DNA of 64,000 nucleotides from Candidatus Eiseniibacteriota bacterium (GTDB taxonomy: Bacteria; Eisenbacteria; RBG-16-71-46): assembly GCA_963717505.1 (NCBI GenBank), contig OY970342.1:1920001-1984000 (forward strand), read 5' to 3'. Of the stretch, positions 1 to 64,000 are shown in pieces. A program made the translations under genes and the position numbers. The number at the start of each line of letters is the position of its first letter. Positions within the stretch are counted from its first letter, which is position 1. The notes beneath the pieces are model-generated. The model was given only the letters and a program-made list of their open reading frames with translations, was not told the origin of the DNA and did no database searches.

Positions 1-495
1 ACCGAGCGTGCCCGAGCCGGGGAGCAGGCTGTCGAGTGCCGCGAGCGCCGGGGCGAACGATGCGTCGTCGTGCGGCGGCGCCACGACGTCGAACAACGCG
101 CGCGATTCCTCGTCGAATGACAGCAGGGCGCCATCGACGATACGGGCGCGGGTCGCCAACGCCCGGAGCTGGGACGTGAGGAACCGGTGACGCATCGGGA
201 TCAGTGGATCCGGACTGGGCGCCGGCTCGCCGAGGGTCGCGGCGAGGGAGTCGGCGATTGCCGCGATCCGCGAGAGCGGCAGCGAGTCGCGTTCCGCCTC
301 GTCTTTCCACTCGGGTGGACCGTAGTAGGAGTCAACGAAGTCACGGTCGTGGCGCCCGAGCTGGTGCGCCAGAACGACGAAATGGTGTCCGACCTGGTCG
401 AGATCGGGGGCCGGCGGGGATTTCGATGCGCAGCTCGATGCGACGAGCAGGACGGCGGCCGCGATGGTGAAGCGGATGGTCTGATGGGCGGTCAT
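1..495 (-). CDS. Putative lipoprotein, hypothetical (3' end truncated by the window edge)
   Basis: Not in the ORF track. Manual translation from ATG at 495 gives [30 protein letters not shown]...[13 protein letters not shown]...[12 protein letters not shown], open to position 1. Hydrophobic signal with lipobox-like ASS-C; GGAG upstream. Confidence 0.7.
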
Positions 496-574
496 CGGAA
501 TCTCCGACGGTCATGGGATCGCACGAACGAACGGCGCACGTTAGCATGGGGGCGGCGTGCCGTGGTGGCCCCCA

Positions 575-603
575 TTGGCCGGCCGCGGCCCGTGCGCTAC
601 CTT
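575..603 (+). promoter_or_regulatory. Putative sigma70 promoter for the carboxyltransferase gene (probably leaderless)
   Basis: TTGGCC-17 nt-TACCTT; ATG at 612 lies 8 nt downstream with no Shine-Dalgarno sequence. Confidence 0.45.
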
Positions 604-611
604 CCCGAGCC

Positions 612-2225
612 ATGGAACTGCTCGAAACCCACCTCGACACCGCCACTGCCGAATACCAGGCCAACGCCGAGCATCACCGATCACTGGCCGCCGAACTCAA
701 GACCCGGCTGGCGCGGGTCAAGCACGGCGGCGGGCCCGACCTGATCAAGCGCCACACGGCGCGGGGCAAGCTGTTCGTGCGCGAGCGCATCGAACGCCTG
801 GTCGATCCCGGCACCGCGTTTCTCGAACTGTCGCCGCTCGCTGCGTGGGACCTGTACGACAACGACGCGCCGTGCGCGGGCCTGGTCACCGGCATTGGCA
901 GCGTGCACGGCCGCACGGTGATGGTGGTCGCCAACGACGCGACGGTGAAGGGCGGCACCTACTACCCGATGACCGTCAAGAAGCACGTGCGCGCGCAGGA
1001 GGTGGCACTCGAGAACCGGCTGCCGTGCGTCTATCTGGTGGATTCGGGCGGCGCGTTCCTGCCGCTCCAGGCCGACGTCTTCCCGGACCGCGAACACTTC
1101 GGGCGCATCTTCTACAACCAGGCGCGCATGTCGGCGGCCGGCATCCCGCAGCTCGCGATCGTGATGGGTTCGTGCACCGCCGGCGGCGCCTACGTGCCGG
1201 CGATGAGCGACGAGGCGGTGATCGTCAAGAACCAGGGGACCATCTTCCTCGGCGGACCGCCGCTGGTGAAGGCGGCGACCGGCGAGGACGTGACGGCCGA
1301 AGAGCTGGGCGGCGGCGACGTGCACACGCGGATCTCGGGCGTTGCAGACCACCTGGCCGACGACGATCCGCACGCGCTCGAGATCGCGCGCGACATCGTC
1401 GCGCATTTGGGGGGCGCGACGTCGTCGCGCCCGGCGCTCGACCTGCGCGAGCCCGAGCCGCCGCAGTACGACCCCTCGGAGATCTACGGCCTCCTGCCGC
1501 GCGACTTGCGCACGCCCTACGACGTGCGCGAGGTGATCGCGCGCCTGGTGGACGGCTCGCGCTTCCACGAGTTCAAGGCGCGCTACGGCGCGACACTGGT
1601 CACAGGATTCGCCCACCTGCACGGCATCCCGATCGCGATCCTGGCCAACAACGGCGTGCTGTTCAGCGAGAGCGCACTCAAGGCCACACACTTCATCGAG
1701 CTGGCCGCGCACCGCGGAATTCCGCTCCTGTTCCTGCAGAACATCAGTGGCTTCATCGTCGGCAAGCAGTACGAACATGGCGGCATCGCCAAAGACGGCG
1801 CCAAGATGGTGCACGCGGTCGCCAACGCGCAGGTGCCGAAGGTCACGGTGATCGTCGGTGGCAGCTTCGGCGCCGGCAACTACGGCATGTGCGGTCGCGC
1901 CTACCAGCCGCGTTTCCTGTTCATGTGGCCCAACAGCCGGATCAGCGTCATGGGTGGCGAGCAGGCGGCGTCGGTGCTGGCGCAGGTCAAGCAGGCCCAG
2001 CTCGACCAGGCGGGCAAGAAGATGTCGGCCGCCGAAGAGAAGGCCTTCAAGCAGCCGATCCTCGACACCTACGAGCGCGAGGGAAGTCCTTATTACTCCA
2101 CCGCCCGGCTCTGGGACGACGGCGTGATCGACCCCGCCGAAACCCGTACCGTGCTTGCGCTTGCGTTCTCGGCCGCCCTCAACGCCCCGGTCCCGCCGGC
2201 CAGGTTCGGCGTCTTCCGGATGTAG
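612..2225 (+). CDS. Methylcrotonoyl-CoA carboxylase beta (carboxyltransferase) subunit, LiuB/MccB-like
   Basis: Motifs [66 protein letters not shown] and C-terminal FGVFRM. Start reassigned to ATG 612. Confidence 0.93.
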
Positions 2226-2259
2226 AGGCGACACACCGTGAAGCGGGGATAGGAACGGC

Positions 2260-4023
2260 CTAGGTCGAGCTCGATGCAGCGCCGGCGTCGGGCGGGGCCC
2301 CCGGTTGCGGCGCACCGGACATATGAACGAAGAGGTCACGGCGCGCGAACGGGATCGAGATCGCTTCCTTGTCGAAGCGCTCCTTCACCGTCTTGGTGAT
2401 GTCCCAGTACACGTCCCAGTAGTGCTCGGTGTGCGTCCAGGGGCGGACGATGAAGTTCACCGACGAGTCGACCAGCTGGTGCAGCTTGATCATCGGCGGC
2501 GGGTCCTCCAGCACCTTGGGATGTGCGGTGACGATCTCGTTCAGGACCCGCTCGGCTTTCTCGAGGTCCTCGGTGTAGGACACGCCGAACGTCAGGTCGA
2601 CGCGCCGAATCGCCTGTGCCGTGATGTTGCGAATCACGTCCCCCCAGATCTTGCTGTTCGGCACGATCAGCGTCTGGTTGTCGGCGGTCAGGATAGTGGT
2701 GGCGACCAGGCTCATTGCCCGGACCGAGCCGGACACCCCGGCCGCCTCGATCGTATCGCCGAGGTCGTAGGGGCGATAGGCCAGGATCATCCCGCCAGCG
2801 GCGAAGTTGGCCAGCGTGTTCTGCATCGCGAAGCCGATGACGAAGCCCGCGATGCCCAGGCCGGCAACCAAGGCGCCGACGTGGACGCCGAGCTGCGTCA
2901 GGATCACGATCAGACCGATGAGCATGACGATCTTCGACGAGCCGGTAATCAGCATTTCGCGCACCAAATGCGAAAGCGACGATCGCCCGACCGCGCGCCG
3001 GACGACAGCGCGCGTCAGCCCGGCCAGCAGCCGAAAGCCGAAGAAGATGATCAGGATGAACAGTACGTGGGACAGCCACCGCGGAGCCTGAGTCGCGACC
3101 ACGTCCAGCAACTGCCGGCGCGCGTGTTGCAGCAGCCCGCCGACCACCTTGGGGTTGAGGATGTCGGAGGTGATCTTGCCGGTCGAGCTGATGAGCAACA
3201 CTTTGTAACGAGTGGTCTCGAGCCCGAGCCGGTCCATCAGCTCGATCGCGAGCCCGAGGTTGTCGCTGACTCGATTGCGCCGCTCCTCGATCGCCAGCAA
3301 CTCCTGACGCAAGCCCTGGTCCGACGGGGCGCGTGTTACCTGAGCGGAGGCCGACGCCCGATCCCGCTCGGTGACCCGCAGGCGCGTGACCAGGACGTCG
3401 GCGAGCCCGGCAAGCTGATTGGTGACGAAGCGTCGGGGCTGGGACACGTCGACGCCGACGGCTTGGAGCGCCAGGATCCCGTCCACCAGCGAGCGAACGT
3501 GCGTCGCCTGGCGTTCGGCCAATTCGCTGATACGCGACTCCAGGGCGACGCGTTGAGCGCCGGATGCGGCGTCGCGTTCGACGCGCAGGGCGTCGAATTC
3601 TTTCTCGTTGCGCCGCAGCAGCGTCTGATAGCTCGACCAGCCGCGCTGGACCGTATCGTTCAGGATCCGGCGCGGTTCGCTGAGGTCCCGTCCAGCGGAT
3701 TGCTGCTGGCGCAGGTGCGCGGCGATGGCGAGCAGCGAGGCGTCGACCTCGGCCTGTCGCTCCCACATCTGCTCGTCGCGCACGGTGCGCAGCTCGCCGG
3801 TCGAGGAATCGGCGAGGGTCGCGAGCGAATCCTGCTGCCGGGTCGCGGTGCGCAGTCGATCCAGCAGCCTATGGAACTCGACATCGGTGGCGGTCGTGTC
3901 CTGAGCGAATGCGGCGGTGCCCGCCAGGATCCAGGCGCCGGCCAGCAAGGCGAACGCGAACCGGAATGCGCGCGCTGAGAGGACGCTGGCGCCCGACTCC
4001 GGCATGCGGTCGAATGCGGCCAT
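2260..4023 (-). CDS. MscS-family mechanosensitive channel with a long N-terminal periplasmic helical domain
   Basis: GLGIAGFVIGFAMQNTLANFAAG, RPYDLGDTI, IVPNSKIWG, RRVDLTFGVSY, ISIPF. Start uncertain (4023 or 4005). Confidence 0.88.
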   Translation of the reverse strand: MAAFDRMPESGASVLSARAFRFAFALLAGAWILAGTAAFAQDTTATDVEFHRLLDRLRTATRQQDSLATLADSSTGELRTVRDEQMWERQAEVDASLLAIAAHLRQQQSAGRDLSEPRRILNDTVQRGWSSYQTLLRRNEKEFDALRVERDAASGAQRVALESRISELAERQATHVRSLVDGILALQAVGVDVSQPRRFVTNQLAGLADVLVTRLRVTERDRASASAQVTRAPSDQGLRQELLAIEERRNRVSDNLGLAIELMDRLGLETTRYKVLLISSTGKITSDILNPKVVGGLLQHARRQLLDVVATQAPRWLSHVLFILIIFFGFRLLAGLTRAVVRRAVGRSSLSHLVREMLITGSSKIVMLIGLIVILTQLGVHVGALVAGLGIAGFVIGFAMQNTLANFAAGGMILAYRPYDLGDTIEAAGVSGSVRAMSLVATTILTADNQTLIVPNSKIWGDVIRNITAQAIRRVDLTFGVSYTEDLEKAERVLNEIVTAHPKVLEDPPPMIKLHQLVDSSVNFIVRPWTHTEHYWDVYWDITKTVKERFDKEAISIPFARRDLFVHMSGAPQPGAPPDAGAASSST

Positions 4024-4030
4024 CGAATCT

Positions 4031-4894
4031 CTATTCAAGGTGGGTCCGGAGGAACTTCACGGCCAAAGGCCAGGACTGTTTCGACGCCGCCAGATTGGCT
4101 CCATCGCGCAGCCCCTGGGCGCGCAGGAAGCCATGCCCGGCGCCCGGGAAGACATGCGGATCGTAGGAGCGCTCGAGCTTGGTCATCTCCGCCTTGGCCG
4201 GCTCGATCGTCGCGTTGACTCGGGCATCGTCGCCACCGTAGAGCCCGAGCACCGGAGCCTTCACGTTCTGGAGGACCACGCTGTCGGGCGAGGTGCCGTA
4301 GAAGACCACCGCGGCGTTGGGTGGCGGCGTTGCCGCCGCGTACTCGAAACTGCGCGCGCCGCCCCAGCAGAATCCGAGCGTGGCGACCTTGCCGTTGGCC
4401 GCGGGTAGCTTGGTCGCGTAGGCGCGCACGGCGTTCACCCGGTTCGCGGCCTCTTCGGGCGTCAGCGCGCGCGTCAGCTTGACGACCTCGTCGCGGCTCG
4501 CCACCGAGTCGGTGCCGCCGCCACCGGGGCCCATTCCCGAGATCAGATCCGGGGCGACCGCAATGAAGCCGTCGGCCGCCAGTCGATCGGCGACGCCGCG
4601 CAGCCAGTCGGTGAGGCCGAAGATCTCCTGGATCACGATCACCACGCCCGCCTTCTCCTTGCGCTCGGGATAGACCACCCAGGTGCGGATCTTGGTCTTC
4701 GAGTCCGGAAGCGCGACGTCGACGAACTCGCCGTGACGAGGCGAGGTCTCGAGTGCCGCCTTCGCCAGGGAATCCGGCGGCGGGGGCGGAGGGTCGACCG
4801 GTGCCGCCGGAGTCGCGGGCTGGGAATGGGCTGCGGATGCAGCACAGGCGAGGGTGAGCGCGAGGAACGCCACGCTGCGGGCGAGGAATCGCAC
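4031..4894 (-). CDS. Dienelactone hydrolase family protein with signal peptide
   Basis: QEIFGL, GFCWGG nucleophile motif, FPGAGHGF; GGAGG upstream of the GTG start. Confidence 0.9.
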   Translation of the reverse strand: MRFLARSVAFLALTLACAASAAHSQPATPAAPVDPPPPPPDSLAKAALETSPRHGEFVDVALPDSKTKIRTWVVYPERKEKAGVVIVIQEIFGLTDWLRGVADRLAADGFIAVAPDLISGMGPGGGGTDSVASRDEVVKLTRALTPEEAANRVNAVRAYATKLPAANGKVATLGFCWGGARSFEYAAATPPPNAAVVFYGTSPDSVVLQNVKAPVLGLYGGDDARVNATIEPAKAEMTKLERSYDPHVFPGAGHGFLRAQGLRDGANLAASKQSWPLAVKFLRTHLE

Positions 4895-5047
4895 GGAATT
4901 ACCTCCTTGGAGTTTCGAGGGTGACGGCGAACCCTAGCATCCCGGCGGGACGAGTTTCGACCCGGCCCCCGGGGCCCCCCGGCGCCGAGCCCGGTTTGTC
5001 GCGCCCCGGGCAACCGCTACTGTCTCGGCCCCCATCCCGGAGGAGCC

Positions 5048-5824
5048 ATGTCCCTGATCGAGATTCAGCGTGATGCCGCCGTGGCGCGCGTCTGGTTCAA
5101 CCGCCCGGAAGCCCACAACGCGCTGTCGCCCGAACTCGGCGCCGAGCTGGCGGCGAAGCTCCACGAGCTGGCCCACGACGACGGCATCCGGGTCGTGGTG
5201 CTCGGTGGACGCGGACCGTCGTTCTGCGCGGGCGCCGACATCGCGGCGATGAAGACTTCAGCGGCGGCGAGCTTCGACGAGAACCTGGCCGAAGCGCAGA
5301 AGCTGGCGGGAGTCTTCGCCGCGATCGGAGACTTCCCCAAGGCGATCGTCGGTCGGGTTCACGGCAACGTGCTGGGTGGCGGCGTCGGATTCGTCTGCGG
5401 CTGCGACATCGTGGTCGCGAGCGACGACGCGACCTTCGGGCTGACTGAAGTCCGGCTCGGCATCCTGCCCGCGATCATCAGTCCCTATGTCATTCGCCGG
5501 CTCGGCGACCGAAATGCGCGCGAGCTGATGTTGACCGGCGAGCGCTTCGGCGCCGAGGCCGCGTTGCGCATCGGTCTGGTGAATCACGTGGTTCCGGCGG
5601 ACCAGCTGGATGTGCGCGTCGACGAGCGGGTCCGCGAGCTGCTCAAGGGCGCCCCGCACGCGCAGAAGCGCATCAAGATGCTGCTCGAACTCTGGGGGGA
5701 CACCCCCTGGGAAGAGTATCGTGCCGCTCTGCCGCGCACGCTGGCCGAGATCCGCGCCGGCGCCGAGGCGCGCGACGGCCTTGCTGCGTTCTTCGAGAAA
5801 CGCAAGCCGAGCTGGCTAGGATGA
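5048..5824 (+). CDS. Enoyl-CoA hydratase family, probable methylglutaconyl-CoA hydratase (LiuC-like)
   Basis: NRPEAHNAL, FCAGAD, GGGVG, FGLTEVRLGILPAIISPYV, FFEKRKPSW; GGAGGAG RBS; neighbours MCC subunits. Confidence 0.9.
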   Translation: MSLIEIQRDAAVARVWFNRPEAHNALSPELGAELAAKLHELAHDDGIRVVVLGGRGPSFCAGADIAAMKTSAAASFDENLAEAQKLAGVFAAIGDFPKAIVGRVHGNVLGGGVGFVCGCDIVVASDDATFGLTEVRLGILPAIISPYVIRRLGDRNARELMLTGERFGAEAALRIGLVNHVVPADQLDVRVDERVRELLKGAPHAQKRIKMLLELWGDTPWEEYRAALPRTLAEIRAGAEARDGLAAFFEKRKPSWLG

Positions 5825-7341
5825 GCATGTTCCGCAAGGTCCTGATCGCGAATCGCGGCGAGATCGTGTGCCGGGTCGCCGCCACGCTGCACGAAATGGG
5901 CATCCGCTCGGTCGCGGTCTACTCGGAGGCCGACCGGGGAGCACTCCACACCCGGCTGTGCGACGAGGCGGTGGACATCGGTGCCGCCGCCGCGCGCGAA
6001 TCGTATCTGAACGCCGACCGCATCGTCGCTGCGGCGCGCAATGCCGGCGCCGACGCGATCCATCCCGGTTACGGATTCCTCGCCGAGAACGCGGCCTTCG
6101 CGCGCGCCGTCGAAGGCGCGGGGCTCGGTTTCATCGGGCCCACTCCGGAACAGATCGAGAAGATGGGCGACAAGCGTGAAGCGCGCCGGATCGCCGAGGC
6201 GGCCGGCGTGCCGGTGGTCCCCGGAGTCGAGGGGCGCGACGCGGACGGCCTGGTTGCGGCGGCGCGCACGCTCGGGTTTCCGATCATGGTCAAGGCCGCG
6301 CTGGGCGGGGGCGGCAAAGGGATGCGCGCGGTCTCCAACCAGGTCGAACTGCGCGAGGCGATCGACAGCGCCGCGCGCCTCGCAGCCTCGGCGTTCGGCG
6401 ACGCTTCGGTCTACCTCGAAGCGCGCCTCGACCGGGCGCGCCACATCGAGGTCCAGATTCTCGGCGACGGTCGTGGCGGCGCCATTCATTTGTACGAGCG
6501 CGAGTGCACGCTGCAACGACGACACCAGAAGGTGATCGAGGAGTCGACGTCGCCGGTGGTCGAGGAGGATCTGCGCGACCGGATGACCTCGGCGGCGCTG
6601 CGACTCGCGCGGGAAGTGCGCTACCGGGGCGCCGGCACCGTCGAGATGCTGCTCGCCGCGGATGGTGCGTTCTACTTTCTCGAGATGAACACCCGGCTCC
6701 AGGTCGAGCATCCGGTCACCGAATGTCTGACCGGTCGCGACCTGGTGCGCGCCCAACTCGAGATCGCGGCCCACGGGCGCTTGCCCTTCGATCAGCCCGA
6801 GGTCCGCCGCCACGGGCACGCGATCGAGGCGCGGGTCTATGCCGAGGACGCCGCACGCGAGTTCTTGCCGCAATCGGGAGTCGCGCTGCGGCTTCGCTGG
6901 CCGCACGGTCCGTTCGTTCGCGTCGACCGCGGGATCGAGGCCGGCGACGAAGTCGGCGTGCACTACGATCCGATGCTGGCCAAGATCGTGACGTTCGGGG
7001 CCGATCGCAGCGCGGCGCTGGCGCGGCTCGCAGGGGCACTCGATGCTGCACGGGTGCACGGTATCGTCACCAACCTGCCGTTTTTGAGAGCGCTCGCACG
7101 CTCGCGCGCCATGACGGATGCAAAGTTCGATACCGAATGGATCGAACGCGAGTTCCTGCCCGAGTTCGCGCTGCTCGCTTCGGCGCCGGCGCCCGACCTG
7201 GTCCTGGCGGCGGCGGCGATCGCGGAGGCCACGGGTGCGCATCACGCGCGCGCCGCGACGTCGAGTGGGCCTGCGACGCGAAACGGCCCCGATGCCTTCG
7301 GTGCCGCGGGCTCGTGGCGTCACCCGGGGCTCGGCTCGTGA
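5821..7341 (+). CDS. Biotin carboxylase domain of acyl-CoA (methylcrotonoyl-CoA) carboxylase alpha subunit
   Basis: KVLIANRGEI, IHPGYGFLAEN, GGGGKGMR, EMNTRLQVEHPVTE, YDPMLAK; no biotinyl domain in this ORF. Confidence 0.92.
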   Translation: MSMFRKVLIANRGEIVCRVAATLHEMGIRSVAVYSEADRGALHTRLCDEAVDIGAAAARESYLNADRIVAAARNAGADAIHPGYGFLAENAAFARAVEGAGLGFIGPTPEQIEKMGDKREARRIAEAAGVPVVPGVEGRDADGLVAAARTLGFPIMVKAALGGGGKGMRAVSNQVELREAIDSAARLAASAFGDASVYLEARLDRARHIEVQILGDGRGGAIHLYERECTLQRRHQKVIEESTSPVVEEDLRDRMTSAALRLAREVRYRGAGTVEMLLAADGAFYFLEMNTRLQVEHPVTECLTGRDLVRAQLEIAAHGRLPFDQPEVRRHGHAIEARVYAEDAAREFLPQSGVALRLRWPHGPFVRVDRGIEAGDEVGVHYDPMLAKIVTFGADRSAALARLAGALDAARVHGIVTNLPFLRALARSRAMTDAKFDTEWIEREFLPEFALLASAPAPDLVLAAAAIAEATGAHHARAATSSGPATRNGPDAFGAAGSWRHPGLGS

Positions 7342-7871
7342 GCCGCACCGAGTGGCGCGAGGGCGACCGCACGCGCGTCGTCGAGTTGAATTCGATTGGT
7401 GCCGGGCGGTGGCGCGTTCGAGTCGACGACGCCGAGTTCGAAGTCGCGGCCGAGGTCGCCGAGGACGGTCGCATGCGGATCGTGGCGGACGGCGCCGTGC
7501 ACGTCGCCGAAGTCACTGCCGCCGGCGGCCGGCGTTTCGTCCGGCTGGGATCTCTGGACTTCGTGCTCGAACGCGAGGCCTCAGGCCGGCGCCGCGCCGG
7601 AAGCACGCATCACGGCGGCCTCGAAGCGCCGATGCCGGGCGCGATCACGCGCGTCCTGGTGTCGCCGGGGGACGCGGTTTCGCGGGGCCAGGCGCTGGTC
7701 GCCATCGAGGCGATGAAGATGGAGCACCTGGTGCGCTCCCCGCGGGCCGGCCGCGTCAAGACCGTGCGCGCCGGCGTCGGCGACCGGGTGGCTCCCGGAA
7801 CCGCGCTCATTGAGCTTGAGGAGCCGGAGTCCACGGCCGATACCCCGGCCGAACCGCCACCCGGTCGTTGA
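7338..7871 (+). CDS. Biotin carboxyl carrier / BT-domain subunit
   Basis: GTG start overlaps the upstream stop (GTGA); APMPG and EAMKME biotinylation motif. Confidence 0.88.
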   Translation: MSRTEWREGDRTRVVELNSIGAGRWRVRVDDAEFEVAAEVAEDGRMRIVADGAVHVAEVTAAGGRRFVRLGSLDFVLEREASGRRRAGSTHHGGLEAPMPGAITRVLVSPGDAVSRGQALVAIEAMKMEHLVRSPRAGRVKTVRAGVGDRVAPGTALIELEEPESTADTPAEPPPGR

Positions 7872-7896
7872 CCGGCCCAAGGCCCTGTGCTAGCGT
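7868..7896 (+). promoter_or_regulatory. Putative sigma70 promoter (extended -10) for the phoH leader/operon
   Basis: TTGACC-17 nt-TAGCGT, with TG two bases upstream of the -10 hexamer. Confidence 0.55.
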
Positions 7897-7903
7897 TCCG
7901 CCT

Positions 7904-8060
7904 GTCGTCTCGGACTGGATCGCACCTGCGCACCCTGGCTCACGAGACGAGGTAAGTCTCTGGACGAACAAAGGTTGACACAACTCAGCCACCGTCACTT
8001 CAAGGCGGATTCGCTCTTGACCTGGCCCGTCCTGCGGGCTTCTCGGGTCAGGAGTTTTGT
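7904..8060 (+). ncRNA. Candidate structured 5' leader / small RNA upstream of phoH
   Basis: Several stems (TCGTCTCG/CGAGACGA, GGTTGA/TCAGCC, CCGTC/GGCGG, TCAAG-GCG/CGC-CTTGA) lie between a promoter and a terminator. No match to a family I recognise. Confidence 0.4.
8014..8060 (+). terminator. Intrinsic terminator-like hairpin upstream of phoH
   Basis: CTCTTGACCTG (8014-8024) pairs with CGGGTCAGGAG (8044-8054) and is followed by TTTTGT. Confidence 0.6.
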
Positions 8061-8087
8061 GCTTTCAGGGGCCTCGAGGACTTCCCG

Positions 8088-9206
8088 GTGATCGTTCGCA
8101 AGTTTCCCATCGAGCATCTCGACGCCATCACGCTGCTCGGACACAACGACTCGAACCTCCGACACATCGAACGTGCGCTCCCGGTACGGATCACGCTCCG
8201 CGACGGGACCATCACGGTTTCGGGCGAGGAGGACGCCGTGTCGTCGGCCGCGGACGCGCTCAAAGAGCTGGTGTTGCTGGCCGAGCGCGGCAAAGTGGTG
8301 GAAGACGCCGATGTCGCTGCGGCGCTCGGGGATTCCCGGCGCAACGGCAACGGCCAGCGCCTGTCCGAAGCCTACGATGGCGCTCCCGGTTACGCCTTCG
8401 AGCGCAAGGTGGTGCGCGCCCGCACGCCGACTCAGGCCGAATACCTGAAGGCGCTCCAGGAACACGACGTGGTGTTCGCGATCGGCCCGGCCGGGACCGG
8501 CAAGACTTACCTTGCGGTGGCGGCCGCGGTGAACGCATTGCGTCAGAAGAAAGCCGAGCGGATCATCCTGGTGCGCCCGGCGGTCGAAGCCGGCGAGAGC
8601 CTGGGCTTCCTGCCCGGCGACATGCAGGAGAAGGTCGATCCGTATTTGCGCCCGATGTACGACGCGCTCTCGGACCTGATGTCGTACGACAAGATGCGCC
8701 GGTACATGGAGCTGGGCGTCATCGAAATCGCCCCGCTCGCCTTCATGCGCGGGCGCACCCTGCACAACTCGTACGTGATCCTGGACGAGGCGCAGAACAC
8801 GACCGTGCGCCAGATGAAGATGTTCCTGACGCGCATGGGCGTGAACTCGCGCTGCGTGATCACCGGCGACGTGACCCAGATCGATCTCAAGGACCCCGGC
8901 GCTTCGGGGCTGGTCCGTATCCAGGGCATCCTCAATCACCTGCCCGACGTCAAATTCATCTACTTCCATCCCGAGGACGTGGTGCGTCATCGCCTGGTGC
9001 GCGACATCATTCGTGCCTTCGATGCCTACCACACGCGGATGAACGGCAATGCCGAGGACGGAGTCGGCGAGGCGCTGGAGATGGGTGGCGAATCGGGGAC
9101 CGCGCGCGGCCCCGAAGGCGCCACCGGCGCCGATTCCGCCGGCGATTTCGGGCGCGAAACCCCGTCGAACGGTCCCAAGCCGGGCTCTACCGGCCCGCTC
9201 CTCTAA
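8088..9206 (+). CDS. phoH: PhoH family ATPase (YbeZ-like)
   Basis: GPAGTGKTYLA, RPAVEAGESLGFLPGD, MRGRTL, DEAQN, GDVTQIDL, DVVRHRLV. Confidence 0.95.
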   Translation: MIVRKFPIEHLDAITLLGHNDSNLRHIERALPVRITLRDGTITVSGEEDAVSSAADALKELVLLAERGKVVEDADVAAALGDSRRNGNGQRLSEAYDGAPGYAFERKVVRARTPTQAEYLKALQEHDVVFAIGPAGTGKTYLAVAAAVNALRQKKAERIILVRPAVEAGESLGFLPGDMQEKVDPYLRPMYDALSDLMSYDKMRRYMELGVIEIAPLAFMRGRTLHNSYVILDEAQNTTVRQMKMFLTRMGVNSRCVITGDVTQIDLKDPGASGLVRIQGILNHLPDVKFIYFHPEDVVRHRLVRDIIRAFDAYHTRMNGNAEDGVGEALEMGGESGTARGPEGATGADSAGDFGRETPSNGPKPGSTGPLL

Positions 9207-9230
9207 TCCACGCCTGACGCCGCAACGCCG

Positions 9231-11453
9231 ATGACCGATCCCGCAAGCCTGCCCCTGCCTGCGTTGCCGGACCGTCCCCGACGCGTCCGCTGGGGCTACT
9301 ACGCGACTCGGCTGCTGCTCGTGATCTTCCTGCTCGCGGTGGCCGCCTCATTGCCGACCCATCGCGCCGTGCCCGACAAGTATCGCTATCGCGAGGGCGA
9401 GATCGCACGCGAGCGGGTGGTCGCGCCCTACGATTTTCGCGTCGAGAAGGACGAGATGGCGTTGCGCCACGAGCAGGAGCAGGCCGCGTCGGCCGTGCCG
9501 CCGGTCTACGTGGTCGACGACCGCGCTTCGGCCGACATGATGTCCCGCTTCGGATCGTTTCAGGAGCGCACGCTGGAGCTGACGATCAACACGGCGCTGG
9601 CGCCGGCCGAGCGCACCGCGCGCATTCGCGCACTGGGGGTTCCGCTCGGAGAAGAGGCGGCGACGGCGCTCGGCGACCCGCGACGGACGCGACGCATCCT
9701 GCGGTCGCTGGCTTCGTGGCTCAACGAGATCTACGAGGCCGGGGTGGTCGCCGAAAAACGCTCGGGTGCGATCCAGGGCTACATGACGGTCCAGCTGCGT
9801 GACGGTGAAGCCGAAGCGCCGCGCGCGGCGTCGCTGGTGCGCGACCGCCGCGAGGCCCTGACGCTGATCGAACGGCGCGCGCAGTCGGCGATGCCCGACG
9901 ATCCGGTGGGCGTGCGGGTGACCGGCGAAATCGCCTCAGCGTTCATTCAGCCCAACGTCGTCTACGACCGCGCCGAAACCGAGTGGCGCCGGATCCAGGC
10001 GCAAGGGGTGGTGCCGGCAACCATCGGATTCGTCCAGAAGGACGAGTTGATCGTGGACGCGAACCAGCGGCTCGACGCCGATGCCGTGCTCAAGCTGCGC
10101 TCGTTGCGCAATCTCGAGGTCGCGCGCCGCAGTCGGTCCGAGTTCCTGTACCCGCCGGTCGCGCGCATGCTGCTGATGCTTCTGTTCATCGCCGCGTTCG
10201 TCGCGTACCTGCGCATGGAGCTGCCCGCGGTCTATCGCGACAATTTCATGCTCGGCATGTTCGCGCTGTTGACCGCGCTCGGGCTGGGCCTGACCCAGGT
10301 CCAGCTGACGCTGCTCGAAATGCCGATCCACTCGATCGCGATCGCTTTCGCGCCGCTGGTCGCGGCGTCGCTCCTGGAGAAGCGGCCGGCGCTGGTGTTC
10401 ACGCTGATGCTGGTGGTGATCACCATCTCGGTCGGGGAGCTGCCGGCGCCCTTCATTCCGGTCGCAGTGATGGGCGGGATCACCGCGGTCTACTCGGTGG
10501 CCCGACTGCGCCACCGCTGGCACTTCGCGGCGGCGTTCGTCACCATTTCGCTCGCCAACGCCGCGGCGATCCTGGCCTGGGACCTGGCGCGATCCGACTC
10601 ATTCGCCGCGGTGGCCCGCGACATCATGTGGGGTTCGGTCGGCGCATTCGCCGCGACTGCGATCGCGTTCCTGATGCTGCCGTGGATCGAGCACGTCTTC
10701 GGACTGACGTCGGACGTCACGCTGCTCGAGCTCTCCGATCTGAACCGCCCGATCCTCAAGCGTCTCCAGCTCGAAGCACCCGGGACCTACCATCACAGCA
10801 TGATCGTCGGCAGTCTGGCCGAGGCGGGAGCCGAGGCGGTCGGAGCCAACTCGCTGCTGACCCGAGTCATGGCCTACTACCACGACATCGGCAAACTTTC
10901 GAAGCCCGAGTACTACGCCGAGAACGAACCGGCTTCGTCGCGCAGCCGGCACGAAAAGCTGGCGCCGAGTATGAGCACGCTGGTGGTCAAGTCGCACATC
11001 AGCGAAGGGCTCGAGATCGCGAAGCGCATCCGACTGCCGCGTGCGGTGCAGGCGGCGATTCCCGAGCACCACGGCACAATGGTCATGGCGTTCTTCTATC
11101 ACAAGGCGCTCGAGTTGGACCCGGGCGCACGCCGCGCCGATTTCAGCTACCCGGGGCCGCGGCCGCGCTCGCGCGAGACCGCGATCCTGATGCTGGCCGA
11201 CGGCGTCGAGGGCGCCTCGCGCGCGCTGGAAGAGCCGACGCCCAGCCGCATTCGCGGACTAGTCACGCGCATCATCTCGGAGCGCGTCGCCGACGGCCAG
11301 CTCGACGAGTGCCCGCTGTCGATCCAGGAGCTGGCGAGGATCCGCGAGTCGTTCATTCCGGTTCTGACCGCGATCTTCCACGTGCGTGCGCCCTATCCGG
11401 AAGCTCCCAAGCGTCACGGGCGCGAGCACGCCGACGCGCGCCGCGAGGGCTGA
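9231..11453 (+). CDS. 7TM-HD (HDIG) phosphohydrolase, PgpH/YqfF-like c-di-AMP phosphodiesterase family
   Basis: N-terminal TM, extracytoplasmic domain, about 7 TMs, then LLELSD, APGTYHHS, YYHDIGK, EHHGT, YPGPRP, MLADGVE; typical phoH-X-ybeY synteny. Confidence 0.9.
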   Translation: MTDPASLPLPALPDRPRRVRWGYYATRLLLVIFLLAVAASLPTHRAVPDKYRYREGEIARERVVAPYDFRVEKDEMALRHEQEQAASAVPPVYVVDDRASADMMSRFGSFQERTLELTINTALAPAERTARIRALGVPLGEEAATALGDPRRTRRILRSLASWLNEIYEAGVVAEKRSGAIQGYMTVQLRDGEAEAPRAASLVRDRREALTLIERRAQSAMPDDPVGVRVTGEIASAFIQPNVVYDRAETEWRRIQAQGVVPATIGFVQKDELIVDANQRLDADAVLKLRSLRNLEVARRSRSEFLYPPVARMLLMLLFIAAFVAYLRMELPAVYRDNFMLGMFALLTALGLGLTQVQLTLLEMPIHSIAIAFAPLVAASLLEKRPALVFTLMLVVITISVGELPAPFIPVAVMGGITAVYSVARLRHRWHFAAAFVTISLANAAAILAWDLARSDSFAAVARDIMWGSVGAFAATAIAFLMLPWIEHVFGLTSDVTLLELSDLNRPILKRLQLEAPGTYHHSMIVGSLAEAGAEAVGANSLLTRVMAYYHDIGKLSKPEYYAENEPASSRSRHEKLAPSMSTLVVKSHISEGLEIAKRIRLPRAVQAAIPEHHGTMVMAFFYHKALELDPGARRADFSYPGPRPRSRETAILMLADGVEGASRALEEPTPSRIRGLVTRIISERVADGQLDECPLSIQELARIRESFIPVLTAIFHVRAPYPEAPKRHGREHADARREG

Positions 11454-11460
11454 CGGCCGC

Positions 11461-12003
11461 ATGCCGCTGGTCGTGTCCGGGCCGCCCGCCCTCTGGCGCG
11501 CGGCTCGCCCGCTGACGGCGATCGTTCGCCGCGCGCTCGGTCCCGAGTCCCGGGTCTGTGGTGATCTGACCGTGGTCCTGGCGCGCGACCTGGACCTGCG
11601 CGCCCTCAACCGGAGGTGGCGCGGCATCGATCGCGCGACCGACGTCCTGAGCTTCTCGTACGACGACGCAGAACCCGCGGCGAGCCGCCGCCGCGTCGAC
11701 GGCGATCTGGTCATCTCGCTCGACCGAGTCACGGCCCAGGCCCGCCGCTACCGGGTGAGCCGGGGCCTGGAACTCGCGCGGTTGGTGATCCACGGGGCCC
11801 TGCACCTGGCGGGACTCGATCACCATCGTCCCGGCGAACGCCGGCACATGCGCGCGCGCGAAGAGGCGGCGCTGCGCGCCTGTCGTTCGGCGGCGATCAC
11901 GCTGGATCGCATCCTTGCGGCCGCCGACCCGAGTCCGCCGCGCGGCCCGAGTGTCGTGCGCCGTCGAATCGGCCGCGTGACCCGGGCGACCCGAAGCAGC
12001 TAG
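11461..12003 (+). CDS. ybeY: rRNA maturation endoribonuclease YbeY
   Basis: LNRRWRG, TDVLSF, GDLVIS, HGALHLAGLDH zinc motif; start reassigned to ATG 11461. Confidence 0.92.
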   Translation: MPLVVSGPPALWRAARPLTAIVRRALGPESRVCGDLTVVLARDLDLRALNRRWRGIDRATDVLSFSYDDAEPAASRRRVDGDLVISLDRVTAQARRYRVSRGLELARLVIHGALHLAGLDHHRPGERRHMRAREEAALRACRSAAITLDRILAAADPSPPRGPSVVRRRIGRVTRATRSS

Positions 12004-12042
12004 AGTCGTGGATCGCGCGGGCTCGGGCTCGCGCCCCCGACC

Positions 12043-12681
12043 ATGGACTCGCCGATCTCATCGTCCAGCGCCGACGGCTCGCGCCTCCTCGGCTGGATTC
12101 GCGCCCGGCTGCTGACCGGGCTCCTGGTGCTGGCACCATCGGCGATCACGTTCTGGGTCCTGTTCCGTCTGCTGAACTGGATGGACAACCTGCTCGGGCG
12201 CTACTTCCGATTCGAGTTCTTCGACTACAACCGGATCCCCGGGCTCGGATTGGTGGCCACGCTGCTCCTGCTGCTCCTGGTCGGCGCGATCGCCGCCTGG
12301 ATCGGATCTGGTCCGATCGTCCGGCTGTGGGACCGCGCGCTGACGCGCATTCCCGGGATCGGCATCGTCTACGGCTCGACCAAGTCGCTGGGCGAGGCGC
12401 TGATCCAGCGCAAGGAAGACACGTTCAAACGGGTCGTCCTGATTCCGTGGCCGCATTCGGGGATGTGGCGCGTCGGATTCATCACTGGTCGCGCCGGCCC
12501 GGAAGTGCGCGAACAGGTCCAGCAGGACGTCGAAGTCGTGTTCGTGCCGCACACGCCGAATCCGGCGTCGGGGTTCGTCCACTACGTTCCCAAGAAGGAC
12601 GTGATCTACCTCGACTGGTCGGTCGAGGATGGACTCAAGGTCATCGTTTCCGGCGGCGTGGTTCAACCGGGTTCCGACTGA
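12043..12681 (+). CDS. DUF502 family membrane protein
   Basis: LTGLLVLAP, IPGLGL, RIPG..VY, GFIT, VFVPHTPNPASGF, VSGG. Confidence 0.88.
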   Translation: MDSPISSSSADGSRLLGWIRARLLTGLLVLAPSAITFWVLFRLLNWMDNLLGRYFRFEFFDYNRIPGLGLVATLLLLLLVGAIAAWIGSGPIVRLWDRALTRIPGIGIVYGSTKSLGEALIQRKEDTFKRVVLIPWPHSGMWRVGFITGRAGPEVREQVQQDVEVVFVPHTPNPASGFVHYVPKKDVIYLDWSVEDGLKVIVSGGVVQPGSD

Positions 12682-12684
12682 GCC

Positions 12685-13503
12685 ATGGCGATCGTCACCA
12701 GCGAGGGGATCGTCCTCAAGACCCACGCACTCGGGAATACCAGTCGAATCGTGGTGGTCTACACGCGCGATCACGGTCTGCTCAAGTTGGTGGCCAAGGG
12801 CGCGCGCCGGCCGCCGAACCGTTTCGGCTTCGCGCTCGAGCCGCTGTCGCGCGCACGCTTCACGCTCTATCACCGGCCCGATCGCGATCTGCTGTTGTTG
12901 TCCCAGGCCGAAGTCATCGATCCGCTCGGCAGCCGACTCCACGACCTGGCGCGCTTCGCCCACGCGCAGGCGGCGATCGAGCTCCTGGATCGCGTGGTGT
13001 GGGGCGAGGAGCCGCATGCGCTGCTCTACGACCTGCTGGCGTCCACGCTCGCAGCCACCGGCACGGCACCGCTCGCGGCTCTGGACGCGGTGACGCTCGC
13101 CTACGAACTTCAGGTCGCGAGCCTGATGGGTTATCGCCCGCGGCTCGACGCCTGCGCTGGTTGTGGCTCCGCGCTCTCGCCGCGACGGCTGTTCTCGCCG
13201 GCCCGCGGGGGACTGTTGTGCGATCGCTGCGCCGCCGCCGAGGCGGGCACCATCGCGCTCTCGGCCGATGCGCTCGCCGGGTTGGCGCTCCTGGTTTCGC
13301 GACCGGTGCTCGAGGCCGGCGAGTTCGTCGAGATCCGGCGCGCGGGGGAGATCCAGCGGGTGGTCGAGATGTTCTTTCGCCATCACTTCCAGCGCTTCCA
13401 CGGGCTGCGCTCGCTCGAAATGCTGCGCTCGCTGCCGAGTGTCCCGGATCCGGTGGGGGAGCTTCCCGGCCCCGCTCGGAGCCGGGTCCCGGCGACTCGA
13501 TAG
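12685..13503 (+). CDS. recO: DNA repair protein RecO
   Basis: EGIVLK, AKGARR, LEPL, zinc finger CAGC...CDRC; position between ybeY and glyQS. Confidence 0.92.
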   Translation: MAIVTSEGIVLKTHALGNTSRIVVVYTRDHGLLKLVAKGARRPPNRFGFALEPLSRARFTLYHRPDRDLLLLSQAEVIDPLGSRLHDLARFAHAQAAIELLDRVVWGEEPHALLYDLLASTLAATGTAPLAALDAVTLAYELQVASLMGYRPRLDACAGCGSALSPRRLFSPARGGLLCDRCAAAEAGTIALSADALAGLALLVSRPVLEAGEFVEIRRAGEIQRVVEMFFRHHFQRFHGLRSLEMLRSLPSVPDPVGELPGPARSRVPATR

Positions 13504-13606
13504 GGCCCCGGACAGCCACGGAAGCTTCACTCTTCTGGTGTGGGAAAGTCCCTGAAGCAGACGTAGAATCCCCAGTGGGAATCCCCCGCCAAGCGAGGAG
13601 GATGTC

Positions 13607-14890
13607 ATGAGGTCCACGTGCCGTGACCTGTCTACGGTCCTGCTTGCGGTCCTCGCCATGCGGTGTGTGGGCAGCGTACCGATCGCCAGCGCCGCCGGCG
13701 TCCCGACCTATGTCGGCGAATGGGGAACCCTTGGAACGGGTCCGCTCAACTTCAATGGTCCGACCGGAATCCATGTCGGTCCCGATGGGCGGGTCTACGT
13801 CGCGGACAACGGAAATCGCCGCATCAAAGTCTTCACCACCGATGGATTGTTCGTCCGCGAATGGTTGTGCTCCGACGGGAGCGTGCTCGACCGGCCGTGG
13901 GACGTCGCGGTGGGTGCGGGGAACGTCGTCTACGTCACCGCATCGAATCACCGCGTGCTCGAGTTCACGGATCAGGGTGTGTTCCTGGATGGTTGGGGCA
14001 GCTACGGCTTCTGCGACGGCGAGTTCTCGCTGCCGGTTTCGGTGGCTACCGACGCGGCCGGCGACGTGTACGTCTCCGACTTCGCCAACCAACGAATCCA
14101 GAAGTTCACGGCGGTTGGGGGGTTCATCACCAAATGGGGATCCTCGGTGCCCGAGTGTGCGCCCCCCGCGCAGGAGGCGTTCTATCCCGTGTCCATCGCC
14201 ACCGACGCGTCCGCTCGCGTTCACGTGATCGCGCGCGTGGCGACCGGGAACGGGCCGCCGAATCCGCCGTACGAGATGGAGGTCCAGCGCTTCTCGAACA
14301 CAGGAGATCCGCTCGGAGCATGGGTGGCCGCCGGGGCGGCGGGCGGCGTGGTCGAGCCGTTCGGGATCACCGTGAACTCGGTGGGGGTGGTGTTCGTCGC
14401 CGACCCGAATTCGCACCGGATCCGCTGGTTCGATGCCGATGGCAACGTTCTGGGCACCTTCGGGTCCTTCGGTCCGACTCCCGGCCGTTTCTACGATCCG
14501 CGCGACCTGGCGTTCGACGCCGATGGGGACTTGTTCGTCCTGGACGCGGGGAACAATCGGGTTCAGAAGTTCACGTTCGCCACCGCAGACGTGCCGCTGG
14601 ACGGCGAGGCGATCTCGTTGCGCGCATGGCCCAATCCCGCGCGTGGCCTGGTCTCCGTGGAGTTCGGCCTGACGCATGGCGGCGCCTGCGAGGTCGGGGT
14701 CTACGACTTGAGTGGTCGTCGGGTCGCGTTGCTCGACAAGTCCGTCCGGCCGGCGGGGAATCACCAGGTCCGATGGAGCGGCCTGAACGACGAGGGTCAG
14801 CCCGTCTCCCCCGGCGTGTACTTGTATCGGGTCCAAGCCGGGGAACAGATTCGAACCGGCCGCGTTGCGTGGCTGAGTCCGGGCGACTGA
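13607..14890 (+). CDS. Secreted NHL-repeat beta-propeller protein with C-terminal FlgD-Ig/T9SS-type sorting-like domain
   Basis: Signal peptide; repeated FxxPxGI...VYVADxxNxRIQKF units; C-terminal PNP...VYDLSGRRV...WSG...PGVYLYR; GAGGAGG RBS. Confidence 0.85.
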   Translation: MRSTCRDLSTVLLAVLAMRCVGSVPIASAAGVPTYVGEWGTLGTGPLNFNGPTGIHVGPDGRVYVADNGNRRIKVFTTDGLFVREWLCSDGSVLDRPWDVAVGAGNVVYVTASNHRVLEFTDQGVFLDGWGSYGFCDGEFSLPVSVATDAAGDVYVSDFANQRIQKFTAVGGFITKWGSSVPECAPPAQEAFYPVSIATDASARVHVIARVATGNGPPNPPYEMEVQRFSNTGDPLGAWVAAGAAGGVVEPFGITVNSVGVVFVADPNSHRIRWFDADGNVLGTFGSFGPTPGRFYDPRDLAFDADGDLFVLDAGNNRVQKFTFATADVPLDGEAISLRAWPNPARGLVSVEFGLTHGGACEVGVYDLSGRRVALLDKSVRPAGNHQVRWSGLNDEGQPVSPGVYLYRVQAGEQIRTGRVAWLSPGD

Positions 14891-14908
14891 AGCGCCGCAT
14901 CGACGTTT

Positions 14909-14945
14909 CGGCGAAGGGGCTGCCGGAGTGGGCGGCCCCTCGCTG
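14909..14945 (+). terminator. GC-rich hairpin after the NHL gene (possible terminator)
   Basis: CGGCGA-AGGGGCTGCC pairs with GGCGGCCCCT-CGCTG; U-tract is weak. Confidence 0.35.
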
Positions 14946-14980
14946 ATTCTCCGGCGAAGTCGAAGCGCGCGGCTCCAGGT

Positions 14981-15009
14981 TTCACCGGCGCGACCCTTCG
15001 CCTTATAGT
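14981..15009 (+). promoter_or_regulatory. Putative sigma70 promoter for glyQS
   Basis: TTCACC-17 nt-TATAGT. Confidence 0.5.
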
Positions 15010-15100
15010 ACCGGGCTTGAAGCTGCCGATCGGGGGCGGCCACCAGACGTTCGAGATCGCTCGAGCCCTGCCCCTGCCGCCTAACCACTCCCAGACGCCC

Positions 15101-16060
15101 GTGACCCCGCTCGATCCCAAACGCTCGCTCCAGGAAATGATGCTCGCGCTCGAGACCTATTGGGCGGTGCGCGGGTGCATCCTCCAACAGCCGTATCCGT
15201 CGGAGGTCGGCGCCGGCACGTTCAATCCGGCGACGTTCCTGCGCTCGCTCGGACCCGAGCCGTGGAAGGTCGCGCACATCGAGCCGTCGCGCCGACCCAA
15301 GGACGGCCGCTACGGCGAGAACCCGAATCGCTTCCAGCAGTTCTACCAGTACCAGGTGCTGCTCAAGCCCGCGCCGGCGGACGTCGTGGACCAGTACTTC
15401 GACTCGCTCCAGTCGCTCGGCATCGACCCGCGCGAGCACGATCTGCGGCTGGTCGAGGACGACTGGGAGTCGCCGACCCTGGGTGCGGCCGGCCTCGGCT
15501 GGCAGGTGTGGATGGACGGCACCGAGATCTCCCAGTTCACCTACTTCCAGCAGTGCGGCGGGATCGAGCTGCCGGTGGTCTCGGCTGAGCTGACCTACGG
15601 CCTCGACCGCATCGGCATGCTGCTCCAGGGCGTGTCGCGCGTGCAGGACCTGGTGTGGGCGCCGGGCGACGCCGCGAACGGGTTGCCGAGGATCCTCTGG
15701 GCGGATCTCTGGCTCCAGAACGAGAAGGAGTTCTCACGCTACAACTTCGAAGAGGCCGACGTGCCGGGCCACCTCGAGATGTTCAAGTTCTGGGAGCGTG
15801 AAGCCGCGCGTCTGCTGGACTTGGGGCTGGTGATGCCGGGTTACGACGCGGTGATCAAGTGCTCGCACCTGTTCAACGTGCTCGACGCGCGCGGCGCGAT
15901 CTCGGTGAGCGAGCGCGTCGGCTACATCGGGCGCGTGCGCCGCCTGGCCCGCCAGGCGTCGGAGGCCTACGTCGCGCAGCGGCGCGAGCTCGGCTTTCCG
16001 TTGCTCCGCGACCAGGCCGAGCGCGCGAAGTGGCTGGCGGCCGACGAGGTCGAGGCGTGA
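15101..16060 (+). CDS. glyQ: Glycine--tRNA ligase alpha subunit
   Basis: [62 protein letters not shown]. Start uncertain (TTG 15017 or GTG 15101). Confidence 0.95.
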
Positions 16061-18222
16061 GCCACGTCCTGCTGTTCGAAATCGGCGCCGAGGAGATCCC
16101 GCCCTCCTACGTGCCGCAGGCGCTCGACCAGCTCGAACGCGGCGCGCGCGCCGGTCTCGAGGAGCTGCGCCTGGCGTTCGAGGACGTTCAGGTCTACGGG
16201 ACGCCGCGCCGACTCGCATTGATGGTGCGCGGGCTCGCAGGTCGGCAAACCGATCGCGACGAAGAGGTCACCGGCCCGAGCGCCAAGGCCGCGTTCGATG
16301 CCGCGGGCCAACCGACCAAGGCGCTGCTCGGCTTCTGTCAGGGACGGGGTGTGGACCCGGCGTTGGTGCGACGCGTGCAGACTCCGAAGGGCGAGTACGT
16401 CGCGGTCACCGTGCATCACGTCGGCAAGCCCGCGGCCGAAGTCCTGCGACCGTTGTTGACTCGGCTCGCGACCACGATCGGTTTTCCCAAGACCATGCGC
16501 TGGCTCGCCGACGACACGCGATTCGCGCGGCCGGTGCGCTGGCTGGTGGCGTTGCTCGACGACCAGGTGCTGCCGGTGCGGGCGTTCGGAGTCGATGCCG
16601 GACGCGAGTCGCAGGGACACCGGTTTCTCGCGCGTGGGGCGGTGAGCCTGCGTCAGGCGCGCGAGTATTTGGGCGCGCTCGAGAAGGCATTCGTCCTGGC
16701 CGACCCCACGGAGCGTTCGGCACGGATCCGTTCCCAGGCGGAGACCCTCGCCCGCGAGGCCGGCGGGCGGATTCGCGACGACGAGGAGTTGCTGGCCATC
16801 AACGCGTTTCTCGCCGAATGGCCGACCGCGCTCCGGGGCGCCTTCGACGAGCGCTACATGAAGCTGCCTGTCGAGGTGATCGTGATGGCGCTGCGCGAGC
16901 ACCAGCGATTCTTCGCGGTCGAGCGCCCGTTGACGGGTCCCACTCGTCCGGAGCTGCTGCCCTCGTTCATCGCGGTCCGCGACGGCGACTCGCGCGGTCT
17001 GGATCAGGTCCGGCGCGGCAACGAAGAGGTGCTGGTCGCGCGGCTCGACGACGCCGAGTTCTACTGGCAGACCGACCAGAAGCGGACGCTCGAGCAATGG
17101 GTCGAGTCCCTGGGCTCGGTGGTGTGGATGGAGGGCTTGGGGTCGCTCCGGGACAAGGCAGCTCGCCTCGAGTCCCTCACCGATTGGCTCGCCGACCGAC
17201 TGAACCCGAGTGCGAAGACAGCCGCCCGTCGCGCCGCGCTGCTCTGCAAGACGGATCTCACCTCGGAGATGATCGGGAGTGGCAAGGAATACGCGTCGTT
17301 GCAGGGAGTGATTGGCGCGTACTACGCGAAACATGCCGGCGAGCCGGAGGAGGTTCGGTTCGCGATCTACGACCACTACCGTCCCGCTTTTGCGAACGAC
17401 GTACTTCCTACCACCGACGCCGGGCTGATTCTTTCGCTCGCGGACAAGCTCGATCACGTTGCCGGCTCCTTCATCGCAGGGAAGGTGCCCAAAGGGAGCG
17501 AGGATCCTTACGGAGTGCGTCGTGCCGGCAACGGGGTGATTCGCATCCTCATGGAAAAAGATCGCTCCCTCGACCTCTACGCTGCGTCGATGGAGAGCAC
17601 ACGGATCCTGTTCGCCAACGATCCGGAGCTGCCCCACGCGGCGATCATGAAGCAGCTCGGAGCCTTCTGGCGCGGGCGGGTGGAAAGCGCGCTCGACGAC
17701 CGCTCGATTGCCTACGACGAGCGCGACGCCGCGGTCGAAGCCCGGGTGGCGGGTTCTGAGGTGGGGCGGCCGGGGTGGACCGACCCGGCGGATTGCCTGA
17801 GCCGCGCGCGGGAGCTTCGCGGTTTTCGGGCGGACGCCCGGTTCGAGTCGCTTGTGATCCTGTTCAAGCGCGTGGCCAATATCCTCAAGGCCGCGACCGA
17901 ACCCCTGCCGGCATCCCTCGATCGGGCGGCCCTGGTCGAGCCGGCCGAGCAGGCGTTGCATTCCGCTCTGCTGCGGGCCCGGGAGGCGACGGATCCGCTC
18001 TGGGCCCGCCGGGCCTACCGAGACATCCTGCCGGCCCTGCTCGATATGGAACGGCCGATCCATACCTTTTTCGACGTGGTCCTGGTCAACGCCGAGGAAG
18101 CGCGCATCCGCCTGAACCGGTTGCGCTTGCTGGACGAGGTGCGGGCCCTGTTCCTGCGCGGGTGGGATTTGTCGCGCGTGGTGGTCGAGGGCGAGCGGGT
18201 GCCGGTGTCGGCCGGGAGGTAG
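16057..18222 (+). CDS. glyS: Glycine--tRNA ligase beta subunit
   Basis: [63 protein letters not shown]; GTG start overlaps the glyQ stop. Confidence 0.95.
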
Positions 18223-18244
18223 GCGTCCCGGGCTGCGTAATTCC

Positions 18245-18273
18245 TTGACACAATGCGGCAAGCTCCATAGAAT
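18245..18273 (+). promoter_or_regulatory. Near-consensus sigma70 promoter
   Basis: TTGACA-17 nt-TAGAAT. Confidence 0.75.
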
Positions 18274-18376
18274 CCTTGCACTTACCTTTGTCGCGTCTCC
18301 CCTTGCACGCACCCATGAACCGTTGAATATTGCTGGGCTTGGCTGGTGCCTCCTGCCGGCGCGCCCCGAGGCGCTC

Positions 18377-19054
18377 ATGACCTCCCTGCTTCGCAACCTC
18401 GCGATTCTCGCTTCGGGCGGCCTTCTCGCTTCCACTTCGGCCATGGCCTCGGTGCCCAGCGCGGCCAATTCCGACGTCCCGTGCGGGATCGTCCTGGTCG
18501 GAACCTTCGCCGGCGTCCCAGACCCACGCGGTGAGTTCACGATCATCGTTCGGGACCAGGCCAACAACCCGATTCCGAACGCTCGGGTCGAGATCGTCCT
18601 CTGCGACTGCAGGGGGTCCGGGGGCGAGCAGGACATCCGGCTGTGTTCCCATCAGCCGGATCCCGACGTCACCGGCATCCTGTGCGAGACGCAATGTCCG
18701 GGAGGCCTGCTGACTGCGAGCACCGACGGTGCCGGACAAATCACGCTGACCGTGACCGGTGGTGCGAACAACCTCGGAAGCGGCGAACCCGCTGCTCCTT
18801 TCAAATGTGCGAGCGTCTACGTCGAGGGCGTGAACCTCGGCGCCATGAACGTCGGCGTGTTCGACCAGAATGGCGCCGGAGGGGTCAATCCGGCGGACAT
18901 GTCGGTGTGGCTGTCCGACTCGTTCAGTCTGGAGCTCGAGGGTCGATCGGACTTCAATTGCACCAACAGCGTGAATCCCGCGGACCTCTCGATCCTGATC
19001 GCCGCCTCGCTCTCGGGGAATTCGCTGTCGAGCTGCAGCTCCTACTGCTTCTAA
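18377..19054 (+). CDS. Secreted Cys-rich protein with an Ig-like region and a duplicated dockerin/EF-hand-like C-terminus
   Basis: Signal peptide ending AMA; VRDQANNPIPNARV and TDGAGQIT resemble bacterial Ig-like domains; DQNGAGGVNPADM and DFNCTNSVNPADL repeats; 10 Cys; GAGG RBS. Confidence 0.75.
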   Translation: MTSLLRNLAILASGGLLASTSAMASVPSAANSDVPCGIVLVGTFAGVPDPRGEFTIIVRDQANNPIPNARVEIVLCDCRGSGGEQDIRLCSHQPDPDVTGILCETQCPGGLLTASTDGAGQITLTVTGGANNLGSGEPAAPFKCASVYVEGVNLGAMNVGVFDQNGAGGVNPADMSVWLSDSFSLELEGRSDFNCTNSVNPADLSILIAASLSGNSLSSCSSYCF

Positions 19055-20604
19055 GGAGCCTCGCGCTGCGGGTCGACGCCACCGGCGGAGCGTAACGCTC
19101 GTTCCCTGAGTGCCGCCGCCTCGGCCATCGTCGAATCCAGCGCCAACGCCCGGTCGAGTCGCGCCAACGCCCCTCGGGGATCGCCCAATTGCAGCAGCGC
19201 GAGCCCGGCGTTCTTGTACAGGAACGCCTCGCCCGGAAATCGGGCAATGCCGCGTTCGAGCAGGACCCACGCGTCGCCCACCTGCCGATTCTGAATCAGG
19301 GCCCAGCCCAGGTTGTTGTAGGACTCGGCACTCGAGGAGTCGACCGCGAACGACTGGCGCTGGTTCGCCACCGCCTCGCCGTACATACCGCGCTTCGAGT
19401 ATGAGTCGGCCAGGTTGAAGTAGGCGCCGGCGCGCACGGCGGGGTCGCGGGGGTGGTGGCGGAGCATGGCTTGGAACAGCGAGTCGGCCGTCGCGTAGCG
19501 GCCGTCCTGGACCGCGAGTATCCCGAGCGAGCTGAGCACGTTGGCATTCGCGGGATCCTTGGCCACCGCTTGCTCGAGCAGGCTGCGAGACAGGTCCGAG
19601 CGGCCGGCCTGGTTCGCCTCGAGGGCGAGCTCGAACAACCGTCCCGCTTCCGCCTGTCTCTTCGACCCGCGAGAGACCATAAAACCCAGGCCCACGACCC
19701 CGAGGGTGACGACCAACGCGAGACCGACGAACAGCGCACGCGCCCGACCCGCCCGTGAACCCACCGGGGTTTGCATGTAAGTTTCGGCGCCGGTCCCCGA
19801 AACCCCGGTCAGCGAAGCCAGCTCCCGCGCCACGTCCGCGGCGCCGATGCGGGATGCCGGATCCTTCTCGAGCATGCGCTCGACCAGCCTGACGGCGGCC
19901 TCCGGCGCTTCCGGACGCGCGGCTGACAATGACGGCGGCGGCTCGTTCGTGATCTGGAACATGGTCGCCATTGCATTGTCGCTGGGATAGGCGCGACGCC
20001 CCGCCAGCATCTCCCACAACACCAGTCCGAGCGCGAATACGTCGGAGGCCGCGACCGGTTCGCTGCGAATCGCTTCCGGCGACATGTATGCCGGCGTGCC
20101 GAGCTGGGTGCCGGCCACCGTGACGCGTGACGCCTGCGTGGCGCGCGCCAGGCCGAAATCCATGACCCGGATCGCCCCATGTTCGTCGAACATCAGGTTC
20201 TCGGGTTTGATGTCCCGATGGCTGGTGCCGCGGCGGTGCGCGTAGGCGAGCGCGTCGGCCACATCGCGCGCGATGGTCAGAGCATCGGTCAACGGGAGCG
20301 GTCCGCCGGCGAGTCGCTCGCGCAGACTCGGTCCGGCCAACAGCTCCATCGCGATGAACGGCCGCTCGGCGTCGGGCTCGAACGCGTACACGGTGGCGAT
20401 GTGAGCGTGTCCGAGCTCGGCCGCTGCGAGGGCCTCGCGCTCGAAGCGCTCGAGCGCGTGCGGCTCCGACATCAGCTCGGCAGACAGGAACTTGAGCGCG
20501 ACCCGGCGGCGCAGCTTGAGGTCGGTCGCTTCCCAGACCTCGCCCATGCCGCCGCGGCCGATGCGGCGCAGCAACTCGTAGTGCGAGATGCGTTCGTGGT
20601 CCAT
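19051..20604 (-). CDS. Hanks-type Ser/Thr protein kinase with one TM and C-terminal TPR repeats
   Basis: GRGGMGEV, VALK, HRDIKPEN, DFGLA, GTPAYMSPE; hydrophobic segment LFVGLALVVTLGVVGLGFMV; TPR motifs AYFNLA, SYNNLGW. Confidence 0.92.
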   Translation of the reverse strand: MDHERISHYELLRRIGRGGMGEVWEATDLKLRRRVALKFLSAELMSEPHALERFEREALAAAELGHAHIATVYAFEPDAERPFIAMELLAGPSLRERLAGGPLPLTDALTIARDVADALAYAHRRGTSHRDIKPENLMFDEHGAIRVMDFGLARATQASRVTVAGTQLGTPAYMSPEAIRSEPVAASDVFALGLVLWEMLAGRRAYPSDNAMATMFQITNEPPPSLSAARPEAPEAAVRLVERMLEKDPASRIGAADVARELASLTGVSGTGAETYMQTPVGSRAGRARALFVGLALVVTLGVVGLGFMVSRGSKRQAEAGRLFELALEANQAGRSDLSRSLLEQAVAKDPANANVLSSLGILAVQDGRYATADSLFQAMLRHHPRDPAVRAGAYFNLADSYSKRGMYGEAVANQRQSFAVDSSSAESYNNLGWALIQNRQVGDAWVLLERGIARFPGEAFLYKNAGLALLQLGDPRGALARLDRALALDSTMAEAAALRERALRSAGGVDPQREAP

Positions 20605-20616
20605 TCGGGAGCGCGA

Positions 20617-20645
20617 AGGCTACTGCTCGGACGGACCCCCAACAA
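20617..20645 (-). promoter_or_regulatory. Putative sigma70 promoter for the kinase gene
   Basis: Minus strand TTGTTG-17 nt-TAGCCT, immediately adjacent to the IS target duplication. Confidence 0.4.
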
Positions 20646-20646
20646 G

Positions 20647-20662
20647 ACCGGTGAATTCCGGG
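20647..20662. repeat. Left target-site duplication (16 bp, ACCGGTGAATTCCGGG)
   Basis: Exact copy at 22023-22038. Confidence 0.9.
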
Positions 20663-22022
20663 TGTAAGGGAGCAGGCTTCTGACCGCGTTTGAGCAGCGA
20701 AGTGACCGCCGGGCGGGTGGGGCTGCTAAGACTGGACGCCAAGGAGGGTCCAGCGATGGCAGCGACCGCAGCCGCCCAGGAGCGGGCCATGAGATTTCAG
20801 GAGGTCATTTTGCAGGCGACACGCGGCAAGATTTCGTGGTGGCAAGCCGCCGAAGTGCTCGGCATCAGTCCGCGGACCTTGCGTCGCTGGAGAGTGGGTT
20901 ACCAGAAGTACGGAGTCAGGGGACTGCAGGACGGGCGTCGCGTGGATCGGGCCCCGAATGGGGTTCCAGAAGCGGAGATCCAACGTTGGATGAAGCTCTA
21001 CGAGCGGCACTGCCGCGGTTATAACGTGCGGCACTTCTACGCGGTGATGAAGCGTGAGCAGGGTGGCTGTCGCTGGTCGTACACGGTGGTGCGACGCGCG
21101 CTCCAGCACGCCGGCCTGGTGAAGAAGAAGCGTCCGCGCGGACGGCACTTCATCCGGCGCGAACCGCGTCCGTGCCGTGGCGAGCTCATCCACATCGACG
21201 GCAGCCGACACCGCTGGCTGACGCTGCTGCCGGACCAATGGCAGTGCCTGATTGCGGTCGTAGACGATGCGACCAAGCACCTGCTGTACGCGCAACTCGT
21301 CGAGAGCGAGACGACGACGACGATCATGACCGCACTGGCGGCCGTGGTCCGTGAACACGGCATCCCCCAGAGCGTCTATAGCGACCGTGCTGCGTGGGCC
21401 ACCTTCACTGCCCGTGCCGGCCAAGTCGTCGACCGATCGCGGCACACTCAGGTCGGACGGGCGCTTCACCATCTCGGCGTCGAACACATCATGGCCTACT
21501 CGCCGCAGGCCCGGGGCCGCAGCGAGCGCGTCAACCGTACGCTCCAGGACCGGTTGATCAAGGAGTTGCAGACCCACCACATCCGCACGGTCGACCGCGC
21601 CAATCGTTACCTGCGCGAGCGGTTCGTGCCCGAGTACAACCGCGAGTTCGCCCGCACCCCGGCCGAGGACGCATCCGGGTTTGCACCTCTCGGCGGGGCG
21701 GACCTCGATGCGATCTTCTGTCACCTCGAGTCCAGGACCGTGCAGCGCGACAACACGGTCACCCTGGATGGCCTCACGCTTCAGATCGCTCGTCAGCCCG
21801 GTCGCAGGACCTGTGCGGGCCTCACCGTCGAGCTGCGACGTCATCTCGACGGAACCCACACCATCACCTGTGGCACCAAGCTCTTCGGTCGCTACTCGGC
21901 CCAGGGACGTGCCCTCAGCGTTGAACCCATCGTTCACCCGGCGGCTGCAGTTCAGGCCGCCGTTGCTTAGGACCAGCGGTCAGATCGCTGCTCAAAAACG
22001 GTCAGATGGCTTGCTCTCAACA
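20663..22022 (+). mobile_element. Complete insertion sequence, 1360 bp, IS1202-like (ISNCY/IS481-related)
   Basis: TGT...ACA ends; 47-bp imperfect inverted repeats (20663-20709 and 21976-22022), each with two TGACCG motifs 22 bp apart; 16-bp flanking direct repeat; single transposase ORF. Confidence 0.9.
20756..21970 (+). CDS. DDE (integrase-core) transposase
   Basis: N-terminal HTH (AAEVLGISPRTLRRW), GELIHIDGSRHRW, VDDAT, YSDR, SPQARGRSERVNRTLQDRL; AAGGAGG RBS before ATG 20756. Confidence 0.93.
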   Translation: MAATAAAQERAMRFQEVILQATRGKISWWQAAEVLGISPRTLRRWRVGYQKYGVRGLQDGRRVDRAPNGVPEAEIQRWMKLYERHCRGYNVRHFYAVMKREQGGCRWSYTVVRRALQHAGLVKKKRPRGRHFIRREPRPCRGELIHIDGSRHRWLTLLPDQWQCLIAVVDDATKHLLYAQLVESETTTTIMTALAAVVREHGIPQSVYSDRAAWATFTARAGQVVDRSRHTQVGRALHHLGVEHIMAYSPQARGRSERVNRTLQDRLIKELQTHHIRTVDRANRYLRERFVPEYNREFARTPAEDASGFAPLGGADLDAIFCHLESRTVQRDNTVTLDGLTLQIARQPGRRTCAGLTVELRRHLDGTHTITCGTKLFGRYSAQGRALSVEPIVHPAAAVQAAVA

Positions 22023-22038
22023 ACCGGTGAATTCCGGG
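22023..22038. repeat. Right target-site duplication (16 bp)
   Basis: Exact copy of 20647-20662. Confidence 0.9.
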
Positions 22039-22102
22039 TGCCGAGTCGATTCGAGCGGACCCGCGACCGCCCGCGCGCAGTGAGGCGGGTGCGAGGCGGC
22101 GA

Positions 22103-23074
22103 CTATGGGGTCGCGCGGGACAGCTCGGCCGCTTTCTTGGATTCCGCCGCGGCCAGGTCGGTCAATCCCACGGTGCGATAGGCGCTGCTCAGCGCCTCGT
22201 GTGGTCCGGGCGCCTCGGGATCCAGCCGGCACAACGCCTCGAAGTGGGGGATGGCTTCGCCGTACAGGCCCTGGCCCATCAGATAGGACCCGGCCAGGTA
22301 ATGCGCCGCCTGCGGCGCTCCTTCGCGACTTGCGCGTTCGATGCTGCTCAGGTGGTCGACGACCTGGCGCGACTCGGGCGGCGTCATGACCGAGAACGCG
22401 GTGGCCTCGCTCCGGATGCGTCCCGACTCCCCCCACGCCGTGAGCTCGATCACGTAGTCGACTCCAGGCGCCAGTGAAGCCCGTTCCGCGGGGAACGCGG
22501 CGGAGGTGTCAGCGGTCTCGAGCCGGAACAGCTCGTCGTCGGCGTCTCCCGAAACCACCAGGAGATAGCGCGTGGCGCCGGGCACCGGGCGCCATTGGAA
22601 TTCCGGACGATCGCTGCGAATCACCGTGCGACGAGGCGACAGCACGAGGGGCTGAGGTTCTCCCGCATCGCCGCGCATCGGCGCGAGAGCGATCATCCCC
22701 GACTGCTTGGACTCGCCCTTGATGAAGCGAGAGATCTTGAGGAAGACGTCCCGCGAGACATCGGAGCCTGGTCCGAGCCGCTGCGCGTTTTCGGCGGTGA
22801 CCTTGCCGCCCACCGTCACCGTGCTCTGAGCACCCAGCTCGATCAGGTTGCCGTTGCCGAAAAAGAGTGAGGCGCTACTCGCGGCCCCTACCTGCACCCG
22901 GTCTCCGCGCTCGAGCGGACGCCCGAGCACGGCGCGCTGCGCCGCGCTCGAACCGGCCGGGGTGACCGTGACCTTGCCCTTCATTGCGACCACGAACGCC
23001 ACCGGATCGGCCAGCGCGACCGAGGCCAGGAACGTGGCGAGCCCAACGCATCCGACGATGCCGAGCCGGGTCAT
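22103..23074 (-). CDS. Secreted protein with FecR-like N-terminus, DUF928-like middle domain and C-terminal TPR
   Basis: Signal peptide ending ALA; V..MKGKV...L.RGD.V.VG..SSA.L.F (FecR-like); MRG...LSPRRT...RPEFQW (DUF928-like); TPR helices at the C-terminus; GGAGG RBS. Domain names are recalled by pattern. Confidence 0.65.
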   Translation of the reverse strand: MTRLGIVGCVGLATFLASVALADPVAFVVAMKGKVTVTPAGSSAAQRAVLGRPLERGDRVQVGAASSASLFFGNGNLIELGAQSTVTVGGKVTAENAQRLGPGSDVSRDVFLKISRFIKGESKQSGMIALAPMRGDAGEPQPLVLSPRRTVIRSDRPEFQWRPVPGATRYLLVVSGDADDELFRLETADTSAAFPAERASLAPGVDYVIELTAWGESGRIRSEATAFSVMTPPESRQVVDHLSSIERASREGAPQAAHYLAGSYLMGQGLYGEAIPHFEALCRLDPEAPGPHEALSSAYRTVGLTDLAAAESKKAAELSRATP

Positions 23075-23301
23075 GCCCCCCTCCGCAATCCATTGAATTC
23101 GCCCACGAATCAACCCTAGGTCACGCGCTCCATGCCGACAACGGCTCTTCCGGACGGCGGAGCAACATCACCCCTGCGGCCCGAATCGACCCCACCCCAT
23201 TGCCGCCGTCCGTCTCTGGATCAAAGTACCCCGGCGCCCGTTCGAAGTTGGTGCGCCAGAAGCCCCTGGACCGGCTGCGCTCTTGGCTTCAGGGGCGGTC
23301 C

Positions 23302-23330
23302 TTGCCGCCTGCCGGGGCTGCGGCTAAGGT
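23302..23330 (+). promoter_or_regulatory. Putative sigma70 promoter for pyrR
   Basis: TTGCCG-17 nt-TAAGGT; a leader hairpin ACCGTCGC/GCGACGGT follows at 23347-23368. Confidence 0.45.
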
Positions 23331-23347
23331 GCCTGGACTCGGGATGA

Positions 23348-23938
<591 letters not shown>

Positions 23939-23963
23939 GTCCGCACGCTCCGGGCGCGCACCG

Positions 23964-26039
23964 CTAGTCGAGCGGCCCCGAACCACCCACCAGTACGAAG
24001 GGCGCCCAGAAGTAAGGGGACCGCGTCTCCACGTCCTGCAGCAGGATCCGCTTCGCGTCCGCGAGGGCGCCGGCGCGGGACAGGCCAGCCTTGAGCACCT
24101 GTCCGTAATAGCGTTCGAGCAGTTGGTCCGTCGAACGGCCTCGGACGCGCCAGTGGCTCAAGAGGACGCTCTCGGCGCCGGACGCCAGGAATCCATGCGC
24201 GAAGCCGACCACGCCCTCGGCACCATCGATCCTCCCGAGCCCGGCCTCGCACGCGGGAATCGTGACCTGCGAAGCGCGGAGGCGCAGCCCCACGAGGTCG
24301 GCGAGGCCCACGAAGCTCGACTCGCTGCCGCCGGACTCAGCCGCGAGCCGTACCCCCGAACGCTCCGGCTCGATGTCGTTGGCCGTGGCCGGGCTCGCCA
24401 GGTGAAGCACGTCCGCCTCCATGAATTCGCGGGCCGCGAGCAGCCGCGATCGACTGGCCTCGGCGCTGGTCCACCCAACAAAGGAGCGCTTGCGGGCGAG
24501 CTTGGACAACGTCTCGAGCTGGTTCGTATCGCCGATCGCCAGGATCGGACCGACGACGACATCGTGAGACAAGCGGCCGAGCACGGTGGCGGAGGGGGCG
24601 TACGAGATCGCGAAGCGACTGATCAGGAAGTCGCGAGGCGTGGGCCCAAGGTCGGTGGCAGGAACTGCGAGCAGGGCCTCGAAGGGAATCGAAGCCAGTT
24701 CGCCGTCCGGCACCACGATCAGCTCCGAGACGCCCTTGAGCCAGGGCTCGGCCGGCTGGATCAGCGCGCGATAGAGCTGATGGCTGACGGTGAGGGCGTT
24801 GCGATCTCCCGCCCGGCTGGGGTCGGCGAGACTCGTTCGCAGGGTTCGCACTCGGTCGCGCAGGGCGCGGCGGGAGGGCAGGCTCAGGTGGCGAAACTCG
24901 TCTCGGCGAAGCACCCATAGCGAGGTGCTCGAGTCGCCTACGCTGTAGTAGAGCATCGCCACACGCTTCGAGATCAGCAGGCGCTGAGCGTCCTCGAGTC
25001 CCAGCAGGACCACGGAATCGCGCCCGGCTTCGGGGGCGCCCAGGAGGCGACGCCGGACCAGGAGCGTTTGTGCATGCGCGCGCTCCGCCCACATGAAGCC
25101 TCGAGTCGCGAAGCCGCTGTCGGGGAACGCCTTCTCGAGGCGCGCGTGCAAATGAACCATCGACTCGTAGGCAGGCAACGCCCCCGGCGCGGGTCGGGAC
25201 TCGGTCCGTCCGGACGAATCGATGAGCGCAATCGCCTCGCGGTAGTGCTCGATGGCCAGCGTGTGGTTGCGGCGACGCTCCGCGACGCCGCCGAGCCCGA
25301 TCAGGGCGCGCTGCGCCAGGTCGAGGGAGCCGGCGTAAAGGGCGAGTTCCAGCGCTTGTCGGTGCCCGGCTTCCGCAGGATCGAGGCGCCCGGAGAACTC
25401 CCGCGCGGTGGCGAGCCCGATCAGGTCCTCGGCGCGATCCTCCAGTCCCAGTCCGCCGGAACTCGCGAGCGCGCGTTCGAACCATGGTTCGGCATCGGCC
25501 GCTCGACCGCGGTCGAGTGCCAACCGGCCGATCAGCGACGCGGCGTTGCGGACCAGGGTCGAATCTCCCGCTTCCGACGCGGCGGCGAGCGATTCGCGCG
25601 CTCGCGCATCGGCTCCGGGGGCATCGCCCGACAGGCCCTGTGCCCAGGCGAGGTTCCGGAGAATCCGCGAACGGAGCGCGGGATCGCGGAGCGAGTCGGC
25701 AATCGCCAGGGCGCGGGTCAGGTCGTTGCGCGCGGGCCCGGGGTCGCCGAAGGAACCGGCCTCGAGCGCCATCGCCCCGAGGGCCTCGAGCACCGACGCT
25801 GCGCGCACAGGATCACCGAGCCGCCGATAGGATTCGAGTGCCACGCGATAGGCGCTGTCGGCGGTCGCGAAACGGTGCTGGTTGCGGGCGGCCAGCGCAT
25901 AGGCCTCGACGTCCTCCGCCGCCGGCGATTGGGCGTGCGCGACCAGCCCCGGGTCGAGGACTGCGCATTGCGAAACCAGCACGGCCAACGCGGCGGCCGG
26001 TCGGAAAAGGCCCCGGATCGCACGGCGCGAACGCTCCAT
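23964..26039 (-). CDS. TPR + CHAT (caspase HetF-associated) domain protein, probably catalytically inactive
   Basis: Hydrophobic N-terminus, TPR repeats, IVPDGELASIPFEAL, ISYAPSA, ACEAGLG, GAESVLLSHW, PYFWAPFVLVG; the catalytic H-x-x-x-H-G motif reads HLASPA. Start uncertain. Confidence 0.85.
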   Translation of the reverse strand: MERSRRAIRGLFRPAAALAVLVSQCAVLDPGLVAHAQSPAAEDVEAYALAARNQHRFATADSAYRVALESYRRLGDPVRAASVLEALGAMALEAGSFGDPGPARNDLTRALAIADSLRDPALRSRILRNLAWAQGLSGDAPGADARARESLAAASEAGDSTLVRNAASLIGRLALDRGRAADAEPWFERALASSGGLGLEDRAEDLIGLATAREFSGRLDPAEAGHRQALELALYAGSLDLAQRALIGLGGVAERRRNHTLAIEHYREAIALIDSSGRTESRPAPGALPAYESMVHLHARLEKAFPDSGFATRGFMWAERAHAQTLLVRRRLLGAPEAGRDSVVLLGLEDAQRLLISKRVAMLYYSVGDSSTSLWVLRRDEFRHLSLPSRRALRDRVRTLRTSLADPSRAGDRNALTVSHQLYRALIQPAEPWLKGVSELIVVPDGELASIPFEALLAVPATDLGPTPRDFLISRFAISYAPSATVLGRLSHDVVVGPILAIGDTNQLETLSKLARKRSFVGWTSAEASRSRLLAAREFMEADVLHLASPATANDIEPERSGVRLAAESGGSESSFVGLADLVGLRLRASQVTIPACEAGLGRIDGAEGVVGFAHGFLASGAESVLLSHWRVRGRSTDQLLERYYGQVLKAGLSRAGALADAKRILLQDVETRSPYFWAPFVLVGGSGPLD

Positions 26040-26124
26040 GTTCAGAAAATGCCACGTCCAGAGAGTCACTGGCGGCATCCTCGGGCAATCCGCAGCCGGC
26101 GACAAACGTCTCGCGCCGACTTCC

Positions 26125-26153
26125 TTGATCTCGGCGACGCGAAACGCTACATT
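26125..26153 (+). promoter_or_regulatory. Putative sigma70 promoter for the pyrB operon
   Basis: TTGATC-17 nt-TACATT. Confidence 0.6.
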
Positions 26154-26182
26154 CCGCCACCGAGAAAACCATTCGGTTCCGT

Positions 26183-26216
26183 CTCTTTAACGCGACCCCG
26201 CGAGGTCGCGAAGGGG
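26183..26216 (+). promoter_or_regulatory. PyrR-binding RNA hairpin
   Basis: CTCTTT-AA-CGCGACC-CCGCGA-GGTCGCG-AAGGGG matches the established PyrR site (CUUUAA, upper stem, CNGNGA hexaloop, AAGG); pyrR is nearby. Confidence 0.8.
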
Positions 26217-26221
26217 GTGTA

Positions 26222-27217
26222 GTGACCGTGTCTACGCTCATACCGAACCCGGCGTCCCAGGACGCTGGGCTTTTTCATGCGCCCGAGCAGGTCGTTGGCC
26301 CGCACTTGCTGGGTCTCGAGGGGGTCGGTCGGCCGGAGCTGACCGCGATCCTCGACTCGGCGGTCCACTATCGCGAGCGGACGCGCGCCCGCGAGACCTC
26401 GGAAGTGCTCCGCGGGGTCGCGGTCTGCCTGGCCTTCTTCGAGGACTCGACCCGGACTCGCGTCAGCTTCGAGCTGGCCGCGCGCCGGCTGGGCGCGATG
26501 CCCGTGGTGGTCTTCCCGCAGGGGTCTTCGATGTCCAAGGGTGAGAGCCTGCTGGACACCCTGCAGACCATCGTCTCGATGCGCGTCGATCTGGTCGTCG
26601 TGCGGCATCGGTCGGCCGGGGCCTCGCACTACCTCGCTCGCCACCTCGACGCCGGGGTGATCAACGGCGGCGACGGGGCGCACGAGCATCCGACTCAGGG
26701 CCTGCTCGATCTGCTCACCCTGCGCGACGCCTGGCATGGACGCTTCGACGGCCGGCGGATCGCGATCGTCGGCGACCTCGCGCACTCCCGGGTCGCGCGC
26801 TCCGCGATCTTCGGACTGACGACTCTCGGGGCGCGGATCACGGTGGCCGGTCCCGCGACGCTGATGCCGGAGGGCATCGCGAACCTCGGCTGCGACGTCG
26901 CGCCGACCGTCGAAGACGCGCTGCGCGGCGCCGATGCCGCGATGGCGCTGCGGGTCCAGCACGAGCGGATGGAGAAGAGCCTGATTCCCTCGACCCGCGA
27001 GTACGCGCGGCGGTGGGGACTGAACTCGGAGCGCGTGCAACTGATGAAAGCGGATGCGGTCGTCCTGCACCCGGGACCGTTCAATCGCGACGTCGAGATC
27101 GCCTCCGGCGTGGTCGACGGGGAGCGTTCGGTGATCTGGCGGCAGGTCGAGAACGGCGCCGCGGTGCGCTGCGCGGTGCTCGAGCGCTGCGCGCGGGCGC
27201 GCGGAGCCGCGCGATGA
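26222..27217 (+). CDS. pyrB: Aspartate carbamoyltransferase catalytic subunit
   Basis: FFEDSTRTRVSFE, SKGESL, GDGAHEHPTQGLLD, GDLAHSRVARS, LHPGPFNR. Start GTG 26222 or 26228. Confidence 0.95.
   Translation: MTVSTLIPNPASQDAGLFHAPEQVVGPHLLGLEGVGRPELTAILDSAVHYRERTRARETSEVLRGVAVCLAFFEDSTRTRVSFELAARRLGAMPVVVFPQGSSMSKGESLLDTLQTIVSMRVDLVVVRHRSAGASHYLARHLDAGVINGGDGAHEHPTQGLLDLLTLRDAWHGRFDGRRIAIVGDLAHSRVARSAIFGLTTLGARITVAGPATLMPEGIANLGCDVAPTVEDALRGADAAMALRVQHERMEKSLIPSTREYARRWGLNSERVQLMKADAVVLHPGPFNRDVEIASGVVDGERSVIWRQVENGAAVRCAVLERCARARGAAR
26248..26275 (+). terminator. Attenuator-like intrinsic terminator inside the first codons of pyrB
   Basis: CCCGGCGTC-CCAG-GACGCTGGG followed by CTTTTT. Confidence 0.6.
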
Positions 27218-28530
27218 CCGGTCTCCGGATCCAGAACGCGCGACACTGGCGGACCGGCGAGCCCATCGAGGTCGCGATCCGAGACGGGATGATTCAGAGC
27301 GTTTCATCCGCCCCCAAGGGGGAGACACTCGAGAGCATCGATGCCGGCGGCGCGATCCTGGCGCCGGGCCTGGTCGACCTTCACGTCCACCTGCGCGAGC
27401 CCGGGCAGTCGGGAAAAGAGACCATCGTTTCGGGCACGCGCGCCGCGGCCGCCGGGGGTTTCACCGCAGTCGCGTGCATGCCCAACACCGAGCCGGTGCT
27501 CGACTCGCCGGCCTGGATCGAATGGGTGATGAGCCGTGCTCGCGACGCTGGATCCTGCCGCGTGCACCCGATCGCCGCGGTCACGATCGGCCAGAAGGGC
27601 GAGCAGCTCGCCGAGCTGGCTTCCCTGGCCGCCGCGGGGGCGGTGGCGTTCTCCGACGACGGCCGCCCGATCATGAGCGCCGGCATGATGCGCCGTGCAC
27701 TCGAATACGCGCGCGACCTCGGCCGGCCGATCGTCTGCCACGAAGAGGACCTGACGCTCCGCGGCGACGGGCACATGAACGAGGGCCCGGTCGCGACCCG
27801 GCTCGGACTGGCCGGCATCCCGACCGAGGCCGAGAGCGTCATGGTTCGGCGCGATTGCGATCTGGTCGAGCGCACCGGCGGCCGGGCCCACTTCGCGCAC
27901 CTCTCCTGCGTGCGCTCGCTCGACGCGGTGCGCGAAGCCAAGCAGCGCGGACTCCCGGTGAGCGCCGAGACCTGCCCGCACTACTGGACGCTGACCGACG
28001 ACGCCGTGGGTCGCTGGGACACGAACGCCAAGATGAACCCGCCGCTGCGCTCCGAGCGTGACCGCCTCGCGGTGATCGAGGCGATCGCCGACGGCACCGT
28101 GGACTGCCTGACCACCGACCACGCGCCGCACCGCGCGACCGAGAAGGACCTGCCGTTCGACCAGGCGCCGTTCGGCATCGTCGGCCTCGAGACCGCTCTG
28201 GCCCTGACGATCACGAATCTCGTGACCCCCGGGCACATCTCGATGGCGCGCGCGCTCGAGCTGTGGACCGAGGCGCCACGGCGGGTGTTCGGGCTCCCGC
28301 CGGTCGTACTCGCGCCGGGGCATCCGGCGGACCTGGTGCTCATTCGGCCCGACGAGGAGTGGACGGTGAATCCCGAGAAGTTCCATTCACTGGGACGCAA
28401 TACGCCCTTCGCCGGAGCGCGCCTGCAGGGCGTCGTGCTCGCCACGGTCTGCGGCGGGCGCGTCACGCACGCCCACGCCTCTCTGGTTCGTTCGCGCGGT
28501 GCGGCGGCGATGGCGGAGGCGCCTCGATGA
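27214..28530 (+). CDS. pyrC: Dihydroorotase (multifunctional-complex type)
   Basis: PGLVDLHVHLREPG, MPNTEP, FSDDG, KMNPPLR, TDHAPH, GRNTPF; ATG overlaps the pyrB stop. Confidence 0.95.
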   Translation: MTGLRIQNARHWRTGEPIEVAIRDGMIQSVSSAPKGETLESIDAGGAILAPGLVDLHVHLREPGQSGKETIVSGTRAAAAGGFTAVACMPNTEPVLDSPAWIEWVMSRARDAGSCRVHPIAAVTIGQKGEQLAELASLAAAGAVAFSDDGRPIMSAGMMRRALEYARDLGRPIVCHEEDLTLRGDGHMNEGPVATRLGLAGIPTEAESVMVRRDCDLVERTGGRAHFAHLSCVRSLDAVREAKQRGLPVSAETCPHYWTLTDDAVGRWDTNAKMNPPLRSERDRLAVIEAIADGTVDCLTTDHAPHRATEKDLPFDQAPFGIVGLETALALTITNLVTPGHISMARALELWTEAPRRVFGLPPVVLAPGHPADLVLIRPDEEWTVNPEKFHSLGRNTPFAGARLQGVVLATVCGGRVTHAHASLVRSRGAAAMAEAPR

Positions 28531-29684
28531 GCCTGCGGCCGCCTGCGATTCTGGCGCTCGAAGACGGCCGCGTGTTTCGCGGCGAGGCGTTCGGCGCCGA
28601 GACCGAAACCACCGGCGAAGTCGTGTTCAACACCTCGATGACCGGTTACCAGGAGGTGTTGTCCGATCCGTCCTACTGCGGCCAGATCATCACCTTCACC
28701 TACCCGCTGCTCGGGAACTACGGCGTCAACTCGCAGGATTGGGAGAGCGACCGGATTCGCGCGCAGGCCGTGGTCTGCCGCGAGATCTGCGATCGGCCGA
28801 GCAGCTGGCGCTCCGAGGGCACGCTGGGCGGGCTGCTCGAGCAGAACGGGATTCCGGGCATCAGCGGCATCGACACCCGTGCGCTGACCCGGCACCTGCG
28901 CGACCACGGGGTCATGCGCGGCTGCTTGTCGTCGGTCGAAAAGAACCCCGACGCCTTGGTCGACCGCGCGCGCAAGAGCCCGAGCATGCTCGGACTCGGA
29001 CTCGCCGACCTGGTCACCTGTGCGGAGCCCTACGAGTGGACCGACGGCGGTCCGACGCCGATCGACGCGCGGGCCGAGGACGACCGTCCGCTGATCGCCG
29101 TGCTCGACTGCGGCGTCAAGTACGGGATCCTGCGCCGTCTCCAGGCCGAAGGGTTCCGAGTCCGCGTGCTCCCGGCGCGTACGACCGCGTCCGAAGTGCT
29201 CGCGCATCACCCGTCGGGGGTGGTGTTGTCCAACGGACCCGGGGACCCCGAACCGCTCGACTTCGCCGTCGAAGCCGCGCGCGGCCTGTGCGGCAAGGTC
29301 CCGGTGCTCGGCATCTGCCTCGGTCACCAGCTGCTCGGGCTCGCCTACGGCGGCACGACCCGCAAGCTCAAGTTCGGACATCGCGGCATCAACCACCCGG
29401 TGATCGACCGGCGGAACGGCGTGATCGAGATCACGTCCCAGAACCACGGCTTCATGGTCGATCCCTCGGGCCTCCCCGACGAGCTGGAGCAGACCCACTG
29501 GAGCTGCAACGACGGCACGCTCGAAGGCATGGTGCACAAGAGCCAGCCGGTGCTGTCGTGCCAGTACCACCCCGAGGCGAGTGCGGGGCCACACGATGCG
29601 CGGCCGTGGTTCCGCCGCTTCGCCGAGCAGGTGGTGCGTTCGCGGCCGGCCGCGGCACCGGTGCTGGTCGGAGGGCGGCGCTGA
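28527..29684 (+). CDS. carA: Carbamoyl-phosphate synthase small subunit
   Basis: GEVVFNTSMTGYQE, SNGPGDP, GICLGHQ, SQNHGF, QYHPEA. Confidence 0.96.
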   Translation: MSLRPPAILALEDGRVFRGEAFGAETETTGEVVFNTSMTGYQEVLSDPSYCGQIITFTYPLLGNYGVNSQDWESDRIRAQAVVCREICDRPSSWRSEGTLGGLLEQNGIPGISGIDTRALTRHLRDHGVMRGCLSSVEKNPDALVDRARKSPSMLGLGLADLVTCAEPYEWTDGGPTPIDARAEDDRPLIAVLDCGVKYGILRRLQAEGFRVRVLPARTTASEVLAHHPSGVVLSNGPGDPEPLDFAVEAARGLCGKVPVLGICLGHQLLGLAYGGTTRKLKFGHRGINHPVIDRRNGVIEITSQNHGFMVDPSGLPDELEQTHWSCNDGTLEGMVHKSQPVLSCQYHPEASAGPHDARPWFRRFAEQVVRSRPAAAPVLVGGRR

Positions 29685-30242
29685 TGCCAAGCAATCCGGA
29701 CCTTGTTCCCCTGTTGAAGGAGGAACTTCGAAGTTTCTTGCGATCAGCAAGAGTCCTCTTGGCTCACGGCGAGTCCACTACTTATGAGCCACTACCAGCA
29801 GCAGCGCTGACCTTCATCTTGATCGAGTCTATGGGAAGCATCTTAGAAGGCAACGAGCTCGTAAGAGTCACCGTTGATGAGAAATTGAGGAAGATATCCA
29901 ACAATCGACAGCACATCTTCATTCTCAACACCAAGTACTTTGACCTGAACCTTTCTGAGATGACTCTGGATCTAGCCCATGATTCGTTTCGAAACCCTCT
30001 CGTGCATCAATGCGCAATCGGCGGGGATGGTTGCTTGCGCCCTTTCGGACTGGTGTTGGAGAAGGGAGACAAAACGGAGGCCTTTCCTCCACTTATCATC
30101 TTAGGCAGTGGCCACCTCCAAGTCGCTCTCAGCAACCTTCTTGATCGAACAGAGAGAGCCTTGGATGCTTTTCTCGCCGACTTGGATGAACTTGCCAAAT
30201 CCAGCCCGAGGTTGAAGTACCTTTACTTGGAGTCTTCATCTA

Positions 30243-30259
<17 letters not shown>
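29684..30259 (+). CDS. Low-GC hypothetical protein (191 aa) with an RxxxxH HEPN-like motif
   Basis: ATG overlaps the carA stop (TGATG) with GGAGG upstream; open for 191 codons in a low-GC stretch; contains FRNPLVHQ. Confidence 0.7.
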
Positions 30260-33454
<3,195 letters not shown>

Positions 33455-33458
<4 letters not shown>

Positions 33459-35236
33459 GGCGTTCCGCCGTTGTCGCCGGGCTGGCCCTGATTATCGCCG
33501 CCAGCTCGTGCGCCTACTACAACACGTTCTATCTCGCGCGGAAGAACTACTTCCTGGGCACGGCGGGGGAGCCCTATCCGCTCGACCAGAACGTGCAGAA
33601 TCGCGCGCAGTTCACGCGCTCGATGGATTTCTCGAAGAAACTGTTGAGCCAGTACCCCAAGTCCAAGTGGGTCGACGACGCCTACGTCCTCTGGGCGTGC
33701 TCGCTGCTCGGTCAGGACGATCCGATCAAGACGGTCAGCATGCTCGAGGACTTTCCGGTCCGTTTCCCCAACAGTCCGATTCGCCCGGAAGCCACGTTCT
33801 ACCTCGGGGTCGGCTACCGGCAGTCGCGCAAGTACCGCAACGCCGTCCGAGCGCTCGACGAGTTCCTCGAGCACTCGCCCAAGCACAAGCTCGCACCGTA
33901 CGCGCACTTCGAGCGCGCGCGCTCTCTCATGTCGCTCAACGAGCCGGCGGAGGCCGCGCAGGCGGCGTCGCGGGTGCTCGAAGACTTCCCGAAGAGCAAG
34001 CTGGCGAACCGCGCGCGGATCACGCGCGCCGACGCCCGATTCGAGGCTCGCGACTACGAACAGGCGCGCCTCGACTATCGGTACCTCGGCCAGCGCGCGG
34101 CCACCGACGAGGAGCGCCTGCGGTTCCTGTTGCGCGAGGCGGACTGCCTCGAGTCGGGCCAGCAGTACGAAGAAGCGTTGGCGCTGCTCGGTGATGCCAT
34201 CAGCTACGAGCGCCCGCCGGTGCTGAGCGACACGACCGGTGGCCGGGTCGCGCAGGTGCAGCAGGTTCCCGGCTATGACCGCTACGGCCGGCTTCTGATC
34301 CGGATCGGCACGGTCCACCTCTCCGCCGGACGCCTGCAGTTGGCACTCGATGCCTACGGCCGCGTGGTCGAGGACTACCCGCGCGACGGTCTGGCGCACG
34401 AAGCGCAATTCCGGATCGGCTACGCGTACGAAACCCTGGGGGACGACTTCGACCGGGCACGCACCGAGTACCAGACGGCGCGCGTTCAGGGCGGACAGGT
34501 GGGGTTCGGTATCCAGGCCGAAGAGCGGCTCAAGAACCTCGAACGACTCGCGCAATTCCGCGGTGAGGGTCAGGACTCCACCGAGCGCCAGGTCGAAGCC
34601 GGCTTCCTGCTCGCCGAACAGTATCTGTTCCAGCTCGACAAGCCCGAACGCGCGCTCGAGGAGTACCAGAAGATCGCGCGTGAGAATCCGGGCACCGCCG
34701 CAGCGGCCAAGGCGCTCAACGCCCAGGCGTGGGTGCTGTCGCGGAAATACAAACGGAATGCCGAGGCGGATTCGATCTTCTGGTACGTGATCCACAACCA
34801 TCCGGCGACCGAGGCGCAATTGGCGGCCCGGGACTATCTCGAGATGACCGGCAAGGAAGTGCCGGCCGAACTGATCAAGCTGCCCGAGCCACCGATCGTG
34901 GCTCAGGACACGATGCCCGAGCTGACCCCGGTGCCCGAGAGCGTGCCCGGGATCGGCGAGCTTCCTCAGGCGGACAGCCTTACGCGCCTCGGCCGATCGC
35001 CCGCGCCCCCGGGTGTCGCGCCCGATCAGGCGCCACCGGACCCCGGGTTCGAACCCGACGAGCCGGTGCTGGCGCCGGCGGTGATCGCCGCGGATTCGTT
35101 GCGCCGGCTGGGTAGCGACAGCACCGCGACCGCCCCGGACACCGCCAAGACCCGCCCGACGATGCCGGATTCACTGCCGCCGCCGCAGCGGCCCGTGCCA
35201 CAACCTCCCGACACTTCACGGAAGCTCGAGAAGTGA
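33455..35236 (+). CDS. TPR-rich lipoprotein (BamD/SprE-like) with Pro-rich tail
   Basis: GTG start with GGAGG RBS; lipobox ASS-C then AYYNTFY; repeated [25 protein letters not shown] loops. Confidence 0.8.
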
Positions 35237-36186
35237 GCGGCGTGCGCGACCAGTCCCGGACCCACGCCGCAAAGTCCGTGGCGGAATCGCGCGCGCCAAT
35301 CGGCTGGCGGCAAATGGTGGCCACGGTTTCGACACACGAGGACCGAGGCGCCGGACACTTCTGGCTCGACCTCGACATTCCAGCACCCTTCGCGCGCCCG
35401 CTTCCCGGGCAGTTCGTTCAACTCCTGCTCGGACCCGAGGCGACGGGTGCCCTGCTGCCGCGACCGATGAGTGTCGCCGGCGTGAAGCCGCGCGGTCGTG
35501 GGTGGCGGGTGGGCTTTCTCTACGCACCGGTGGGTCTGGGCACGGGTTCGCTGGCGCGACTTCGCCCCGGGGATCGGGTCGAAGTCCTCGGTCCGCTCGG
35601 GCGCGGCTATCCGCTCGGCGAGCCCGGAACCCCGGTGCTGGTCGCCGGCGGACGCGGCGTCGCACCGCTGCTGCTGGCCGCAGATACCCTGGCCGACTCG
35701 CGCGCGGGCCGGAACGGAGATCGCTCCGGTCGTCGCTGCGAGTTCCTGTTCGGCGCGCGTTCGGCGTCCCATCTGGTCGGGTTGTCCGATGCCAAGCGGC
35801 GACTCGCGCGCCTGGGGGGGCGTCTCCATCTGTGCACCGACGACGGCTCGCGCGGCCTGCGCGGCAACGTCGTTCAGCTGCTCGATCGCGTGGTCGAAGA
35901 CGTCGAGGGCCCGATCGTGATCCACGCCTGCGGGCCACACGGCATGCTGCGCGCCGTGGCCGAGTGGGCGATCGCACGGGGCACGCGCGCCCATCTCGCG
36001 ATGGAGTCGATGATGGCGTGCGGCACCGGTGTGTGCCGCGGCTGCCCGTTGCCGCGCAGCGACGCGGCGCGACGCGCCTTCGCGCCCCGGACGCCCTCGC
36101 TGTTCGGCAATGCCGACTACGCGATGTGCTGCACCGAGGGTCCGGTGTTCGAGGCGCGCGAGCTGGACTGGGAGCGGGTCGCGTGA
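35233..36186 (+). CDS. pyrK: Dihydroorotate dehydrogenase electron-transfer subunit
   Basis: PGQF, RPMS, GPLGRG, VAGGRGVAP, TDDGS, CGP, MACGTGVCRGC...C.EGPVF 2Fe-2S motif. Confidence 0.9.
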   Translation: MSGVRDQSRTHAAKSVAESRAPIGWRQMVATVSTHEDRGAGHFWLDLDIPAPFARPLPGQFVQLLLGPEATGALLPRPMSVAGVKPRGRGWRVGFLYAPVGLGTGSLARLRPGDRVEVLGPLGRGYPLGEPGTPVLVAGGRGVAPLLLAADTLADSRAGRNGDRSGRRCEFLFGARSASHLVGLSDAKRRLARLGGRLHLCTDDGSRGLRGNVVQLLDRVVEDVEGPIVIHACGPHGMLRAVAEWAIARGTRAHLAMESMMACGTGVCRGCPLPRSDAARRAFAPRTPSLFGNADYAMCCTEGPVFEARELDWERVA

Positions 36187-37238
36187 CGCCGCTCGATCTC
36201 GCGGTCCGGATCGGGCCCTTGAGGCTCGCGAACCCGGTGCTGGTCGCTTCCGGCACGTTCGGCTACGGCGACGAGTACGCGCACGTCGTGGATCCGCGGA
36301 AGCTGGGGGGCGTGATCACCAAGACGGTGACGCTGAAGCCGCGGGTCGGGAATCCACCCGAGCGCATCGCCGAGACCGCGGGCGGCATGCTCAACTCGAT
36401 CGGTCTCGAGAACGTCGGGCTCGCGAAGTTCCGCTCGGAGAAGGTGCCGAAGCTCGCCGGGCTGGGTGCGACCATCGTCGCCTCGATCGGCGGCGACACC
36501 GCCGGCGATCTGGAGAAGCTGCTCGGTGAACTCGCAGGTCTCTCCGCGATCGCGGCGTTCGAGATCAACTTCTCGTGCCCGAACGTCGCCAAAGGCGGTG
36601 CGCGCTACTGGACGCTGCCGCGCCGGCTCGAGACCACGATGCGCCGCCTGCGCCCGATCACGCGCAAGGCCCTGATCGCGAAGCTTTCGCCGGACGTGAC
36701 CGCGATCGGCGACCAGGCGCGCGCCTGCGAGCAGGGCGGCGCCGACGCGCTGACCGCGGTGAACACGTTCGTCGGCATGGCGGTCGACCTCGGGACCGGC
36801 CGCTCGCGGCTCAACCGCGCGACCGGCGGCCTGTCGGGTCCGGCGATCAAGCCGCTGGCGCTCGCGCGCTGCCACGAATGCGCGCAGGCGGTTCGGATTC
36901 CGATCCTGGGCTCGGGCGGGATCTCGACGGGGCACGACGCGCTCGAGTTCCTCGCGGTCGGCGCCACCGCGGTCCAGGTCGGTACGCGATCGTTCGTGCG
37001 CCCGCGCGCGGCACTCGAGGTGCTGGACGAGATGTCGGCGATGCTGCGGGCCGCGGGCGCCAAGTCGATCGACGGGTGGCGCCGGCGGCTGGCGGGGCAA
37101 GCCGCGGTGCATGGACCGGGGCACGGCAGCGGGCCGTCCCTGGTGGTCGAGCCCAAGGGACCGGCTGGGCACGAGGCCGGCGACGACGAAACGCCCGATG
37201 CCGGATATGCCCCCGTCCGTGGTGGAGCGCGACGGTGA
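36183..37238 (+). CDS. pyrD: Dihydroorotate dehydrogenase type 1B catalytic subunit
   Basis: NPVLVASGTFGYG, MLNSIGLEN, NFSCPN, KLSP, GGLSGPAIKP, GATAVQVG. Confidence 0.95.
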   Translation: MTPLDLAVRIGPLRLANPVLVASGTFGYGDEYAHVVDPRKLGGVITKTVTLKPRVGNPPERIAETAGGMLNSIGLENVGLAKFRSEKVPKLAGLGATIVASIGGDTAGDLEKLLGELAGLSAIAAFEINFSCPNVAKGGARYWTLPRRLETTMRRLRPITRKALIAKLSPDVTAIGDQARACEQGGADALTAVNTFVGMAVDLGTGRSRLNRATGGLSGPAIKPLALARCHECAQAVRIPILGSGGISTGHDALEFLAVGATAVQVGTRSFVRPRAALEVLDEMSAMLRAAGAKSIDGWRRRLAGQAAVHGPGHGSGPSLVVEPKGPAGHEAGDDETPDAGYAPVRGGARR

Positions 37239-37972
37239 GCACCCCCGAGTTCGCGATCGCCTTCGACGTCGCGACTCTCGAACGGGCGCTGGCACTCGAC
37301 GCCCGGCTCGGAAGCGGGCCAGAGTACGCGAAGGTCGGACTCCAGCTCTTCACCCAGGCGGGCCCGGAGGCCGTGCGCGCGCTGACCTCGCGCGGGCGCC
37401 GCGTGTTCCTCGACTTGAAGCTCCACGACATCCCGAACACGGTGGCCGGAGCTGCGGGTGAAGCCGCGAAGCTCGGCGCCGATCTGTTGACCGTGCACGC
37501 CGCAGGCGGCGACGCCATGATCCGCGCCGCGGTCGACGGCATTGCGCGCGCCGGCGGACGCACGCGCGTGGTCGCGGTCACCGTGCTCACCAGCCTCGAT
37601 CCCGCGGCCATGCCGCCCGGGTTTGCCACGCCGTTCGCGATGGCCGAGGTCCAGGCGCAATTGCTGGCGATGTCCCTCGCCGCCGGTGCGGCCGGCATCG
37701 TGTGCTCGGCCGCCGATCTGCCGGAGCTGCGGCGCCGTCACCCGCAGCCGTTCTACGCCGTGACCCCCGGCATCCGGCCGGCCGGTGAATCGGCCCAGGA
37801 TCAGAAGCGGGTGGCGACCGTGGCCGAAGCCGTGGCTGCCGGCGCCAGCCTGTTGGTGCTCGGCCGTGCGGTGACCGCGCACGCCGACCCGCGCGCCGCA
37901 CTGCAGCGGGCGCGCGACGAGCGCGACGGTGCGGCTACTTCATCCGCGACTCGATCCTCGGGTCGGGGATGA
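37235..37972 (+). CDS. pyrF: Orotidine-5'-phosphate decarboxylase
   Basis: KVGLQL, FLDLKLHDIPNTV, VTVLTS, TPGIRP, DQKR, GR. Confidence 0.95.
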   Translation: MSTPEFAIAFDVATLERALALDARLGSGPEYAKVGLQLFTQAGPEAVRALTSRGRRVFLDLKLHDIPNTVAGAAGEAAKLGADLLTVHAAGGDAMIRAAVDGIARAGGRTRVVAVTVLTSLDPAAMPPGFATPFAMAEVQAQLLAMSLAAGAAGIVCSAADLPELRRRHPQPFYAVTPGIRPAGESAQDQKRVATVAEAVAAGASLLVLGRAVTAHADPRAALQRARDERDGAATSSATRSSGRG

Positions 37973-38507
37973 GCCACATCGCGGCGACGAACACGTAGAG
38001 CCCGATCGAGATCCAGGGATTCAGGAACGCGAGGGGAATCGCCGAGGCATAGGACGCCAGCGACAGCTTGGCCTTGCCGTCCCGGCCGACTGCCGAAGCC
38101 AGGATCGACTCCGAGCCGTGGTGGGCGATGATCGCGTTCTGGAGGATGGTGTAGGCGATCGCCGCCGCCAGCATGACCACGCCATAGAGCGCGGTGGGCA
38201 GCGGCTGGTAGTGGTTCTCGCCCATCCAGCCGGTGACGAACGGGGTCAGCGAGAGCCAGAACAGCAGATGCATGTTCGCCCACAGGATCCGGCCGTTGAT
38301 TCGGCTGGCGGCATGCAGCATGTGATGGTGGTTGTTCCAATAGATGGCGAGGATGATGAAGCTGAGCACGTAGGTCAGGAAGACCGGGGTCAGCGGCCGG
38401 AGAGCGGCCCAGTCGGCGCCGTGCGGGATCTTGAGCTCGAGCACCAGGATGGTGATGATGATCGCGATGACGGCATCGCTGAACGCTTCGAGTCGGGTCT
38501 TGGTCAC
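37935..38507 (-). CDS. TMEM175 family potassium channel (DUF1211)
   Basis: RLEAFSDAVIAIIITILVLE, YWNNHHH, WLIPDPRIE; start reassigned to GTG 38507. Confidence 0.92.
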   Translation of the reverse strand: MTKTRLEAFSDAVIAIIITILVLELKIPHGADWAALRPLTPVFLTYVLSFIILAIYWNNHHHMLHAASRINGRILWANMHLLFWLSLTPFVTGWMGENHYQPLPTALYGVVMLAAAIAYTILQNAIIAHHGSESILASAVGRDGKAKLSLASYASAIPLAFLNPWISIGLYVFVAAMWLIPDPRIESRMK

Positions 38508-38575
38508 CGCGGGCGATCCTGACCGGGCAGCCGGCCAGGATGCAAATCGGAACAGCCCAACGGCCCATTCCATCC

Positions 38576-38604
38576 TTGACAGCCGGGCCGTCCGGCCGTA
38601 CCCG
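38576..38604 (+). promoter_or_regulatory. Putative sigma70 promoter for the ECF sigma gene (probably leaderless)
   Basis: TTGACA-17 nt-TACCCG; ATG 38612 lies 7 nt downstream. Confidence 0.45.
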
Positions 38605-38611
38605 TCCGGGA

Positions 38612-39250
38612 ATGTCGCCCGAGCCGCGGCGTAAAGACTCCGTTCAGGCGCCCGACGAGTCGGCGCTGGTGGTCGCCGCCCAGGGCGGCGACGAAGACGC
38701 CTTCGCGGCCATTGTCCGGCTCCATCAGCGCACGATCTACGGGGTGGCCTGGGGGCTGACCCGGAATGCCGCCGACGCGGACGATCTGTCGCAGGAGACG
38801 TTCGTGCGCGCATGGCGGGCGCTCGGGCGCTTCCGGGTCGGGGAGCCGCTCAGACCCTGGCTGACCCGGATCGCGGTCAACTTGGCGTACTCGTTGTTCC
38901 GGAGGCGCAAACGCCGGCCGGAAACAGCGATCGAGCCCTTGGAGGAAGCCGGGATGCAGTGGGCGGCGACGGACGATCCGGTCGCGGAAGCCGAAGGGCG
39001 GGAGCAGTCCGCGCGTCTGAACGCGGCACTGGCCGGATTGTCCGAGGACCATCGCACCATCCTGGTCCTGCGTGTGGTGCAGGATCTGTCGTACGAAGAG
39101 ATCGCCAAGACGCTGGAAGTGCCGGCGGGCACAGTGATGTCGCGGCTGTCGCGGGCCCGCGCCGAGCTGCGCGCGCTCCTGGCCGGGCCGAAGGGGCCGG
39201 GGCCATCACCCCGTGAAGTCGCCGTAGTGCCGAAGAAAGCGAGTTCATGA
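38612..39250 (+). CDS. ECF sigma-70 family factor
   Basis: GDEDAF, ADDLSQETF, WLTRIAVN, LSYEEIA, GTVMSRLSRAR. Confidence 0.93.
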   Translation: MSPEPRRKDSVQAPDESALVVAAQGGDEDAFAAIVRLHQRTIYGVAWGLTRNAADADDLSQETFVRAWRALGRFRVGEPLRPWLTRIAVNLAYSLFRRRKRRPETAIEPLEEAGMQWAATDDPVAEAEGREQSARLNAALAGLSEDHRTILVLRVVQDLSYEEIAKTLEVPAGTVMSRLSRARAELRALLAGPKGPGPSPREVAVVPKKASS

Positions 39251-40803
39251 GCCATCTGAGTCCGGATCAACTGAGCGCTTACATCGACGGCGCGCTTGCC
39301 GACACCGATCGCGAGGAAGCCGAACGCCACTTCGCGACCTGCGCCGAGTGTCTGCAGGAGCTGTCCGAAATGGCACGCGTTCACCGGCAGCTCGAGTCCA
39401 CCCTGACGCACGATCCGGGTGAGGCCTACTTCGAGTCGTTCGCCGGGCGGGTTCAGGAGCGCATTCGGTCCGACTCGGTGCTGGTCCAGGCGGCGCGCCC
39501 GGGCACGAAGCCCCGTCGAGGTGCGGGCTTTCTCGATCGACTGAGTGGCTGGCTCAGCGGACCGCGGCTGGCGTGGGCCGGAACCGCAGCAGCGGTGATC
39601 ATCGGCGCCGGAGTCGTATTCATGGTCTCGCGCCAGGCACCGATCCGATCCCCCGGGAGCGCCGACCTCGAGGCGCGCTCCGGACAGGTGGCAGGACGCG
39701 CGGAATCGACTCCGAGCCCGGCGACAGTACCGCTCGCGAAACGGGAGAATGCCCCACCACCGGGAGGGCTCGAAGAGCTGTCGGCCGAGAGTGCGCCGAC
39801 CGAAGCCGACGGCGACGACGCCCTGAAGCTGGGTGAGTCGAAAGAGACCGATCGGCTGGCAGCGGGTGCCAGGGCGGACCAGGCGGTCGTGGCTCCTGCG
39901 CCGGCCGACGAGCGTGCCGGGGCGCCCCCGCGGCCGGCCGCAACCGGATCGCTGTTCGCGGCACCGCCGCCCGCCGCGGGGAAGACTTCGACCGCACCGT
40001 TGGTGTCGCAGGAAAAGGCGGAGATCGAGAAGAACCGGGCGCGGGAGATGCAGCGGCTCGAGGGCGAGAGCGTCGCGGTTCCCGAGGCCACGGCGCAGAA
40101 GGGCGCGCCTCCGCCCAGCTCGGGCATGGCGAACGAGGCCGCTCCGCACAAGGATGCCGCCGCGCGCGCCAAGACCCAGCAGGCCCGACAGGCGGCCGAG
40201 CCGCTCCAGTCGAGCAGTGCCACCCGCGTGTGCGGGACCGTGCGCGACGACAGCGGGCGGCCGGTGTCGGGTGCTCAGGTCGTGATTGCCGACCTCGGGG
40301 TCACCGCTCGCTCGGACGCATCGGGTGGTTTCTGCGTCGACGCACCGGCTGGTGAGCACACCCTCGCGGTGATGGCTGTCGGATTCGCCGAGTCGCGCCG
40401 CAACGTCGAAGTCGGAACGCGAACGCCCACGGTCGACTTCACGTTGGCCGCGGTGTCGGTGCTGGCCGACGCCAAGCGCACGCAATGGCCGGAGCCGGCG
40501 CGCGACCTCGCGGCCGACGCCGAGCGCGGCACGAGTCGGGCCATTACGACCAACACCGCGGCCTCCTGGGACTCGGTGGCGCTCTTGTGGAGCAAGACCG
40601 CGGCGGCGCTACCCGCCGGCGAGGCACAGATCCAGGCGCGGGCCAGTCTGGCGGAAGCGCGCTATCGCGCCTGGAAGCTGTCGCCGACTCCCGGTCGCAC
40701 CGGTGTCGCGGCAGCAGCACTCCAGTCCTACCTGGAGGTCGTGCCGCAGGGCGCGGCGCGGCGCAAGGCGCAACAGCGGCTCGACGAGGTCGAGCAGCGT
40801 TAG
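39247..40803 (+). CDS. zf-HC2 anti-sigma factor with TM, low-complexity linker and carboxypeptidase-regulatory-like domain
   Basis: LSAYIDG...HFATCAEC; TM segment; GTVRDDSGRPVSGAQVVI...SDASGGF; ATG overlaps the sigma stop. Confidence 0.85.
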   Translation: MSHLSPDQLSAYIDGALADTDREEAERHFATCAECLQELSEMARVHRQLESTLTHDPGEAYFESFAGRVQERIRSDSVLVQAARPGTKPRRGAGFLDRLSGWLSGPRLAWAGTAAAVIIGAGVVFMVSRQAPIRSPGSADLEARSGQVAGRAESTPSPATVPLAKRENAPPPGGLEELSAESAPTEADGDDALKLGESKETDRLAAGARADQAVVAPAPADERAGAPPRPAATGSLFAAPPPAAGKTSTAPLVSQEKAEIEKNRAREMQRLEGESVAVPEATAQKGAPPPSSGMANEAAPHKDAAARAKTQQARQAAEPLQSSSATRVCGTVRDDSGRPVSGAQVVIADLGVTARSDASGGFCVDAPAGEHTLAVMAVGFAESRRNVEVGTRTPTVDFTLAAVSVLADAKRTQWPEPARDLAADAERGTSRAITTNTAASWDSVALLWSKTAAALPAGEAQIQARASLAEARYRAWKLSPTPGRTGVAAAALQSYLEVVPQGAARRKAQQRLDEVEQR

Positions 40804-40917
40804 GGCTTCCCCCGGCGGACTTTCCCGCTTGTCTCGGGACCACGGTTCGGCCAACCTGTCCCGCCGCCCACAACCGGGCGTTCCGCTCTTCCGAGCCTTC
40901 CCACCAGGAGCCATCCC

Positions 40918-42855
40918 GTGGCTACCGAGCCCGTTCCGGCCGCCGAAACCCCGAAGTCCCCCGAAGAAATCGAGCGTCACTGGTTCGAGAACGTGTTCGC
41001 CGGTCAGGACGTGCCGCAGCTCACCGCGCGCGCCTTGATCATGGGCATGCTGCTCGGGGCGATCATGTCGCTCTCGAACATCTACATCGGACTCAAGGCG
41101 GGATGGAGTCTGGGGGTGGCGATCACCTCGACCATTCTCGCCTACGCCGTGTTCGCGACCCTGCACCGCCTGCTGCCCCGGCTGTTCCCGCCGTTTTCGA
41201 TCCTCGAGAACAACGCGATGGCGTCGTGCGCCTCGGCCGGCGGCTACATGACCGGCGCCGGGCTGGTCAACGCGATTCCGGCGCTGATGATGCTCCAGCC
41301 CGAGGCGGTGCCCGGGATGTGGGTGCTCTCGGTGTGGATCATCCTGATTTCGTGGCTCGGGGTGTTCCTGGCGGTGCCGGCCAAGCGGCAGATGATCAAT
41401 ATCGAGCAGCTGCGGTTCCCGAGTGGGATCGCCGCCGCCGAGACCCTGCGCAGCCTGCACGGGCACGGTGGCGAGGCGATGCGCAAGGCGCGTTCGCTCG
41501 GTCTGGCGGCACTCGCCGGTGCCGTCATCACCTGGTTCCGCGACGCCAACGCCACGTGGATGAAGTTCACCGATTGGAGTGCGCAGGGGCTCGGCTGGGT
41601 TCGGGTCGCCGATCCGGCGCCGGGTTGGCTGCATTGGCTTCAGTATCCGCGCATCCCGGCGGTCTGGACCCCGGGAACCATCAAGATCGGACAATGGGAC
41701 GTGAAGCAGCTGACCTTCGGCTTCGAAGGCTCGCTGCTGTTCGTCGCCGCCGGCGCGATCATGGGCTTCCGCCAGGCGTGGAGCCTGCTGCTCGGCTCGG
41801 TCATCAACTTCGGCGTGCTGGCCCCGATCTTCCTGGCCAACGGCGACATCGAGCGCACCGGACTCCGCGGGATCACGTCGTGGAGCCTGTGGATCGGCGT
41901 GCCCATGATGGTGACCTCGGGCCTGCTGCTGTTCTTCATGCAGTGGAAGTCGGTGGTGCGCGCGTTCAGCTCGATCACCGCGTTCTTCCAGCGCGGTTCG
42001 CACTCGGCCGACGATCCGATGGAGCGCATCGAAGTGCCCGGCTCGTGGTTCGTGTTCGGCTACGTGGGGCTCGGCATCGCAATTCTGTTCATGGCGGTGA
42101 CCTTCTTCCACATCCAGTGGTGGATGGCGATCGTGGCGCTGCTGATGACCTTCCTGCTGGTGCTGGTCGCGGCGCGCTCCACCGGCGAAACCGACATCAC
42201 ACCGACCGGCCCCCTATCAAAAATCACCCAGCTCGCGTTCGGCGCGCTGGCGCCCGGCAACATCTCGACCAACCTGATGACCGCCAACATCACCGCCGGC
42301 GCGTGCAGCCACGCCGGCGACCTGCTCACGGACCTCAAGAGCGGATACTTGCTCGGCGCCAAGCCACGACAACAGTTCCTGGCGCAGTTCTTCGGCGTGC
42401 TCGCCGGAGGCTTGGTAGTGGTGCCGGTGTTCTTCCTGCTGATTCCCGACGCCGCAAAGCTCGGAACCGACCAGTGGCCGGCGCCCGCGGCTCAGGTGTG
42501 GCGCGGGGTCGCCGAGCTGCTGGCCAAGGGTGTGGCCGCCCTGAAGCCGAGCGCCCGGATCGGACTGGTGATCGGCGCCACCCTCGGCATCATTCTCCCG
42601 CTGCTCGAGATGCGCTTTCCCAAGCAGAAGAAGTTCATCCCTTCGCCGGTCGGTCTCGGCCTGGCGTTCACCATCAGCGCGTTCTTCTCGATCTCCATGT
42701 TCATCGGCGCCTGCCTGACCTTGTTCCTCGAGCGCGTCAAGCCGAAGATGGCCGGTGACTACATCGTGCCGGTGTCTTCGGGCATCATTGCCGGCGAGAG
42801 CCTGATGGGGGTCGCGATCGCTCTGCTGGCGGTCGCCGGAGTCCTGACTCCCTAG
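40918..42855 (+). CDS. OPT (YSL-like) oligopeptide transporter
   Basis: QLTARA, YIGLKAG, LENN, LRFPSGIAAAE, GETD, DLKSGYLLGA, SGIIAGESL; AGGAG RBS. Confidence 0.93.
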   Translation: MATEPVPAAETPKSPEEIERHWFENVFAGQDVPQLTARALIMGMLLGAIMSLSNIYIGLKAGWSLGVAITSTILAYAVFATLHRLLPRLFPPFSILENNAMASCASAGGYMTGAGLVNAIPALMMLQPEAVPGMWVLSVWIILISWLGVFLAVPAKRQMINIEQLRFPSGIAAAETLRSLHGHGGEAMRKARSLGLAALAGAVITWFRDANATWMKFTDWSAQGLGWVRVADPAPGWLHWLQYPRIPAVWTPGTIKIGQWDVKQLTFGFEGSLLFVAAGAIMGFRQAWSLLLGSVINFGVLAPIFLANGDIERTGLRGITSWSLWIGVPMMVTSGLLLFFMQWKSVVRAFSSITAFFQRGSHSADDPMERIEVPGSWFVFGYVGLGIAILFMAVTFFHIQWWMAIVALLMTFLLVLVAARSTGETDITPTGPLSKITQLAFGALAPGNISTNLMTANITAGACSHAGDLLTDLKSGYLLGAKPRQQFLAQFFGVLAGGLVVVPVFFLLIPDAAKLGTDQWPAPAAQVWRGVAELLAKGVAALKPSARIGLVIGATLGIILPLLEMRFPKQKKFIPSPVGLGLAFTISAFFSISMFIGACLTLFLERVKPKMAGDYIVPVSSGIIAGESLMGVAIALLAVAGVLTP

Positions 42856-42990
42856 AATGACGATCGACGGCGGATCGGCAGCGCCGCGCCCTGGGGCGAG
42901 GCCTGCCCGATCGGGCGCAAAGTCCGAGGCACATTCGGCCGAAAACCAGGGGGAATCCCGTTGGTCCATGTCGCCCCGGAGGGGAACCCC

Positions 42991-44172
42991 GTGAAGTTCT
43001 GGATGATCGTTCTGGCTTTGGCGCTGCCCACGGCCGCCGCAAACGCGGCGACCGCAAAGCTGCCGGGGCTGCCGCCCGACGAACTCGCCCTGTACGAGCG
43101 GCTGTGCTTCCAGGTGGAGGACAGCTACGACAGCACGCGCGGCGGCTTCGTCGACAAGCACGGCATTCCCTACGAGAGCGCGACTGACCTGGCGTTCCTG
43201 CTCGGCAGCCGCAAGGGCGGTGCGAACTGGTCGTCGCGGGCGATCTCGACCGTGAACGTCATGCTCACGTTCGAGGACACCCTGCGTGGCGGGTTCCATG
43301 GCGCGGTGGAAAACGGGCTCGGCGATTCCGAGCTGAATCGTCCGACCGCTCTCAATGCGCGTCGGCTGGCGTCGTTGATTCGCGCCTGGGCGGTGACCGG
43401 CGAAACTCGCTACTGGGTGTCGGCGGTGCGTCTGCTCGAGTTCGCCGAGCGCAACGTAGTCGACGGGCGCGGCGGGTTCGTTCCCGATCCGGTCGGGGAC
43501 ATGCAGCTGATCCCGGAAGTGAACGGGGTCGCGATTCGCTCCTGGCTCCTGTGGTGGGCGGTGGGCCGCGATGCGCGCCACAAGACGTTCGCCCACAAGA
43601 GCCTGGATCGAGTGTGGGAAGTGTGCTGGATGGACAGCGTGGGGTTCGTCCGCCACGACGCCTTCAACGAGCCACTCGAGTGGCCGTTGCTCCTCGATCA
43701 GGCCGAGATGGGGCGGGCCCTGTTGATGAGCGCCCACCTGACCGGCCGCGACGAAGACCTGGAGCGCGCGAAGACGGTCGCGGACTTGATGCTGCGCCAG
43801 TTCGAAGACCCCAAGCGCGGCGGATTCGCGTCGAAAGTGACCTCGAAGAAGGGTCAGATCTCGGCCTCGGGACGCGAGTCCGCGGAGAACGCCCGTGCCT
43901 GCCTGTTCCTGTGCGAGATCGCGCACGTCACCGGCGACGTCCGCTACCTGGACGCCGCACGCCGCGCCTGGGTTTCGTTCGAGAAGACGCTACGCAAGCC
44001 CCGGCAGGAAGCCGCCGACTGGGCTCTGGCGATGGATGCCGCGATGGGCCCCGATCTCCCGACTCCGCCCCCCGAGCCCGTGCGCTCCGAAGATCCGCGC
44101 AAGAAGCCGACCGATCGACGCAATCGCTCGAAGTCGCCGGCGGCGAAGATGGGGGCGAGCGGCACGCCGTAA
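42991..44172 (+). CDS. Secreted alpha/alpha-barrel (AGE / six-hairpin glycosidase-like) protein
   Basis: Signal peptide; recurrent DxxxGGF loops; LLDQA, ENARA; helical repeats TGExxY/TGDxxY; GGAGG RBS. Confidence 0.65.
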   Translation: MKFWMIVLALALPTAAANAATAKLPGLPPDELALYERLCFQVEDSYDSTRGGFVDKHGIPYESATDLAFLLGSRKGGANWSSRAISTVNVMLTFEDTLRGGFHGAVENGLGDSELNRPTALNARRLASLIRAWAVTGETRYWVSAVRLLEFAERNVVDGRGGFVPDPVGDMQLIPEVNGVAIRSWLLWWAVGRDARHKTFAHKSLDRVWEVCWMDSVGFVRHDAFNEPLEWPLLLDQAEMGRALLMSAHLTGRDEDLERAKTVADLMLRQFEDPKRGGFASKVTSKKGQISASGRESAENARACLFLCEIAHVTGDVRYLDAARRAWVSFEKTLRKPRQEAADWALAMDAAMGPDLPTPPPEPVRSEDPRKKPTDRRNRSKSPAAKMGASGTP

Positions 44173-44252
44173 GCCACAGGAGTACGGGCTCGCCGACTCG
44201 CACGCCCCTCCGCCCATCCCGAGAGAAACCTGGGTCGCCCGTACGCCTCGCG

Positions 44253-44282
44253 TTGACCGGACGCAACCCTACCCCGTACGGT
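44253..44282 (+). promoter_or_regulatory. Putative sigma70 promoter for the sugar-nucleotide operon
   Basis: TTGACC-18 nt-TACGGT. Confidence 0.4.
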
Positions 44283-44325
44283 GGAGCGCCTTTTTCCCGA
44301 CCGCCACCCGGAATCCGAGGACTCC

Positions 44326-45279
44326 ATGCGTCGAGTGTTGGTGACGGGGGTGACCGGTTTCGCCGGCAGCCACCTGGTCGACTATCTGCTGACTCGCAAC
44401 GACGTCGAGATCTACGGCCTGCTGCGCTGGCGCAGCCGCACCGAGAACATCGAGCACGTGATGGACAAGATCACGCTGCTCGAGTGCGACCTGCGTGACG
44501 CCTCCTCGACCCGCGACACGCTCGAGAAGGTGAACCCGGACTTCATCTTCCACCTGGCCGCGCAGTCGTTCGTGCCGACCTCGTGGCGGGCGCCGACCGA
44601 GTCGCTGACCACCAACGTGCTCGGGCAGCTCAACATCTTCGAGGCCGTGCGCCGGCTCAAAATCAAGCCCCGGATCCAGATCGCCTGCTCGAGCGAGGAA
44701 TACGGGATGGTGTTTCCGGACGAGATCCCGATCAAGGAAACGAATCCGCTGCGGCCGCTGTCGCCCTATGCGGTCAGCAAGGTCGCGCAGGACCTGCTCG
44801 CCTACCAGTACTGGATGTCCTGGCAGGTCGACTCGGTGCGCACGCGCGGCTTCAACCACGAAGGGCCGCGTCGCGGCCCGGTGTTCGTGGCCTCGGATTT
44901 CGCCAAGCAGATCGCCGACATCGAGAAGGGCCGCAAACCGCCTGTGCTCTACGTCGGCAACCTCGAAGCCCAGCGTGACTTCACCGACGTGCGCGACATC
45001 GTCCGCGCTTACTGGCTGGCGCTCGAGAAGTGCGAGGCGGGCGAGGTCTACAACATTTGCAGCGGCCGGGCTTGGGTCATTCGCGACGTGCTCGACCACC
45101 TGCTCGGCTTGTCGAAGGTCAAGATCGAGGTCCGTCAGGACCCGACCCGGATGCGGCCGAGCGACGTGCCGATCCTGCTCGGCGACCACTCCAAGTTCAC
45201 GAAAGTGACCGGCTGGGAGCCGAGAACCCCGTTCGAGCAGACGCTGAGCGACATGCTCGATTACTGGCGCGCGCGCTAG
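44326..45279 (+). CDS. GDP-mannose 4,6-dehydratase family SDR
   Basis: TGVTGFAG, HLAAQSFV, SSEEYG, PYAVSK, FNHEGPRRG, GNLEAQRDF; GAGG RBS. Confidence 0.85.
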   Translation: MRRVLVTGVTGFAGSHLVDYLLTRNDVEIYGLLRWRSRTENIEHVMDKITLLECDLRDASSTRDTLEKVNPDFIFHLAAQSFVPTSWRAPTESLTTNVLGQLNIFEAVRRLKIKPRIQIACSSEEYGMVFPDEIPIKETNPLRPLSPYAVSKVAQDLLAYQYWMSWQVDSVRTRGFNHEGPRRGPVFVASDFAKQIADIEKGRKPPVLYVGNLEAQRDFTDVRDIVRAYWLALEKCEAGEVYNICSGRAWVIRDVLDHLLGLSKVKIEVRQDPTRMRPSDVPILLGDHSKFTKVTGWEPRTPFEQTLSDMLDYWRAR

Positions 45280-45292
45280 TCGCGCCCTTGCC

Positions 45293-46255
45293 ATGGACCT
45301 GCGCAACGCCAGCCTGCTCGTCACGGGCGCCAGCGGTTTCGTCGGACCGTGGGTGGTGCGCGCCCTGGCCGAACGGGGTGCGCACGTCCAGGCGACCGCC
45401 GGACCCGCCGCACCGCCCTCGGCCGCGGATCTCCCGGTCGAAGTCTGGCACGCGATGGACCTGCGCGACCCGGCCGATGTCGAGCGCGTCGTCGCCGCCG
45501 CCAAGCCCGACGCCGTGCTCCATCTCGCCGGACAAAGCAGCACGGCACGATCGTTCGCCGAGCCGGCCGAGACCTTCCACATCAATGCGCTCGGCACCTG
45601 GCGGTTGCTCGACGCGGTGCGCGTGCGAGCGCCGCGCGCCCGCGTGCTGGTGGTGACCAGCGGCGATCTCTATGGGCCGCAACCGGAAGGCACGCGAGTC
45701 GCCGAGAACGCGATCCCTCGGCCGGTGAGCCCCTATGGACTATCGAAAGCCGCCGCCGACGCGTTCGCCGAGGTGGCGGCAACCACGCATCGGCTCGACG
45801 TGCTGCGCGCGCGATCCTTCGGTCACACCGGTCCCGGTCAGGAACCGACTTTCGCGATTCCGGCGTTCGCGCGTCAGCTCGCCGAGATCGAAGTGGGTAC
45901 GGCCGAGCCGGTACTTCGAGTCGGGAATCTGGAAGTCGTCCGCGATCTGACCGACGTGCGCGACGTGGCGCTCGCCTACGTGGCGTTGCTCGAACGCGGC
46001 CGCTCGGGTGCGGCGTACAACGTGTGCCGCGGCGAAGGCGTGCGGCTGACCGACGTCGTCCAGGCGCTGTGCGGAATGATTCGGAAGCCGGTGACGATCG
46101 AGCCGGATCCCGCGCGCATGCGCCCGGCCGACGTGCCCTACCTGGTCGGCGACCCCTCGGCGATCGCCCGCGACACCGGCTGGCGCGCCGAGACGCCGCT
46201 CGCCGACACCCTGCGCGCCGTGGTGGACGAATGGCGCGCGCGAGTCGCGTCGTGA
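45293..46255 (+). CDS. GDP-4-keto-6-deoxy-mannose reductase (Rmd)-like SDR
   Basis: TGASGFVG, HLAGQS, YGLSK, HTGPGQ, GNLEVVRD; TSGDLYG where the upstream paralogue has SSEEYG. Confidence 0.75.
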   Translation: MDLRNASLLVTGASGFVGPWVVRALAERGAHVQATAGPAAPPSAADLPVEVWHAMDLRDPADVERVVAAAKPDAVLHLAGQSSTARSFAEPAETFHINALGTWRLLDAVRVRAPRARVLVVTSGDLYGPQPEGTRVAENAIPRPVSPYGLSKAAADAFAEVAATTHRLDVLRARSFGHTGPGQEPTFAIPAFARQLAEIEVGTAEPVLRVGNLEVVRDLTDVRDVALAYVALLERGRSGAAYNVCRGEGVRLTDVVQALCGMIRKPVTIEPDPARMRPADVPYLVGDPSAIARDTGWRAETPLADTLRAVVDEWRARVAS

Positions 46256-47088
46256 GCGACAAGGCTCCCGCCATGGTCAACGCGCTGACCATCGACTTCG
46301 AGGACTGGTACCACGGTCTCGAGATCCCGATGGACCGCTGGACCGGCTACGAGGACCGGATGGAACTGGCCGCCCGCCGCACGCTCGACGCGTTCGCCGC
46401 CGCGGGGGCCAAGGCGACGTTCTTCGTGCTCGGCGCCGTCGCGGAGAAGCACCCGCATCTAGTCCGAGAAATCGCGGCGGCCGGCCACGAAGTCGGCACG
46501 CACGGGTATTCCCATACGCTGATCTACACGCAAACCCCCGAGGTGTTCCGAGCCGAGCTGGAGCGCTCGATCCGAATCCTCGAGGATCTGTCTGGGCAGC
46601 GCATCCTGGGGCACCGAGCACCGTTCTTCTCGATCACCAAGAAGTCGCTGTGGGCGCTCGACATCCTGGGCGAGCTGGGCATTCGCTACGACTCGAGCAT
46701 CTATCCGGTCTACAACTACCGCTACGGCATCGAGGATTCACCGCGCCTGCCCTACGACATCCAGCGCGGGCCGGTGACCGTGCGCGAGTTCCCGATCTCG
46801 ACCTGGCGCGTGTTCGGCAAGAACCTGCCGATCGCGGGTGGCGCCTACTTCCGCATCTATCCTTATGCATTGACACGAGCCGGATTCCGCGCCATCAATC
46901 GTGCCGGGAACCCAGCGGTTTTCTACCTTCACCCCTGGGAGCTGGATCCCGATCACCCCCGTATCGACTTGCCGCGCCGGATCGCGGCGACCCATTACGT
47001 GAACCTGGGTGCGACCGCGGGCAGGCTGCGCCGCCTGCTGGCCGAGTTCCGTTTCGCCCCCATGAAGGAGGTTTTGCATGTCGGTTGA
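46252..47088 (+). CDS. Polysaccharide deacetylase (DUF3473 / exosortase-locus type)
   Basis: NALTIDFEDWY, ATFFVLG, HEVGTHGYSH, RAPFFSI, YDSS, GGAYFR, YLHPWELDP. Confidence 0.9.
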   Translation: MSDKAPAMVNALTIDFEDWYHGLEIPMDRWTGYEDRMELAARRTLDAFAAAGAKATFFVLGAVAEKHPHLVREIAAAGHEVGTHGYSHTLIYTQTPEVFRAELERSIRILEDLSGQRILGHRAPFFSITKKSLWALDILGELGIRYDSSIYPVYNYRYGIEDSPRLPYDIQRGPVTVREFPISTWRVFGKNLPIAGGAYFRIYPYALTRAGFRAINRAGNPAVFYLHPWELDPDHPRIDLPRRIAATHYVNLGATAGRLRRLLAEFRFAPMKEVLHVG

Positions 47089-47725
47089 AGACAAGGTGCG
47101 CGACTACTTCCACGCGGACGCCGCCCGCTTCGACTCGATCTACGAGGAACGCAAGGGTCCGGTCACCCGCTTCATCGACCACGTGTGGCGCGGAGTGGTC
47201 CGGCGGCGGCTCGATCTGGCATTGGACAAGCTCGCTCCGTTCGAGGGGCGGACCTACCTCGACGTCGGCACCGGGTCGGGGCGCTTCTGTCATGCCTACG
47301 CGCTGCGCGGCGCGCGCAAGGCGGTCGGCGTCGACTTCGCACCGGCGATGATCGAGATCGCCAAGAAGCTGGCCGCCGACTTGAAGGTCGCCGACCGTTG
47401 CGAGTTCCGGGTCGGCGGTTTCCCGGAGGCAGTCACCGACGGGCCGTTCGACGGCAGCTCGGCAATGGGTTTCTTCGATTACATCGACCAGCCGCTGCCG
47501 ATTCTCACCCGGATGTGGGAGCTGACTAGTTCGACCCTGATCGCCAGCTTCCCCAAGGCGCACGAATGGCGGGTCCCCCTGCGCCGGGCGCGGTTCTGGA
47601 TGAACCGCTGCCCCCTGTTCCTGTACACCGAGCCTCAAACTCGGGGTTTGCTCGCCCAGGCGGGAATCAAGAATTACGAGTGGATCGATTTCGGGCGCGA
47701 CTACGTGGTGGTCGGGCGGCGCTGA
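47078..47725 (+). CDS. Class I SAM-dependent methyltransferase
   Basis: LDVGTGSG, GVDFAPAM; AGGAGG RBS. Confidence 0.88.
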   Translation: MSVEDKVRDYFHADAARFDSIYEERKGPVTRFIDHVWRGVVRRRLDLALDKLAPFEGRTYLDVGTGSGRFCHAYALRGARKAVGVDFAPAMIEIAKKLAADLKVADRCEFRVGGFPEAVTDGPFDGSSAMGFFDYIDQPLPILTRMWELTSSTLIASFPKAHEWRVPLRRARFWMNRCPLFLYTEPQTRGLLAQAGIKNYEWIDFGRDYVVVGRR

Positions 47726-47856
47726 CCGGTCCTCGGGCGGGGCCACGGACCCCTCGCGGGCCTTTGCGAAACGCCGGCCGGCGGGAGTGAAAGCGTGCTG
47801 CGGTCGGGCGTCCTGCCTGCCGATGTAAATGGGTGGCTGGGTAGGGGGTTCCGGCA

Positions 47857-47886
47857 TTGACCGGGGCTCGGCGGAACCTCTATCCT
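47857..47886 (+). promoter_or_regulatory. Putative sigma70 promoter for the ugd operon
   Basis: TTGACC-18 nt-TATCCT; an imperfect inverted repeat GGGGTTCCG/CGGAACCTC flanks the -35. Confidence 0.5.
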
Positions 47887-47963
47887 CACCCGCTCACTTT
47901 CCGCCAACGGGATCCAAGACCGCGGCGGCCCACCATCCCGCCCGCGATTGAAAGGGCAGCCCT

Positions 47964-49394
47964 CTGTACTCCATCACCGTCGTGGGGACCGGCTACGTCG
48001 GTCTCGTGACCGGCGCGTGCCTGGCCGATTTCGGCCACCGCGTGACTTGCGTGGACGCCGATGCCGGAAAGATCGAGCGTCTCAAGAAGCTGGAATTGCC
48101 GTTTTTCGAGCCCGGACTGCCGGGACTCGTGGAGCGCAACGTGGCCGAAGGCCGCCTGCGCTTCGACCACGACCTGAAGCGCGCCCTCAAGGGCACCCGG
48201 GTCGTGTTCATCACCGTCGGCACCCCCCCGCGGGCCGACGGCTCCGCCGACACCAGCGCCATCTACCAAGTGGCGCGCGTGGTGGCCGAGAACCTCGACG
48301 GCTACCGGGTCGTCGTCCAGAAGAGCACGGCCCCGGTCGGCACCGCCCGCGACCTGCAGCACTTCATGCGCAAGTTCGCGCCGCGCGGCGCCGAGTTCGA
48401 CGTCGCCTCCAATCCGGAGTTCCTGCGCGAGGGTTCGGCGATCGAGACCTTCATGCGGCCCGACCGGGTGGTGATCGGCGCCGAGACCAAGCGCGCCGCG
48501 ACCGTGCTGCGCAAGATCCATCAGCCGTTGTTCCTGCTCGAGACTCCGATGGTGGTCACCAATCTGGAAACCGCCGAGCTGATCAAGTATGCGTCGAACT
48601 GCTTCCTGGCCACCAAGATCTCGTTCATCAACGAGATCGCCAATCTGTGCGAGGCGCTGGGAGCCGACGTCAAGCAAGTGGCGAAGGGGATCGGCATGGA
48701 CCGGCGGATCGGCTCCAAGTTCCTGCACGCCGGGCCCGGCTACGGCGGCTCGTGCTTCCCCAAGGACACGCATGCGCTGTCGGCGTTCGCGCGCACGGCC
48801 AAGGTCAAGTCGGGCATCGTGGATGCGGTGATCCAGGCCAACGACCGCCAGATCGAGCTGATGGTCGCGAAGATCGTCCAGTCGATCGGCGCTCCGCGCG
48901 GGAAGACGGTCGGCATCCTCGGCTTGTCGTTCAAGCCCAACACCGACGACCTGCGGGCCGCACCGGCGCTTGCGATCATCGATGCGCTCAGGCGACGCGG
49001 GGTCAAGATCCGCGCCTTCGATCCGGTCGCCATGCCGAGCGCCAAGAAGTCGGTGCGCGGGGTGGAGTTCACCTCCGACGCGTACGAGTGCGCGCGCGGC
49101 GCGCACGCGCTCGCCATCGTCACCGAGTGGAACGAGTTCCGAAACCTGAATTTCTCCCGACTCAAGCGGCTCATGCGCCGGCCGGTGCTGTGCGACCTGC
49201 GCAACATCTACGAGCCCGCGGAGGTCGAGAGCGCGGGTTGGACGCACGTCGGGGTCGGACGCGGGCGAGTCCGCGTTTCAGCCGCCAACGGCGCCGCCCG
49301 CACCCGTCGTGCCCGCGCGGCGTCCTCCGCCAGTCGCGGACGCACCGCGGCTCGGACCCGGCCGGGAGTCGCCGCCCGCGGGGCCCGCACTTGA
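47964..49394 (+). CDS. ugd: UDP-glucose 6-dehydrogenase
   Basis: GTGYVGL, FEPGL, VGTP, KST, SNPEFLREG, GYGGSCFPKD, FKPNTDD; probable CTG start at 47964. Confidence 0.93.
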   Translation: MYSITVVGTGYVGLVTGACLADFGHRVTCVDADAGKIERLKKLELPFFEPGLPGLVERNVAEGRLRFDHDLKRALKGTRVVFITVGTPPRADGSADTSAIYQVARVVAENLDGYRVVVQKSTAPVGTARDLQHFMRKFAPRGAEFDVASNPEFLREGSAIETFMRPDRVVIGAETKRAATVLRKIHQPLFLLETPMVVTNLETAELIKYASNCFLATKISFINEIANLCEALGADVKQVAKGIGMDRRIGSKFLHAGPGYGGSCFPKDTHALSAFARTAKVKSGIVDAVIQANDRQIELMVAKIVQSIGAPRGKTVGILGLSFKPNTDDLRAAPALAIIDALRRRGVKIRAFDPVAMPSAKKSVRGVEFTSDAYECARGAHALAIVTEWNEFRNLNFSRLKRLMRRPVLCDLRNIYEPAEVESAGWTHVGVGRGRVRVSAANGAARTRRARAASSASRGRTAARTRPGVAARGART

Positions 49395-49846
49395 TCGAGG
49401 GCGTTCGCACCAAACGACTCAAAGTCATCCCCGATGAACGAGGCTGGCTCATGGAGATGTTGCGCGACGACGACGAGTTCTTCCAGAAGTTCGGCCAGGT
49501 CTACCTGTCGGTCGTCTACCCGAACGTGGTCAAGGGCTGGCACTACCACCGCCGCCAGACCGACCACTTCGTGTTCGTCAAGGGCATGGCCAAGGTCGTG
49601 CTCTACGACCATCGCGAAGGCAGCTCGACCCGCGGCGAGATCAACGAGTTCTTCATGGGCGATCGCAATCCCATGCTGCTGGTGATCCCGCCCCTGGTCC
49701 TGCACGGCATGAAGGGGATCGGTACGGAGCCCGCCTACCTGGTGAACACGCCGACCGAGCACTACGTCTACGACGAACCCGACGAGTTCCGCGTCCCGGC
49801 GCACGACCCGAGCATTCCCTACGATTGGAGCCGGAAGGATGGCTGA
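49391..49846 (+). CDS. dTDP-4-dehydrorhamnose 3,5-epimerase family cupin
   Basis: TTG start overlaps the ugd stop; DERG, FGQVY, KGWHYH, IPPLVLHG. Confidence 0.88.
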   Translation: MIEGVRTKRLKVIPDERGWLMEMLRDDDEFFQKFGQVYLSVVYPNVVKGWHYHRRQTDHFVFVKGMAKVVLYDHREGSSTRGEINEFFMGDRNPMLLVIPPLVLHGMKGIGTEPAYLVNTPTEHYVYDEPDEFRVPAHDPSIPYDWSRKDG

Positions 49847-50891
49847 GGCGGCTTCGCTGGACGGATGCCGGGTTCTGGTGACCGGCGGCGCCGGGTTCAT
49901 CGGCTCGAACTTCGCGCACCAGTTCCTGGCCCGGCACCCGTCGAGCCACGTGGTGGTGCTCGACGCCCTGACCTACGCCGGGCGGAAGGAGAATCTGGAG
50001 GGCGTCGCGGCCGCGCGGCTGACGTTCGTCCACGGCGACATCCGCCACCCGGATGACGTCGCGCGCGCGATGGCCGGCTGTGACTACGTCCTCAACTTCG
50101 CCGCCGAGTCCCACGTCGATCGCTCGATCGAGCAGCCGGGGGAGTTCATCCAGACCGATGTCTTCGGCGTGTTCGTCCTGTGCGAGGAGGCCCGCCGCCG
50201 CAAGGTGCGGCGCTTCATCCAGGTCTCGACCGACGAGGTCTACGGAGAGGTGCTCGAAGGCCACGCCACCGAGGATTGGGCGCTGAACCCGCGCAGCCCA
50301 TACGCCGCGAGCAAGGCGGGTGGCGACCGGCTGGCCTACGCCTACGGCGCGACCTACGGCCTGCCGGTGGTGATCACGCGCTGCGCCAACAACTACGGGC
50401 CGCGCCAGTATCCGGAAAAGCTGATTCCGCTGTTCGTGACCAACGCACTCGACGACGAGCCGTTGCCGGTGTACGGCACCGGACTCAACCGGCGGGACTG
50501 GATCCATGTCGACGACCACTGCGCCGCGCTCGAACTGTTGCTCGCGCATCCGGGCATCGAGGGCGAGACGTTCAACATCGGCGCGCAACAGGAGCTGGAC
50601 GTGCTGGCGATCACCGACACGATTCTCACGCTGCTCGACAAGCCGCGAACTCTGATTCGTCACGTGGAAGACCGCCCCGGCCACGACCGCCGCTATGCGG
50701 TGGACAGTGCCAAGCTCACGCGGCTGACCGGATGGCGTCCGGCGACCGCGTTCGACGACGGCATCCGGCGCACGGTCGACTGGTACCGGAAGAACGAGTC
50801 TTGGTGGCGGCCGATCAAGGAAGGCGAGTTCCGCGCCTACTACGAGCGGATGTACGGGCAGCGTCGAGTGCTCAAGGAGGTTCGGGCGTGA
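49839..50891 (+). CDS. rfbB: dTDP-glucose 4,6-dehydratase
   Basis: TGGAGFIGSNF, LTYAG, AAESHVDRSI, STDEVYG, YAASKA, NNYGPRQYPEKLIP, DRPGHDRRY. Confidence 0.94.
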   Translation: MAEAASLDGCRVLVTGGAGFIGSNFAHQFLARHPSSHVVVLDALTYAGRKENLEGVAAARLTFVHGDIRHPDDVARAMAGCDYVLNFAAESHVDRSIEQPGEFIQTDVFGVFVLCEEARRRKVRRFIQVSTDEVYGEVLEGHATEDWALNPRSPYAASKAGGDRLAYAYGATYGLPVVITRCANNYGPRQYPEKLIPLFVTNALDDEPLPVYGTGLNRRDWIHVDDHCAALELLLAHPGIEGETFNIGAQQELDVLAITDTILTLLDKPRTLIRHVEDRPGHDRRYAVDSAKLTRLTGWRPATAFDDGIRRTVDWYRKNESWWRPIKEGEFRAYYERMYGQRRVLKEVRA

Positions 50892-52525
50892 ACCGTCGGC
50901 CGGGAATTTCGAGGAGCATTGCCGGCAGCTGGCTGGCCGCCGTCCTGTTGGCGGGGTTCGCCGCGACCGCGACCGCCCAGATGATGGACCTGGACCGTCC
51001 GGCGGGGGAATCGCCATCGCTCGAAGAAACCGAGAAGCTCCGCCGCGACGAGATGCGGCGCCGGCTCGGCGGATCAACGACCGAGGCTATGCGGCTACCG
51101 GGAGCGATCGACCCCGCGGGCTATCGCGTCGGCGCGGGCGACCTGCTCCAGCTCACCTTGTGGGGCGGCGTGTCGCGCACCATCCCGATGGAAGTGAATC
51201 CTGAGGGGACGGTGCAGCTGCCGACCACCGGGCCGATGCATGTCGAGGGCAAGCTGCTGGGCGAGGTTCGCAAAGAAATCCTGGCCCGACTGCGACCGGA
51301 ATTCCGGGGCGTCAACATGGACCTGCAGCTGGTCCGCCCGCGCCGCTTCGTGGCCTACATGACCGGGCAGGTGCGCTTTCCGGGCACGGTCGACGCCAAC
51401 GGCGCCTCCCGCGCCGGCGACCTGGTGCTGGCCGCCGAGCCGCTGGCGGATGCGTCGCTGCGCAACATCGAGCTGATCCATCGCGACGGCTCGCGCGAGA
51501 TCGCGGATCTCGATCTATTCCTGCGCACGGCGAGTCAGTCGCTCAACCCCTGGCTGCGCGACGGCGACGTGATCCACGTGCCGACCCGGACGCGCCTGAT
51601 CCACCTTCAGGGCGCCGTGGCCCAGCCGGGGGACTTCGAGTTGGGGTCCGACGACAGCCTCAGGACCCTGGTGGCATTGGGCGGCGGGCTCCTGCCGTCG
51701 GCCGACACGACGCGCGCACTGATGATCCGCTGGGTGGACCACGCGCGCACCGAGTCGGTCTGGGTCCACGTGCCGGACATGACCTCCGGGCGGTACAATC
51801 CGCCCCTGCGCGGCGGCGATCGGCTCTACGTCTACTTCATCCCGCGCTATCAGGAGCACCACGAAGCGTCGGTCACCGGTGAGATCTTGCGGCCGGGCGT
51901 GTATCCGATCCGCGTCGGACGCGATCGCATCTCGGACGTGGTTCGTGCCGCGGGCGGGTTCCTGCCCGGCGCCGACCTGGCCTCGGTGCGGGTGCGACGC
52001 GTTGGGCCCACGGCCGGCCAGGAGGATCCCGAGTTGCAGCGGCTGCTGCGCCTGTCGCGGCGTGACCTGACCAATTCGGAGTACGACGTGCTACAAACCA
52101 AGCTCGCGAGTCTGCGCGAGGAATATCGGATCGACTGGAACCGCTTGCAGATCGATCCGGCGCTCGACGTGTTGATGGTCGGCGGCGACGAGGTCCTGGT
52201 CGATCGACTGGTGTCGTCGATTCGGGTCGACGGCCAGGTGCGGCGGCCCGGGATCCTGACGTTCACCCCCGGACTCGAGATCCAGGACTACGTGACACTC
52301 GCCGGCGGCTACTCGGATCGTGCCTGGCGGAGCAAGATCCGCGTGACGCGCTCGGTGACCGGGCAGACCTTCTACGCCAAGGACGTGTCGCGGCTCGATC
52401 CGGGTGATTTCATCTGGGTGCCGGAGAAACCGGACGTGACCTTCTGGGACCAGACGCGCGTGATCCTGACGGCGGCGGCCGAGATCGCGACCGTCATCCT
52501 GGCATTCGAGGCGGTGACCCAATGA
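50888..52525 (+). CDS. Polysaccharide export protein with SLBB repeats (KpsD/Wza-like)
   Basis: Signal peptide; YRVGAGD poly_export start; repeated GxVxxPG...AGG SLBB units; PGDFIWVPEK. Confidence 0.88.
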   Translation: MNRRPGISRSIAGSWLAAVLLAGFAATATAQMMDLDRPAGESPSLEETEKLRRDEMRRRLGGSTTEAMRLPGAIDPAGYRVGAGDLLQLTLWGGVSRTIPMEVNPEGTVQLPTTGPMHVEGKLLGEVRKEILARLRPEFRGVNMDLQLVRPRRFVAYMTGQVRFPGTVDANGASRAGDLVLAAEPLADASLRNIELIHRDGSREIADLDLFLRTASQSLNPWLRDGDVIHVPTRTRLIHLQGAVAQPGDFELGSDDSLRTLVALGGGLLPSADTTRALMIRWVDHARTESVWVHVPDMTSGRYNPPLRGGDRLYVYFIPRYQEHHEASVTGEILRPGVYPIRVGRDRISDVVRAAGGFLPGADLASVRVRRVGPTAGQEDPELQRLLRLSRRDLTNSEYDVLQTKLASLREEYRIDWNRLQIDPALDVLMVGGDEVLVDRLVSSIRVDGQVRRPGILTFTPGLEIQDYVTLAGGYSDRAWRSKIRVTRSVTGQTFYAKDVSRLDPGDFIWVPEKPDVTFWDQTRVILTAAAEIATVILAFEAVTQ

Positions 52526-53622
52526 TGTCCGCGGTTCCCAATCCGGTTCCTTCGCAGCCCCCGGTGCGCGAGTTCGATTTCGGTCGCCTGATCACCCGGG
52601 CGTGGGAAGAGCGCTTCCGGCTGATCGGGGTGTCGCTGGCGGCCGGCCTGCTGGCGCTCGCCATCGGGTTCCTGTTCCCGCGCTGGTACGAGGCGACCGC
52701 GACCATCCTGCCGCCCGAAGATTCCGATCTGTTCTCGAACCTGATGCTCGGCCAGCGCGCGCTCACCAAGTTCCCCGCGTTCGGCGCGCTCGGCGACTAT
52801 TTCACGCCCGCCGACGTGTTCAAGGCGATCTTGAAGAGCCGTCACGTGCAGGACCGGATCATCGATCGGTTCGAGCTGCAGAAGGTCTACAAGCAGAAGA
52901 GCCGCGAGAAGACCCGCAAGGCACTGCGCAGCCTGTACACGGTGGAGCTGGCGCCCGAGGGCACGATCACCGTGTCGATCGAGGACAAGGACCCCAAGCG
53001 CGCCGCGGCCATGGCGATGGCCTTCCTCGAGGAGCTCGACCACTACAACATCAAGAACAAGAACTCGCGCGCCAAGCGCACACGCGAGTTCCTCGAGCAG
53101 CGCGTGCGCGACACCGACTCGCTGCTCCTGGTCTCCGAGCATCGCCTGCGCGTCTATCAGGAATCCAAGCACACCGTGGTGCCGACCAACGTGCAATCGG
53201 CCGATATCCAGTCGGGCTCCGACCTGATGTCGCGCAAGATTGCGCTCGAGGTCCGGCTCGGCGTCCTGCGGACGTACCTGACCGAGGACAGCGATGAGAT
53301 CCGGCAGACCGAGACCGAGCTGAAAGAGCTCAAGAGCCAGATCGCGACCCTGCCGGAGTTGCAGAGCGACATCATGCGCATGGTGCGCGACCAGAAGATC
53401 CAGGAGCAGGTATTCGTCCTGCTCACCGCCGAGCTCGAACAGGCGCGCATCCGGGAGACGATGGACACGCCGACGGTCGCGGTCCTCGACCGGGCGGTGG
53501 TGCCGGAGCGGCACACGCGGCCCAAGCGGGCCACGATCGCGATCATCGCGACCCTGCTCACGGGGGCGGGCTGCCTGGTCTATCTCGCCTTCCTGGAACG
53601 ATCCGCGATCACTCGCGGCTGA
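52522..53622 (+). CDS. Wzz/Wzc-type polysaccharide co-polymerase (chain-length regulator, no kinase domain)
   Basis: N-terminal TM + YEATATILPP, coiled coil, VLDRAVVP...PKR + C-terminal TM. Confidence 0.85.
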   Translation: MMSAVPNPVPSQPPVREFDFGRLITRAWEERFRLIGVSLAAGLLALAIGFLFPRWYEATATILPPEDSDLFSNLMLGQRALTKFPAFGALGDYFTPADVFKAILKSRHVQDRIIDRFELQKVYKQKSREKTRKALRSLYTVELAPEGTITVSIEDKDPKRAAAMAMAFLEELDHYNIKNKNSRAKRTREFLEQRVRDTDSLLLVSEHRLRVYQESKHTVVPTNVQSADIQSGSDLMSRKIALEVRLGVLRTYLTEDSDEIRQTETELKELKSQIATLPELQSDIMRMVRDQKIQEQVFVLLTAELEQARIRETMDTPTVAVLDRAVVPERHTRPKRATIAIIATLLTGAGCLVYLAFLERSAITRG

Positions 53623-53624
53623 CG

Positions 53625-55256
53625 ATGCCGGTCCCCGAGGCCGGCGCGGAAGCGCGCGGCCGAGTCGCAGGGACGGAACCCAACGGCAGCCGGACCCCGG
53701 ACGGGCTCGGCACCACGATCGTCCGCAACGCGGTGTTCACAGTCGGCGGACGAATGTTCCTGCTCCTCGCGTGGGCCGCCGTCACGCCCTACATGCTCGG
53801 GGTGCTCGGCGACGAGCGCTTCGCGATCTGGGCCCTGTTTTTCGCGATCTCCGGCTACTTCATCGCCTTCGATCTCGGCGTCTCCCAGGCGCTGGTCAAG
53901 TTCGTCGCGCAACACACCGCGGCCGGGGACGCGCGAGCGCTCCGCGGCATGGTCACCCTGGGTTCGCTGCTCTATCTGGGATTGACCGCACCAGTGGTCG
54001 CCGGCCTGGCGCTGTTCCGCGAGCGTCTGCTCGACGCGGTCCACACGCCGGTCCCCCTGCGCGCCGAGGCCGGATGGTGCCTGGTGGCGATGGGCATCGT
54101 GCTCGGCGCGAGCAACCTGGTCGGCGTGATGACCGCCGTGCTCACCGGACGACAGCGGATGGACGTGACCAACCGCATTCTGGTGCTGGGCACGGTGCTG
54201 CAGGTGGGTGGCGGCCTGGTGGCGCTGGCGAACGGCTGGGGAATCCGCGGACTCGTCCTGTCCTATGGCGCAGGAGTCGCGGTGATGGGGGTGATCTCGT
54301 GGCTCGCGGTTCGGCGCGTCGCACCCGAAGTCGGCATCGACCTCGGGAGTCTGCGGCGCGAGCAGATCGGCGAGCTGCTGCACTTCAGCGCCGCCCTCCA
54401 GGTCACGAACCTCGGCACGTTCCTCCAGCTCCAGCTGCCCAAGTTCCTGCTCGCGCATTTTGCTTCGTTGGCGATGGTCGCGCGCTACGAGCTGGCGCTC
54501 CGTCTCGCGCTCGCCGCGTGGGCGATCCCGGTTCTGCTTCTCCAGCCGCTGGTTCCGGCGATGTCGCACCTGGGTTCGCTCGCCGACCACGACCGGATTC
54601 TTCGGCTTTACGCGCGGTCGTCGCGCTACGTCGCGGCGGTGTCGTTTCCGATCGCGGGCTTCGTGCTGGCCTCCGCACCCGCGCTGGTGACCGCGTGGCT
54701 CGGCCCCGGCTACCCGGAAGCCGCGTGGGGTGCCGCCGGATTGATAGGTTTCCTGTTGATCTCGATCCTGGGTGGCGTGGCGGCGACCGTGTGCCGCGGG
54801 ATCGGCATGCCGTGGCTCGAGGCGCGGTTTCACGTGCTCGGCGGCGTGTTGCTGGTCGGCGCCAGCCTGGCGCTGGTTCCACGCTGGGGGCTGGCCGGGG
54901 CGCTCGTAGCACTCGGATTCTCGGGCGCGATCATGGTCGCTCTGTTCCTCTGGCGATTCCACGCGCGGATCGGGCAGCCGCTGCTCGACTGGGTGCGCGA
55001 GGCGCTGGCCGTGCCGTTCGCCGCCTCGGCGGTCGCTACGGCACTCGCGATCCTGTGGCGCGGGGGTTTCTCGGTCTCACCCGCGGGCCGATGGGCATCG
55101 CTGGCCGAGATCGGCCGCACCGCGGCCGTGTTCGCGGTGGTGGTCGGCGCCGCCTATTTGGCCACTCGTTTCGTGACGGTGGCGGAACTCCGCGACGTGA
55201 CCCGCGGCGCCCCGCTCGCACGATCGGGACCCGACAGCGCGCTAGACGGGCGCTGA
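53625..55256 (+). CDS. Wzx oligosaccharide flippase
   Basis: About 14 TMs; IVRN, LGDERFAIW, DLGVSQALVKFVA, PRWGLAGA. Confidence 0.88.
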   Translation: MPVPEAGAEARGRVAGTEPNGSRTPDGLGTTIVRNAVFTVGGRMFLLLAWAAVTPYMLGVLGDERFAIWALFFAISGYFIAFDLGVSQALVKFVAQHTAAGDARALRGMVTLGSLLYLGLTAPVVAGLALFRERLLDAVHTPVPLRAEAGWCLVAMGIVLGASNLVGVMTAVLTGRQRMDVTNRILVLGTVLQVGGGLVALANGWGIRGLVLSYGAGVAVMGVISWLAVRRVAPEVGIDLGSLRREQIGELLHFSAALQVTNLGTFLQLQLPKFLLAHFASLAMVARYELALRLALAAWAIPVLLLQPLVPAMSHLGSLADHDRILRLYARSSRYVAAVSFPIAGFVLASAPALVTAWLGPGYPEAAWGAAGLIGFLLISILGGVAATVCRGIGMPWLEARFHVLGGVLLVGASLALVPRWGLAGALVALGFSGAIMVALFLWRFHARIGQPLLDWVREALAVPFAASAVATALAILWRGGFSVSPAGRWASLAEIGRTAAVFAVVVGAAYLATRFVTVAELRDVTRGAPLARSGPDSALDGR

Positions 55257-56657
55257 GCTGGCGGGCTGTGGGGCGGGAAGTCCCAGTGACGTGGGCACGG
55301 TCTTCGCCTTGGGCTGGTACGGAACCAGCTTCCCGGTGTGCCGGTCCATCAGGCCCAGATAGAGGCCGATCAGCCAGTACCAAGTGAAGTGGTACTGCAG
55401 TCCGGGCAGCGTCGGCTCGAACAGGCAGTTGAGCTGGGCGATCCAGAACGTGAGCTGGATCGCCTGGCCTTGGGCCTTGGTCTCCGGGTTCTTCACCATG
55501 CGCATGATGCGCCGGTAGAGCACGACCAGGATCGAGATCCACAACACGATCCCGATCAGCCCCAGCTCGCTGCCGATCATCAGCCACCAGTTGTGCGGAT
55601 CCTCCTTGAACAGGCGATCCATGTAGCCGAATCCCTGTCCGTGGCCCATGCCCAGTGGCCAATGATCGCGCAGCCGGTACCAGGTCTCGCGGAAGTACAT
55701 CAGCCGGATCACCACGCTCAGCATGTCGCGCACGTCGGTGAATCGCGCGAGCAGCAGCTCCGCCCCCGGGCCGGCCAGCATCAGTGCGAGCAGGATCGGC
55801 GCGGTGACGTAGGGAATCCAGCTCTTGATCCGCGCGCGGAACAGCATGAACAGGATGATGCCGAGCACCATGACTGCGCCGCCGCGCGAGGCGGCGACCG
55901 CGATCAGAATCACCGAGAGCGGTGCCGCGATCCAGCCGAGCAGCCGCGTCGGGCCCTTGCCGGCGATCGCGAGATACATGCAGGTCGGCAGCATCAGCGT
56001 CAGGATCGAAGCGATGAAGTTGGAATCGCCCCATCCCAGCGTGGTCGCGGTGCGCCGCATGTAGGTCTGGTGCACCGATCCGAACCAGCCGACCGAATAG
56101 GCTCGGACGAGCGAGGCCAGTGCCAACGCACAGGTCCCGGCCGCGACCCCGATCATCATCAGCGTCGGGCTCACGAAGTGGGGCAGGCGCCAGGCCACCC
56201 ACAAGGCCAAAGCCCCGATCAGTAGCCGGCGCGCGCAGAACAGCCACCACCACCAGTCCCGAATCCAGAAGATGGTGAACGCGCCCCACAGGAAGAACAG
56301 CCAGACCAGGATCTCGAGCTTGTCCAGCTTGCCGATCCACGGCTCGCGGCGCGTCCAGGCCCAGAACCAGATGCCGCCGGCGAGCAGCAGCACCGTGACC
56401 TCGTAGGCGAACACCTTGACGAACTGGGGCGGCACCAGCAGCACCGGTACGAACGCCAGCGACTGGATCGGCCAGCGCCGGATCGCGGCCAGCACGAAGA
56501 AGCCCCCGGCCAGACCGACCATGATCAGGCGGACGAGACTCGTGCTGCTGAGCGCCAGCAGGGTCCAGGCGACGACCACCGCGCCGATCAGGAGGAAGGG
56601 CAGGAGCGGCGACTTGCCGGACGCAGGGCGATCGATCGCAGGAGCGCCGGCGGTCAT
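55242..56657 (-). CDS. O-antigen ligase / Wzy polymerase family membrane protein
   Basis: Multi-TM; GDSN, ASRGG, PLGMGHG, HNWWL...SELGLIG; GGAGG RBS before ATG 56657. Confidence 0.85.
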   Translation of the reverse strand: MTAGAPAIDRPASGKSPLLPFLLIGAVVVAWTLLALSSTSLVRLIMVGLAGGFFVLAAIRRWPIQSLAFVPVLLVPPQFVKVFAYEVTVLLLAGGIWFWAWTRREPWIGKLDKLEILVWLFFLWGAFTIFWIRDWWWWLFCARRLLIGALALWVAWRLPHFVSPTLMMIGVAAGTCALALASLVRAYSVGWFGSVHQTYMRRTATTLGWGDSNFIASILTLMLPTCMYLAIAGKGPTRLLGWIAAPLSVILIAVAASRGGAVMVLGIILFMLFRARIKSWIPYVTAPILLALMLAGPGAELLLARFTDVRDMLSVVIRLMYFRETWYRLRDHWPLGMGHGQGFGYMDRLFKEDPHNWWLMIGSELGLIGIVLWISILVVLYRRIMRMVKNPETKAQGQAIQLTFWIAQLNCLFEPTLPGLQYHFTWYWLIGLYLGLMDRHTGKLVPYQPKAKTVPTSLGLPAPQPASSAPV

Positions 56658-57670
56658 CGTGCCTCCTCGAGCACCGCGACCCCGGTGCCGGGCGGCAACG
56701 GCGCGACCGGCACCGGACTCTCGAGCCGGCCGCCCGCGCGCAGCTTGCGACGGCGTGCCAGACTGTCGAGCAGGCCGCGCAGCGAGGCGGCGAACGCCAG
56801 GCGGCGTTCGCGGAACAGTTTCATGCACTGGCTCGCGACGTCGGCGTAGCCGCGGCGGCGCAGGCGGGCGTAACTGCCGAGCAGGTAGCCGCCGACATGC
56901 GCGCGCACGTAGGCGGCCAGTCCGCGGCGCTCGAGCAAGTCGCGATAGCGGACGAAATGGTCGCTGAACTCGCGGATGTGGCGCGGGTCGCGGAAGATCT
57001 TCTCGTTCTCCTGGCCGGTGTGGATCAGCACCTCGCAGCCCACGGTGTCGAGAATCGCGAGTCCACCGCGCTCGAGCATCGCCAGGTAGAGCTTGACGTC
57101 GGCGGCGAAGCCGAGCGATTCGTCCATCAGGCCCGCGGCGCGGGCGGCGTCGGCGCGCACCAGGATTCCCGACGGATAGTTGAACGGATTGGTGTAGAAC
57201 GTGGCGAACGCCCACAGCACGGCGGCGATCGCATCCTCGCGGGCGTAGATCCCGGCCGGCAGGTTGCTGCCGAGCGCGAAGCTGCCGCCCTGACGTTCGT
57301 CGAGCGCACGGCCGCGCGACGAGACCATGACCACTTCCGGGTGCGCGTCGAGCACCCGCCGTGCCGGCGCCAGAAAACCGTCCTCGAGCGCGTCGTCCGA
57401 GCACAACGTCATCACGTAGGGGGCGCGCGCCAGGCTCAGGCAACGGTTGAAGTTGCCGAACAGGCCGACATTCCGGTCGTTGCGCACCAGGCGCAGGCGC
57501 GGGTCGCGGTATTCGTGGAGGACGTCCCAGGTCCGGTCGGTCGAGGCGTTGTCGACCACCAGAATCTCGAGATCGGACTCCGGCTGGCGCAGCGCGGATT
57601 CGAGCGCCTTGCGCACCAGGACTTCGCGCTCGAACACCGGAATCCCGATGGTGACCGCCGGCGAGTTCAT
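56654..57670 (-). CDS. Glycosyltransferase family 2
   Basis: VTIGIPVF, VVDNASTD, NVGLFGNFN, SDD; GGAGG RBS before ATG 57670. Confidence 0.9.
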   Translation of the reverse strand: MNSPAVTIGIPVFEREVLVRKALESALRQPESDLEILVVDNASTDRTWDVLHEYRDPRLRLVRNDRNVGLFGNFNRCLSLARAPYVMTLCSDDALEDGFLAPARRVLDAHPEVVMVSSRGRALDERQGGSFALGSNLPAGIYAREDAIAAVLWAFATFYTNPFNYPSGILVRADAARAAGLMDESLGFAADVKLYLAMLERGGLAILDTVGCEVLIHTGQENEKIFRDPRHIREFSDHFVRYRDLLERRGLAAYVRAHVGGYLLGSYARLRRRGYADVASQCMKLFRERRLAFAASLRGLLDSLARRRKLRAGGRLESPVPVAPLPPGTGVAVLEEAR

Positions 57671-57699
57671 GCTCAGACCTGCCTCCACCGTCCCGGGCG

Positions 57700-58620
57700 C
57701 TAGCCTTTGGCCACCGCCGCCCGGCGCGACGCGATGGTGTCGGCGAGTCCGGAACGCAGGTCGTGGCGCGGCGCCCAGCCGGTGCCTCCGACCAGCTTGC
57801 GGTTGTTGGCGCAGATGAAAGGCGGGTCGGTCGGGTTGTCGGGTCGCGCGCCGAACTTCACGCGCTCGCCGGCGCCGATCAGCTCGGCGATGGTGGCGAC
57901 GATCTGTCGTACGGTGACCGGTTGCCCCGAGCCGATGTTGACCACGCCGTCGAGCGTGCTGGTCGCCGCCGCGGCGATCGCCGACCCGACGTCGGCGACG
58001 TGGAGGAAGTCGCGCACCTGGCCGCCGCGGGTGACCGCCGCCTCCTCGCCGCGCAGCAGCGTATCGATGACGTACGGCACCAGGCGTCGCCCGTCTTCGA
58101 ACGGACCGTACTGATAGAAGGGCCGCACCCAGCAGAAGCCGAGCTGGCGGCTGCGCGCGAGCTGCTCGCACAGCAACCGGGTCGAAGCCTTGGCCGCCGC
58201 GTACAGGCTCTGCGGCCGGATCGGCGAGGACTCGGACAGATAGCCGGGGTCGAAGTCGTACTCGAAGCACGATCCGACGAACGTCGCGCGCGGCACGCCG
58301 GCGTCGGCCAGCGCGTCGAGCAGGCTCAAAGAGCCCTGGACGCATTCGAGATTCTCGCGGGCCTCGAGGTACTTGCCGGGAACCGCGTACCAGGCGGTGT
58401 GCACACACAGATCGACGCCCGCGCACAGCGCACGGCGGTCGAGGCGCGGATCGCCGAAGACGTCGGCGGTCACCCACTCGATGCCGTCGGCGAATCCATC
58501 GAGACGCTCGCGGCTGCTGCCCTTGCGCGCGGTTGCGCGTACCGTGTGCCCGGATTCGATCAGGGCGCGAGCGACCCATGCGCCGATGAAGCCGGTGGCG
58601 CCGGTGACCAGAATGTTCAT
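57700..58620 (-). CDS. NAD-dependent sugar-nucleotide reductase/epimerase (SDR)
   Basis: TGATGFIG, HTAW, GSCFEY, YAAAK, YGP, RDFLHV. Confidence 0.88.
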   Translation of the reverse strand: MNILVTGATGFIGAWVARALIESGHTVRATARKGSSRERLDGFADGIEWVTADVFGDPRLDRRALCAGVDLCVHTAWYAVPGKYLEARENLECVQGSLSLLDALADAGVPRATFVGSCFEYDFDPGYLSESSPIRPQSLYAAAKASTRLLCEQLARSRQLGFCWVRPFYQYGPFEDGRRLVPYVIDTLLRGEEAAVTRGGQVRDFLHVADVGSAIAAAATSTLDGVVNIGSGQPVTVRQIVATIAELIGAGERVKFGARPDNPTDPPFICANNRKLVGGTGWAPRHDLRSGLADTIASRRAAVAKG

Positions 58621-58621
58621 G

Positions 58622-58707
58622 ATGAGCGCTCGATTCCTAATTTCATGACCGCTCGATTCCTCGCGGTTCCATGCTCACGACACGTTGTCGGTCTGCTCAC
58701 GACACGT
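58622..58707. repeat. Two adjacent tandem duplications in an intergenic spacer
   Basis: ATGA(G/C)CGCTCGATTCCT at 58622-58638 and 58645-58661; TGCTCACGACACGT at 58672-58685 and 58694-58707. Confidence 0.85.
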
Positions 58708-59227
58708 AGTCCGGGTGCACGGCGTCCTTGGGCGACAGGATCGGCTCGGGGATCGGCCACTGGATGTTGAAACGCAGATCGTTCCACCGGATGCCGGCCT
58801 CGTGGGTCGGCGTGTAGTACTCGGTCACCAGGTAGAGCGCCTCGCTGTGGTCGGTCAGCGCCTGGTAGCCGTGGGCGAAGCCCTTGGGCACGTACATCAT
58901 GCGGCGGTTCTCAGCCGACAGCTCAGCGGCGAACCACTTGCCGAAGGTCGGCGAGTCCGGCCGGATGTCCAGGATCACGTCGTGGATCGCCCCCGCGATG
59001 CAGCGGATCATCTTGTCCTCGGCGTGCGGTGCGCGCTGGAAGTGCATGCCGCGCAGGGTTCCTTTCTTCACGTTGTACGACAGGTTGCCCTGCGCGATCG
59101 TGCTGTCGAGGCCGTGAGCACCCAGCTCGTGCCGGCAGAACGCGCGGCCGAAGAAGCCCCGGTCGTCGGAGCGCTTCTCGAGATCGATGACGAAGGCGCC
59201 TTTGAGCGGCGTCTCGGTGAAGATCAT
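58697..59227 (-). CDS. rfbC: NDP-4-keto-sugar 3,5-epimerase (RfbC/RmlC family)
   Basis: DDRGFF, GTLRGMHFQ, DIRPDSPTF, VPKGFAHG, GIRWND, SPKD. Confidence 0.9.
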   Translation of the reverse strand: MIFTETPLKGAFVIDLEKRSDDRGFFGRAFCRHELGAHGLDSTIAQGNLSYNVKKGTLRGMHFQRAPHAEDKMIRCIAGAIHDVILDIRPDSPTFGKWFAAELSAENRRMMYVPKGFAHGYQALTDHSEALYLVTEYYTPTHEAGIRWNDLRFNIQWPIPEPILSPKDAVHPDYVS

Positions 59228-59270
59228 GTTCCTGCCCCCGGGGTGTACGTGCGGCGCGCGCCGCGAAAGG

Positions 59271-60302
59271 TCAGCGCACCCACGTCAGTTCCTCGGTCAG
59301 TCGGCGCTCGCGCATCAGGTGCAGCAGCTGCTTCAAGCGCGTGAACTCGCGGCCGTCGAAACGATCGTAATCGAGCTGGAACTCGCGAAACGCCTCGTAC
59401 AGCTCGTGGATGCCCTTCTCGACCGACCACTGCGGCTGGAACTCGGGCAACTGGCGCCGGACCTTGGCGAAGCTGACGTTGTAGTTGCGCGAGTCGGCCG
59501 AGACGCCTTCGGCGAAGGTCACGACGCTGTCGGGCACCACCTTGGCCACGGCCTCGGCGATGTCGCGGATCTGCCAGTTGTCCTCTTCACGGCCGATGTT
59601 GAACGCCTGGTTGTGGATGCGTTCGCGCTCCGCGGTCAGCGCGGCGATCACCGCGCGGCTCATGTCCTGGATGTGGACCAGCGGGCGCCAGGCGCGGCCG
59701 TCGCTCAATAACGTGACCTTGCCGGTGGTCACCGCCCAGGCGACCAGGTTGTTGACCACCAGGTCGACGCGCAGGCGCGGCGAGAAGCCGTACGCCGTGC
59801 CGTTGCGCAGGTAGACGGGAGAGAAGTCGTCGTCGGCGAGTGCGGCGAGTGCGGCTTCAGTGCCGACTTTGGAGCGCGCGTAAGCGGTGAGCGGGTTGAA
59901 CGCCGAGTCCTCGTCGAGTGCCCCACTCGCCCCCGATCCGTAGATGCTGCACGACGAGGCGAACACGAACCGGCGCACGCCGGCGGCCTTGGCCATCTCG
60001 GCCAGGCGCACCGAGGCGGTGAGGTTGATGTTCTCGGTCAGCCGCGGATTCAGCTCGCCCATCGGATCGTTGGACAAGGCACCCAGGTGGACGATCGCAT
60101 CCGCGCCGTCCAGGTCGCTCGGCTCGATGTCGCGCAGGTCGCGCTGGATCTGATGAGCGACTCCGGTGCGATCGATCGGCCCGAGCAGGCAGTCCCGATA
60201 GAAGCCGGTGTCGATGCCCCAGACTTCGAAGTCGTGCTCGCTGAGCATCGGGGTCATCACCGTGCCCACGTATCCGAGGTTGCCGGTCACCACCACGCGC
60301 AT
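59271..60302 (-). CDS. NAD-dependent sugar-nucleotide oxidoreductase/epimerase (SDR)
   Basis: TGNLGYVG, HLGALSNDP, SSCSIYG, YARSK, RPLVHIQD. Confidence 0.88.
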   Translation of the reverse strand: MRVVVTGNLGYVGTVMTPMLSEHDFEVWGIDTGFYRDCLLGPIDRTGVAHQIQRDLRDIEPSDLDGADAIVHLGALSNDPMGELNPRLTENINLTASVRLAEMAKAAGVRRFVFASSCSIYGSGASGALDEDSAFNPLTAYARSKVGTEAALAALADDDFSPVYLRNGTAYGFSPRLRVDLVVNNLVAWAVTTGKVTLLSDGRAWRPLVHIQDMSRAVIAALTAERERIHNQAFNIGREEDNWQIRDIAEAVAKVVPDSVVTFAEGVSADSRNYNVSFAKVRRQLPEFQPQWSVEKGIHELYEAFREFQLDYDRFDGREFTRLKQLLHLMRERRLTEELTWVR

Positions 60303-60323
60303 GGGGTCGAGTCGCTCCTGGGT

Positions 60324-61598
60324 TCAGGCGCCCGCGGCCACGGCTGCTGAACGGACTTCGGCGCCGCCGGTGGCGCCGTTCGACGGCGTGCCACGATGCA
60401 GTCTTTGGTCGATGAGATCGCCGACGTGCTCGGCGAAGGGGAATGAGCACGTCCAGCCGGGCGACACCGCGTTCAACACGTGATACGAAGCGTCGTCGCC
60501 CTCGGTGTGGAAGTCCATCACCAGCGTGCGCTGTTCGACGTCGAGCAGCTGGGCGCGGATCCCCGGGCGGCCCCACCGGGTCCACTGATCCGGACGCATG
60601 CCCTCGAGCAGCTCGGCGGCCTGCGCGATCAGGTAGCGGCGATCGTACTTGCGGATCTCCTCGCGGGCAAGACCGCGGAAGTCGAAGCCGGCTCGCAGCA
60701 ACAGGCCGAGCGAGGCGCCCGCGACCTGCGCGGCTTCACCCGCGTCGAAATTCGAGAACAGTTCGTACTGCTCGCGCCACAGACACGGGATCGCGGTCGG
60801 GCCGATCTTCGCATGCCCATCCGCGGTGACCGTGAAGTGCACGCCGAGGAACGGATTCCTGAGATCGGGCACCGGGTAGACATTGGTGCGCAACGACCCG
60901 GTCGGCTCGTCGGAGTAGAGGTACAAACCCTTGAACGGCAGGATCTGGTAGCGGCGCGCGAAGCCGAAGTCGCGAGCGATGCGATCGGCGTAGAGCCCGG
61001 CGGCATTGACCAGGTAGCCCGTGCTGATCGGACCGGCGCTGCTCACCACGTCGCGCCCGCGGCGGCCGAGGTAGGCGACCCCGGTGCGCACGTCGATCCC
61101 GGCGCGGGCGGCGTCGTCGCGCAGCGCCGCCATCACCGGACGCGGATCGATGGTCGAGGTGGTCGGCGACCACAGGGCGCGCTCGAAAGTGCGCACGCGC
61201 GGCTCGATCGACCGGGCGGCGCGCTCGTCGATCAGCTCGAGCGGAACGCCGTTGGCATCCCCGCGCCGCTTGAGCTCGTCCAGGCTCGCCAACTCGCCGG
61301 CGTTGCGCGCGACCACCAGTTTGCCGCAACGATTGATCGCGATCCCATTCGCATCGCAGTATTCGTGCATGCGTAGGTTGCCGGCCCGGCAGAAGCGCGC
61401 TTTGAGGCTGTCCGCGGTGTAGTAGAAGCCCGCGTGCAGCACGCCGCTGTTGCGCCCACTGGCGTGCAGGCCGACCTCGGCTTCTTTTTCGAGCAGCTGG
61501 ATTTTCTCGCCCCGGTGGCGGCGGGCGAGGTCGAGCGCCAGGGTCAAACCCATGACGCCGCCGCCGACCACCAGGAAGTCGCAGGTCGCGCGGCTCAT
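60324..61598 (-). CDS. lhgO: L-2-hydroxyglutarate oxidase family FAD-dependent oxidoreductase
   Basis: GGGVMG, HASGRNSGVLHAGFYY, AGLYAD, YPVPD..PFLGVH, GIRAQ, NAVSP; ATG overlaps the rfbF stop. Confidence 0.88.
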   Translation of the reverse strand: MSRATCDFLVVGGGVMGLTLALDLARRHRGEKIQLLEKEAEVGLHASGRNSGVLHAGFYYTADSLKARFCRAGNLRMHEYCDANGIAINRCGKLVVARNAGELASLDELKRRGDANGVPLELIDERAARSIEPRVRTFERALWSPTTSTIDPRPVMAALRDDAARAGIDVRTGVAYLGRRGRDVVSSAGPISTGYLVNAAGLYADRIARDFGFARRYQILPFKGLYLYSDEPTGSLRTNVYPVPDLRNPFLGVHFTVTADGHAKIGPTAIPCLWREQYELFSNFDAGEAAQVAGASLGLLLRAGFDFRGLAREEIRKYDRRYLIAQAAELLEGMRPDQWTRWGRPGIRAQLLDVEQRTLVMDFHTEGDDASYHVLNAVSPGWTCSFPFAEHVGDLIDQRLHRGTPSNGATGGAEVRSAAVAAGA

Positions 61599-62365
61599 TC
61601 CCACACCTTCCACGGCGCCTTGCCGCTGGCCCACAGCTCTTCCAGCTCGTGCTTCTCGCGCAGGGTGTCCATCGGCTGCCAGAAGCCGTCGTGCTGGAAC
61701 GCCATCAACTGGCTGTCGCGGGTCAGCCGCTCCATCGGGGCGCGCTCGAACGGCTCGTGATCGCCCTGGATGTAGTCGAACACCTTGGGCTCGAGCACGA
61801 AGAACCCGCCGTTGACCCAGCCCTCGGCGCCGGCCGGCTTCTCCTGGAACGACTCGACCCGGCCGTCGCGAATCGACATCAGGCCGAAGCGAGTCGGCGG
61901 ATGCACGGCGGTCACCGTCGCCACCTTGCCGTGCTTCTTGTGGAACGCCAGCAGATCTTTGAGCGGCACGTTGCCGAGCCCGTCGCCATAGGTCGCCATG
62001 AAAGTCTCGTTGCCGATCCACTCGCGCAGTCGGCCGATCCGCCCGCCGGTCATGGTCTCGGCACCGGTGTCCACCAGGTGGACCTTCCACGACGGCTGGC
62101 GCCCGTGGTGGACCGTGGTCGCACCCGAAGCCAGGTCAATGGTGAGGTCATTGTGGGCGGCGTAGGAGTCGAGGAAATACCGCTTGATCAGCTCGCCCTT
62201 GTAGCCGAGAGCGATCACGAACTCGCGAAAGCCGTGGTGGGCGTAGTGGCTCATGATGTGCCACAGGATCGGACGGCCGCCGATCTCGACCATGGGCTTG
62301 GGCCGCACGGCAGTCTCCTCGGCGAGGCGCGTGCCGAGACCGCCGGCGAGAATCGCGACTTTCAA
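61595..62365 (-). CDS. rfbF: Glucose-1-phosphate cytidylyltransferase
   Basis: ILAGGLGTRL, PKPMVEIG, TMTGGR, TYGDG, NGGFF, GFWQPMDTLRE, APWK; TTG start. Confidence 0.94.
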   Translation of the reverse strand: MKVAILAGGLGTRLAEETAVRPKPMVEIGGRPILWHIMSHYAHHGFREFVIALGYKGELIKRYFLDSYAAHNDLTIDLASGATTVHHGRQPSWKVHLVDTGAETMTGGRIGRLREWIGNETFMATYGDGLGNVPLKDLLAFHKKHGKVATVTAVHPPTRFGLMSIRDGRVESFQEKPAGAEGWVNGGFFVLEPKVFDYIQGDHEPFERAPMERLTRDSQLMAFQHDGFWQPMDTLREKHELEELWASGKAPWKVWE

Positions 62366-62632
62366 CGGTTCACCTGGAGGGTTGGGGTGGTGTCGGGACC
62401 GGCGGGCAGCCGGGAAGTCTGCCGCGGGCCATCGCCTCGGGTCCCGCGAACGGGAAAGCGTACACGGTCCCGCAAGCCCAGCGCGAACAAGGCCCTACGG
62501 TTTTCGGCATGCCCGGCGGAAGCCTTGACCCCGGGACCGCCTTCCCGAAAGATAGCGTGCTCGAATGGTACCGCGTCCTGCCGACTCGCGCAGCGTTTCC
62601 CTGCCCCGGGTTTTCGAGCCCTCGAGCCCCCC

Positions 62633-63763
62633 ATGAGAGTCGTCCAGCTCTACAAGGACTACTACCCGCCCACCGTCGGCGGCATCGAGCAGACCGTGCA
62701 GCGGATCGCGGTCGAACTGGTCCGCCGAGGCGACCAGGTGACCGTGCTGACGTCCCACCCTGGGTCGCGGACCACCGTCGACGAAACCGTCCAGGGCATC
62801 CGCGTCATTCGCTGCGGCGAGTGGACGCGCGCTTGGTCGACCCCGTTCTGCCCCGACATGCCGCGGGTGCTGTCGCGGCTCGACGCCGACCTCTTCCACC
62901 TTCACTATCCGAGCCCACCGGGGGAGATCAGCTGGCTTTCGGTGCGGCCGCGCGGCGCGATGGTCGTCACCTGGCACGGCGACATCATCCGCCAGAAGGC
63001 CGTATTGCCTCTCTACGGCCATGTCGTGCGCCAGATCCTGAGGAGCGCTGATGCCGTGATGCAGACCTACGAGCGCCAGGCCGATGTCTCGCCGTTTCTC
63101 GGCGCGTTCCGGTCCAAGTGCACGGTGGTCCCGCTCGGAATCGAGTTGGACCCGTTCGAGCGCCGGCCCGAGCACGAAGCACGTGCGGCCGAGCTGCGGA
63201 GCCGCTACGGCACGCCGCTGGTGTTGTTCGTCGGTCGCCTGGTCGGATACAAAGGCGTCGACGTCCTGTTGCGCGCGATGCAACAGGTCGACGGCCGGCT
63301 GTTGATCGTCGGGGGCGGACCGGAGAAGCCGCGACTCGAAGCGATGGTCCAATCCCTCGGCCTCGCCGACCGCGTCACGCTGATCGGCCGTGTCGAGCCG
63401 AGCCAGGTGGTGCACTACCTGGCGGCCGCCGACGTCGGCGTGCTGCCCTCGATCGGCTCCCAGGAGACATTCGGCCTGTCGATGGTCGAGATGATGGCGC
63501 ACGGACTGCCGGTGGTGTGCACCGAACTCAACACCGGAACATCGTTCGTCAACCAGAACGGCGAATCGGGTCTGGTGGTCAAGTCGGGCGATCCGCAGGC
63601 GCTGGCCGATGCGCTCAACCAGATGCTACGCGACGATGGGCTGCGGCGGCGTCTGGGGCACGGCGCGTACGAACGCGCGCACCGGATGTTCACCACCGAC
63701 GCCATGATGCGCCGGCTGCTCGAAGTCTACGAGTCGGTGCTCGCGCGCCGTCGGGCGGCCTAG
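62633..63763 (+). CDS. Glycosyltransferase family 4
   Basis: KDYYPP.GGIE, HYP.P, FVGRLVGYKG, ETFGL..VE.MA.G.PV. Confidence 0.92.
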   Translation: MRVVQLYKDYYPPTVGGIEQTVQRIAVELVRRGDQVTVLTSHPGSRTTVDETVQGIRVIRCGEWTRAWSTPFCPDMPRVLSRLDADLFHLHYPSPPGEISWLSVRPRGAMVVTWHGDIIRQKAVLPLYGHVVRQILRSADAVMQTYERQADVSPFLGAFRSKCTVVPLGIELDPFERRPEHEARAAELRSRYGTPLVLFVGRLVGYKGVDVLLRAMQQVDGRLLIVGGGPEKPRLEAMVQSLGLADRVTLIGRVEPSQVVHYLAAADVGVLPSIGSQETFGLSMVEMMAHGLPVVCTELNTGTSFVNQNGESGLVVKSGDPQALADALNQMLRDDGLRRRLGHGAYERAHRMFTTDAMMRRLLEVYESVLARRRAA

Positions 63764-63778
63764 GCCGAGGCCGGGGTT

Positions 63779-64000
63779 ATGCTCGCCCGACATCGCGATC
63801 TGTTCGCCACCGGGCTGTTCGTGCTCGACGCCGTAGTGTTCTACGGCGCGTGGATGGCGGCCTATGCGCTGCGCTTTCACCTGCTCGGGCTGGCCGCACC
63901 CCGCGGAATACCCCCGATCGAGCTCTACCTGTGGTTCGGGGCGGTGCTCACGCCGGTGGCGCTCATCGTGCTCCGCACGTTCCGGCTCTATCGCTCGGCG
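63779..64000 (+). CDS. Probable undecaprenyl-phosphate sugar phosphotransferase (WcaJ-like) N-terminus, truncated by the window edge
   Basis: Manual translation MLARHRDLFATGLFVLDAVVFYGAWMAAYALRF...LRTFRLYRSA shows the D...AY.LRF...LY membrane pattern of priming transferases; the catalytic domain is not visible. Confidence 0.6.
   Translation, partial: MLARHRDLFATGLFVLDAVVFYGAWMAAYALRFHLLGLAAPRGIPPIELYLWFGAVLTPVALIVLRTFRLYRSA

Follow-up and report, generated by a model that had tools for sequence, protein, structure and literature searches.

The window, which comprises 64,000 nucleotides of contiguous DNA, contains a pyrimidine biosynthesis operon in which an additional gene of 191 codons, here called gene X, lies between carA and carB (Table 1). 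The reading frame of gene X is intact, its ATG (29684-29686) overlaps the carA stop codon (29682-29684) as TGATG, and its own stop codon, TGA at 30257-30259, is reached inside carB, such that the 3'-most 17 nt of gene X are shared in another frame with carB. An earlier note, made from the sequence alone, had described a low-GC insert placed exactly at a coupled carA/carB junction and chained to both neighbours, which borrows the GGAGG and TGATG at the carA end, brings its own GGAG for carB, takes its stop codon from an alternative frame 17 nt into carB, and encodes a 191-aa product with the motifs ILIES and FRNPLVHQ. All of these coordinates and overlaps agree with our reading, in which the two motifs occupy residues 45-49 and 102-109. 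The two copies of ATGCC said to bound the insert were likewise located, at 29684-29688 and 30243-30247 with a spacing of 559 nt; as evidence for a mechanism of insertion they fail, because a repeat of only 5 nt is too short to be counted as a target duplication, and the carB starts shown for relatives all begin with ATGCC.

Table 1 Features of the pyr region and of the gene at its carA-carB junction (positions in the window).
Feature	Position	Strand	Basis
PyrR (pyr attenuation regulator / uracil phosphoribosyltransferase)	23405..23929 (matched stretch only, ends not set)	+	NCBIfam NF003549, Pfam Pribosyltran
PyrR-binding-site-like leader 5' of pyrB, with terminator-like hairpin 26248-26269 followed by CTTTTT	26180..26278	+	RF00515
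pyrB, aspartate carbamoyltransferase	26222..27217	+	Pfam OTCace_N 3e-38, OTCace 4.3e-24
pyrC-like dihydroorotase; ATG overlaps pyrB stop (ATGA)	27214..28530	+	Pfam Amidohydro_1 1.2e-23, DHOase 2e-11
carA, 385 aa; ATG overlaps pyrC stop (ATGA)	28527..29684	+	Pfam CPSase_sm_chain 1.5e-55, GATase 1.5e-49
GGAGGG, Shine-Dalgarno-like box within carA end, 8 nt 5' of gene X ATG	29670..29675	+	Sequence reading
Gene X, 191 aa, HEPN-like	29684..30259	+	Sequence, family alignment, AF2 model
GGAG within gene X end, 10 nt 5' of carB ATG	30229..30232	+	Sequence reading
carB, 1071 aa	30243..33458	+	Pfam CPSase_L_D2 3.3e-103, CPSase_L_D1 4.8e-93, MGS 4.5e-21

The base composition of gene X sets it apart from the surrounding DNA. 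The insert has a GC content of 0.498 compared with 0.682 for the whole window, and among 559-nt sliding windows (n=6,345; mean GC 0.682, sd 0.027) it is the sole site with GC below 0.58 anywhere in the 64 kb. GC3 is 0.58 in gene X but 0.90 in carA and 0.91 in carB. The hand counts on which a foreign origin had first been proposed (29/60 at 29701-29760 and 23/60 at 29881-29940) were exact upon recounting, and gene X is foreign by composition in both measures. As part of the reading developed below, gene X is probably a horizontally acquired member of an unnamed bacterial family.

Control of the operon by PyrR, which had also been proposed, is plausible from the sequence. The gene for PyrR is present (253.5 bits to NF003549, cut-off 138; 2.8e-25 to Pribosyltran), and RF00515 matches the genome nowhere else than at the leader with its hairpin upstream of pyrB; however, while this match covers the full model (1-115), its score of 39.9 bits (E 0.014) is below the gathering score of 54. 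Apart from PyrR, no Rfam match was found in 20000-36000, and a promoter scan of 25000-34500 gave no sigma-70-like promoter. The scanned pyr region has three terminator-like sites compared with 3.9 expected, the relevant one being that in the pyr leader. Because the listed GTG of pyrB falls inside the leader, the true pyrB start is probably later, and the start of carA was set at MSLRPP from the alignment with relatives. In our model, gene X would be a passenger in an operon pyrB-pyrC-carA-X-carB and would be transcribed from a pyr leader resembling a PyrR attenuator. Because every junction of the operon is a start/stop overlap, ribosomes ending carA would begin gene X and those ending gene X would re-start at carB.

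A survey of 48 assessable carA-carB junctions in the Candidatus Eisenbacteria family of the source genome places this arrangement in context. Twenty-six of the junctions are empty, with carA and carB overlapping as TGATG (...CTGATGCC...), and this is the same junction that is restored when the insert is removed from the window, as had been suggested. Gaps of 2-10 nt are present in seven junctions, gaps of 28-94 nt with mini-ORFs in another seven, and cargo of at least 500 nt in eight; relatives therefore hold both empty sites and other cargo at the same place. A gene X homologue is found in four of the eight cargo junctions, in four genera, either alone, with LysE and an ORC/CDC6-like ATPase, or with LysE and a small ORF, and the order carA-X-carB or carA-...-X-...-carB occurs in three further assemblies from three further genera, which argues against the earlier picture of a single insertion into an otherwise untouched junction. 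In one of these junctions (G045), the homologue overlaps with the upstream ORC-CDC6-like ATPase gene (PF24389, 3e-10), and in another genome (G022) the insert is bounded by a direct repeat (13 nt perfect, inside a 28-nt repeat of 82% identity). Other junction contents are LysE, a PEMT-like methyltransferase and mini-ORFs, three of which are LysE stumps resembling the LysE N-terminus (G011, 32 aa, RGVVLGLSIAAPV vs RGLVLGFSIAAPV; G042, 18 aa; G008, 34 aa) and still overlap carA and carB at their respective ends. In the cargo junctions that were closely inspected, the genes either overlap (as ATGA, TGATG or otherwise) or have a stop codon adjoining a start codon. Altogether, the carA-carB junction in this family repeatedly houses extra genes, always in relay form. 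Because LysE or its stumps occupied the junction widely, gene X may have landed beside LysE. We infer that the translational relay acts as a selective filter at carA-carB, whereby insertions that interrupt translation into carB would probably not persist. A stoichiometrically coupled junction in an essential operon could serve as a slot for accessory genes if the ribosome relay is kept, and decayed cargo survives there as mini-ORFs. This is relevant to gene gain and loss in operons and to the way in which defence genes reach safe, expressed sites.

Searches with the gene X product define an unnamed and widely scattered family. A phmmer search against 1.84 billion representatives gave 89 proteins at E<=1e-3, ten of them at E<=1e-10, with a best identity of 36% and lengths mostly of about 170-220 aa, and a profile search gave 130 clusters, for which the names shown are all 'hypothetical protein' or free of function and which carry no Pfam domain. 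All 45 aligned members share G51, R103 and H108 without exception, in agreement with the R/H conservation by which the earlier note had proposed to judge homologues. Helix 2 contains an acidic column, occupied by D in at least 80% of members and by E48 in the window copy, and R is followed by N104 in the window copy and by S, N or C in the displayed relatives. In an AF2 model built on the family alignment (pLDDT 88.8, pTM 0.87), helices are predicted at 7-30, 36-53, 92-102 and 149-173, with R103..H108 directly after helix 3, a hairpin and short helix inserted between helices 2 and 3 (54-91), and a beta-rich insert at residues 110-148 after the R-x4-H motif. This predicted topology matches the HEPN layout, and the motif matches R-x4-6-H, as both are set out in the accessible part of PMC3710099.

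Established models do not recognise the family. None of 45 members matches Pfam at E<=1 and none of eight matches PADLOC, and the window protein has no match in Pfam or NCBIfam and one chance-level row of unknown function in PHROGs (E 0.32). The family profile found nothing relevant among all PDB sequences (two chance-level rows), the predicted structure had no match at E<=1e-3 by Foldseek or in the viral fold library BFVD, and ESM Atlas returned unnamed clusters only. A word-based homologue search with the single window protein and a tblastn search of plasmids and phages with a consensus-like homologue gave no match. In hhalign against a HepT-like profile, the one HEPN profile compared, only FRNPLVHQ aligned with RFRNRIVHL, at a probability of 2.1%. 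Thus, the earlier description of the product as HEPN-like is borne out by the motif, the acidic residue and the predicted topology but not by sequence and profile searches, which match no described HEPN family; of the two comparisons that had been suggested, the profile alignment gave the motif alone and Foldseek gave nothing at the threshold above. By motif and predicted fold, we consider it probable that the gene X family belongs to the HEPN superfamily.

In other phyla, family members neighbour a Gabija-like pair, a TIR protein with RHS and a transposase, an HNH protein with CoiA, nSTAND1, an integrase fragment, a restriction-modification methylase and SIR2_2, and one gene call of 649 aa contains HTH, a tyrosine integrase and X. 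The ORC-CDC6-like ATPase is paired with gene X at one of the 14 loci examined (six Eisenbacteria, eight other bacteria). In the source genome, gene X has carA and carB as neighbours; as had been noted earlier, neither an antitoxin protein nor a transposase adjoins it, and it has no terminal inverted repeats, the repeat search at the window insert having given only pairs that are short, imperfect and wrongly placed. No nucleotidyltransferase appears among the neighbouring ORFs that were scanned in relatives. The idea of a conserved partner was rejected, since none of ORF112, the ATPase and the two neighbours in G049 has a match at other loci. ORF112 of G065 was also rejected as an immunity protein, its sole support being a full-length but sub-threshold match to Imm58 (E 0.0034, 17.8 vs 25 bits).

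Among known systems, AbiV of Lactococcus (PDB 9bj5, 9bj6 and 9bj7) is similar to gene X in having a helical HEPN core with an insert and no adjacent protein antitoxin, as described in the accessible text of bioRxiv 10.1101/2024.05.05.592566, where AbiV is the HEPN RNase of a two-component abortive-infection system and is expressed with or without phage. The two have no detectable sequence relation. AbiV has an alternative histidine in place of the classical R-x4-6-H according to the accessible part of PMC3710099, while in the gene X family the classical motif is invariant, and gene X, unlike AbiV, sits within a biosynthetic operon. Moreover, AbiV is described as requiring the RNA antitoxin gene abiV2, whereas there is neither room nor sign for such a gene between carA and carB, because coding genes overlap gene X on both sides and leave no intergenic space. 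A novel RNA could lie inside the gene X coding sequence. The HepT/MNT toxins (PF01934; PDB 7ae6, 7ae8, 5yep and 1ylm) share an R-x4-H that aligns motif to motif, but they have an adjacent MNT nucleotidyltransferase antitoxin, which gene X lacks, and the gene X product exceeds them by about 60 residues and has a beta-rich insert following the motif. In predicted immunity systems such as HINPO, ORC-CDC6/STAND NTPases are coupled to HEPN effectors (as outlined in the accessible part of bioRxiv 10.64898/2026.10.19.760177), and the overlap of the homologue with the ATPase gene in G045 follows the same sensor-NTPase plus effector logic; unlike HINPO, gene X loci have no ParA or inactive nucleotidyltransferase, and the window copy has no ATPase.

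We favour, as the probable explanation, a model in which gene X encodes a stand-alone HEPN-type RNase effector that rides in a PyrR-attenuated pyr operon. The product would most likely be an RNase of the metal-independent kind in which R103 and H108 form the catalytic pair and the helix-2 residue E48 assists. Similarly to AbiV, it would function on its own as an effector of the abortive-infection or toxin type. While we infer both the RNase activity and the defence or toxin role, the proximity of the family to known defence genes makes it a testable candidate for a stand-alone defence RNase. Constitutive co-translation of an RNase in an essential operon with no visible inhibitor is hard to reconcile with toxicity.

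A different, fairly unlikely explanation is that gene X has lost its original function in this genome and persists as a spacer, its frame being kept open only because ribosomes have to pass between the carA stop and the carB start. The LysE stumps would be comparable spacers: as these mini-ORFs retain both overlaps, relay ORFs devoid of protein function do survive at this site. Within the family, the window copy is among the most divergent: its end branch is the longest in the tree (2.0 vs a median of 0.72), and since it keeps 18 of the 25 columns conserved at >=80% (family median 0.91), it ranks in the bottom three of 45 members. It also lacks a partner gene, and its C-terminal tail, which ends inside carB, is not conserved. 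However, all 191 codons are intact although a far shorter ORF would suffice, the copy retains G51, R103, H108 and the acidic residue of helix 2, its substitutions at conserved positions are mostly conservative (D>E, S>T, N>Q, I>M, V>L, F>L), and the family alignment yields a confident predicted fold. An independent origin of the window copy was considered and dropped: the free tree places it beside P0004 (from a Gammaproteobacteria MAG) and P0009, but a tree with the four junction copies grouped is better by 10.4 log-likelihood units and is not rejected (p-AU 0.61), so that the trees favour neither history.

It is also tempting to speculate, although we hold this to be unlikely, that the carA-carB start/stop overlap is preferred by defence-type cassettes across distant phyla, which would be captured by recombination at the short, near-universal junction sequence ...GCGCTGATGCC..., and that each insertion duplicates the junction, thereby rebuilding translational coupling on both sides. 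An RNase effector placed behind a PyrR attenuator would have its dose linked to pyrimidine starvation, which phage replication can cause. The four junction copies have unameliorated GC3, yet are only 29-51% mutually identical; this and the direct repeat in G022 fit such a landing site.

Also unlikely is a non-catalytic HEPN-like or other four-helix protein, i.e. a nucleotide- or RNA-binding regulator or adaptor such as a nucleotide-pool sensor. Many HEPN domains are binding modules, some with an incomplete motif, according to the accessible part of PMC3710099, and the location in a nucleotide-biosynthesis operon in four genera would suit such a role. Against it, the invariant R and H at R-x4-H, the polar or small residue after R and the acidic residue in helix 2 make up a catalytic and not a binding signature, and outside this Candidatus Eisenbacteria family gene X homologues are linked to defence and mobile genes and not to pyrimidine genes. 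Finally, it is very improbable that a chimera or mis-join in the assembly brought unrelated low-GC DNA to the carA-carB junction: while the assembly is of metagenome type (completeness 86.7%) and no public run yielded contigs across either gene X junction, the same gene order in the three other assemblies, in-frame start/stop overlaps with Shine-Dalgarno boxes that a mis-join would not be expected to create, and the single copy of gene X in a one-contig genome of 4.16 Mb all speak against it. The best public run contains a fraction of 0.18 of the sampled words. Two 151-nt contigs from one soil run are identical to the interior of gene X, neither of which crosses a junction, cover in the other runs comes from conserved carA and carB of other organisms, and the runs gave no RNA evidence for or against expression.

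Literature searches found no work on carA, carB and HEPN together and none on defence among work on genes between carA and carB. An extra ORF between carA and carB is also present in Xanthomonas citri and Pseudomonas aeruginosa; the accessible text of PMC4619228 gives no function for these ORFs, calls them mutually unrelated and describes no HEPN link, hotspot or low-GC origin. According to the same text, the X. citri ORF overlaps the end of carA by one base and is co-transcribed.

We suggest that X, the gene inserted between carA and carB, most likely encodes a metal-independent HEPN-type RNase effector that would be held harmless until triggered, and that it would ride in the operon as a non-polar passenger whose translation passes ribosomes on to carB; we hold this model with moderate confidence. 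A parallel for an effector kept harmless until triggered is AbiV, a Lactococcus HEPN RNase of abortive infection that, in the available text of one report, is expressed with phage and also without (bioRxiv 10.1101/2024.05.05.592566). The earlier note's description of the carA/X/carB junctions was borne out when the coordinates were re-read from the sequence (see table), and its hand GC counts (29/60 and 23/60) are exact. X is indeed a low-GC insert (GC 0.498 vs 0.682 for the window), the sole stretch in the 64 kb with any 559-nt window below 0.58 GC (mean 0.682, s.d. 0.027; 6,345 windows), with a GC3 of 0.58 against 0.90 in carA and 0.91 in carB, and it is single-copy in its genome (one contig, 4.16 Mb).

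Coordinates of features in the window, its genome (G000) and related genomes
Feature	Location	Strand	Remarks
PyrR gene	23405-23929		NCBIfam PyrR model, 253.5 bits (cut-off 138)
TPR-CHAT protein, 713 aa	23964-26105	-	CHAT 1.8e-47; between pyrR and pyr leader, opposite strand
PyrR-binding-site match	26180-26278		Rfam; directly before pyrB
pyrB	upstream of carA	+	OTCace domains (Pfam)
pyrC, dihydroorotase-like	upstream of carA	+	Pfam
GGAGGG	29670-29675	+	8 nt ahead of X ATG
carA stop TGA	29682-29684	+	final A shared with X ATG at 29684
X ORF	29684-30259	+	191 aa; TGA at 30257-30259
GGAG	30229-30232	+	10 nt ahead of carB ATG
carB start	30243	+	final 17 nt of X inside carB, in a different frame; Pfam confirms carA and carB
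HepT-like toxin gene (L081)	G000:C1:3946679-3947032	-	PF01934, 95.7 bits
G045 ATPase, 537 aa, ORC-CDC6-like AAA+	L040 1560-3173	-	PF24389 3e-10, above cut-off; PADLOC mad8 weak, 2e-4; GC3 0.68
Defence-island-like row of G049, X copy last	L047 1-6675		one strand; away from carA-carB
PEMT/ICMT-like membrane methyltransferase, G008	L011 2009-2509	-	PF04191 4e-13; native GC
PEMT/ICMT-like methyltransferase, G012	L062 114-710	-	assigned by similar C-terminal motif alone; native GC
182-aa ORF, G041	L063 101-649	-	signal-peptide-like N-terminus; GC 0.79; TGATG overlap with carB start
Apparently split carA, G048	L014 oriented 1204-1530		two frames, upstream of normal TGATG junction

The X protein matched nothing in Pfam, PADLOC or NCBIfam and gave one chance-level row in PHROGs, and a word-indexed search with it found no homologue. 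An exhaustive phmmer search against 1.84 billion representatives returned 89 proteins at E<=1e-3, 10 of them at E<=1e-10 (top identity 36%; most about 170-220 aa), and a profile search returned 130 clusters at E<=1e-5, none with a Pfam domain; none of 45 members scanned singly matched Pfam at E<=1. Among the matches listed, the clusters' source names are all "hypothetical protein" or function-free, and the named records come from Bacteroidota and Patescibacteria MAGs. Since no library model matches and the names go no further, the family appears to be undescribed; our literature search found no paper treating carA, carB and HEPN together. G51, R103 and H108 are invariant in a 45-sequence alignment, making the R/H pair singled out by the earlier note the hallmark of the family (motif R-[S/N/C]-x-L-x-H-N), and such a homologue family indicates that the coding frame of X is real.

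Motif and topology, and no sequence method, make X a likely member of the HEPN superfamily, an assignment in which we have fairly good confidence. In the AlphaFold2 model computed with the family alignment (pLDDT 88.8, pTM 0.87), helices 7-30 and 36-53 are followed by an insert (a hairpin and a short helix), helix 92-102 with R103..H108 directly after it, a strand-rich loop (110-148) and helix 149-173, an order that matches the HEPN layout in the available text of a 2013 survey (PMC3710099). According to the same text, R is followed by a polar residue and helix 2 carries an acidic one (PMC3710099); X has N104 after R103 and, in helix 2, E48, at a position where at least 80% of the family have D. 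Foldseek against the PDB returned nothing at E<=1e-3; the top distinct entries were AbiV, YutE and PPAR-gamma ligand-binding domains, with the sacsin HEPN domain lower down, all at E >1e-3.

ATGA overlaps at pyrB/pyrC and pyrC/carA, worked out from ORF coordinates, together with the overlaps of X with both neighbours, link pyrB-pyrC-carA-X-carB throughout by starts and stops. The genome has a PyrR gene, and the leader-like match before pyrB, the only one genome-wide in an Rfam search, covers the full model and includes a hairpin that resembles a terminator, with a run of T behind it, but its 39.9 bits lie below the gathering score of 54, so that PyrR attenuation of the operon is plausible and not established. 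Like the window, with its TPR-CHAT gene between pyrR and the pyr leader, a Cyclobacteriaceae locus (L048) encodes a CHAT protein, there at a distance of 3.6 kb from X, probably by coincidence.

The carA-carB junction appears to be a slot for varied cargo. We collected 51 loci with a carB start (30 from the first carB hit set, 1 from the X-profile survey and 20 fetched additionally), leaving out 4 further carB hits at or near contig starts; three were unassessable (a contig start, only 287 nt upstream, and a divergent carB not beside carA). Both empty sites and other cargo, as would be expected of the insertion described in the earlier note, were found among the 48 assessable junctions: 26 have a TGATG overlap, seven a gap of 2-10 nt, seven a gap of 28-94 nt and eight cargo of at least 500 nt. 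The X-family profile matches 6/89 genomes of the window's family and 6/206 of the phylum, all within that family, and four of the six copies, in four genera, lie at carA-carB. X is the sole cargo in G000 and G022, the latter with TGATG at either end and GC of about 0.55-0.59. In G045 the order is carA-LysE-ATPase-X-carB, with overlaps at three of the four junctions (ATGA, ATGA and ATGGCTAA) and the X stop TAG abutting the carB ATG; in G065 it is carA-LysE-X-ORF112-carB, with a sub-threshold Imm58 match only for ORF112. The other cargo is LysE alone (G049), the PEMT/ICMT-like proteins of G008 (with a 34-aa ORF) and G012, which represent two genera, and the 182-aa protein of G041. GC3 is native in LysE and PEMT (0.88-0.96) and 0.58-0.70 in X, the ATPase and ORF112. 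The G045 ATPase gene and the X homologue, which share ATGGCTAA where X begins, possibly form a sensor-effector module, seen in this one instance; HEPN effectors beside ORC-CDC6-like NTPases have been proposed in a preprint (bioRxiv 10.64898/2026.10.19.760177).

Most of the 28-94-nt gaps contain mini-ORFs whose start lies on the carA stop and whose end lies on the carB start or shortly ahead of it. Including the 34-aa ORF behind PEMT in G008 (L011), three mini-ORFs resemble the N-terminus of LysE (the others are 32 aa in L018 of G011 and 18 aa in L059 of G042). Each overlaps the carB start and, at its other end, the stop of the preceding gene, which is PEMT in G008 and carA in the other two. 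From these three, and with the full-length LysE exporter at the junction in G045, G065 and G049, we infer that LysE formerly lay there in several genera and then decayed; the stumps look like genes retained as ribosome relays. In L015 (G043), L017 (G010), L020 (G002) and L067 (G015) the gaps are 40-46 nt long and contain ORFs of 13-17 codons, again with the start on the carA stop (ATGA or GTGA) and the end at the carB start or shortly ahead of it; an [S/T/G]-M-P-x-P core is common to three of the four. The apparent split of carA in G048 is possibly a frameshift or a sequencing error in that assembly. Outside the phylum, the available text of one report describes an unrelated ORF between carA and carB, with a one-base overlap with carA, in Xanthomonas citri and the order carA-orf-carB in Pseudomonas aeruginosa (PMC4619228).

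As to how X reached the slot, we lean slightly towards repeated or recent acquisition or exchange, with one old insertion followed by losses nearly as probable. The copies of G022, G045 and G065 are 43-51% identical among themselves and 29-33% identical to the window copy, which has the longest end branch (2.0 vs a median of 0.72) in a quick maximum-likelihood tree of 85 members (10 of 89 hits left out: one duplicate, eight fragments below 150 aa and one 1,242-aa protein) and neighbours P0004, from a Gammaproteobacteria MAG, and P0009, apart from those three. A tree forcing the four junction copies together nevertheless scores 10.4 log-likelihood units above the free search and is not rejected (p-AU 0.61), so that the tree decides for neither history; that this grouping is not rejected, and the LysE context common to G045 and G065, speak for one old insertion. 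Repeated acquisition is favoured by companion genes and junction details that differ between copies, and by a GC3 far off the host's 0.9 despite proteins differing at 50-70% of sites, a difference that should have permitted full amelioration and thus counts against divergence in place. The G022 insert is bounded by a direct repeat (28 nt, 82% identity, including 13 nt perfect, GGGTGCGCTGATG) that is the same as the empty-site junction of several relatives; the window repeat is ATGCC alone, which is present at every relative carB start listed. The junction loci hold no transposase or terminal inverted repeat, as the earlier note had reported for the window, and no integrase.

Loci of X away from carA-carB differ in their neighbours. 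The G049 copy follows a restriction endonuclease fragment, a 939-aa N6/N4 DNA methylase, SIR2_2 and two unknown-family ORFs (218 and 208 aa); the G008 copy is solitary. In six of six Bacteroidota loci, GC is lower in the homologue than in its locus. Neighbours there include a Gabija-like pair (OLD-type ATPase-TOPRIM protein plus UvrD helicase), a TIR-pentapeptide protein accompanied by an RHS protein and a transposase, HNH and CoiA-like nucleases, an nSTAND1 NTPase, an integrase fragment and, in one case, ordinary TonB-receptor genes. No neighbour is common to the X loci compared, and the pattern is thus that of a stand-alone gene resident in defence islands and mobile elements. Cluster members P0208 and P0064 (278 aa) belong to one lineage with the X domain behind a tyrosine integrase; the 649-aa P0208 gene call combines HTH_17, Phage_integrase and X (hhalign E 4e-46 for X). 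It is either a genuine fusion or a read-through annotation, and in both cases it connects the family with an integrative element.

The main rival to the effector model is that the window copy is a decaying relic, its frame open solely as a ribosome relay. Relays of this kind do persist, as the LysE stumps show, and the copy in the window retains 18/25 strongly conserved columns (family median 0.91), but the replacements are mostly conservative and the predicted catalytic residues are intact, and we consider a relic unlikely. Public sequencing runs yielded neither evidence of expression nor reads spanning carA/X or X/carB. An assembly chimera is very unlikely given the same architecture in three independent assemblies. 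Besides the putative effector X, the window's genome carries a classical HepT-like HEPN toxin gene, and at least one HepT-like gene occurs in 15/61 family genomes searched.
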